Assembly: GCA_964016885.1 (NCBI GenBank)
Contig: OZ024758.1
Coordinates: forward strand, 21,762,001 to 21,826,000
Reading direction: 5' to 3'
Source: Eledone cirrhosa
Lineage: Eukaryota
DNA: 64,000 bases
Shown here: positions 1-64,000 of the stretch, piece by piece
How the letters are laid out: the number at the start of each line of letters is the position of its first letter
How positions within the stretch are numbered: the stretch's first letter is position 1
Made by a program: the position numbers and the translations under genes
Notes under the pieces: model-generated
What the model saw: only the letters and a program-made list of their open reading frames with translations
Databases searched by the model: none
What the model was told of the DNA's origin: nothing

Positions 1-440
1 TATGTGCATATATATATACTATATATATGTATGTATAAGACAGGAGTGTCTAGGTTATATAGCTATGTTTATATGTGTATGGTCATCAGTGAGTGTGTAT
101 GTATATATGTGCATATATATATATACTATATATATGTATGTATAAGACAGGAGTGTCTAGGTTATATAGCTATGTTTATATGTGTATGGTCATCAGTGAG
201 TGTGTATGTATATATGTGCATATATATATACTATATATATGTATGTATAAGACAGGAGTGTCTAGGTTATATAGCTATGTTTATATTTGTATGGACATCA
301 GCGAGTGTGTGTGTGTATATATGTGCATATATATATACAATATATTTGTATATACACGACAGGAGTGTCTAGGTTATATAATTATGTTTATATTTGTATG
401 GACATCATTAGTATTATATGTTATACATGATACAGTCTAG
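1..440. repeat. ~106-bp tandem minisatellite, about 4 copies (runs off the window start)
   Basis: CAGGAGTGTCTAGGTTATATA recurs at 41, 148, 253 and 360. Confidence 0.9.
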
Positions 441-540
441 GTTTAGTTGCTTCAAGTCAATGTTGATTGTACACCTTATTGATGTAGACTAATTCAGTAA
501 AATCTGTATTACCCGCTATACAACTGTCTTAGCTAGCAAA

Positions 541-709
541 TAATTGTTTTTACTTTTGGCACAAGGCCAGCAATTAACCAGTGTATTACTGGCACTTTAT
601 TTTATCGACCCGTAAGTTAACCTTGACGGGATTTGAATTCAGAATGACAAGGGGCGTAACTCTATGCGTCAAAGCATGGCGTCCGACCCTCTACCGATAC
701 TGCCAATCT
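541..709 (-). mobile_element. tRNA-derived SINE (main family of this window)
   Basis: Reverse complement has A box TGGCAGTATCGG, B-box-like GAATTCAAATCC, central GGGTCGATAAAATAAAG and tail GGCCTTGTGCC..AAACAATTA shared with more than 25 copies. Confidence 0.85.
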
Positions 710-1227
710 AGCAAATAATGTATTGAAAGATGTGATTGAAAATTTCCATTGACAATAGAAGAAGTTATGTTCCATCTCCTCCTTAAACCATTTAAAGACG
801 TTTCTTCCATAGAAATTATTTTTAGCCTACTGTGGCTGTCCACTTTAATTCTTTAAAGGGATTATTATATCGGACGAGATATTCCTCAGCTGCATTTTCT
901 TGGTTTTACCAAATTTGCGTGTTGTTGTTGTTGTTGTTGTTTTGTGTTGTTTCGTTTTGTTTTGTTTTTTGTTTTTTTGTTTTGTTTTCTGCCGCTTCAT
1001 CTCATTTGTTTTCCTCCTTCTCTCTCTCTCTGTCGCTAATTCTCTCTCTCTCTCTCTCTCGCCTTCTAATTTTCTCTCTCACGCTCTCTGGCTCTAATTC
1101 TCTGCCTTTCTCTCTCTCTGTCTCTGGCTGTCTCTCTCTTTATCTCTTTCTCTCTCTCACGCCCTCTAATTCTCTCTGCCACTCTCTATGTCTCTCTCTC
1201 TCTCTCATCTCTTTTAATCTATTTCCC

Positions 1228-1276
<49 letters not shown>

Positions 1277-1352
1277 TACAGTTGATCATTCATTCCACCT
1301 TTTATCGCTTCATCTCATATTCATTTCTCCTTCCCTCTCTCTCTCTCTCTCA

Positions 1353-1395
<43 letters not shown>

Positions 1396-1706
1396 TCTCT
1401 CTCTCTCTCTCGCTCTCTCTCTCACACACACACACATATGGTGTGCTTCCTTCCATCTTTTATCTCTAGGTCTCATTTCAAGACCTTTCTAACGTATAAT
1501 GTTGACAGGTGTCTTCATTTCGGAATTTCATAATATTGAAATAATAATGATTCATATCAGAAATACAAAGCTTCAAATTATAGAAGAAAGACATGGAGCC
1601 GTTGGCATTTAGCTGGTATATAGATTATATTCTACCCTAGATTTGAACAGAGAACCTTGTCATATTAGAATATTAGAGTGTGACAAAACATATTAGATTC
1701 TCTTAG

Positions 1707-1798
<92 letters not shown>

Positions 1799-1800
<2 letters not shown>

Positions 1801-2098
1801 GTAAGAATATTTTCGAAACAGCGAGTGGGTTTGAAATTATTAGAAATGTAAGCTATCGCCGTATTTTGACTAAAGAAATTAAAGAAATTATTTAGCCTGA
1901 TAGTGGGGTTAAGAACCCTCGGAGAAATGGAAAAAGATGAGTATTGACGCACATACTCATCTTTTTCCATTTCTCCGAGGGTTCTTAACCCCACTATCAG
2001 GCTAAATAATTTCTTTAATTTCTTTAGTCAAAATACGGCGATAGCTTACATTTCTAATAATTTCAAACCCACTCGCTGTTTCGAAAATATTCTTACAT
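1799..2098. repeat. Perfect fold-back palindrome between (TA)n tracts
   Basis: Arms 1799-1944 and 1953-2098 (146 bp) are reverse complements around an 8-nt loop; no HHR core found. Confidence 0.92.
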
Positions 2099-2109
2099 AT
2101 ATATATATA

Positions 2110-2531
2110 TAATATAAGATCAAAAAATGGTTAAAAGAGTTCCAAGTATTTTATTATGCGCATTTCAAAAACAAATATCATCATAAGATGATATCTGCGT
2201 TTTCATCAGATAAAATAGGGATACATGATATGAAGGTTAAAAAACACTTGTGAATAGTGAAGTTTTAAATCAACATATATATGTTGATTTAAATGTTGAT
2301 TTAAAACTTCACTATTCACAAGTGTTTTTTAACCTTCATATCATGTATCCCTATTTTATCTGATGAAAACGCAGATATCATCTCATGATGATATTTGTTT
2401 TTGAAATGCGCATAATAAAATACTTGGAACTCTTTTAACCATCTTTTGATCTTATATTATTTATACTCCAGTCCTACAAACTGTAGAGTGTTACTTATCC
2501 GATATTTGCATTGCTTTATTGTGCTACAATA
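2110..2531. mobile_element. HHR hairpin element, family A (Penelope-type pLTR remnant)
   Basis: Inverted arms ~2110-2276 and ~2293-2459; right arm extends ~70 nt further; flanked by (TA)n; second copy at 25650-26060. Confidence 0.8.
2352..2422 (+). ncRNA. Type I hammerhead ribozyme (family A); mirror copy on - strand at 2147-2217
   Basis: TATTTTAT-CTGATGA-[16-bp stem II AAACGCAGATATCATC/GATGATATTTGTTTTT]-GAAA-TGCGCA-TA-ATAAAATA; perfect 8-bp stem I; palindromic stem III ATGCGCAT. Confidence 0.88.
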
Positions 2532-2558
2532 TATAAATATATATATATATATATATAT

Positions 2559-2972
2559 GCAAAAGTTCTATTTAAAGTTGTTGGGATACAACAAGTAAAT
2601 ATTTTTACAACTGATATAAAGCACTCGACAAGTTTTTGGAGTAGATATACGATATTAATAAATGGAAACTATATTTATAAAACCATATTTATTTGATTAT
2701 ACATATTTCAGGGATTCCACAATAAATTATGGTATGCCTTCATCAGACAAAATACAATATATAACAGTTTTACAAATAGCTTTGACGTACCCTTTTAAAA
2801 TACAACCATTACTTTTGGAGGCTGTCTGGATAGTCAAAGCTATTTGTAAAACTGTTATATATTGTATTTTGTCTGATGAAGGCATACCATAATTTAATGT
2901 GGTATCCCTGAAATATGTATAATGAAATAAATATGGTTTTATAAATATAGTTTCCATTTATTAATATCGTAT
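2559..2972. mobile_element. HHR hairpin element, family B
   Basis: Arms ~2647-2786 and ~2833-2972; left arm extends ~90 nt further to 2559; (TA)n on both sides. Confidence 0.8.
2865..2929 (+). ncRNA. Type I hammerhead ribozyme (family B); mirror copy on - strand at 2690-2754
   Basis: TATTTTGT-CTGATGA-AGGCATACCA..TGGTATCCCT-GAAA-TATGTA-TA-ATGAAATA. Confidence 0.85.
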
Positions 2973-2993
2973 ATATATATATATATATATATA

Positions 2994-3375
2994 TTGGTGT
3001 GATCCTGTCTAATATATATATATATATATATATATATTGGTGTGATCCTGTCTAATATATATATATATATATATATATATTGGTGTGATCCTGTCTAATA
3101 TATATATATATATATATATATTGGTGTGATCCTGTCTAATATATATATATATATATATATATATTGGTGTGATCCTGTCTAATATATATATATATATATA
3201 TATTGGTGTGATCCTGTCTAATATATATATATATATATATATATTGGTGTGATCCTGTCTAATATATATATATATATATATATATATTGGTGTGATCCTG
3301 TCTAATATATATATATATATATATATTGGTGTGATCCTGTCTAATATATATATATATTGGTGTGATCCTGTCTAA
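2994..3375. repeat. 10 copies of TTGGTGTGATCCTGTCTAA separated by variable (TA)n
   Basis: Units start at 2994, 3037, 3080, 3121, 3164, 3203, 3244, 3287, 3326, 3357. Confidence 0.95.
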
Positions 3376-3628
3376 AGATTTTGAAACCACTCCCCGTTTC
3401 CTAACACAAGTAAATCCATGAGGTATTGCACTTATGAAAATAAGACAGTTTTGTCTAAGTTTCTGGCAAAGAAAACTTGTGTGAAGATGTTTATAGAGTA
3501 TTATAAAGTCTTCATTTATCTCGAGATATGAGTTTCTGTATTTAAATATTTATTTGTGATTATATGCTTAAATTATCATTAAATGCATATGTATGCTCTT
3601 TCATGGGCGTTTCATAAGTTTTTAGGTA

Positions 3629-3661
<33 letters not shown>

Positions 3662-3753
3662 GTATATACATACATATATTATATAGATAGATAGTCAAAC
3701 CAATATATATATACACACACATATTTATACACAAATATATATATAGATATGCA

Positions 3754-3799
<46 letters not shown>

Positions 3800-3822
3800 T
3801 ATATACACACATACACATACAT

Positions 3823-3870
<48 letters not shown>

Positions 3871-4629
3871 TAAATATATGTGTGTGTCTGTGTGCATGTA
3901 TGTGTGTGTATTCCCAAATGCTGAGTCTTTCATTCATTTATTTATTTATTTTGGGCGATCTCACACGACCCATCGCTCTGAATAGCTGAATAATTGAAAA
4001 CCGAATAAATCTAACACGGCTGTGTGTCTGTAGATTCTTACCCTTACTTCTAATACGCTTTAAATAACATATTATTGCATCTTATCTTTGCATTTTCTTC
4101 CTTTGGGAGGGCTCATTGTGTATTTGTAAAATACTTCATAAAAAGATTTTAATGTAGCTAGCGACAAACAGTTGAACAGAAAGAGTCGTGTAGATAGAGA
4201 GACAAATAGGGAAATGGAGAAACGGAAAGAACCTCCTAGAATAAATGTTTTTTTGTTGTTGTTTTCATTTTTATTTTTATTTTTTTTGTTTTTATTCCAT
4301 TTGTCACAACACCATAAATAGTTTTATTCAATATGTTGCAATATAAATAACTTCATTGAAAATCTCTTACCACGTATATTCTCTCAGGGTGGTTATTATG
4401 AGGCAACTTCGAAATATTCCAATAGAAATTATTAGAAACTCTATTGCAGAGCAGAAAAAAATATAAAAACAAACCCCCCAAACAAAATAATAACAATCAG
4501 CAAACAATACATTTTTACTAAAATATATATAAACAGAGAGTAACTTTAATGAAAAAACATCGCCATTATGAATTCTGTCCAGAGACTTTGGTAAAATGTA
4601 GAATTATTAGTAAAAAAAAAAACATCAGC

Positions 4630-4668
<39 letters not shown>

Positions 4669-5059
4669 TGATGATGATGATGATGCTAATGAAAATAATA
4701 ATACAATGTTATGATTTAGTGAAAACTAAATTATTATGTGAGCACACACGCAAGTTGGTTTGTGTGAATACAAAATAGAATGCGAAGAATTTGATGAGAA
4801 AATAAGTAGAATAAGAGTTATAGAGAAGTAAAAGCAAGAAAAGGACAAACAAGAGAAAGATAGGAATAAATAATTAAGGTAAATAAAATATAGAAGAATG
4901 AAACCTAAGGAAGAAGTACATAAAACTATGTCTGCAATGGCGATAAAAGTAACTTTACCTGTAAATATCGGTTAATAGAATTAGCTGAATAGTTTTCGAA
5001 TATCAGACAGTGAACTTTTATTTCCTGAATCAAAGTTCTTACGAGTCTATATAAAGAGA

Positions 5060-5340
5060 AGGCCAGTCTATTGCAGGGTTAAAATTTCGGATATTGCTGG
5101 TAGCCATGTTTTCCTCTGCGTGTACTGGAGCAACTTGAAAGGAAGTGTTGTGAAGACAACACACAAGCCAGTCCAGGAATCGAACCCATGATATTATAAT
5201 TTTAAATCCAACAAACTTACCACTGGGGTGACGTGAATGAAGTGTTTTGGTCAAGAATACAACACACATCCCAGTCCAGGAATCGAACCGACGACATTAT
5301 GATCGTAAGTCCAACACACTTACCACTAGGCCACGCTTAG
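5060..5340 (-). mobile_element. Second tRNA-derived SINE family (other copies ~14470-14590 -, ~24860-24950 +, 43838-43970 +, ~62690-62940 -)
   Basis: Family head GGCGCATGGCTTAGTGGTTAG..GAGTTCAATTC (clearest at 43838) followed by shared CTTGAGCAAGACACTT..TTGCTCCAG body. Confidence 0.7.
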
Positions 5341-5834
5341 GCTCCATTGATCGATCTGAGACTATGATAAATGACATTTGCAGTTGGATCATGACGCCCC
5401 GCAGTGGATCGAAACTGAAACGCAATAATTGCAAACCGAACATCTTAACAATTCGGCCAAGATCCATCCATTTTTTTTCATCAATGTACATATTTTACTT
5501 CAAGGGATTTTATGGCAATTAATCTGTATTTTCATCCTGACACTTTCTGTGCTAATAATCACTCCTCGGTTTGCAATGATGTACATATATTCCCATACAT
5601 GGCATACTCTGCAGTTTACACCAATTTAATGTGAAGCTAATTTAATCTTATTTTTATTTCTCCGCTGGCAAAAATCTTAAAGATTTCGTTTGTGAGGATT
5701 ATACGGATATGATAATCCATAACAACAGAATATGCAAAATTGACACAGGCTTGAGAATATAAATAGCTTCTTCTTCTTCTTCTTCGTATTCGTCTTCGTC
5801 TTCGTCTTCGACTAGTTATTTCTGAGAGAGTTGT

Positions 5835-5970
5835 GGGGTCAAAGTCATCAAACACTCCTTGCAGCGGGTCCTGTCAGAAGCAACCGTCTCCAACTGATCC
5901 GGCTGGATCCCCAAGTTAGACCAGCCTAGCTCATGAATGTTAACCAACCATCTTCCTCGTGGGGTCTCAA
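5835..5970 (-). mobile_element. RTE-type LINE 3' fragment (similar copy ~61950-62065 -)
   Basis: Reverse complement resembles 53270-53420 (GATGGTTGG..GAGCT..CTTGGGGATCCAGCCGGAT..GTTGCTT). Confidence 0.55.
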
Positions 5971-6482
5971 ACAATTCTTCTCAAACACACATACATTTAC
6001 AGAAAGACACACATACACATACACATAGACATACACTCACACACAGCGTAGCAAATGGACGCCAGCTGCTGTTTTGCAATAGTCTTTTCACCATCCCCTT
6101 CCTTCTTTTTACACACACATACATTCACACAAACACACACATTGTGGGACAGATGGAAGTCGCTCAAATTTATATATAGATTATTGATACTTTGTGTAAC
6201 TAGGCTCTTAGAATAATTGTACTTTGCACTATCTCCCTGCGTGTCATAAGGGGTGACTAAAAGGGTTGGCGTCAAGGCGTATAGCTCTGCTATTATAAAA
6301 ACAAAAGCCTGTTCCAAACCGTGTCAGCATAGTGTAAAACCGATGATGATGATGACAACTGATCTGTTTATACCTGCAGGGAATAATTATTCCTATTTTC
6401 AAGATGTCTAATGATGTGGTATCAGATTGATGGCTCTTCAGAAATAAGCATTAAAAAATTGATAAATATATAAATAATATAA

Positions 6483-6873
6483 ATAATTGTTTCTACGTTT
6501 GGCTCAAGGCCAGCAATTATCCCAGTGTATTACTGGTACTTTATTTTACCGACCCCGTAAAGATGAAAGGCATAGTTAACCTCGGCAGGATTTGAACTCA
6601 GATCATAAAAGGCCGTAACTCTATGCTGCAAATAATGGTGTCCGCCCCTCTACCGATACTGCCAATCCACCGCCTACTGCCATGTAAATAATTGTTTCTA
6701 CTTCAGGCACAAGGCCAGCAAATACCCAGTGCATTACTGGTACTTTATTCTATCGACCCCGCAAGGATGAAAGGCAAAGTCAACCTCGGCGGGATTTGAA
6801 CTCAGATCATAAAGGGACGTAACTATGCTGGAAAGCACGGCGTCCGACCCTCCACCGATACTGGCAATCCACC
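6483..6873 (-). mobile_element. Two tandem main-family SINEs
   Basis: Full copies at ~6483-6674 and ~6688-6873 with A/B boxes and shared body. Confidence 0.88.
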
Positions 6874-7501
6874 ATGTAAATATTATACATAATATAGACT
6901 TCATTAATGTCCAGTTAGTTACCCGTAGGGTTCATTCAGTAGAATAAGGATGTTGTCTATTTCTACAAAGAGAAACTGATTTTATGTTCAATAAAAACAG
7001 ATGCTTTTGCTACTTATGAAATTGAGATCTGAAGCTAGAAGTTGACAACAGTCAAATAATCGATTAAGGACGAAATAAAATAAAGACGTTGGCAAAACTA
7101 TCCTGGAAGCACTTAACGTCTAAGAAGTGACCATTGAGTCATACTTTGTATCAATATCTTTATGGTTAATACTTGGACTGCACTGTCTTCTCATATAACC
7201 AACCAGACAGATAAATCACTTTTGCTTTATTCAAAAGTATATTACAAATAATTTTTTAAAGAAACCAACGAGAAGATATATAGATTACAATGAGTCCGAG
7301 GTAGCACATCTTAATGACTTTTTCAATGGCGCAGTCATTGTCGTTTGCTGTTACTGTTACCTATTTCTCGATAGCAATTCAATGCAACATCGATTCAATA
7401 TATTATCAATAAGTTTCTTCTCGCAACAACACGTACACCTATGGCTACTGACACATACGTTCAGACACGCGCACACACACACAGACACACACACACACAT
7501 G

Positions 7502-7533
<32 letters not shown>

Positions 7534-7652
7534 CATACATGTGTGTGTCTTTATATAGAGAGAGAAAGAGAGAGAAAGTGTGAGATACATATATACATGT
7601 CTGTATGTATGTATATATATATATATATATATATTTATATAGACAGAGAGAC

Positions 7653-7768
<116 letters not shown>

Positions 7769-8675
7769 TACATATATACATGTCTGTATGTATATATATA
7801 TATATATATATATTTATATAGACAGAGAGACATTTATATATGTATATATATAATATATATATGTGTGTGGGGGGTACGTAGGGAGATAGATGGATAGATA
7901 GATAGATAGATAGATAGATAGGTTTATGGCTTTGAAATTCTCAATACTGAATAGTGCTGGACATTACTTATACGTTGAAAGATATTGTAGCTTACACATT
8001 TCTTTTAATTACGTTAGCAGCAATACAAATAAAACCGTGTGAATAATTTCGTTCGGTATCACAGATGGTAATTGAGGAATTCATTGTTACTTTATGACAA
8101 TATATTTGGCTGCTTATTCTAACAGTTATCGTAAATGTTGAGTTAAGTCAGCTAAAAAGTGAAAATTATATGAAAACGGAGATATATTTATATGGAACTA
8201 ACTAACCTAATATACGAACAAGAGAGAAGAAGAATAGAGTTTTAAAATGCATTAAGCCTGAGAGTTTTCTTAAAAGAAGGGAAAAAGGTCTGGAAAGTTT
8301 GAATGTATGTCTTCTAAAATGTATTAGCGACATAAGTAATGGCGCCAGTGATGAATCGAAACCCAATTGCAACTTCGATTTCCCTATAATATCTCGTTTC
8401 ATTCTAGGTATATAGGAATATAAATAACAACGCACTCACGCAAATATGTTTATCTCGGAATTTAGCAACCATTTTTTTTATCTTTTTTTTTTCTTATTTA
8501 TTCACTGCTATTAGCTGTTCTAAGCGTTGTACAAGAGAGGTGGGTGGAGGAAAGAGAGAGAGGGAGAGAGAGCAAAACAAGAGTGAGTGAGATAAAGAAA
8601 GAGGCAAGGGAGAAAGAGCGGGTGAGAGACATTGAGAGAGAGAGAAAGACAAATATAATATATATATAAAGGCAA

Positions 8676-8748
<73 letters not shown>

Positions 8749-8753
<5 letters not shown>

Positions 8754-9194
8754 TATCCACGGTAAGGTGTGGGGTCTATTCTGCATGAAGAACTCAATGT
8801 AATCCATATGTTGAAAATGTTCTAGGTTAAGATAAATCCCGGAAAACAATACAACATTAAAATATCAAGTCATTAGAGATATACTTCACTGCTTTACGAT
8901 CGTTTCTAGATGATGATAATACATTGTAACTATACTTCGTCATTGATCTATGTAAGGTTAGTTACAAAATATCAGATAAAGAGAATATTTACTTACATGC
9001 ATATCACAAAGCAATGTGGTGATATGCATGTGTGATATGCATGTAAGTAAATATTCTCTGTATCTGATATTTTGTAACTAACCTTACATATATCAATAAC
9101 GAAGCATAGCTACAATGTATTATCATCATCTAGAAACGATCGTAAAGCAGTGAAGTATATTTCTAATGATTTGATTTTTATTTCATTGTTTTAA

Positions 9195-9197
<3 letters not shown>
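8749..9197. mobile_element. Asymmetric fold-back element between (TA)n, partial HHR-like motif
   Basis: Arms ~8858-9008 and ~9031-9180; left side ~100 nt longer; GAAA-CGATCG-TA (palindromic ACGATCGT) in each arm, but no CTGANGA. Confidence 0.65.
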
Positions 9198-9230
<33 letters not shown>

Positions 9231-9493
9231 GAGGGGGCGACGGAGACGGGCAGACAGAGAGAGGTGGTAGATTTGCAGAGTTGTTACTGTTTTAGATATT
9301 TGTTTCAAGTCTCTACCATCTAGGTTTACTATGTATTTCACCATTTTTTGCGCATGAAGGGGCCCCACAAACCTGAAGTGCCGCCTACACCAAGATCTAA
9401 ATCCAACTCTGAACGCAACGACATATGTTTATATTATTTGTTTGGAAAGGCATTACCATAAGCGTGTTTACTGACGCAGTATTTTCCTAAAAA

Positions 9494-9685
9494 GAGCGAT
9501 GGATTGGCAGTATCGGTAGAGGGCCGGACGCCATGCTTTGCCGCATAGTTACGGCCCCTTACGGTCTGAGTTCAAATCCCACCGAGGTTAACTTTGCCTT
9601 TCATCCTTACGGGGTCGATAAAATAAAGTACCAGTAATACACTGGGATAATTGCTGGCCTTGTGTCAACAGTAGAAACAATTATT
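9494..9685 (+). mobile_element. Main-family SINE
   Basis: TGGCAGTATCGG A box, GAGTTCAAATCC B box, GCCTTTCATCCTTACGGGGTCGATAAA body. Confidence 0.88.
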
Positions 9686-10240
9686 TTCCTTAGAGATATT
9701 CGTAGAATTAGTCCAGTTGATAAAATTCTGGAGTCTGTAACACAAGATGTAATGGTATTGGTTTAGTTAGAATACAGTTCTTATCACAAGTAGTTTCCTT
9801 GGAGGAGAAATGAAAGTTATCAGTGTAAGCCAACATTACACGTATCAATTCTTTACAATACTAACTCTTCCAATAGTGACAGAGTATAAAGCCCTACCCC
9901 ACCACATGACATATGCTTAAAGATACGTGGATTTCTCGATTATTAAGAAACAAAACTTGTAACGAGATACGAACAAACTCTTCAGGTAATTTTCCGATAT
10001 AGAATTTTCTCGAAATTCCACGGCTGTTAAGAACAAGATATGACATAGCAGGGAATAATCTTTCTAAAGTTCTTCCTTATTCTGTGTTTTACTACGCCAA
10101 GGCTCTCTACCTTTGAAAACTTTTGCTTGCATTCTCTATAGTCTCTCATTGTCAGCTCTACTGAATTCACAGTCCATATCCTGTTGACGCCGCTGTGCTG
10201 TATTCATGACAAATACACTCAAAAGCTCCATGCTATAGAT

Positions 10241-10415
10241 AAGGCATGTCAAACATGCAGTCTGCAGCCAGCACAAACGTTTTTACAGCGCGAGCCTAAT
10301 ATAAAATAAAAAAATATTAGTTGTAATGTGCGCAATTAGTTGTTATGTGTGTCCCTCAGACAACACATATGTGACCCATATGGCCCTCGGGGGGCCCCTC
10401 AGTTTGACATGCCTG
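10241..10415. mobile_element. Non-autonomous hAT (Charlie-like) MITE
   Basis: TIRs AGGCATGTCAAAC / GTTTGACATGCCTG; flanking 8-mers CTATAGAT / TTATAGAC (6/8 match, NTNTAGAN-type). Confidence 0.7.
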
Positions 10416-10416
10416 T

Positions 10417-12160
10417 TATAGACCACTATCTGTTTTGCTATCTTTCCTTTAAATCATATCATAAAACTGGTCTCTGTTAGACTGCATAAATCTCATGATA
10501 TAGACCACTATCTGTAAATAAGTGATATTTGTAAGTGAAGTTTAACGATATCAACAACTGCAACGAGATCACTTTATCACTGGCGTTTATTTTGATATCT
10601 GTTGATATCTTTCCTTTAAATTATACCCTAAAACTGGTCTCTGTAAGACTGCACAAATCCCATAATATAATACTATAGACTACTATCTGTAAATAAGTGA
10701 TATTTGTTAGTGAGGTTTAACGATATCAATAGCGACAATGAGATCACTTTATCATTGATGATTGTTTTGATCATTTTTTTATATCTTTCCTTTAAATTAT
10801 ACCCTAAAACGGGTCTCTGGAAGATTGCACAAACCCCATGATATAGACCACTATCTGTAAATAAATGGTATTTGTTAGTGAGGTTTAACGATATCAACAG
10901 CAACAACGAATTCACTTTATCATTGATAATTGTTTTGAAATCTTTAGATATCTTTCCTTTAAATCCTACCCTAAAACGGGTCTCTGGAAGACTGCACAAA
11001 CCCCATGATATAGACCACTATCTGTAAATAAATGGTATTTGTTAGTGAGGTTTAACGATATCAACAGCAACAACGAGTTCACTTTATCATTGATAATTGT
11101 TTTGAAATCTTTAGATATCATTCCTTTAAATCCTACCCTAAAACGGGTCTCTGGAAGACTGCACAAACCCCATGACATAGACCAATATCTGTAAATAAAT
11201 GGTATTTGTTAGTGGGTTTTAACGATATCAACAGCAACAACGAGTTCACTTTATCATTGATAATTGTTTTGATATCTTTTGATATCTTTCCTTTAAATCC
11301 TACCCTAAAACGGGTCTCTGGAAGACTGCACAAACCCCATGATATAGACCACTATCTGTAAATAAATGGTATTTGTTAGTGAGGTTTAACGATATCAACA
11401 GCAACAACGAGTTCACTTTATCATTGATAATTGTTTTGAAATCTTTAGATATCTTTCCTTTAAATCCTACCCTAAAACGGGTCTCTGGAAGACTGCACAA
11501 ACCCCATGATATAGACCACTATCTGTAAATAAATGGTATTTGTTAGTGGGGTTTAACGATATCAACAGCAACAACGAATTCACTTTATCATTGATAATTG
11601 TTTTGAAATCTTTAGATATCTTTCCTTTAAATCCTACCCTAAAACGGGTCTCTGGAAGACTGCACAAACCCCATGATATAGACCACTATCTGTAAATAAA
11701 TGGTATTTGTTAGTGGGTTTTAACGATATCAACAGCAACAACGAGTTCACTTTCTCATTGATAATTGTTTTGATATCTTTTGATATCTTTCCTTTAAATC
11801 CTACCCTAAAACGGGTCTCTGGAAGACTGCACAAACCCCATGATATAGACCACTATCTGTAAATAAATGGTATTTGTTAGTGGGTTTTAACGATATCAAC
11901 AGCAACAACGAGTTCACTTTCTCATTGATAATTGTTTTGATATCTTTTGATATCTTTCCTTTAAATCCTACCCTAAAACGGGTCTCTGGAAGACTGCACA
12001 AACCCCATGATATAGACCACTATCTGTAAATAAATGGTATTTGTTAGTGGGGTTTAACGATGTCAACAGCAGCAACAAGATTACTCTATCACTGGTGATT
12101 GTTATGATATCTCTTGATATCTTTCCTTTAAATCATACCATAAAACTGTCTCTGTTAGAC
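10417..12160. repeat. 167-bp tandem satellite, ~10 copies
   Basis: Repeated ORFs spaced exactly 167 bp apart (11133, 11300, 11467, 11634, 11801); homogeneous centre, diverged edges. Confidence 0.95.
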
Positions 12161-12559
12161 TAACATGCCTCTAGCAACACCTCATGAAGATGAACTTTTC
12201 GGTCGTTATCAAACGATCCAATAGGTTATGTCAGTTGCACTTTGTATGAACACAAAGAAACCATAAAAGAGAACTGCTTCAAGATATTGTCACATATAAA
12301 TGACCAAAGTCTTTTAATTTACCAAAAGCCAGTAAAACTTAATATGATGGCCGCCATAATGATAAATATTATCCATCATGATCATTGCAATTATAGTAAT
12401 TAATATTTGTTTTATATTATTATTAACCATCGTCATCATCATGTCATCGTCGTCGTTGTCGTCATCATCATGTCATCGTCGTCGTTGTCGTCATCAGAAG
12501 AAGAATTAGCACCACAGCAATGATTCAGACTTTTCTTAATGTTTCAGATGATTTTTTTG

Positions 12560-13280
12560 TTGTTGGTGGTGGTATTGGTCGTTGTGGTGGTGTTGTTGGT
12601 GATGGTGTTGAGGCTGGTGTTTATGGTGGTGGTGGTGGTGGTGGTGGTGATTGTAGTATTGGTGGTCGTGTTGGTGCTGGGGCTGCTGTTGGTGGTGGTG
12701 GTAGTGATTGTGGTGATGGTGGTGCTGGTGGTGCTGGTGGTGATGGTGTTGATGCTGGTGTTTATGGTGGTGGTGATGGTGATTGTAGTATTGGTGGTGG
12801 TGGTAGTGGTGGTGTTGGTGTTGGTGCTGGGGCTGCTGTTGGTGGTTGTGGTGATGGTGGTGCTGGTGGTGATGGTGTTGATGCTGGTGTTTATGGTGGT
12901 GGTGGTGATGGTGATTGTAGTATTGGTGGTGGTGGTGGTGTTGGTGTTGGTGTTGGTGCTGGGGCTGCTGTTGGTGGTGGTGGTAGTGAGTGTGGTGATG
13001 GTGGTGCTGGTGGTGCTGGTGGTGATGGTGTTGATGCTGGTGTTTATGGTGGTGGTGATGGTGATTGTAGTATTGGTGGTGGTGTTGGTGTTGGTGTTGG
13101 TGCTGCTGTTGGTGGTGGTGATGGTGGTAGTGATTGTGGTGATGATGAAGATGGTGGTGGTGCTGGTGGTGGTGGTGGTGATGGTGGTGATGATTGTGGT
13201 GAGGATGAAGATGGTGGTGGTGGTGGTTCAAATAATGAAGATGAGGATGGCGACGATGATGATGATGATGATGATGGTAA
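12560..13280. repeat. (GGT)n-based compound minisatellite, ~4 higher-order units
   Basis: GATGGTGTTGATGCTGGTGTTTATGGT..GATTGTAGTATTGGT recurs four times. Confidence 0.85.
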
Positions 13281-13452
13281 CGACACTGATGAAACAAAAA
13301 TGTCACACAATTAAGGCAATGTTGTTTAACGAAATAATATTAAGATAATATTATTTAGGTTTGTATGGGCGGCGATTGGTGGTGGTGGTGTTGTTGTTGT
13401 TGTGTGGACAACACTCATTATGGACTATCATCTGACAGACAGCCTCTTGTGA

Positions 13453-13750
13453 AATAATTGTTTCTACTATTGGCACAAGGCCAGCAATTACCCAGCACAT
13501 TACTGGTACTTTATTTTATCGACCCCGTAAGGATAAAAGGCAAAGTTAGCCTCTGGTGAAATAATTGTTTCTACCTTTGGCACAAGGCCAGCAATTCCCC
13601 AGTACATTACTGGTACTTTATTTTATTGACCCCGCAAGGATGAAAGGCAAAGTCAACCTCGGCGGGATTTGAACTCAGATCGTAAAGGGACGTAACTATG
13701 CTGGAAAGCATGACGTCCGACCCTCTACCGATACTGCCAATCCACCACCC
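13453..13750 (-). mobile_element. Partial plus full main-family SINE
   Basis: Shared SINE body; CCTCT(G/T)GTGAAATAAT occurs three times, delimiting the copies (TSD-like). Confidence 0.8.
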
Positions 13751-13824
13751 TCTGGTGAAATAATGATAGAGTAACATATTGTTGGTTAGCAAGCTATTAA
13801 GAGCAGCTTTAGAACATTATATTC

Positions 13825-14040
13825 TACAGGGTGAGCAGAAAGTCTTTCCCTCATTATAAAATACCATATCTTAGATATTATTTCAGATTTTACGTTTTCG
13901 TTGTTTTAATTTATAAATTTCAAGTTTAAAGATTTTTTTCTGAACATGTTGTATATTTTCTCTTCTACAGGAAGTAGTTGTAATTTTCAGAAACAAAATG
14001 GCATCTCTGAAGCAAAAATCTCAGTGTGTTTTGTGGTTTC
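13825..14040 (+). mobile_element. Tc1/mariner-type transposon left-end remnant
   Basis: TA-CAGGGTG terminus; ATG at 13998 gives MASLKQKSQCVLWF, resembling the N-terminus of Tc1-like (DUF4817-type) transposases. Confidence 0.5.
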
Positions 14041-15524
14041 TAAGACTTTATGCTAACCTTGTATATATTCTGATTTTATGAAAAGAAATGATTTCAGTAT
14101 AATTCTTTTTTAGAAATAAGTTTGAAATTTTCCGATAGGTATTGAAGTATTGAACTGATGTTCTATACTTCTAGATCATACTTGCTGCTCACAATTATTA
14201 GGAAGAAGACGGCGAATCGGCAGAGTGGTTAGAACGTCAGATAGAATATTTTATGGTGTTCGTTCCAGCTCTCTTAGTTTAAATCCCGCAGAAGTCAACT
14301 TTACCATTCATTCTTTCGAGGTCCATAAAAAAAGTACTAGTCTAGTACTGGGTCTATTTTTTTTCCTCTATTTTTAGGAACGATCGACTTTCGTCAAATC
14401 GGACCGAGGAAACAATGTTTCCGTTGGTCTTTCCAATTGCTAATACTATCTATCGGTCGCAACTCCAGGTAGAAGGAGCAACGTGAAATAAAGTGTCTTG
14501 CTCAAGGACATAACGCATCGCCTGGTCCAGGAATCGAACTCACAACGTTACGATTGCGAATCCAATTCTCTAACCAATCAGCCACACGCCTATATATATA
14601 TATATCTTTCCTAATTCCATTTTCTCATTTTCTATTCTTCTCTGGAAGAAATCTGCTGTATTCAGACCTAGAGAGGAGATGGACTCCACCAGGTTTTAAA
14701 CGAAAATATCTTACCAACCCCGTATATCAATACGGCGCCCCTACAACTCTTTCAAAAGATACGGTAAAAATTTAAAAATAAAGTAAGTGTTGGGAAGTGA
14801 TTGGAAAAAAAGTTCAAGCAAGTGAAATGAAGAAACAAATTTGATACTTTTGTAAATTGTAAATTTGAAATCTATTATTCAAGTATATGCAGTCTTTTAG
14901 CAATGGCGGATAAAAACTGGCTTATTCTTCCTACCATTAAAATAATTATACTCATCCTAGTCGTCGTCATAATTATCAACATCATCATCACCTTCCTCAT
15001 TCTTCTTTAAATTTGTTTGTTTTGTTTGTTTGTTTTTTGTCTGTTTTTGTTTTTTGGGCTTTTTTTTTATTATTGTAATTCATTATTTCGTCTTCACTTC
15101 CTTTATTATTATTATCATTATTATTTGCTGTTGTTAATTTTTATTTTATTTTTTATATATTGTTTGTTAGTTTTTTACATTATCTGTTGTTAAATAGTTT
15201 GTTTTGAAATTTAGCTTCTTTGACTAATCGTATAAAGTTGGTAGATCAGTTTAGTTATCAAAAAGTAACATTTTTAACTGTTGTAGCAGCTGAAGTCAAC
15301 ACTTTTCTTTTCATTTCGCTTTCGGCAGCCGTACGAATTAGCATTATCGTCATTGTTATTGGAAACATTGTGTTCTTCTAGTTGTGTGATTCTTGTGAAA
15401 CCACCTGTTTTATTTATTTTCACTTATAATAATTTCATTTTCTTTCTCTCCATCGCTGTTCCTAGAATATTTCTTAACGTTTTATTAATATAATTTTTCA
15501 AGTTCTCTACGGTAGGATTTATTT

Positions 15525-15555
<31 letters not shown>

Positions 15556-15825
15556 ATATTCTTCTTCGTCTTTGCTTTCTTCTTCTTCTCTTTCTTCTTC
15601 TCCTTCTTCTTCTTCTTCTGCTGCTTCTTCTCTTTTTTCTTCTTCTTCATCATCTTCTTCTTCTTCTTCGTCTTTGCTTTCTTCTTCTTCTTCGTCTTCT
15701 CCTTCTTCTTCTCTTTATTCGTCTTCTTCTTTACCTCCTTCTTTGCATTCTTCTTATTCTTCTTCTCCATCTTCTCCTCCTTCTTCGTCTTCTTCTTCTC
15801 TTCCTCCTCCTTCTTCTTCTTCTCG
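15525..15825. repeat. (CTT)n degenerate microsatellite
   Basis: Direct inspection; explains the poly-K and poly-S ORFs. Confidence 0.9.
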
Positions 15826-16437
15826 TATTTCTTTATATATCCCCCCTCACGGAGCGTTTTCTTTTTCATAAAATTCTATTGAATTTAACCTATTTTAAGG
15901 ACAATTTGGGGTAACCTTTCAAAGTGTAGTATGTCTTATATTTTAGTCTCTGTTTTGGTTCCTCTCTATTTAACCACTTCTTCTTTTTCTTCTTGTCTTT
16001 CCTGTCTCTATTTCTTTCACTAACTTCTTGTATTCTTTCTAACATTCCTCTGCCATTTTTTCTTTGTTAGAATCGTCTGTTAGGCTTTCTTTTATCATTC
16101 GTCACATATATGCGCTGAAATTAAATTTTAGCTACTTATCGTTGCGTTGCTCCGTCTAGAGAATAATTCCATTATCGCAGAAATGGTGGCTCTCTAGATG
16201 TCTGCGTGCTTCTATTTTCTTCCCCAATTTCGTTTTCTCGCTTTCTCTTCAAGAGACCTTTCCTCTCATCCCATTCACTCTATCTCTCTCTATATCCCTC
16301 TCTCAATCACAATCTCCCTTATACAAAACAACAGTACTTGCACCTATTCTAGCTATCTCTTGATATATTCATTTCTGTGCTCTTAATTTTTTTTCTCGGA
16401 TACTCACTTTTCTCTCTCTCTCTTTCTCTCCCCCCCC

Positions 16438-16497
<60 letters not shown>

Positions 16498-16972
16498 ATA
16501 TACTGTATATCCTTTCTCAACATCGTGTTTACTCGCTTTTTCTGTCAAGGGACCAGAATCCATTATAAATGAACAATTCCATGTAAACGAATGACAGTTA
16601 TGGATAGGATAAGAAGTAACTAAAGAGCAATAGGGACAGAGAAAGAGACACAGAGAGAGAGAGAGAGAGAGAGCGAGAGGGGGAGAGCGAATGTGTATGT
16701 GTGTGTGCGTGTGTGTGAGAGAGAGCGAGACTGAGAGAGAGTGAATGAGCGAGAGGAGGGAGAACGAGTGAGAGACTGCAGTTGTATATATGACCGTGCA
16801 TTAACATACAACCATAAACACACACAAACACCCACACACCCATACACACGCATACACACAAATACACACACACACATACACACACACACACACACACACT
16901 TACACACAGCCAGATGTATTCTCAGATAGATGGAAACATCTACAGGTTTACAAACGAGTATACTGATCTATC

Positions 16973-17034
<62 letters not shown>

Positions 17035-17043
17035 CAGCTATAT

Positions 17044-17135
<92 letters not shown>

Positions 17136-17239
17136 CAACAACAAATATACTTGAAGTCATAAAAAAACATACACTATTTAAAAGCAAATTACAATAAAGC
17201 CTACATAAACACGGTATACAAACATAAAATCGCTCATAT

Positions 17240-17765
17240 ACACACACTTGGATGTGTATATGTATATACACATATATTATATGCATATATAAATATATAT
17301 ATATGTGTGTATATGTATATATATATATATACACAGACAGAGACAGCTAAAGAGACGAAGAGATATATAATATATATATATGTATATATATATGTGTGAG
17401 TGTGTATGTGTATATATATGTATGTGTATGGATATATGTATATATCTATATCGATATATGTATATATTTATATGTATATCTATATGTATGTATATATGTA
17501 CATGTAGATATATATATATACACACATATATATATATATATATATGTATATGTATATGTATATATATATATGTATATGTGTATATATATGAGTATATGTG
17601 TGTATCTATATATATGTATATGTGTATATATATGAGTATATGTGTATATATATATATGTATATATGTATATTTATATATGTATGTATATATATGTATATA
17701 TGTATATATATATATATATGTATATGTATATGTATATATATATATATGTATATATATATATGTAC

Positions 17766-17813
<48 letters not shown>

Positions 17814-17988
17814 GTATATATATATATATGTATATATGTATATATATATATGTATATATGTATATATATATATGTATATATATATATGTATATATGTATA
17901 TATATATATGTATATATATATATGTATATGTATATATGTATATATATATATGTATATATATATATGTATATATATATATGTATATATG

Positions 17989-18041
<53 letters not shown>

Positions 18042-18050
18042 GTATATATG

Positions 18051-18095
<45 letters not shown>

Positions 18096-18175
18096 ATATA
18101 TATATGTATATATATATATATGTATATATATATATGTATATATATATATGTATATATATATATGTATATGTATAT

Positions 18176-18221
<46 letters not shown>

Positions 18222-18548
18222 ATATGTATATATATGTATATATATGTATATATGTATATATATGTATATATATATATATATACATATGTATATATATGTA
18301 TATGTATATATATGTATATATATATATATATACATATGTATATATATGTATATGTATATATATGTATATATATATATATATACATATGTATATATATGTA
18401 TATATATATATATGTGTATATATATGTATATATATATATGTGTATATATATGTATATGTATATATATGTATATGTATATATATATATATGTATATATATA
18501 TATGTGTATATATATGTATATATATATATGCGTATATACATGTATATG

Positions 18549-18579
<31 letters not shown>

Positions 18580-18586
18580 GTATATG

Positions 18587-18618
<32 letters not shown>

Positions 18619-18628
18619 TGTACATATG

Positions 18629-18663
<35 letters not shown>

Positions 18664-18701
18664 GTGTATATATATATGTATATATATATATATATATATA
18701 T
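17240..18701. repeat. Long imperfect (TA)n/TATG array
   Basis: Direct inspection; abuts the Penelope-like element. Confidence 0.95.
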
Positions 18702-19272
18702 GGGAGGAGGTTATAGTTCACTTGAAGCATTGTGTAATGAGGTATAAACGTTAGAATATGTGTAATAAGGCCAAGACAATGCAGATATGGACATAGAAAA
18801 AGAATGCAATAGTGAGAGATATTGATGAGAATTCGTCTTTCACCTTGAATTTATTTAAATGTCCTTAATTTTCGAGATAATATCTCTTCTTCGGAGGGAA
18901 GTAAAAGTCTCAGACCAGCGTCTAAATTTCCAATGAAGCCATGCTGACCGGAAATAGTATAGAGTTCTAACTTTAATATCAAAGAATTAAAATTAGGTGG
19001 GTAAAGAGTAGTCTCCCTTTAAGAGGGGTTTGTTTATGTTTTTGTTGTGTTTTTTAAATTTTATATGCGTGCCTGTATATGTGTGTGGGAGAAAGCATGA
19101 AGGTGTAGGTATGTGTGTGTGTGAGTGTGGGAAGATAGGTCTAATCGTAAAAGTGGGGGGTAGGTGTTATCTGGTGTTAGAACTGGTTTTGTGTGTGTAT
19201 GTGTGAGAGAGAATAAGTGGAGGTGTGTGCGTGCGTGTGTGTGGGGTGTGTAAAGTGGGGCTAGAGGCCCTA

Positions 19273-20204
19273 TCAGGTTATAAATTGGGTGTTGAGCTCT
19301 AGTCTATTATTGATTGGTGGATGTGTTCTATCTATAATGAGTGCTTCCTTGATTCTAAGATTACCGAGGTTTCTTTCTTTAGTTTCTATCCTAACTGTTA
19401 TGTTTTTATCAGTGTTTTTGCATTTAACTAGGTGTTTCTTAAATGAGGAAGCGTTAGTATTGAGGTGTTCTTGTATTCTTATGTGGAGTGGTCTGGTGGT
19501 GCTACCTACGTAGAAGTTGTTGCATTTGTCACACTCTAGTCTGTAAACTACGTAAGCCTGGTGGCATAGGTCTGTGTCGTTGATGGGGCAGTTGGCTAGT
19601 CTGCAGCAGTTGTCATGTCTGGTGGAGTGTCTCTTAGCTAGCCGTCCACGCAAAGAAGGACCCGAATGGGCCAGTTGAATATCCAGACCTTCTCGTCTGA
19701 TGGCTCTGCGGATGGCTGTTGTTGTTTCTTCACTGAAGTGTGGGAGCTTCAGGAAGCAAGTGTTAGTGCCTCGGGTGTGGTGTCCTCTGTTCTTTCTGGC
19801 ACGGTTTGTGGTGGATGTCGTGTATCCGTTCAGTTTGAGTACTTCCAGGAAATGTGTGGTGTGTGTGTCTCGGTCTCTGGCGTCGGTGCATTTGTTCTTG
19901 ATACGTGCCAGTTCGTTCTTTATGTATCCGAACTTGGCACCGAGTGGGAGGGCCGATCTGAAATGTACGAACAGGTCCCTGCTGGCGGATTTTTTATAGA
20001 AGCAGGTGTGGATGTTGCCTTCCTCTGTTACCCTGAGTTGGAAGTCCAGCAGGGATAGGGATCCGCGGTCATCGGGGTGTTCTATGCTGAACTTTATACT
20101 GGCGTCCATGCTGGAGAATGTTGTGTATATTTTCTCTGCCTCTTCACGGGATGATGTAAGGATGAGTATGTCATCTACATATCGGGTGAAGAAGGCATGG
20201 GAAT
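19273..20204 (-). CDS. 5'-truncated Penelope ORF: RT C-terminal/thumb region + GIY-YIG endonuclease (open frame)
   Basis: RYVDDI, IKFSIEH, LSLLDFQL, Cys-rich linker CRLANCPINDTDLC, VVYRLECDKCNNFYVGSTTRPLHIRIQEH, KEALII, INNRLE. Confidence 0.9.
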
Positions 20205-22416
20205 ACCACCACCGCCGAGACTACGAGAAAAAACGCCTAACACAAAAATTTCTCAAACTCAGGACGGCCAACTGTCTTAACAACATCCCAACGCCAAACA
20301 CCAACAGAGGCGAACAATACGTTACCAACACCGAACCTAGCGGCACCCCGACCAACAACACACCTGACGCAAAACACCTCGTCACAGACTTGACAGGATC
20401 CCCTCTCCCGAGAGGAATTAGACCTCCTCAGCCTGGGTCCCAAGTTCATATTGAAACAGAGACTGGACGACAGACTATGGCTCGACATAGAAACGAATTT
20501 CTGTCGAGCTGCCTACCAACTGAAATGGATATCGACTCTCGACAACAACACCACGGAATCCACCACACCCAGATTCCCCGATATACCAACTAGATCGCCC
20601 ACTCTATCCACCGCCCGCCACCGCGAGCTGGAAGATAAACTCTCGAGACTAAAACATTCCGTATTTAACATCTTACGGAAACAGAAGAGATGGCCCCTAA
20701 CCTCTCCAGGACACAACAACTCGCCCTGAAGAACCTACGGAATAAGGAACTTATTTACTTACCATCCGACAAAGGTAAAGAGTTCTGCGTCATCTCTCAA
20801 GCCACATACAATAACCTAGCCTTCGAACACCTAAGCGACAGTGAACTGTACACAGTGATCCCGGACATGACCGCAGCCCAAATCGAAAAACAGACCAACT
20901 CCATTTGGTTCGATATCTGTAGGAGAAGACAACTCCCGAATAAAATTAAACTCAACTACACCACTAGAAATAGCAGACTGCCCACTTTCTACCACCTCAT
21001 CAAGACCCACAAGAATAGCACTAAGACGCATATAAGACCCATCGTCTCTAGCATAGAAGGACCCCTATACAAAAATTTCCTGGCTTCTCTCCCAGGTCCT
21101 CAAGCCTCTACTCTCCACCTTCCCCGGACATGTCAGTAGCTCCGACGAAGTTATACGTAGATTACACCAACTCCAGCCAGAACAACTTAAACTTAATAAA
21201 TACGCTTTTAGCCTCGACGTTGTCTCCCTCTACACTACAGTCCCCGCTCACCCAGCTGTCGATTTATTGACGGACTGCGTGGTCGCAGAGAACATCCACT
21301 GCTACGGCCTCCACCCGACGGACATACACCAACTTTTGTCCTTCACAGTAGACAACACGTACTTCACCTTCCACCACCACACATACAGACAGACAACAGG
21401 ATTACCCATGGGATCCAGCCTCTCTGGCCTGCTGGCCATCACTTACATGAACCAGCTAGAATGCCGAGCCCTCAACACCTGCCATTCCCATGCCTTCTTC
21501 ACCCGATATGTAGATGACATACTCATCCTTACATCATCCCGTGAAGAGGCAGAGAAAATATACACAACATTCTCCAGCATGGACGCCAGTATAAAAGTTC
21601 AGCATAGAACACCCCGATGACCGCGGATCCCTATCCCTGCTGGACTTCCAACTCAGGGTAACAGAGGAAGGCAACATCCACACCTGCTTCTATAAAAAAT
21701 CCGCCAGCAGGGACCTGTTCGTACATTTCAGATCGGCCCTCCCACTCGGTGCCAAGTTCGGATACATAAAGAACGAACTGGCACGTATCAAGAACAAATG
21801 CACCGACGCCAGAGACCGAGACACACACACACACACATTTCCTGGAAGTACTCAAACTGAACGGATACACGACATCCACCACAAACCGTGCCAGAAAGAA
21901 CAGAGGACACCACACCCGAGGCACTAACACTTGCTTCCTGAAGCTCCCACACTTCAGTGAAGAAACAACAACAGCCATCCGCAGAGCCATCAGACGAGAA
22001 GGTCTGGATATTCAACTGGCCCATTCGGGTCCTTCTTTGCGTGGACGGCTAGCTAAGAGACACTCCACCAGACATGACAACTGCTGCAGACTAGCCAACT
22101 GCCCCATCAACGACACAGACCTATGCCACCAGGCTTACGTAGTTTACAGACTAGAGTGTGACAAATGCAACAACTTCTACGTAGGTAGCACCACCAGACC
22201 ACTCCACATAAGAATAAAAGAACACCTCAATACTAACGCTTCCTCATTAAGAAACACCTAGTTAAATGCAAAAACACTGATAAAAACATAACAGTTAGGA
22301 TAGAAACTAAAGAAAGAAACCTCGGTAATCTTAGAATCAAGGAAGCACTCATTATAGATAGAACACATCCACCAATCAATAATAGACTAGAGCTCAACAC
22401 CCAATTTATAACCTGA
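20205..22416 (+). pseudogene. Penelope RT + GIY-YIG ORF, 5'-truncated, several frameshifts (some possibly sequencing errors)
   Basis: YLPSDKG, PTFYHLIKTHK, IRPIVS, FSLDVVSLYTTVP, YRQTTGLPMGSSLS, RYVDDI, VVY..YVGST spread across frames. Confidence 0.9.
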
Positions 22417-22793
22417 TAGGGCCTCTAGCCCCACTTTACACACCCCACACACACGCACGCACACACCTCCACTTATTCTCTCTCACACATACACACACAA
22501 AACCAGTTCTAACACCAAATAACACCTACCCCCCACTTTTACGATTAGACCTATCTTCCCACACTCACACACACACACATACCTACACCTTCATGCTTTC
22601 TCCCACACACATATACAGGCACGCATATAAAATTTAAAAAACACAACAAAAACATAAACAAACCCCTCTTAAAGGGAGACTACTCTTTACCCACCTAATT
22701 TTAATTCTTTGATATTAAAGTTAGAACTCTATACTATTTCCGGTCAGCATGGCTTCATTGGAAATTTAGACGCTGGTCTGAGACTTTTACTTC

Positions 22794-22828
22794 CCTCCGA
22801 AGAAGAGATATTATCTCGAAAATTAAGG
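22794..22828 (+). ncRNA. Minimal variant HHR in the Penelope 3' UTR; mirror copy on - strand at 18863-18897
   Basis: CCT-CCGAAGA-A-GAGATA.TATCTC-GAAA-AT-TA-AGG; U4C core variant, palindromic stem III AATT, 3-bp stem I. Confidence 0.6.
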
Positions 22829-22984
22829 ACATTTAAATAAATTCAAGGTGAAAGACGAATTCTCATCAATATCTCTCACTATTGCATTCTTTTCTATGTC
22901 CATATCTGCATTGTCTTGGCCTTATTACACATATTCTAACGTTTATATATTATATATGTATATATATATATATATATATATGTC

Positions 22985-23122
<138 letters not shown>

Positions 23123-23123
23123 C

Positions 23124-23169
<46 letters not shown>

Positions 23170-23204
23170 GTATATATATATGTATATGTATATGTATATA
23201 TATA

Positions 23205-23268
<64 letters not shown>

Positions 23269-23296
23269 GTATATATGTATATATATGTATAATATG

Positions 23297-23371
<75 letters not shown>

Positions 23372-23432
23372 GTATATATGTATATATAATGTATATATGT
23401 ATATATATATATGTATATATATAGTATATATG

Positions 23433-23465
<33 letters not shown>

Positions 23466-23533
23466 GTATATATATATAATGTATTATATATATATGTATA
23501 TATATATATGTATATATCTATAAATATCTATAT

Positions 23534-23733
23534 NNNNNNNNNNNNNNNNNNNNNNNNNNNNNNNNNNNNNNNNNNNNNNNNNNNNNNNNNNNNNNNNNNN
23601 NNNNNNNNNNNNNNNNNNNNNNNNNNNNNNNNNNNNNNNNNNNNNNNNNNNNNNNNNNNNNNNNNNNNNNNNNNNNNNNNNNNNNNNNNNNNNNNNNNNN
23701 NNNNNNNNNNNNNNNNNNNNNNNNNNNNNNNNN
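23534..23733. other. Assembly gap (200 N) following a (TA)n array
   Basis: N run. Confidence 1.
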
Positions 23734-23737
23734 TCAT

Positions 23738-24185
23738 TTTAAACCTTGTGGAGGCCATCTCCTCTCTCCAGGTTTGAACACAGCTGATTTCTTTCAGAGA
23801 AAGATAGAGAGAGAATGAAAATGAGAAAGAGATATAGAAGAAAAATCGATCCCAGTACTAGACTGATACATTTTTATCGACTCCAAAAGGATGAAAAGGA
23901 AAGTTGACTTCGGAGGGATTTGAACTGAGAAAGTTTCTAGGGTATTTTAAACCTACCGGAGCCCATCTCCTCTCTCCAGGTTTGAACACACCATATTTCT
24001 TCCAGAGAGAAAGAAAGAAAGAGATATCGAAGAAGAATCGATCACAGTACTAGACTGGTACTTTTTTTATCGATCTCAAAAGGATGAAAAGCAAAGTTGA
24101 CTTCGGAGGGATTTGAACTCACAGAGCAGAAAGCCGGAACGAATAGCGGAATCATTCTCTGTAACGTTCTAACGAATCTGCCAAC
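23738..24185 (-). repeat. Duplicated SINE-variant unit (~210 bp x2), related to ~14600-14700 and ~35040-35110
   Basis: CCATCTCCTCTCTCCAGGTTTGAACAC and AAAGGATGAAA..GTTGACTTCGGAGGGATTTGAACT each occur twice. Confidence 0.65.
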
Positions 24186-25045
24186 AACGGTTTCTACTTT
24201 AAACATTAGATCAGCAACATGGTAGGCAGAAGAAAGTCAATTATATTTACCAGTATTTGACTGGTACTTTATGTTATCAATCTGGAAGGATGAAAGGCAA
24301 AGTAGGTCTCCGCATGATGAAACAAATAGATACAGGAATTTATTGCTGTGGAGAATGTATGAACCAAACAAGAAGCCATTTTATGTCGGCTACAATATAA
24401 AATCTCTGTCGACCACAATATGAAACCTTTATGTCTACAGAAACTTAACAGATAGTTGAACATAAGTTTGGAAGAAATACGTTAAAACAAAATACTATTT
24501 ATTACTTTTTTCTGAATGGGATTGATTCAAGAGCTTGGACATTTTAGAAATATTTACGGTAAGCTGTGAAAATGAGAGTTGAAATAGATGCTGCACTTTG
24601 AAAGAAAGAATGTTCACTGCAGCTTATATCTTCCACAGAAGGCACTTAACTTGTCGTTCTAGTAAGCCAACAAAACACTGTTCAACTTTAAAACGTTGTT
24701 CCTATTTACAGAGAAAGATTATAGTAAAACCCATGGTACCTACAAAAAGCTAGCGAAAAAATCTTCTTCGCAGTTGTTTCACAATTTATGAAGCACATCT
24801 TATTCTTCTTCAATCTTAACATCGCTCTCATTACAAAAACAGAGAAAGGTATATAGCTTAAAGGGTTTTGGTGTTTAGCTCGAGGGGTGGGTTCTCGTCG
24901 GTGTGTTGGACCTTGAGCAAGACACTTTAGTTCACGTTGCACCAGTGATCAGCGAATTTTACTATGTATGCTGTTTTAATATATGTATTAAACATTATAT
25001 CTATATGGAAAATAGAAAGTCCGTAGATCTGATTTAAATTGCATT

Positions 25046-25106
<61 letters not shown>

Positions 25107-25559
25107 GGTATTAGTAGTAGAATTACAAATAGTAGTAGTGGTGGTGGTGGTATTAGTAGTAGAATTACAAATAGTAGTAGTGGCGGTGGTGGTATTAGTA
25201 GTAGAATTACAACTAGTAGTAGTAATAGTTGTGGTGGTGGTAAGCAGCAGCAGTACTAGTAATCATAGTAGTAGTAGTAGTGCTTGTACTGGTAGTAGTA
25301 GTATTATAAGTGGTAGTTGTAGTATCATAATCAGTAGTAGTAGTAGTAGTACCAACATCAGTAGTAGTAGTAGTAGTAGTAGTTCATTCATCCGAGGATC
25401 GATAAAATAAATATCTATCATAGTAGTAAGTCAATTGAATCGATCATACCGACCGATCAATATTTCTGTTGATATTTCTCATCGACTTAAGATCAAAAGG
25501 TAAGAGCCATTACCACATTGAATGACTCGGGCAACGATGCTGCGTGGTTAACAAGTTTT

Positions 25560-25609
<50 letters not shown>

Positions 25610-25649
25610 GGGAGGGGGGTGTATATACATATATATATATGTAGGAGGT

Positions 25650-26060
25650 GAGTTTTATTGTAGTACAATAAAGCAATGCAGATATCGGATAAGAAGCACT
25701 CTACAGTTTGTGGGAGTGGAGTATACATAATATATAAGATCAAAAGATGGTTAAAGGAGTTCCATGTATTTTATTATGCGCATTTCAAAAACAAACATCA
25801 TCATGCAATAATATTTGTGTTTTCATCAGATAAAACAGGAGAACATGATATGAAGGCTAAAAAACACTTGTGGATAGTGCAGTGGATAGTGCAGTTGATT
25901 TAAAACTGCACTATCCACAAGTGTTTTTTAGCCTTCATATCATGTTCTCCTGTTTTATCTGATGAAAACACAAATATTATTGCATGATTATGTTTGTTTT
26001 TGAAATGCGCATAATAAAATACATGGAACTCCTTTAACCATCTTTTGATCTTATATTATA
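25650..26060. mobile_element. HHR hairpin element, family A, copy 2; HHRs at 25767-25837 (-) and 25951-26021 (+)
   Basis: TGTTTTAT-CTGATGA-long stem II-GAAA-TGCGCA-TA-ATAAAATA; left arm is the longer one here. Confidence 0.85.
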
Positions 26061-26512
26061 TATATATGTATGTATATGTATAAGTGTTATTTACCAAAAA
26101 GAAGAACAAGTCAACATCATTGGTAAATATCATATTGGTTAAGAGAGTGGGACTGGCTTTGTGCAGTGCCTTTGCTCACTATAAAAGCTTCACAGCACAG
26201 GCATTGATTTATATCTGGAGATCTCTCTGCACTTGTCGTCACAAGGTACCATGGGCCCAGCACTATGTGTCAATAATTGTCACAAGTGTAGTGTTTGTAC
26301 CAGAGTTTTCAAGTCGCTGGCTGGACTAAAAAGTCACACTCGTTCAGCGCATCTGTAGGGGTTCTCCTACATGGATATAAAGTAGTGGCCGTACTCGAAA
26401 ACGAGTTGGCAGCCACCATATATAAGTGTATATATATATATATATACATAAATAAATATATACATCCATATATATATATATGTATGTTTATATATATATA
26501 TATATATATATG

Positions 26513-27116
26513 TCAGGTCACCACTTGGTGCTACTGGTAACATGTATTCCATTACAACCTGTTCCATGGTCGGGTCGTTGGCGACTAAACTGGCAACCCC
26601 ACCAAGGTTTCTTGGTGAGGAGGGTGACTTTGGACATCCTGCAGGACTAAAAACAAAACCTGTCAAAGGGCAAAGGAACTCTTAAGAGTCAATGGCCATC
26701 CAAAATCACCGGGAGAGATGACCCCTTAGCCTTTGTCAAGGCAGAATTCTAGGAGAAGGAAAACTCTGATATAACACCTGCAACCCTGATGGTATCCAAT
26801 GATGTTGACTTGTTCTTCTTTTTGGTAAATATCATCTTGGTTAAGAGAGTGGGACTGGCTTTGTGCAGTGCCTTTGCTCACTATAAAAGCTTCACGGCAC
26901 AGGCATTGCTTTATATCTGGAGATCTCTCTGCACTTGTCCTCACATGGTACCATGGGCCCAGCACTGTGTCAATAATTGTCACAAGTGTAGTGTTTGTAC
27001 CAGAGTTTTCAAGTCGCTGGCTGGACTAAAAAGTCACACTCGTTCAGCGCTTCGGTAGGGGTTCTCCTACATGGATATAAAGTAGTGGCCGTACTCGAAA
27101 ACGAGTTGGCAGCCAC
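26513..27116 (+). mobile_element. Non-autonomous RTE-like element (other copies 26089-26418 +, 34365-34770 -, 58552-58757 -, diverged head ~62230-62400 -)
   Basis: Near-identical copies; 3' part encodes [22 protein letters not shown], a C2H2-like finger as seen at RTE C-termini; microsatellite tails. Confidence 0.65.
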
Positions 27117-27385
27117 TATATATATATATATATATATATACACACTATGTGTATATATATATATATATATATACTTATATATATACAGTTATATATATAT
27201 ACACATATATATATATATATATGTATACACACACGCGCACATATATATATATGTAGAAGTTATATTTAATTTATTGGAATTCCGACAAACATAAATGTTT
27301 ATAACTGATATAGAGCACTCAACAGATACTGGAGTAAATATTCCAAGATATTAATAAATGGAAACTATATTTATAAAACCATATT

Positions 27386-27450
27386 TATTTTATTATATAT
27401 ATTTCAAGGGCGACAAAGCCAATTTTGGTGCACTTTCATCAGATAAAATA
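27386..27450 (-). ncRNA. Family B HHR in a single-arm copy (~27253-27500)
   Basis: TATTTTAT-CTGATGA-AAGTGCACCAAA..TTTGTCGCCCTT-GAAA-TATATA-TA-ATAAAATA. Confidence 0.8.
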
Positions 27451-27515
27451 CAAAATTTGTTTTATAACTAACGACATACCCATGGAAATCAACCTTAACG
27501 GTTGGAAATTCACTG

Positions 27516-27552
<37 letters not shown>

Positions 27553-27779
27553 GTGTGTGTTTCTGTATATGTATACCATCTATCATAGACTTGTGTTGAC
27601 CAATACAATGACAGGCAAATTTTGTAGACGGAAACTGTGCAGAAGCCTGTCGTGTGTGTGTTAGCTTTGCCTTTTATGGTTGTGGGGTCGATAAAATAAA
27701 GTACCAATAGCGCACTTGGGTGGATTTAATCGATTATTCCCCTCCCCCAAATTGTTGGCCGCCACACTCATTGCTCATC

Positions 27780-28170
27780 CACACCGAGCACTCTCACCGC
27801 GACTCTTGCTGCCAAATCTCGCCGCCGACTATTCTCACCGTCACTCTCGCTGCCAACTCTCGCCGCCGACTATTCTCACCACCAATCTCGCTGCCAACTC
27901 TCGCTGCCAACTCTCACCGCCATCCTCGCTGCTCACTCTCACCGCCTTTTCCCGCCGCCACTCTCGCCACCAACTCTCGTCACCACTCTCGCCACCATCT
28001 CACATCACCACTCTCGCCACCACTGTCGCAGCCAGCTCTCACCGCCACTCTCACCACCGCCATTCTCGTCGCCACTCTCACCGCCATTCTAGAAGTGTCT
28101 TTCGCCGCCAGCCTCACCATCAACTCTCGCTGCCATTCTCGCTGCCAACTCACGCCGCCACTCTCACCTT
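27780..28170. repeat. Degenerate ~12-bp minisatellite (CTCTCGCCGCCA)
   Basis: Direct inspection. Confidence 0.8.
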
Positions 28171-28306
28171 AACTATCAGTTTTTAGCCTAGCTGATTCAG
28201 CCAATCTCACATATTTTTCATACAGTCCCCATTTGTTTTTAATTACTACACTGATTATGTTAACAATAGAAGTAATTAGTTTTAGATTTGTCCTTTCAAC
28301 TGCATT

Positions 28307-28346
<40 letters not shown>

Positions 28347-28352
<6 letters not shown>

Positions 28353-28530
28353 TCATAAAACATGTCTATAGAATCACAAGATAAAATATATACTATTTCC
28401 TCTCCCAATTAGCATAATTAACTATATTTTATCTTGTGATTCTATAGACATATTTTATGATATATAGCTCTGATTGTTTAATTTATTAATTTTTCATTGA
28501 GCCAAAAAGTGACCAGTTGCAAAACACGTA
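28347..28530. repeat. Small asymmetric fold-back between (TA)n
   Basis: Arms ~28347-28390 and ~28423-28466, plus ~65 nt extra on the right. Confidence 0.7.
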
Positions 28531-31760
<3,230 letters not shown>

Positions 31761-32216
31761 TTCCTCTGTTTCTATTTACTATTCATTTTTGTAAATTTAT
31801 TATTTACCATATCTCTCCTATGTATTTACTCGAATATAACAAAAACAAAATAAGTATATATTCCATCACCAAACAAAACAATATTTATCTTCAAATTATA
31901 ATTATCATTACATTCAGTCTACAAATTAGTAAATTGATTAGTTTATTTACTCAGTTTGTTAATGGATTAAACACTGATAATCCCTTACACTCTTCTTATC
32001 TCCCAATTTCTAGTTTAACTCTTCCAACCAACCCAAAGTGTTTGTCGTAGAAATTACCTAATACTACCAACAATAGCAGTGACTAAACTGGGTTTGGTTC
32101 TTTCAACTACTTCTTCATTATCTTGCAAATTTTTTTTTTTTCGTTATTTCTTTCTCTTTCTCTCTTTCTCTCTTTCTCTCTTTCTCTCTTTCTCTCTTTC
32201 TCTATCTCTCTCTCTA

Positions 32217-32304
<88 letters not shown>

Positions 32305-32347
32305 CAATAATATTAATAAATGGAAAATATCTATATAAAACCATATT

Positions 32348-32408
32348 TATTTTATTATACGTATTTCAAGGGTACTAATATTTTAGTACGCTTTCGTCAG
32401 ATAAAATA
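32348..32408 (-). ncRNA. Family B-like HHR
   Basis: TATTTTAT-CTGACGA-AAGCGTACTAA..TTAGTACCCTT-GAAA-TACGTA-TA-ATAAAATA; palindromic ATACGTAT. Confidence 0.85.
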
Positions 32409-32503
32409 TATATATATAACAACATACTGAATCTCCATCGTAACTACGACTGTTGAGAGCTTTCTCCTGTTTGCTTCTGTTTTTACCAAAACAATTACTT
32501 AGG

Positions 32504-32538
<35 letters not shown>

Positions 32539-32579
32539 CGATATTAAACAAATAGAAACTATATTTATAAAACCATATT

Positions 32580-32645
32580 TATTTCATTATACATATTTCA
32601 GGGATACCATATTAGAAATATGGCATGCCTTCTTCAGATAAAATA
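32580..32645 (-). ncRNA. Family B HHR
   Basis: TATTTTAT-CTGAAGA-AGGCATGCCATAT..ATATGGTATCCCT-GAAA-TATGTA-TA-ATGAAATA. Confidence 0.85.
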
Positions 32646-32699
32646 CAATATATAAGCAGTTTTATAAATAAATTTGACGTACATATATATATATATATA

Positions 32700-33420
32700 A
32701 TACAGATCGAAACTTAAGCTGATCAATAGCGAAACGCTATATACAGATCGAACCTTGAGATGATCAATAGCGAAACACGCGTCACCACTCAATAAGCGTA
32801 ATGAAGCAGACAGAAGTTTCACGCTGTTGACGATCATCAGAGCAACTTACTCCCCGCTTTCGCCGAAGATTATAGAAGCTGGATTCTTATAGAATTCCAG
32901 TAATAATCAGGAGCTGATTATACAGAGAGATTGCCAGTCCAGCAAAAATTAAGTATTAGCAATGGTGCTCTGAAATAGCGATGTATACATGAATGTATGT
33001 ATAGTATATTTGGCAATATACCGTATGTTTAATTATTAACATTTTGAACACCATACGCTATCAGTTTTAAAGCGGTGACTATGTCACTTCTTTTCTTCTA
33101 ATTTGTTGCTGGACATGCAATCGCTCTGTATAATCAGCTCCTGATTATTACTTGAATTCTATAAGAATCCAGCTTCTATATTCTTCGGCGAAAGCGAGGA
33201 GTACGTTGCGCTGATGATCGCCAACAGCGTGAAACAGACAGTTTGTTAGCTTCTCTCCCTTCTTTCGCCGAAGAAAAGAAGTGACATAGTCACTGCTTTA
33301 AAACTGATAGCGTATGGTCTTCCATTTTTTTTTTAATTAAGCATGCAGTATATTGCCAAATATACTATACATACATTCATATATAAATCGGTATTTCAGA
33401 ACAGCACCAATCCTAATACC
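32700..33420. mobile_element. Family C HHR element: permuted head-to-head pair
   Basis: + strand reads A(33098-)-HHR-B(-33418); - strand reads B(33097-32954)-A(32953-)-HHR; flanked by (TA)n. Confidence 0.75.
33183..33273 (+). ncRNA. Family C type I HHR with extended stem I
   Basis: CTGATGA at 33211, stem II CGC/GCG, GAAA at 33231, outer helix CTTCGGCGAAAG/CTTTCGCCGAAG (12 bp). Confidence 0.7.
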
Positions 33421-33426
33421 TATATA

Positions 33427-33465
<39 letters not shown>

Positions 33466-33572
33466 TCACTCTCACTAAGCGTAAGCGTGAAACTAATAAT
33501 ATTTGTAACATTTACTCCAGCTTCTGTCTGCTTTTTATTTTTGTTTTTTTTTTGTTTTCTGATTTTCCGAAC

Positions 33573-33610
<38 letters not shown>

Positions 33611-33978
33611 GGGGCAGAGAAAAACATATATCAATCAATAGATAGATACATGTGGGTGTGGGTGAGTTTGTAGCAGAAGGAAGTGGTGGAGGGGCTACGT
33701 TCATATTTTTCCATTTAAGGTATTTTCAGTTTTTACTTTATGTATTTTCTGCGGCAATCATATCAGTTTTTATATCCTCCTTACTTTAGTCTTGCAATCA
33801 CCACTTCCACATTAATATGTCATGCTTCATTGACCTAGCGAGGATTCATGAAATTTTTATGAAAGCTTCAATCTAATTGGTTAATTAGATAACTGAAATC
33901 TTGTGAAGAGAGAGAGAATATTTACTGCTCTGCAAAATATTTCGTATTTTTATTTGCAGTTTATATATATATATATAT

Positions 33979-34048
<70 letters not shown>

Positions 34049-34060
34049 ATATATTATATG

Positions 34061-34143
<83 letters not shown>

Positions 34144-36276
34144 TTAGAAGATTTAAAACAGATATGGAAAAATGAAGATACTAAATATCATAAGGCAATT
34201 AATTACAGCTGTAAATTAATGATACGCATACACACACACACGTATATATATGTGCGTATGTGTGCATATATATATATATACATACATATATCACATCCAC
34301 ACATACATATATACTACTTACGCATACATACATACATACATACATACATACATACATACATACATGGTGGCTGCTAACTCGTTTTCGAGTACGGCCACTA
34401 CTTTATATCCATGTAGCAGAACCACTAACGATGCGCTGAACGAGTGTGACTTTTAATCCACCTAGCGACTTGAAAACTCTGGTACAAACACTACACTTGT
34501 GACAATCATTGACACATAGTGCTGGGCCCATGGTACCATGTGACGACAAGTGCAGAGAGATCTCCAGATATAAAGCAATGCCTGTGCCGTGAAGTTTTTA
34601 TAGTGAGCAAAGGAACTGCACAAAGCCAGTCCCACTCTCTTAACCAAGATGATATTTACCAAAAAGAAGAACAAGTCAACATCACTGGATACCATCAGGG
34701 TTGCAGGTGTTATATCAGAGTTTTCCTTCTCCTAGAATTCTGCCTTGACAAAGGCTAAGGGGTCATCTTTCACATACATACATACATACATACATACATA
34801 CATAAACTGAGTAACCAGAAAATGTAGCACACGAATAAGAGAATTATGGTCTCCTGAATTCTTTGCTGACAATAAAACAGTGGCTCACAATATATTTGCT
34901 GCAACTGTGCTGAAACCAACATTTGGACATTTTGATTGGACGCTAGATGGTTTCAAGGTCAATATAAAAGGAACCAGTTTAGTACTGGGGTCAAATTCTT
35001 CCTTTATAACTCTTTTTTTACTTCCCTTTCTCTGACTTGATATCCTTCTCTGGAAGACATCTGTTCTGTTCAGACATGGCGAAGGATGGGTTCCGCGAGG
35101 CTTAAAATTTCGAGGAAATGTATCCCATTACTGCGCCTCTTAAAGACTGAATCTGGAGTTACGGGACCAATCATGCAATATATATTACAACACTCAGTTA
35201 GCCCTTAATGATAACAAAGCCACTAGTTTTTAAGAAGATATTTGTAACCTTGCTATCGTCTCATATTTACTTACATTTCCATAGTGTATAAATATATCTA
35301 ATATTTCTGTTTTTATTGACTAACGTATAATGTAATATTACTCATAACAAAATCAGATTCTTCATAACATTTGGACTTACCTATATCTTAGTATCAGTTC
35401 TTGTCGATATTTCTTACAGATTTGCAGATAATCTAACATTTTGGAAATACTATTTTCGTTTCCAGATATCTGACATCCCCAAAATGAAAATAAATCAAAA
35501 AAGTACGAAACTATTCAGACATATAAACATACGCCCAGATAGGTATGTGTGTATAGATAAACTATGGAGACATAACAAAACAAAAAGATGGTAAATTTGA
35601 GAAAAGTCTCACTTATTTGATTGATGAATTCTAGAGAATTGCAACTTTTTTAAAAGTAGAATATCTAGCCAAAACTATCGAAATATCTTCTTGTTTGCAC
35701 ATCGCTGGAGAATAAATAATTGGAAATATATAAACATGGAGGATAAATTTTAATTTAAGAAAAGACATAAGGAAGGGAAAAATCAACATCTATAAAATGT
35801 TTGCCACTCTGACGCAGTTTCCAATGTTTAGGTGATTTAGATATATAGCTTTTAGACTGGTCCACTATTTTCTCTTTTCCAAATGTATCATCATATATGT
35901 AACTGGTTGTCTCTGATTGCGTAATTCAAATTTACTTCATTATTCAAGTATTTAAATATAATATAACTTCACTATAAAATTAAGTTAAGATTGTATTTAA
36001 AATGATACAGAAAGGCATATTTTTTAGAATAATTATTTCTGCGTTTGTTTATATTCTGTCCGGTGAAGAAGTGCAAACACCAATACTCTTGAGATTTGCT
36101 ATAGTTAAGGATAATACCGAATATTTGAAGCTAAAGTTCTTGCGGGAATAAAGGAAATAGAGATGTACAGAAAAATATAATTCCGTGAATAAAGAAATTT
36201 AGGAAATAGATACATTAGCACTGTTAAGGCTAAAAACTATAACCCATTATATTTTGGCTGCGCATATATACATATA

Positions 36277-36338
<62 letters not shown>

Positions 36339-36401
36339 ATATTTGGGTATATATATATTCATATATATATATATATATATCCATATTTGGGTATATATAT
36401 A

Positions 36402-36446
<45 letters not shown>

Positions 36447-36556
36447 TTATACACACACACACGCACATATATACATATATATATGCATATACATATACAT
36501 GTTTGTGTATATATATTTATATATATATATAAATTTATAAACACACACATATATAT

Positions 36557-36670
<114 letters not shown>

Positions 36671-36782
36671 TTATATATATATAAATATACATTTATATAC
36701 ATAACTATACATATATACACACACTCATATACATGTTTGTGTATATATATATTTATATATATATACATTTATAAACACACAC

Positions 36783-36822
<40 letters not shown>

Positions 36823-37079
36823 CCCAAATTTCATCATATTCTATTATATTAACTTTTCGTTGTATGTCAATCATTATAATTTATTAGATTGAAATTGGTA
36901 ATGGCATCGTTTTCTATAATTTAGTTACTAGGACGTCTTATTTTTGTAATTATTTAAACCATATTATCTGCACAAATTGTTGAAGGCTGAGTCATATACA
37001 TTTTGGAAACGTGTTATAATTTTGCCACATACACATACAAACACACGCCGAAGAACACACACACACAGATACGTGTGTA

Positions 37080-37109
<30 letters not shown>

Positions 37110-37111
<2 letters not shown>

Positions 37112-37303
37112 GGAAAAGGTATGACCCTGACGGCAGAGCTCAAGCTGTTTCGACTGCTATTTCTGGAGTCCAGAAATAGCAGTCGAAACGGCTTGAGCCC
37201 TGCCGTCGGCGTCATACCTTTTCCTATTACCCACTCTACTACCCTAAGTATTGAGTACTCTGGTGCGTTATGATCCATTTGGTTCCTTACCACAATTCTT
37301 TTG

Positions 37304-37306
<3 letters not shown>
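37110..37306. mobile_element. Family D asymmetric hairpin in (TA)n (other copies 39628-39789 and 45011-45183)
   Basis: Short arm ends at TTCCTA in both hairpin copies; long arm continues ~80-90 nt; GAAACGGC(C/T) half-motif. Confidence 0.7.
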
Positions 37307-37345
<39 letters not shown>

Positions 37346-37546
37346 CAACTAGAAATTGATTAACATATAAATAAACATATGAAACAATCACAGGGGATAA
37401 TTTTTACAAGTGTGTAAGCACACATAGCTAGGTAGGTAACTAAATATAGTTAACTAGAACTTCAAAAATAGGTACCTTATAGTATATATTGTCTTTGCAC
37501 CACTCCCCTTCACACTCTCGGAACTCTTTTCCTGTCCACTTTTCTC

Positions 37547-37574
37547 CTGATGAAGGGCTTATGCCCGAAACGTC
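37547..37574 (+). ncRNA. Minimal HHR core, family E (stem I lost)
   Basis: CTGATGA-A-GGGC-TTAT-GCCC-GAAA-CG-TC; palindromic ACGT. Confidence 0.7.
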
Positions 37575-37711
37575 ATCCCCCCCCCCCCCTCCCGCCTTCG
37601 TTAAGACGCTCTTCCTGCTATATCAAGCGTTAACCTAATATATACCTTCCCTATACTGTACCGGTTGTGTTGTTATTTCTGTTTACCTTTTACATACATA
37701 TATATATACAC

Positions 37712-38270
37712 TATTAATAAATGGAAACTATATTTATAAAACCATATTTATTTCATTATATATATTTCAAGGATACCAAGTTAAATCATGGTATGCCTTC
37801 ATCAGACAAAATACAATATATAACAGTTTTACTGTTATATATTGTATTTATTGTTTTACTGTTATATATTGTATTTTGTCTGATGAAGGCATACCATGAT
37901 TTAACTTGGTATCCTTGAAATATATATAATGAAAGAAATATGGTTTTATAAATATAGTTTCCATTTATTAATACTGTATATCTACTCCAAATATTTGTCG
38001 AGTGCTTTATATCAGTTATAATAATTGTTTCTACTTTAGGCACAAGGCCAGCAATAATTACAGTGCATTACTGGTACTTTATTTTATCGACCCCGTAAGG
38101 ATGAAAGGCAAAGTTAACCTCGGCGGGATTTGAACTCAGATCATAAAGGGAGGTAACTCTATGCTTCAAAGCATGGCGTCCGACCCTTACCGATACTGCC
38201 AATCCACCGCCCTATATCAGTTATAATAATATTTGCTTGTTGTATCCCAACAATTTAAATAGAACTTTTG
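37712..38270. mobile_element. HHR hairpin element, family B; HHRs at 37749-37813 (-) and 37872-37936 (+)
   Basis: Inverted arms ~37712-37827 and ~37858-37973; long right arm interrupted by a SINE; stem III ATATATAT. Confidence 0.85.
38026..38212 (-). mobile_element. Full-length main-family SINE with TSD
   Basis: TATATCAGTTATAATAAT at 38008-38025 and 38213-38230. Confidence 0.92.
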
Positions 38271-39630
<1,360 letters not shown>

Positions 39631-39804
39631 TAATGACTACTGGCTTATTTCGGATCTAGCTGTTGAAACGGCCGGAGCTCAGCCGTCGTGGTCCTGACTC
39701 TTTTTCCTATTACCCACTCTACTACCCCAAGTATCGAGTACTCTGGTGGGTTTTGGTCTACCTTGTAGCTTACCACGCTTTCTTTGTTATATATATATAT
39801 ATCT

Positions 39805-40100
39805 AAGGCGGGTAAAATTCCCGAGATCCATGGACGAGTTCTCTCCAGCGGTCTCTGTCCCTCATTATCGCTGCCATGTCCTGCGTCTCCAACAGACCAG
39901 TGTCTGTCCTTGGGGCATCAACATACGTTAACCTTGGTCTGCCTCTTCTAGTGTGTCCATGTAGGGGCTCCCAAAGGAGCACTGAGTGCAATGTCAACTC
40001 TGGATGTCGAGTGAGCATGTCCAGCCAACCTCAGTCTCCTCTGTGTCACTTTTGAGCTGACTTTTGGGATGCTCCCATACAGCTCTGAGTTTTTCATCCT
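39805..40100 (-). mobile_element. RTE/RTE-X-like LINE 3' fragment
   Basis: NSELYGSIPKVSSKVTQRRLRLAGH / RHPEL..VLLWEPLHGHTRRGRPRLTYVD..MRDRDRWRELV across a frameshift. Confidence 0.75.
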
Positions 40101-40127
40101 CAGTGTATATATAATATAGATTATTAT

Positions 40128-40183
<56 letters not shown>

Positions 40184-40184
40184 T

Positions 40185-40224
<40 letters not shown>

Positions 40225-40225
40225 T

Positions 40226-40278
<53 letters not shown>

Positions 40279-40407
40279 GAAGTTATATTTAATTTGTTGG
40301 GATACAACAAGCAAATATTTTTAAAACTGATATAAAGCACTCAACAAATTTTTGGAGTAAAAATACAATATATTAACAAATGGAAACTATATTTATAAAA
40401 CCATATT

Positions 40408-40472
40408 TATTTCATTATACATATTTCAAAGACACCAAAGCAAATTATGGTGCGCTTTCATCAGATAAAATA
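40408..40472 (-). ncRNA. Family B HHR in a single-arm copy (~40276-40550)
   Basis: TATTTTAT-CTGATGA-AAGCGCACCA..TGGTGTCTTT-GAAA-TATGTA-TA-ATGAAATA. Confidence 0.82.
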
Positions 40473-40549
40473 TAATATAGATCAGTTTTATAAACAAATA
40501 TTGACATACCCTTAAAGAATGCGACCATGTCGGTAGTAAGCTCCCAAAT

Positions 40550-40604
<55 letters not shown>

Positions 40605-41062
40605 AGTAAGTAAGTTAATTTTTAATTTTTTTAAATTTCTTATTTTACGTCTTTCATATAATTGTTCTGCATCCCCCTGCATTGAACCACCTAGGTACTT
40701 TGACATAACTTATATATTTACTAGTATTAGTGTACATCTGTACGCATATGTTGGTAGATGTATTAATTCTAGATATATATATATATATATATATATAATA
40801 GATTTGCTTATCTGTCTACTGACATATATTAAATATGACCTATTAGTTCGGTCAGCGAGTGACGTACGTTATTGCTAATATAGATTTCTATCTTTGGTAA
40901 AAAGCCAAGAATTTGAAAGAGAACGTGAGAGGTATATTCGGTTGAATCGATGATAGTATATGACTGATATTTATTATATAAACCCCGAAGGGATATAAAG
41001 TAAAAATTATATTTGGTTGTATTTGAATTTAGAATTGAAATGGCTAAGTTCACCTCGCCAGG

Positions 41063-41855
41063 ATCTGAGTTCAAATCCCAACGACGTTAACTTTGTCTTT
41101 CATCCTTACGGGGTCGATAAAATAAAATACCAGTAATGCACTGGGATAATTGCTGGCCTTGTGCCAAATGTAGAACCAATTATTATTATTGTTATTCTCC
41201 TTCTTTCTCTTCTTCTTCTTCTTCTTCTTCTTCTTCCTGAATTCAAGTTTCACCAAGGTCAGCTTTGCTTTTCCTCCTTACGGAGTCGAGAAAATAAAGT
41301 ACCGGTCACGCACTGGGGTCGATATAATCAACCCCCCGCCCCTAAATTGCTGACTTTGTGCCTAAATTAGAAACAATTCTTCTCCTTTTTTTCTTTTTTT
41401 TTCTTCTTTTTTCTTCTTCATCTTTTTTCTTCTTCTTGAGTTCAAATCCCACCGAGATTGGCTTTGTCTTTCATCCTTAAGGGGTCGATAAAATAAAGTA
41501 CCAGTAATGCACTGGGACAGTTCTTGGCCTTGTGCCAAAAGTAGAAACAATTATTATTTACAAACTCCGAAGGGATATAAAGTAAAATTATATCTGGTTG
41601 TATTTGAATTTAGAACTGAAATGGACGTAACGAAACAATGGTTTCTGATTTAGGCACAAGGCCAGAAATTTTGGAGGAGGAGAAAGTCGATTAAATCGAC
41701 CCCAATACATTACTGGTACTTTATTTTATCAACCCCGTAAGGATGAAAGGCAAAGCTAACCTCGGCAGTAATTGAACTCAGATCGTAAAGAGGTGTAACC
41801 CTATGCTATAAAGCATGTTGTCCGACGCTCTACCGATACTGCCAATCCACCACCC
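41063..41855. mobile_element. Cluster of four main-family SINE copies (3 +, 1 -)
   Basis: Repeated GAGTTCAAATCC..GGGGTCGATAAAATAAA body. Confidence 0.8.
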
Positions 41856-43111
41856 TCACGTAAAGAAATATTGACAGTATTTTTGTCCTGTATTATACTC
41901 TCGCCATACTTTTTCGTTCATTTTCTCAATATTATTAATATAAAATCTGCACTGCAACGCATTGTGGTTTATGAAGTGTTATCAACTTATTAAGGCTAAA
42001 AATTATTATTCTCTATGATGAAATAAACCTAATCATTTCTATATTGTTTTTCGGGAAAGGCCATTTGAAGTCACAAAGCAAATGGAAGGATTTGAGATTT
42101 TTAATCAGAGAGTTGTTTATGAGCAGTAGAACGGTCGTATAATTTTGATTTATGTGGGTGATAAATTTGTGTTTACGTTACCAGATAATCAGAACCAATT
42201 TTACGGTTGACTGCTGGTTCTTTTTAATGGTGGATGTGTAAGTTAGTCCAGTAATGTTAAGATTGTAAGTTAAACGTGGAGTAATGTAATCAGCGTTGGA
42301 GGTGGTCTCCATGATTGGAATATTAGAGAAGAAATATTCTGAGTGTCACAAGCGAATAAATTCTTGGAGATCAGAGTTAGTGCATTATTTATTTTTCTAT
42401 TTTCATGAAAAGCAATTGTGCATTCAATTGAAAATACGTAACCTAAATAATTAAGTTAGATGTAGTTAATATTTCTCAGCCTCAAGTTGTAAATTTTTAG
42501 TGTGAATTCAGTAGAACTCTTACTGATGTTAATACAGAAATTAGATTTTTATAAATTTCTTTAAAATACAGCAACTTTGGTGTAAGCTAGCAATAAATTT
42601 TGTTTCATAGGAACTAGTATTTCGGGTTGGAAAAAGATAGACATGAATTAAATATTCATCAAACCGTCATTATCAATAATCGTCTCTTAAAATTGAAGTA
42701 GATAAAATTGATCAGTAACTGTAAAGCTGACATATGTACGAAAGTATATAATTTCATGGAGCAATATTTAGTATGAATATCAAGTTAAGTGCAAAGTGTT
42801 TCCCGTTGATGCTTTTAAGAACACCCGATTTGTATGTACTAAATGACTGATAAAATTAGTGTGCTCAGTGTTTGTAGAGTATGAAAAAGCACAATTTATT
42901 GATATAACACCAAGTTAAAAGCTAAAATCGATGGACTTCAATAAGCGTTTTAATTCTTTAATTGTGTCTGTTCTTCCGCTTTAATGTTCTCACAACTATC
43001 TTTTACCTGAAACCAATAACTCATAAAACAGTCTTTGTTTTATGTTCTTCATATTTCGTTGTTGTTCCTATAGTTTTCGCTTTTTCTATTAGATATTTTC
43101 GTAAAATTACA

Positions 43112-43146
<35 letters not shown>

Positions 43147-43203
43147 TTCCGCCCTGCCAGTCTCTCCTCAATCTTTCTATTTCTTCTTTAATTTCTCATT
43201 CTA

Positions 43204-43239
43204 TCTTCTGATGAAGGACTAGCGTCCGAAACGTTAAGA
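43204..43239 (+). ncRNA. Minimal type I HHR, family E
   Basis: TCTT-CTGATGA-A-GGAC-TAGC-GTCC-GAAA-CG-TT-AAGA; element 43145-43328 lies between (TA)n. Confidence 0.82.
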
Positions 43240-43476
43240 CTCTTTTCCTACTATATCAAGCATAAAACTAATATATTTCTTCATTGTACTGTGTCGTTTG
43301 CTTTGATATTTCTGTTTGCTTTTTGCATATATATATATATATATAATATATATATAATAATAATAATAATTGTTTCTATTTTAGGCACAAGGCCAGCAAT
43401 TACTTTATTTTATAGACTCTGTAAGGATGAAAGGAAAAGTTAACCTCGGCGGGATTTAAATTCAGATCATAAAGGG

Positions 43477-43514
<38 letters not shown>

Positions 43515-44340
43515 TGTTTCTACTTTAGGCACAAGGCCAGCAATTATCCAGTGCATTACTGGTACTAATAATAATAATAATAAATATGAAGACTAAAATC
43601 CGAAGAGGGCTCGATAAGGATTATATATATAATAAGAACAAATTAAAGTTTAAGCAAAGAATCGCCGCTTATATATGTATATATAAGTTGTCGGGACTGC
43701 TCGTACCGGTTGCATTCCGAGTTCAAATCCCACTGAAGTTGACTTTGCTTTTCATCCTTCCGGGGCCAATAAAATAGAGTACCAGTTAAATACTGGGGTC
43801 TATTTAATTGTCTATGCTCTCCCACCCAAATTGTGAAGGCGCATGGCTTAGTGGTTAGAGCTTGCAATCGAAAGGTTGTGAGTTCAATTCTCGGACCGGG
43901 TGATGTGTTGTTTCCTTGAGCAAGACACTTTATTTCACATTGCTCCAGTTTACTCAGCTGTAGAAATGAGATGATAGGACTGGGGTCCCTATCATTAAAT
44001 TACCCAAGACACCTCCAGCGAGATATAGCTTGGAGGAGACCAGCTAAACCTGCAATGGTGGGAGCTGTCACACACCCAAATCTGTGACCTTTGTGTTTAA
44101 GTAAGCAATCACTATTAATGTAGTTGGTGTCGGGAATGTGAAATGAAGAGCTTCTCATATTTAGTTATTTCTTCTTATGTTCTGAGTTCAAATTAAACTG
44201 GGGTAAAATTCCACGCGCTTCTTTCAGGAAATTAAATAATATGCACTTGGTAAAATTTAATTAAGATACCCCCCCCCTCCCCTCCTTTTATAAATGTGTG
44301 ACGACTAGAAATTGTTCTTCCAACTTTAGAAATTGTCATT

Positions 44341-58118: not shown

Positions 58119-58809
58119 ATATATATTTATATATATATATATAATTGTAGTTTTATATATATAGTTAATAATTGTTTCTAGTTTTGGCACAAGGCCAGCA
58201 ATTACCCAGTACATTACTGGTACTTTATTTTATCGACCCCGTAAGGGTGAAAGGCAAAGTTAACCTCGGCGGGATTTGAACTCAGAATAATGAGTTAATA
58301 ATGGTTTCTTATATAGGCAGAAGGCCAACCATTTGGGGGAGGGGAAAGTCGATTTAATCAACCCCAGTGCATTACTGGTACTTTATTTTATCGACCTCGT
58401 AAGGATGAAAGGCAAAGTGAAGCTCGGCGGGTGGTGGTTGTTGTTGTCTCAGGTCTCACTCTCTTCTTGGACAGTTGTTAGATTATATGGAGATAATTTA
58501 CATAATCAGTCGTAATCGCCAGTGTTGAGGGGGGAATTATACATACATACATGGTGGTGGCTGCCAACTCGTTTTCGAGTACGGCCACTACTTTATATCC
58601 ATGTAGGAGAACTCCTACCGAAGCGCTGAACGAGTGTGACTTTTTAGTCCAGCCAGCGACTTGAAAACTCTGGTACAAACACTACACTTGTGACAATTAT
58701 TGACACATAGTGCTGGGCCCATGGTACCATGTGACGACAAGTGCAGAGAGATCTCCATACATACATACATACATACATACATACATACATACATACATAC
58801 ATACATACA

Positions 58810-58839
<30 letters not shown>

Positions 58840-58840
<1 letters not shown>

Positions 58841-59437
58841 GAAAGAGTACTGGTGGAATGCTCCAGTAAAAACCCCAATAAAATGCAGGCATAACAGACC
58901 AGATATAATGATATGGGACAGGGAGAAGAAAACATGCACAGTAGTGGAAATTAGCTGCCCAGCAGATGCCAATATAATGTCAAAGATTAGTGAAAAGGAG
59001 AATATTTATGCAGAACTGATGAGAAATCTGCAGATACTCCACCCTGATTACACCTTCAGATTTATGCCTGTGATTATTGGGGCACTGGGGTATGTTAGTA
59101 ACTGCCTCAATACAAATCTTGAGAAGCTAGGCTTCACAGGAACAGAAAGAACACAACTAGTTAGGAAACTACAAGTACAATCCATTAATGGAACAGTAAA
59201 AATATGTAAAACATTGCAAAAATGTTGCATCTAATAACTGCATTTACACATGCACACATACAACTCAAAACATCTACACCCACACATACAATAACATCCA
59301 TATCTACACATGCATGCATACATACATATCTACCTAGTTGATGTTGTGTAAATTCCAATGAGAGAGTCTTGTGTCTATGTTAGAAACCGACTCTCTCTCT
59401 ATTGGTAAAACTTTGAGAAATTATAAAACCAGAAGAA
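58840..59437 (+). mobile_element. 3' fragment of an R4/Dong-like non-LTR element (restriction-like endonuclease), stop at 59234
   Basis: WWN..HNRPDIMIWDREKK..VVEISCP..EKENIY..PVIIGALG = PD-(D/E)xK RLE domain; (CATA)n on both sides. Confidence 0.85.
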
Positions 59438-59941
59438 CATACATACATACATACATACATACATACATACATACATACATACATACATACATACATACAT
59501 ACATACATACATACATACATACATGTGTGTACGCGTGTGTGTGTATTCCGAATTCAATCGGGGCTAACCACAGTAAGTAAAGTACTTAATACATAGCAGA
59601 GTATAAATATTTAATATAGAAATGGCTTCTACAGGACTAGAATTGTTTCATTCGATGGAAATCATCAGGATACTCTTTCGTGATGAAGATGAGGAACTAT
59701 GGTTATATATATGTAATATCTTACTTATTCACATTACAGTGCAAAGCATACGCACCAGTAAGCTACTTACATCGAGAAGAAATATATTACTTTAGGAAAC
59801 ATCAACCATCGGAAATATAGAGAATAAGCTACTTACTAAATCGTGTCCTTGAGGAACCACAGGCAAAACAAAAGTAAGAATAACACAGAGATATGACTGA
59901 GTCACGATACCAACATGTCTGCGATAAAATAGTATTATGGA

Positions 59942-60558
59942 GGGCGGTGGATTGGTAGTATCGGTGGAGGGTCGGACGGCATGCTTTGGAACAAAGAGTT
60001 ACGACCCTTTATGGTCTAAGTTCAAATCACGCCGAGGTTAACTTTGCCTTTCATCCTTACCGGGTCGATGAAATAAAGTACCAGTAATTCAATGGGATAA
60101 TTGCTGGCCTTGTGCCAAAAGTAGAAACAATTATTATTATTAATTTGTAATGCTGGACGGTAGATTGGCATTATTGGGGGAACGTAAGATGCCATGCTTT
60201 GCAGCAAAGAGTTACGACCCTTTATGGTCTAAGTTCAAATCACGCCGAGGTTAACTTTGCCTTTCATCATTACGGGGTAGATGAAATAAAGTACCAGTAA
60301 TTCAATGGGATAATTGCTGGCCTTGTGCCAAAAGTAGAAACAATTATTATTATTAATTTGTAATGCTGGACGGTAGATTGGCATTATTGGGGGAACGTAA
60401 GACGCCATACTTTGCAGCAAAGAGTTACGACCCTTTATGGTCTAAGTTCAAATCCGGCCGAGGTTAACTTTGCCTTTCATCCGTACGGGGTCGATAAAAT
60501 AAAGTACCAGTAATACACTGGATAATTGCTGGTCTTGTGCCAAAAGTAGAAACAATTA
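59942..60558 (+). mobile_element. Tandem array of 3 SINEs (213-bp period)
   Basis: Near-identical reverse ORFs at 60022 and 60235; shared SINE body. Confidence 0.88.
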
Positions 60559-61056
60559 TGTAGAAGATACAAACAGTTCAAAGAAAGCTCACAGCAAGAT
60601 CTACTGTAAACTAGACTGTTTACAAACGACTAAGCAAAGTAAAATTGTGACACGAGTTGATGAAAAGCCTATTGACTATATATTATCCGTAATCGATCAG
60701 AGTTGCTAAATAGCACTTACCACAAATCGAAACGCCCCGGCTTTAGACATTAAATCTCTTACTGATCTATATTGTAATTACCTATCACCAACAGACAGAT
60801 GTAACACAGATTGATCGTACATGGAACTAAATGGGATAGCAAGAATGTAAGTAGTACGAAAAAACATTGAATAATTAGATGCTTTCATTAGAAGCGAGGA
60901 GAGTAATTAATGCATGAACCAGTAATTACGACTTTATTATAAATCTGAAATCTATGCTGAATGTTGGCGAGAAACATTCACAGGGAAACGAATTTTTTAT
61001 TTTAAGCAATTATATTATTCTTATCCATCGCGCTTAGCTGATTACAATTTTATACC

Positions 61057-61370
61057 AAGTCTTTGTTTCCCATTAAGGTTTGTAGGTCTTTCTTGTCAAT
61101 TTTAGTATCTCTCACTATGGTATCCTGGTATCTGAGCTTTGTGTCTTCTAATCCATCACTCTTAGGCAAGACAGCCAGAACAAATTCATGCCAACAGTCT
61201 CTGTTTCGCCATCAAGGTTTTTAAGTCTTCCTTGTCAATTCCAGGGTCCCTTAGGTGAGACACCAATCACAGCTTCACACCCACAGTCTCTGTTTCCTAT
61301 CAAGGTTTGTAGGTCTTCCTCGTTAATTCCAGTACCACTTGCTATGGCACCCTGGTATTTGAGCTTTCTG
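61057..61370. repeat. Degenerate triplicated ~45-bp motif
   Basis: AGTCT(C/T)TGTTTC..AAGGTTT..GTCTT(C/T)CT..AATT at ~61058, 61196, 61285. Confidence 0.55.
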
Positions 61371-62596
61371 ATAGAGGAAATCTCCCATAACAAGATGTCT
61401 GAAACCATCTCATCTTTTACGCGGAAGCAGCGACCGGTAAATCTTGACAAGTAATTATAAGAAGGTAGGACAATCCTTCGTGTGTTTGCATAAAATTCCT
61501 AAACTGTATATAGCACATAAAATCAATACCATCATGGTTTTAAATAATCCAAACCGGGATGATTTTGATCATACTCGGATATTGTTGGGATTCTTGGATG
61601 TAAATAAATAGCACAAACGACAAAATCATCCGCCGACAGGACACGATCAATACTCTCACTTCCTATTCACTAAAAATACTTTGATTTAGGAAGCAACAGC
61701 ACTGACAAGTGAAAGCTTACAACTGCTCTTGTCTGAATGACAAAATTACAAAAGTGATGATATTTAATTGTCGCAAACACACGTGGAACACACTATGATA
61801 ACTGATATGAATAATCTGTATATGGATGCAGGAAGACCCTGCTAGAAATTGCGCTGGATTGGCAACGGAATAAGAATATTGCGAGCCCAAAATGTGCCGA
61901 CACATCCGATTTCTTAGCGACATACGATTGTGTCACACTTCTCCTTCTTGAGAGAGTCGTGGGGGTAGACTCCCTCCAACAGGTCCTGCCAAAAGCAACC
62001 GTCTCCAACTGATACGGTTGGATCCCCAAGCGTGACCAGCCAAGCTCATGGATGTTTACTCGATTATGTAAGACGAGAGACGATTTCTAACTACTAGAAG
62101 CCGTCATGGTAGCAACAGGCAAAAGCAAAATAACCTATTCAAGGAACACAAACACTGCAGGTCTCAAGTCAGAGTATCTATCCCTCATATGTATTTACAT
62201 AAATATGTCAATAAATATACATGAAAATATATTGATTCTCATGTGTCTCCTTCAACCTTTGATGAGATTTGGTTTTTATCCAGCATGTTGTCCAAAACTC
62301 ACCCTTCTCACCACGTAAGCTTGGTGGGGTTGCTGGTTTAGACGCCAATGTCCTGACCAATGAAACAGGCTGTATTAAGTTATGTTTTACCAGCAGTGCT
62401 CTAGAACAATCTAATTCCAAAGTTGTTTTTTCACTTTCTTCTTTGCTTTTTTTTTTTTTAGTTTCCCCATCTTTGCTCTCTTTTTTATATATATATATAA
62501 TGGCTTCTCTTCTTTGTTTTTACCATCAACATCTCCACCATCACTACCACTGCCACGTTTCATTTATATATTTTCTGATTTCTTCAATTATTCATT

Positions 62597-62661
<65 letters not shown>

Positions 62662-63559
62662 ATAAAGTGCCTTTAAATCCTAAATATCTAATGTCTCTTT
62701 CGAGCCCAGTTTCCGTGGCATTAAGTGGCTGAGTGTGCAATACCTCCCTGGACAGGACGCCAGTCCATCGCAGGGTTAAACATTCCAGCTAATGCTGGTA
62801 CTTATTTTCAGCTGAATATACTGGAGCAACGTGAAATGAAGTGTTTTGCTCAAGAACACAACACCCAACCTAGTCCATGAATCAAACCCACGATATTATG
62901 ATCTTAAGTCAAACGCACTTACCATTAGGTCACGCACCTCCTTCTATACATATGGCAATATTTCGCAATACTTTGAGTCTAAATTTAGAAATCCTTCAGC
63001 TACCAAGTTCTTAATTCTCTTAATCAAAAACAAATAATGTTGAGACTCGTAGAGTTAATTTCCCAAGACGATTATCTAAATTATTTGTCTTTAATAGAAA
63101 TTTCCAATTTACTATTTTATTTTAGTTATTTGTGTATTTGATTGACACCTGTAAGAAAGAATAGTTTCTTTTAATCATACATTCTACAGTGACTATTTCT
63201 TTTTAAAAATTCATAGCTAATCTATAAAAATTAGTGATGGTTTGGCTTGATTAATCGCTTCCGTTTTTGTGTGTTGTTATTAATGTTTTTCTTTTTTTCT
63301 TTTTCAGAAAATAGTTTTAAACTTTTATCAGAAAATGATGCCTCCCAAACATCGTATAATCTGCCAACAAACGTATCGAATCTCAGTCTTCAAAAATCAA
63401 AGCCTAAATCATTTCTGTTCATTTGGTTGGAATATTAGTTTCTAAACTTGAAATATTGAAGGTAAATCGTTAAAAAGGTAAGCTTATATATTCACTGTTC
63501 TAAATCCTTGAATGTGTTTCGCTGTCTTTCTGGACATGAAAGGTTTATGTGTCGGTAGT

Positions 63560-63590
<31 letters not shown>

Positions 63591-64000
63591 ATTACTTTCA
63601 AACGAAGCTCTTTAGTTCAAAGCTGATGGTTCAATCGATTTCAAATTGTACAAATTTCAAGCCTAGACTTAATATAATGATTATGTTCTATCATATATAT
63701 ATATATATATATTTATGTATACACAAGGTTTATTCAAATATTGAACATATATAAAACAGTACTCACTACACACAGTAGAATTACTTTGAATATTCAAGTG
63801 TCTTTTGTGGTTATGAAAACGAAAAGTGGAGGGAAAAGCAAGGGCTCTAGGGTCACGGAAGAATGGGGAGGGGAAGGGAGAGGGTGATGGGCTCTGGGCC
63901 TTCAATCTTCCACTATATTATTCAATATTTATTCTATACCAAAACGGTAACTTAACTTCGAGATTTATCTCGCTTTGTTTAAACCAAGATCACCGAACAA

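Follow-up and report, generated by a model that had tools for sequence, protein, structure and literature searches.

A hammerhead motif with a long stem II and a palindromic stem III in Eledone cirrhosa: a probable dimer ribozyme of putative Hydra-clade Penelope-like elements

Introduction

At positions 2352-2422 of the stretch of DNA analyzed here (64,000 nucleotides from Eledone cirrhosa, hereafter the window) lies a hammerhead motif with a long stem II and a stem III that reads as a palindrome. The locus raises the question whether such a motif cuts alone or in pairs, and whether the different palindromes of its relatives act as family-specific dimerization codes, as an earlier note on this DNA had suggested. 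Palindromic stems III and dimer cleavage are already published for the hammerheads of Penelope-like elements (PLEs), namely in passages of PMC4209133 and PMC6765202 and in the legend of Fig S8 of PMC3088659. The PLE hammerheads known so far show little activity in vitro, which bears on whether and why they must dimerize. The genome analyzed here represents a natural test series with strong stems, about 60,000 copies and intact young full-length elements, with G.U intermediates connecting its four stem III states and with sister subfamilies distinguished solely by stem I and the core pair 3-8.

Results and Discussion

The hammerhead and its surroundings

The hammerhead at 2352-2422 is real. Its stem I consists of 8 bp (UAUUUUAU at 2352-2359 paired with AUAAAAUA at 2415-2422), the core is formed by CUGAUGA at 2360-2366 and GAA at 2403-2405, and the 36 nt of stem II provide 15 bp in total; A2414 is the predicted cleavage position (Table 1). 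Two characteristics of a type I hammerhead are present, the core CUGANGA ... GAAA with A15.1-U16.1 and an NUH site as well as three helices with stem I open, the latter with covariation support; positions follow the general hammerhead numbering. The fold has a z-score of -2.56, and equal stability was reached in 1 of 200 shuffled sequences. A scan of the whole window with Rfam at the gathering score returned no hammerhead match, and with E-values up to 5 the region 2000-3100 gave hairpin-type chance matches only and no hammerhead.

The motif belongs to a divergent pair of family A ends, of which it forms one arm. As its own partner copy is located on the opposite strand, the locus is unable to form a homodimer in cis, and a read-through RNA of the pair (2104-2535) would contain the sense ribozyme together with its antisense, forming a long hairpin. 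The nearest neighbor on the same strand is a B(UG) ribozyme 513 nt downstream.

Directly beside the A pair, at 1797-2098, we observed a near-perfect inverted pair with (TA)n flanks, in which no hammerhead core was found and which is probably the end of another PLE family. At 2104-2965 and among the matches listed on contig C1, different PLE families are stacked in the same (TA)n tracts, with A, B and other ends clustered within 1 kb.

Table 1. Positions of the hammerheads and associated elements in the window
Feature	Position	Strand	Remarks
Type I hammerhead, family A	2352..2422	+	Pattern scan and fold; predicted cleavage between 2414 and 2415
Stem II of this hammerhead	2367..2402	+	A10.1-U11.1; 3 bp, C.U mismatch (2370/2399), 12 bp, 4-nt loop
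Palindromic stem III AUGCGCAU	2406..2413	+	Dimer: 8-bp duplex; monomer: 2 bp and tetraloop
5'-truncated 3' pLTR, putative Hydra-clade PLE family A, long end	2290..2535	+	Ends in (TA)n
Inverted partner arm, family A short end	2104..2279	-	Own hammerhead at 2147-2217, minus strand
Family B hammerhead AUAUGUAU	2865..2929	+	Pattern scan, fold
Inverted pair of family F pLTR ends	8749..9197	.	ACGAUCGU at 8896-8903 and 9136-9143; 5' core missing in both arms
Minimal hammerhead of canonical PLE	22794..22828	+	CCGAAGA core, 3-bp stem I, AAUU
Second divergent pair, family A hammerheads	25767..26021	.	25767-25837 minus, 25951-26021 plus; pattern scan
Family B hammerhead AUAUAUAU	27386..27450	-	Pattern scan
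Family B hammerhead AUACGUAU	32348..32408	-	Pattern scan
Family B hammerhead AUAUGUAU	32580..32645	-	Pattern scan
Divergent pair, family B hammerheads AUAUAUAU	37749..37934	.	Pattern scan
Family B hammerhead AUAUGUAU	40408..40472	-	Pattern scan
Family E hammerhead, ordinary minimal PLE type	43204..43239	+	Extra A, G10.1-C11.1, stem III ACGU

Conservation of the palindromes

The scan of the window yielded 4 hammerheads of family A, 7 of family B and 1 of family E, and the octamers listed in the earlier note were recovered in these 12, which bears out its claim of a palindromic stem III in the three families. If the search is extended to the genome, the combined A and B pattern matches 55,216 times compared to 0 times for the reversed control pattern, and 52,800 of these matches (95.6%) carry one of four self-complementary octamers. 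Palindromy is therefore kept genome-wide, where its loss would have spoken against a dimer. With one pattern, in which the octamer alone was varied, we counted 18,945 matches for AUAUGUAU, that is B(UG), 17,258 for AUGCGCAU of family A, and 16,110 and 487 for the family B octamers AUAUAUAU and AUACGUAU, respectively. The two mismatching octamers counted, AUACAUAU (53 matches) and AUACGCAU (108), are rare and scattered over subfamilies; the remaining 2,255 matches lie outside the four palindromes and these two variants.

We considered CpG decay as the origin of the B octamers and rejected it, given the abundance of AUAUGUAU compared to AUACAUAU and the low count of AUACGUAU. That AUACGCAU, which occurred three times in our first sample, represents an amplified non-palindromic subfamily was rejected as well, its scattered copies having several stem II types.

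The four octamer states are linked through G.U steps, and self-complementarity is kept by 3-4 out of 18 single changes of an octamer. In an alignment sample of 218 distinct copies (63 A, 105 B, 21 F1 and 29 F2, the A set being enriched for near-identical copies) stem III is self-complementary including its central pair in 206 copies. The central pair is CG, UA or UG, and AU in family F. Since it is impossible in the monomer, its conservation points to an intermolecular helix, and the rarity of the two non-pairing stem III variants counted favors the double-hammerhead dimer. One must keep in mind that the copy counts reflect few source elements, so that the independent changes number about ten and not thousands. 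Three public contig sets from two organisms contain 13 common variants inside 2352-2422. All nine of these that affect stems keep the pairing, which 25 of the 46 possible transitions would do, and the other four are at N7 or in the loop; for 2394-2423 no common variant is listed in the three sets.

The mismatch in stem II and family F

Stem II of the sampled copies has a peculiarity. While positions 10.2, 10.3, 10.5 and 10.6 are paired in 95-100% of the 218 copies, 10.4-11.4 is unpaired in 217, with a C opposite a pyrimidine in 211, and no terminal loop 2 occurs at the usual distance. Loop 2 is probably replaced by this mismatch at stem II position 4, which may take over its part in docking stem I. 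A mismatch in this role would allow the distal part of stem II to lengthen, from 6 bp up to about 100 nt. The pair G10.1-C11.1, which commonly but not always forms the base of stem II, is absent from all 218 copies of A, B and F, and its absence may lower the activity. At this position we found A-U in 63 out of 63 copies of A, A-U in 85 and A.C in 20 out of 105 copies of B, and C.A in 50 out of 50 copies of F; published Hydra hammerheads often have U.U at 10.1-11.1 according to passages of PMC8557442.

Family F takes the lengthening of stem II furthest. Its pattern matches the genome 5,057 times compared to 2 times for the control pattern, and complete copies have a 9-bp stem I and a core that leads into 99-108 nt of stem II, after which come GAA, ACGAUCGU and A. 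The palindrome noted earlier at 8749-9197 is thus present as ACGAUCGU in both arms, but the 5' core is lost there and the complete ribozyme is found in other copies. Among the 100 F matches listed, 68 have C3-G8, 30 have U3-A8 and 2 are mixed at the core pair, and N7 varies within the U3-A8 group. Between F1 and F2 stem I is compensated at two columns, and 93.8% of the alignment cells are paired compared to 27-60% in slid controls. This covariation counts as a single event, the divergence of two subfamilies from each other. In the consensus fold by RNAalifold, stem I of F was recovered and the long stem II was not, as F1 and F2 align poorly there; the stem II rod was drawn from single folds with z-scores of -0.7 to -5.4 in 6 of 44 copies tested.

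The minimal PLE hammerheads described in passages of Cervera and de la Pena 2014 (PMC4209133) and by Lunse, Weinberg and Breaker as cited in PMC6765202 share several features with the present ones. They are of type I and reside in pLTRs, have a palindromic helix III with a proposed dimer, an enlarged helix II (7-8 bp in theirs) and the U3-A8 core variant, and occur in opposite-strand pairs 100-700 bp apart. Compared to the description in PMC4209133, stem I is longer here (8-9 bp compared to 4-5), stem III has 8 nt, stem II has 21-36 nt in A and B or 99-108 nt in F, G10.1-C11.1 is missing, and the C.pyrimidine mismatch at 10.4-11.4 is conserved. In the Hydra hammerheads of File S2 of PMC8557442, as far as its entries were covered, stem II measures 3-7 bp, and stem III has 3-4 bp with a loop of 1-3 nt. 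Our literature search, with most subscription journals outside its scope, returned no paper on families A, B or F, no PLE hammerhead whose stem II approaches 100 nt, no mismatch at 10.4 and no heterodimer specificity, although Lunse et al. may bear on heterodimers; the passages of PMC13282606 that were covered mention neither hammerheads nor ribozymes nor Hydra. The long-armed design, with a stem II of up to about 100 nt in the sister family F, and the C.pyrimidine mismatch at stem II position 4 therefore both look new. The long-stem subtype and the size of its expansion are the interesting part of our results.

If a stem II of about 100 nt together with a conserved mismatch in place of loop 2 is true, the hammerhead consensus would become wider and the Rfam misses would be explained. 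The catalytic-core descriptor quoted in PMC8557442 allows a spacer of 7-17 nt, and cases with 35-50 nt are called "half core" in the passage concerned; some of these published PLE cases could then be long-stem ribozymes. A more far-reaching proposal is a hammerhead subtype in which the mismatch replaces the loop 2 contact, the rod of about 100 nt in F has a role of its own, and stems I and III sort the co-resident A, B, F1 and F2 into exclusive pairing classes kept apart by selection against cross-cleavage. We regard this combination as a doubtful one, to be entertained tentatively. The family F hammerhead with its 99-108-nt stem II and 3-8 covariation merits its own treatment.

Monomer and dimer folds

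All dimer energies given here are nearest-neighbor estimates without tertiary contacts or Mg2+. For family A the minimum of the cofold is exactly the active double hammerhead at -43.7 kcal/mol, with the stem I strands swapped between the partners, and lies 11.5 kcal/mol below two monomer minima. The A monomer has its minimum at -16.1 kcal/mol and its active fold at -11.9 kcal/mol, i.e. 4.2 above. The cofold minimum of F2 is likewise the active double hammerhead, at -77.0 kcal/mol and 11.4 kcal/mol below two monomer minima. In three types of family B the active dimer is found 0.7-8 kcal/mol above the cofold minimum, it is the predicted minimum in none of the five B copies folded, and for B(UA) it lies 3.0 kcal/mol above two monomer minima. 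The predicted support for a dimer is weaker for B than for A. Taken together, covariation and folding support dimerization through a palindromic stem III, an idea which is old and well supported here.

The earlier note had assumed that stem III of the monomer could close a loop of 0-2 nt only. This is not forced, as 2 bp with a 4-nt loop can be drawn, which is the usual metazoan design. Invertebrate hammerheads with good cleavage as monomers often have a stem III of this kind, according to passages of PMC7229834. The motif might thus be cleaved efficiently as a monomer with a stem III of 2-3 bp, aided by the long stems and by a tertiary contact at the C.pyrimidine mismatch, the palindromy being a leftover of a short hairpin. 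Stems I and II are indeed much stronger than in minimal PLE hammerheads, and the mismatch is kept in nearly all sampled copies. We nevertheless consider this reading unlikely. The central pair is complementary in every amplified octamer, the active A monomer does not coincide with the monomer minimum, and tens of thousands of active copies would be expected to cut host transcripts.

Discrimination between families

Penalties for heterodimers were calculated in kcal/mol relative to the mean of the two homodimers. Between A and B they amount to +5.2 for B(UG), +6.7 for B(CG) and +11.6 for B(UA); within B they are -0.5 for UG with UA, -1.3 for UG with CG and +4.7 for UA with CG. Pairs of A or B with F are penalized by more than +30, and F1 with F2 by +14.1.

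The penalties between A and B, between A or B and F and between B(UA) and B(CG) would agree with palindromes that are selected family-specific codes, allowing cleavage solely between copies of one family. In favor of such a code is also that (TA)n is a common target of the families, which do insert close together on one strand. For pairs less than 6 kb apart in the first 100 C1 matches we counted 30 divergent pairs of the same class, 6 same-strand pairs of the same class, 3 same-strand pairs of A with B and 6 others, and in the window A and B are neighbors as described above. Several observations stand against a strict code, and we think it very improbable. In a tree of 95 B copies with stem III left out, the UA label changes at least 5 times and the UG label at least 6 times on well-supported branches; AUAUAUAU and AUAUGUAU have switched at least 5 times within B, and separate clades of B share the same octamer. 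AUAUGUAU can form a full duplex with each of the two other B octamers, making B(UG) a hub. F1 and F2 have the octamer ACGAUCGU in common and are told apart by stem I, which is nearly identical in A and B. The heterodimer of A with B(UG) is at -30.5 kcal/mol still marginally favorable, slightly below two separate monomer folds (-28.9). Finally, no code is needed for the pairing of two pLTRs in cis. The strict version put forward in the earlier note is therefore not supported, and a family code holds merely in a coarse sense, discrimination being predicted between the broad classes A, B, F1 and F2.

Carrier elements

A search with the 171-nt arm of family A gave 1,193 candidates in the 3.0-Gb genome, the best 40 of which were scored as mostly 98-100% alike. 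Several A copies have about 1.1 kb of 3' UTR upstream, followed by an endonuclease reading frame. Locus L074 (G000:C1:12244300-12254200) is a full tandem with two 554-nt direct repeats that are 96% alike and contain one hammerhead each, on the same strand, 3709 nt apart and around the ORF. Between its two pLTRs the minus strand (6271-8664) encodes an uninterrupted Hydra-type RT-endonuclease of 798 aa. Pfam gave no match in this ORF (protein P0001), so that such elements are easily missed in annotation. Further pLTR-ORF-pLTR tandems were found for A (L184, L185), B (L075, L189, L190) and F (L182), those of B and F with broken reading frames. The hammerheads of full-length tandems are spaced 3.3-4.1 kb around the RT-endonuclease ORF and thus provide the second same-strand copy of a double hammerhead, which is absent at the 2352-2422 locus. 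No short tandem of the same subfamily was found among the 100 matches listed.

Judged by motif traits and by an alignment with published proteins made by eye, the carriers of A, B and F appear to be Hydra-clade PLEs. In their proteins DKT replaces DKG (SDKTNNLY in A and B, SDKTGNLY in F, DKS in one B copy), the RWK position reads RWI in A and RWR in B and F, and the CxCX5C linker, CxxC and CxH occur without CCHH. The N-terminal half lines up with Hydra-1_Obim in the comparison by eye, and (TA)n insertion, the pLTR tandem and the inverted 5' partner are all found as well. This is in agreement with passages of Craig et al. 2021 (PMC8557442), which give for the Hydra clade DKT, an RW motif, the CxCX5C linker, CxxC and CxH, no CCHH, (TA)n targets, a hammerhead near the 3' end and inverted 5' partners. 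The same passages describe units under about 3 kb, compared to 3.3-4.1 kb here; being "generally shorter than 3 kb" is a descriptive trait and not a diagnostic one. They give no copy numbers for the clade, whereas about 60,000 matches were found here, and the Hydra-1_Obim hammerhead as given there matches none of A, B and F. The RT part of A is 53-55% identical to that of B and about 50% to that of F. There are 37 relatives with 28-41% identity, which are unnamed or poorly named, and the same search gave one match from Argonauta.

A classification as non-autonomous retrozyme or MITE was rejected since A, B and F turned out to be what is left of coding elements after truncation, namely their ends. 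Family A, as a truncated end of a coding element, also differs from the non-coding head-to-tail repeats of 150-450 bp which make up a non-LTR retrozyme. A comparison with such systems is nonetheless of interest. According to passages of PMC7229834 and of bioRxiv 10.64898/2026.07.22.740005, the newt and axolotl satellites, the ASBVd double hammerheads and the non-LTR retrozymes have in common with our motif a weak stem III with a palindromic loop, a higher activity as dimers and a very high copy number (126,247 in axolotl). The density is about 20 per Mb here compared to about 4.5 per Mb for axolotl in the figures of the same two sources. The retrozyme-type systems are described in them as non-coding tandem repeats of 150-450 bp with contacts between loop 1 and loop 2, whereas here we find dispersed ends of coding elements that are mostly single or inverted.

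With respect to the 5' ends of inserted copies, none is at the cleavage site among 57 copies of A (whose starts are biased by the query) and none exactly there for F1 or F2 (the F1 list being swamped by microsatellite matches); two out of 60 B copies start within 3 nt of it. Inserted copies run at least 53 nt past the cut site, so their template was uncut or religated there. In family A a CATATG located about 125 nt upstream of the cut site is the starting point of 11 out of 25 copies. For family F we observed, at loci L152-L181, that the 5' end of 16 out of 28 pattern-sampled copies falls in the 5' strand of stem I, no more than about 10 nt from the core, and five of these 16 are joined to the tail of another common repeat through ATTATT. 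The F starts near the core and the A starts at CATATG may mark a transcription start or a site of fold-back priming.

Mechanistic considerations

The motif at 2352-2422, predicted to be self-cutting, probably works in pairs. The reading we favor, and hold to be rather probable, is that it is the pLTR hammerhead of Hydra-clade PLEs with a predicted activity as double hammerhead. Following established models, in a transcript of the type pLTR-ORF-pLTR the two palindromes would form an 8-bp duplex, and the stem I strands would swap between the two halves so that each cuts the site of the other. The double cut would release a unit-length RNA. Reverse transcription into (TA)n may then be preceded by ligation of this RNA to a circle, or the RNA may be copied uncut; the extension of copies past the cut site fits a circular or an uncut template. 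The lone or inverted copies, which are the great majority, would be largely uncut for want of a same-strand twin, and the dimer requirement could act as a two-key switch. The differences between the palindromes may have arisen by drift through G.U intermediates, and the coarse incompatibility of A, B, F1 and F2 through stems III and I might be a by-product of this rather than a code for each family. A point in favor of the double hammerhead is that compensatory changes have kept stem III self-complementary including its central pair. A point against it is the distance of 3.5 kb that the two hammerheads of one RNA have to bridge in order to meet.

One might also assume that the fold is conserved as a signal by which the protein of the element recognizes it or its transcription starts, cleavage being marginal. 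A very low in vitro activity is reported for metazoan PLE hammerheads in passages of PMC4209133, Naiad PLEs spread without canonical hammerheads according to passages of PMC8557442, and the accumulation of truncated F 5' ends near the core suggests another role for that spot. The catalytic positions are fixed, however, whereas all four letters are found at N7 in B, and the change from C3-G8 to U3-A8 affects both bases together, which is the pattern expected of selection on a catalytic fold. We find a mere signal highly unlikely and keep the double hammerhead as our working model.

Further hammerheads and repeats of the window

The AATT palindrome attributed in the earlier note to an autonomous element does belong to a hammerhead with AAUU, but its element at about 18750-22950 is a canonical PLE with DKG, CCHH and an inverted 5' arm. 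As a possible autonomous partner of A and B it was rejected, being of a different clade and with a different ribozyme. It has 1,067 candidates in the genome, the best 40 of which were scored as 99-100% alike, and is young; its hammerhead has C at core position 4 in 12 out of 12 copies printed.

Tandem arrays of 167, 122, 183 and 175 nt are located at 10433-12161, 51592-53253 and 53527-55211, the last two consisting of a common dispersed repeat. Pattern scans found no hammerhead in these arrays, and the inverted-repeat scan of the window was swamped by (TA)n. The plus strand at 46917-49556 has a stop-to-stop frame of 879 aa with visible RT motifs, which belongs to a non-LTR retrotransposon. At 37540-37580 an E-like hammerhead with stem III ACGU was observed, in which a run of C interrupts the 3' strand of stem I. 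A further repeat with CUGAUGA ... GAAACAG occurs at 32780-32870 (minus), at 33200-33250 (plus) and at locus L027. It resembles published Hydra hammerheads with a 9-nt stem III, and its copies in the window look degenerate.

Follow-up and report, generated by a model that had tools for sequence, protein, structure and literature searches.

A two-armed inverted insertion of a ~320-nt hammerhead repeat in Eledone cirrhosa, likely copied in trans by a Penelope-like element

The window (the whole stretch of 64,000 nt of Eledone cirrhosa DNA analysed here) contains a two-armed inverted insertion of a hammerhead ribozyme (HHR) repeat of about 320 nt, which was likely copied in trans by the reverse transcriptase (RT) and endonuclease of a Penelope-like element (PLE) from an RNA longer than one unit. 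We give this reading a probability of about 0.85. Judged from sequence, the family to which the insertion belongs is a non-autonomous, PLE-dependent non-LTR retrozyme, and neither an autonomous PLE nor the pseudo-LTR (pLTR) of one. The main evidence lies in the ends of the copies, which recur at two fixed sites and are paired, one of each, in most of the scorable inverted insertions.

Results

Structure of the insertion

The plus strand had been predicted to read A-HHR-B and the adjacent minus-strand copy B-A-HHR. Both orders were recovered by self-BLAST: the plus strand holds one full unit, and on the minus strand B was matched from 33097 to 32953 (86% identity to 33270-33422) and A-HHR from 32953 to 32816 (91-93% identity to 33099-33235), with B directly before A and the passage between them spanning 32959-32942. 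The minus-arm match reaches 32803 when the copy at 57152 is used for comparison. Coordinates are collected in Table 1. The predicted extent of the unit, 32700 to 33420, was retained for 32803-33419 and abandoned for 32700-32806, which belongs to another HHR-like repeat. The same-strand pair of HHRs is absent from this locus. In the putative priming region of the plus arm, a hairpin (33348-33365) is followed by an AC-rich loop, in which the "short" 3' site falls at about 33380, and the tail up to the "long" site at 33418-33419 measures about 39 nt, against 35 nt in the family. The window copy differs by 7.5% from the family column majority, the family median being 6.1% (188 segments).

Table 1. 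Features of the insertion and of related sequences in the window
Feature	Position	Strand	Remarks
Plus arm: whole unit (A, HHR, B, tail)	33098..33419	+	Ends at the "long" 3' site, followed by (TA)n
Inverted arm: B (33097-32953), B-A junction, A, damaged HHR (core 32840-32834)	32803..33097	-	
Fragment of a second HHR-like repeat family	32700..32806	+	Local 41-nt duplication
(TA)n target tract, left	32683..32699		
(TA)n target tract, right	33421..33463		
Second copy of the family in the window	57152..57411	+	Single-armed, 5'-truncated, long 3' end, core CTGATAA
Type I hammerhead with extended stem I	33181..33275	+	Fold and core letters
Putative reverse-transcription priming region	33348..33419	+	Role inferred from PMC11167929, as described there

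The 3' end of the inverted arm is atypical, lying a few bases beyond the cut site and at neither of the two fixed end sites. The arm and the neighbouring fragment share a 4-nt overlap, GAAG (32803-32806), and their join would be either a later deletion that fused two neighbours or the product of priming at microhomology. The repeat family of the fragment (L032-L040) has 1144 candidates in the genome, a very long helix II, inverted arms and apparently two 3' ends roughly 100 nt apart; it may be either a pLTR or another non-autonomous unit.

Other mobile sequences surround the insertion. A short 3' remnant resembling another PLE pLTR (33464-33572) lies directly behind the right TA tract. A broken PLE in inverted arrangement occupies about 19273-22261, with RT at 21057-21617 and GIY-YIG pieces on both strands, and an open frame of 879 aa (46917-49556) with RVT_1 and zf-RVT domains marks a non-LTR retrotransposon. 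More minimal-HHR-like motifs were seen at 2209-2873, 25829-25959, 27442, 32400, 32637, 37547-37880, 40464, 43208, 57992 and 59668, often as inverted pairs in TA tracts; the motif at 43208 matches the pLTR ribozyme of the Neptune-type family discussed below (L169).

A dispersed family with three subfamilies

The genome searched comprises 3.0 Gb in 1796 contigs; its size and its load of microsatellites are in keeping with octopus genomes. The family of the window unit, C1, has 3247 candidates genome-wide, 40 of which were scored. The B-A junction is not peculiar to the window: it occurs in 378 exact genomic copies (control 0), which rules out a local rearrangement as its origin and leaves standing the claim that depended on it. 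Together with a seamless spacing of 314-321 nt, this junction also bears out the template period of about 320 nt.

A sister subfamily, C2, is 75% identical to C1 and has 1962 candidates, with 148 exact copies of a 44-nt ribozyme stretch; its median distance from the majority is 1.4%, measured on 41 segments that were taken from the top hits and are therefore skewed towards young copies. A third subfamily is represented by one copy (L281:65-570), 79% identical to C1 and 84% to C2, with a U3-A8 core, a self-complementary stem II and a palindromic helix III; this copy is a long+short inverted pair whose plus arm begins within 3 nt of the cut site. Family variants and ends recur in three runs of assembled contigs, which derive from one sample of unrecorded type. 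The longest stop-free frame within C1 units is 52 aa (L020), and in the C2 array described below the frames measure 45-48 aa in five cases and 82 aa in one; on these frames the unit is non-coding.

The expectation of tandem arrays was borne out in the sister subfamily, with an array of 28 units, and only in short form in C1, where tandems reach at most 3.5 units (L075) and five exact two-junction matches were found. No long C1 array was seen in the genome assembly, and assemblies can collapse arrays. The C2 array (L226; G000:C14:23499007-23508211, hereafter the C14 array) holds 28 HHRs with a period of 320-321 nt, starts with a short inverted arm, ends at the long site and is built of higher-order repeats of 3, 6 and 12 units. 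Its origin as a rolling-circle product was considered and rejected, as its 12-unit blocks are identical and point to expansion at the DNA level. By its sequence the array is a retro-insertion turned minisatellite, and it is a candidate source of multimeric transcripts.

A type I hammerhead supported by covariation

The window contains three HHR cores, at 33211 (+), 32840 (-) and 57209 (+). In the plus-arm copy, the distal helix of stem I pairs 33181-33194 with 33262-33275, the core CTGATGA occupies 33211-33217, GAAAC and helix III lie at 33231-33247, and cleavage is predicted between 33247 and 33248. The extended stem I had been described as closed by a helix of 11-12 bp; the helix is indeed present in the plus-arm and 57181 (57152-57411) copies, and it measures 14 bp (fold z -4.5) and 13 bp (z -5.1), respectively. 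The minus arm lacks the 3' strand of this helix and gave no folding signal (z -0.4). All three window ribozymes carry changes by which they are probably impaired: G33210 breaks the first stem I pair of the plus-arm copy, a T follows the cut site in the minus-strand copy, and the CTGATAA core at 57209 sets C3 against A8.

No hammerhead match was obtained from Rfam at the gathering score over the whole window. At E<=10, the region 32300-33600 gave 11 matches, none of them a ribozyme and all of them hairpin or TA artefacts, and the sister subfamily C2 gave a weak Hammerhead_HH9 match (E 0.13). Rfam stayed below threshold; the hammerhead call rests on the core letters and on covariation. We aligned 40 copies, 39 of them distinct (25 C1 and 15 C2). 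In the HHR structure 95.6% of cells pair, compared to 38-58% in slid controls. Between the subfamilies, 10 of the 27 pairs changed on both sides (5 in distal stem I, 4 in stem II and 1 in the core), a count matched by 15 of 500 shuffles, to be read with the few evolutionary events that separate the subfamilies and with the fact that the structure was drawn from the same sequences. The core change swaps C3-G8 for U3-A8, a variant known from Schistosoma PLEs (PMC4209133), and further compensatory changes are contributed by the third subfamily. The main forms of all three subfamilies have a short, palindromic helix III, a hint at dimer-assisted cleavage (PMC4209133). The monomer from cut to cut measures 314-321 nt with a GC content of 33-37%, and three monomers folded as circles gave z values of -4.6, -5.2 and -4.7 against 60 shuffles. 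Structure and covariation thus support the assignment of the unit to the type I hammerheads, with a conserved core.

Two loci on contig C1 (L129 and L130, at 176.71 and 176.88 Mb) lack the HHR core through a shared deletion of about 62 nt, so that the ribozyme may be dispensable for copying; as the loci lie 170 kb apart, a segmental duplication is possible.

Two fixed 3' ends, paired in inverted insertions

Copies end mainly at two fixed sites, one 133 nt and the other 168 nt downstream of the cut, hence 35 nt apart. The short end running into TA occurs in 741 exact copies and the long end in 484, with none in either control. Loci not selected by their end supplied 131 arm ends: 60 at the short site, 49 at the long site, 5 within the tail and 17 at other places. 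A single internal fragment stops close to the ribozyme cut. Both ends could be scored in 47 of 69 inverted pairs (22 were unscorable), and 42 of the 47 combine a long with a short end, the others being short+short (4/47) or long+long (1/47) (binomial P 1e-8). The same combination was found in 21 of 25 pairs from loci not selected by end (P 4e-4). The script that assigns the pairs errs both ways: by eye, L190 is short+short, L013 is long+long with a deleted tail, L122 does not show a true end, and L078 and L079 end inside the tail. C2 has the same two ends, with 9 of 22 loci clearly long+short and the rest single-armed or with an atypical end. The short site coincides with an ACAUUC loop; between C1 and C2, the stem of this loop shows a paired change.

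The 5' ends, by contrast with these fixed sites, are random: one was observed at the cut site (2.6 expected) and one at the unit start (1.4 expected). Inverted 5'-truncated arms and partial tandems are present across loci. The target is a (TA)n microsatellite, and target duplications are therefore unreadable. The signature described for PLEs (10.1101/2021.04.23.441226) comprises partial tandems, an inverted truncated arm and, at one end only, a tail of 30-40 bp. According to PMC11167929, the RT has two internal start sites in an AC-rich stem-loop, and the stretch between them gives the PLE tail. The copy ends thus follow two sites, probably PLE-type priming sites, and not the ribozyme cut, which makes "retrozyme" and "PLE-dependent" two descriptions of one element.

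The template: circle or multimer

We analysed 57 end-anchored arms (60 minus 3 duplicates) with a mean length of about 225 nt, some lengths being too high where arm extension over-ran AT-rich flanks. The cut site was reached by 36 arms and read through in 35 of them. The template was hence no cleaved linear monomer, but either a circle formed by religation or a multimer left uncut. Subfamily alleles were discordant at 61 of 714 comparisons between tandem units (8.5%) and at 95 of 924 between inverted ones (10.3%), compared to 34.6% between loci; such alleles common to the units of one insertion fit a circle or a uniform multimer. At L020, two units differ at 2 of 267 sites and have 5 rare variants in common, and at L229 one private variant is present in all four blocks; both patterns are compatible with a circle. 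At L091 and L230, private variants of the inverted arm match the downstream unit(s) and are absent from the upstream unit, which would fit copies of a mixed multimer or later gene conversion. A post-insertion origin of identical units is possible at L212, L078 and the C14 array. Taken together, these within-locus variants do not appear decisive between circular and multimeric templates.

The family could spread solely via uncut read-through transcripts of tandem loci, the ribozyme being kept and no stable circle being formed; we put this at rather less than an even chance. It would account for the patterns at L091 and L230 and for the core-less variant at L129 and L130, and it agrees with two published observations: HHR mutants of the anole PLE insert normally, unprocessed RNA being the main in vitro substrate (as reported in PMC11167929), and 1 of 9 Xenopus retrozyme dimers was cleaved in vitro (according to 10.64898/2026.07.22.740005). 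However, three subfamilies retain a full canonical HHR through compensatory change, and the retrozymes of like build in coral, mussel and axolotl that are described in PMC7229834 yield circles. Moreover, the mean arm is shorter than one unit, and without long arrays as a supply a lineage that passes only through linear RNA should become ever shorter.

At the opposite extreme, towards which the original prediction leaned, every template would be a monomeric circle and the copying a rolling reverse transcription. The suggestion that tandem PLE copies derive from a circular template dates from 2014. As the exclusive route the circle seems doubtful to us: the seamless period of 314-321 nt with read-through of the cut site, the alleles shared by repeats within an insertion, the variants at L020 and L229 and the lack of a long C1 array seen to serve as a linear source all speak for it, but L091 and L230 look like mixed multimers, though later gene conversion could explain them, and identical units may post-date insertion (L212, L078, the C14 array). 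Whether or not the circle is the only template, we lean slightly towards its formation in vivo.

Search for a PLE partner

PLEs are abundant in this genome, with 10,596 GIY-YIG candidates. Their frames reach 1096 aa (those of 1096 and 938 aa are intact and of Neptune type) and combine RT and GIY-YIG with a CxxxxCxxC linker, which PMC8557442 describes as typical of Neptune and Nematis, and the elements have their own short-helix HHRs and TA-ending 3' ends. We found no homology to the unit, pLTRs and 3' ends included, in 80 PLE loci (30+20+30, from about 10,600 candidates), other than by independent insertion, and no match to it in the broken PLE of the window. Directly upstream of the unit, the 60 end-anchored loci share no non-unit sequence beyond simple repeats, one locus that is a duplicate, and a single pair whose flanks match over 73 nt. 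In L042-L068 and L250, which belong to an abundant autonomous PLE family, the core is likewise U3-A8 and stem II has the same letters as in C2, but wider homology to C2 was not found. One of its loci, L042, was rejected as a pLTR, as the inverted pair sits in a TA tract behind the PLE end, in the wrong geometry.

The attachment to a Penelope ORF that had been envisaged was not confirmed: the search gave one chimeric junction in 60 loci, which no other locus shared. At this locus (L169/L252; G000:C1:57041780-57043600) a decayed Neptune-type ORF immediately precedes the unit: the start of its GIY-YIG domain meets the unit's first base, with a 3-nt overlap. The PLE family concerned has its own, unrelated minimal-HHR pLTR, and 29 of 29 other copies lack the unit at that place. 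We rejected L169 as the parent PLE and regard it as a one-off chimera, the junction of which may be a template switch or an insertion with deletion.

These data bear on the reading that the copies are truncated pLTR ends of an autonomous PLE, which we consider improbable. Tail, inversion and TA targeting are those of PLEs, and L169 (1/60) has the decayed Neptune-type ORF next to the unit. However, the tail is followed 378 times by the unit's own start and by no ORF, the 60 end-anchored loci share no upstream sequence beyond the minor exceptions above, the L169 family has an unrelated pLTR and 29 further copies without the junction, and the autonomous families seen have short-helix HHRs. The truncated-pLTR reading is already largely refuted. 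Of the two identities first suggested, a retrozyme or a tandem-HHR pLTR, the non-coding tandem HHR unit is upheld, whereas a pLTR of an ORF-bearing PLE is unsupported. The remaining reading, in which the DNA was rearranged locally or the repeat is a DNA satellite whose hammerhead-like motif arose by chance, could point to the DNA-level expansion of the C14 array (3-, 6- and 12-unit repeats) and to the missing Rfam match in the window, but it is refuted by the junction count, the fixed 3' ends and the end pairing, and it is further opposed by the dispersed copies, the random 5' ends, the compensatory changes including that of the core pair, and the short inverted arm and long site that open and close the C14 array itself.

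Discussion

On this basis, we propose the following scenario for the PLE-dependent retrozyme. Tandem loci would be transcribed as multimers, which the ribozyme can cut to monomers of 314-321 nt that may circularise, and the template would be either an uncut multimer or a circle. A PLE protein, probably of Neptune type and probably a dimer, would nick both strands of a TA tract and prime two cDNAs within the RNA, one at the AC-rich loop and the other 35 nt further downstream; these would then be joined by their 5' ends. A more specific version, in which the genome encodes a circular ribozyme RNA and the two subunits of a PLE protein dimer copy it, each priming at a different fixed site, is a tentative proposal that we hold to be rather unlikely as a whole. 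If it is true, the 42 of 47 long+short pairs preserve in the genome a trace of coordinated double priming and show directly that animal retrozyme circles are mobilised by PLEs, and the young C2 subfamily is a ready substrate for reconstitution.

Which enzyme moves animal retrozymes was previously judged by co-occurrence and by similarity of sequence. In the present family, the PLE mechanism is seen in the insertion ends of three subfamilies, the copy ends ignoring the ribozyme cut, and the family offers a short, structured, ORF-free RNA with two mapped candidate priming sites for tests of PLE priming and template use. The advance is incremental, since the class, the tail and the PLE link are all already in print. 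No report of a cephalopod retrozyme was found among the publications listed by our literature searches; the family may already be catalogued in Repbase or Dfam. The giant squid genome paper, in its available text, only counts 235 hammerhead-1 hits.

The link between PLEs and retrozymes was proposed in 2020 and was argued for vertebrates in a 2026 preprint by Li, Clavereau and Pollet (10.64898/2026.07.22.740005). As presented there, retrozymes are PLE-dependent and most families have few repeats per locus, as is the case here. They argue from co-occurrence and from homology to pLTRs, the groups that they name include no mollusc, and the available text has no analysis of insertion ends; our argument is based on the anatomy of the insertions, and no pLTR homology was found.

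The unit resembles the animal non-LTR retrozymes, as described by Cervera and de la Pena in 2020 (PMC7229834), in being non-coding and within their size range of 150-450 bp, with GC below 50% (33-37% here), in its canonical type I HHR with a short palindromic helix III, in its tandems and thousands of copies and in its co-existence with PLEs; the base of its helix II carries a U.U, a feature likewise present in axolotl HHR_Amex2. Unlike the retrozymes of that account, it occurs mostly as dispersed partial tandems with inverted arms, with one long array, in C2, and it has fixed 3' ends of PLE type; target-site duplications, longer than 4 bp in animal retrozymes when present, are unreadable in its (TA)n targets.

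With the endonuclease-bearing (EN+) PLEs Neptune and Poseidon (PAc), as far as they are described in PMC11167929 and Craig et al. 2021, the family has in common a tail of 30-40 bp on one end, an inverted 5'-truncated arm, partial tandems and AT-rich or (TA)n targets, as well as reverse transcription starting at an AC-rich stem-loop with the HHR upstream of the start sites (PMC11167929). In contrast to these elements, the unit has no RT or GIY-YIG ORF, its period is 320 nt instead of about 3 kb, and its HHR has a full helix I instead of the minimal form. A further parallel is found in the non-autonomous Chlamys elements such as MRC1, which PMC8557442 presents as PLE passengers that form pLTRs and head-to-tail multicopy insertions. 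Unlike our unit, the Chlamys clade is described there as lacking canonical HHRs, and its passengers resemble their autonomous partner at the 3' end, whereas no such partner was found here; with them, the cephalopod family has in common multicopy insertion in the manner of a passenger of PLEs.
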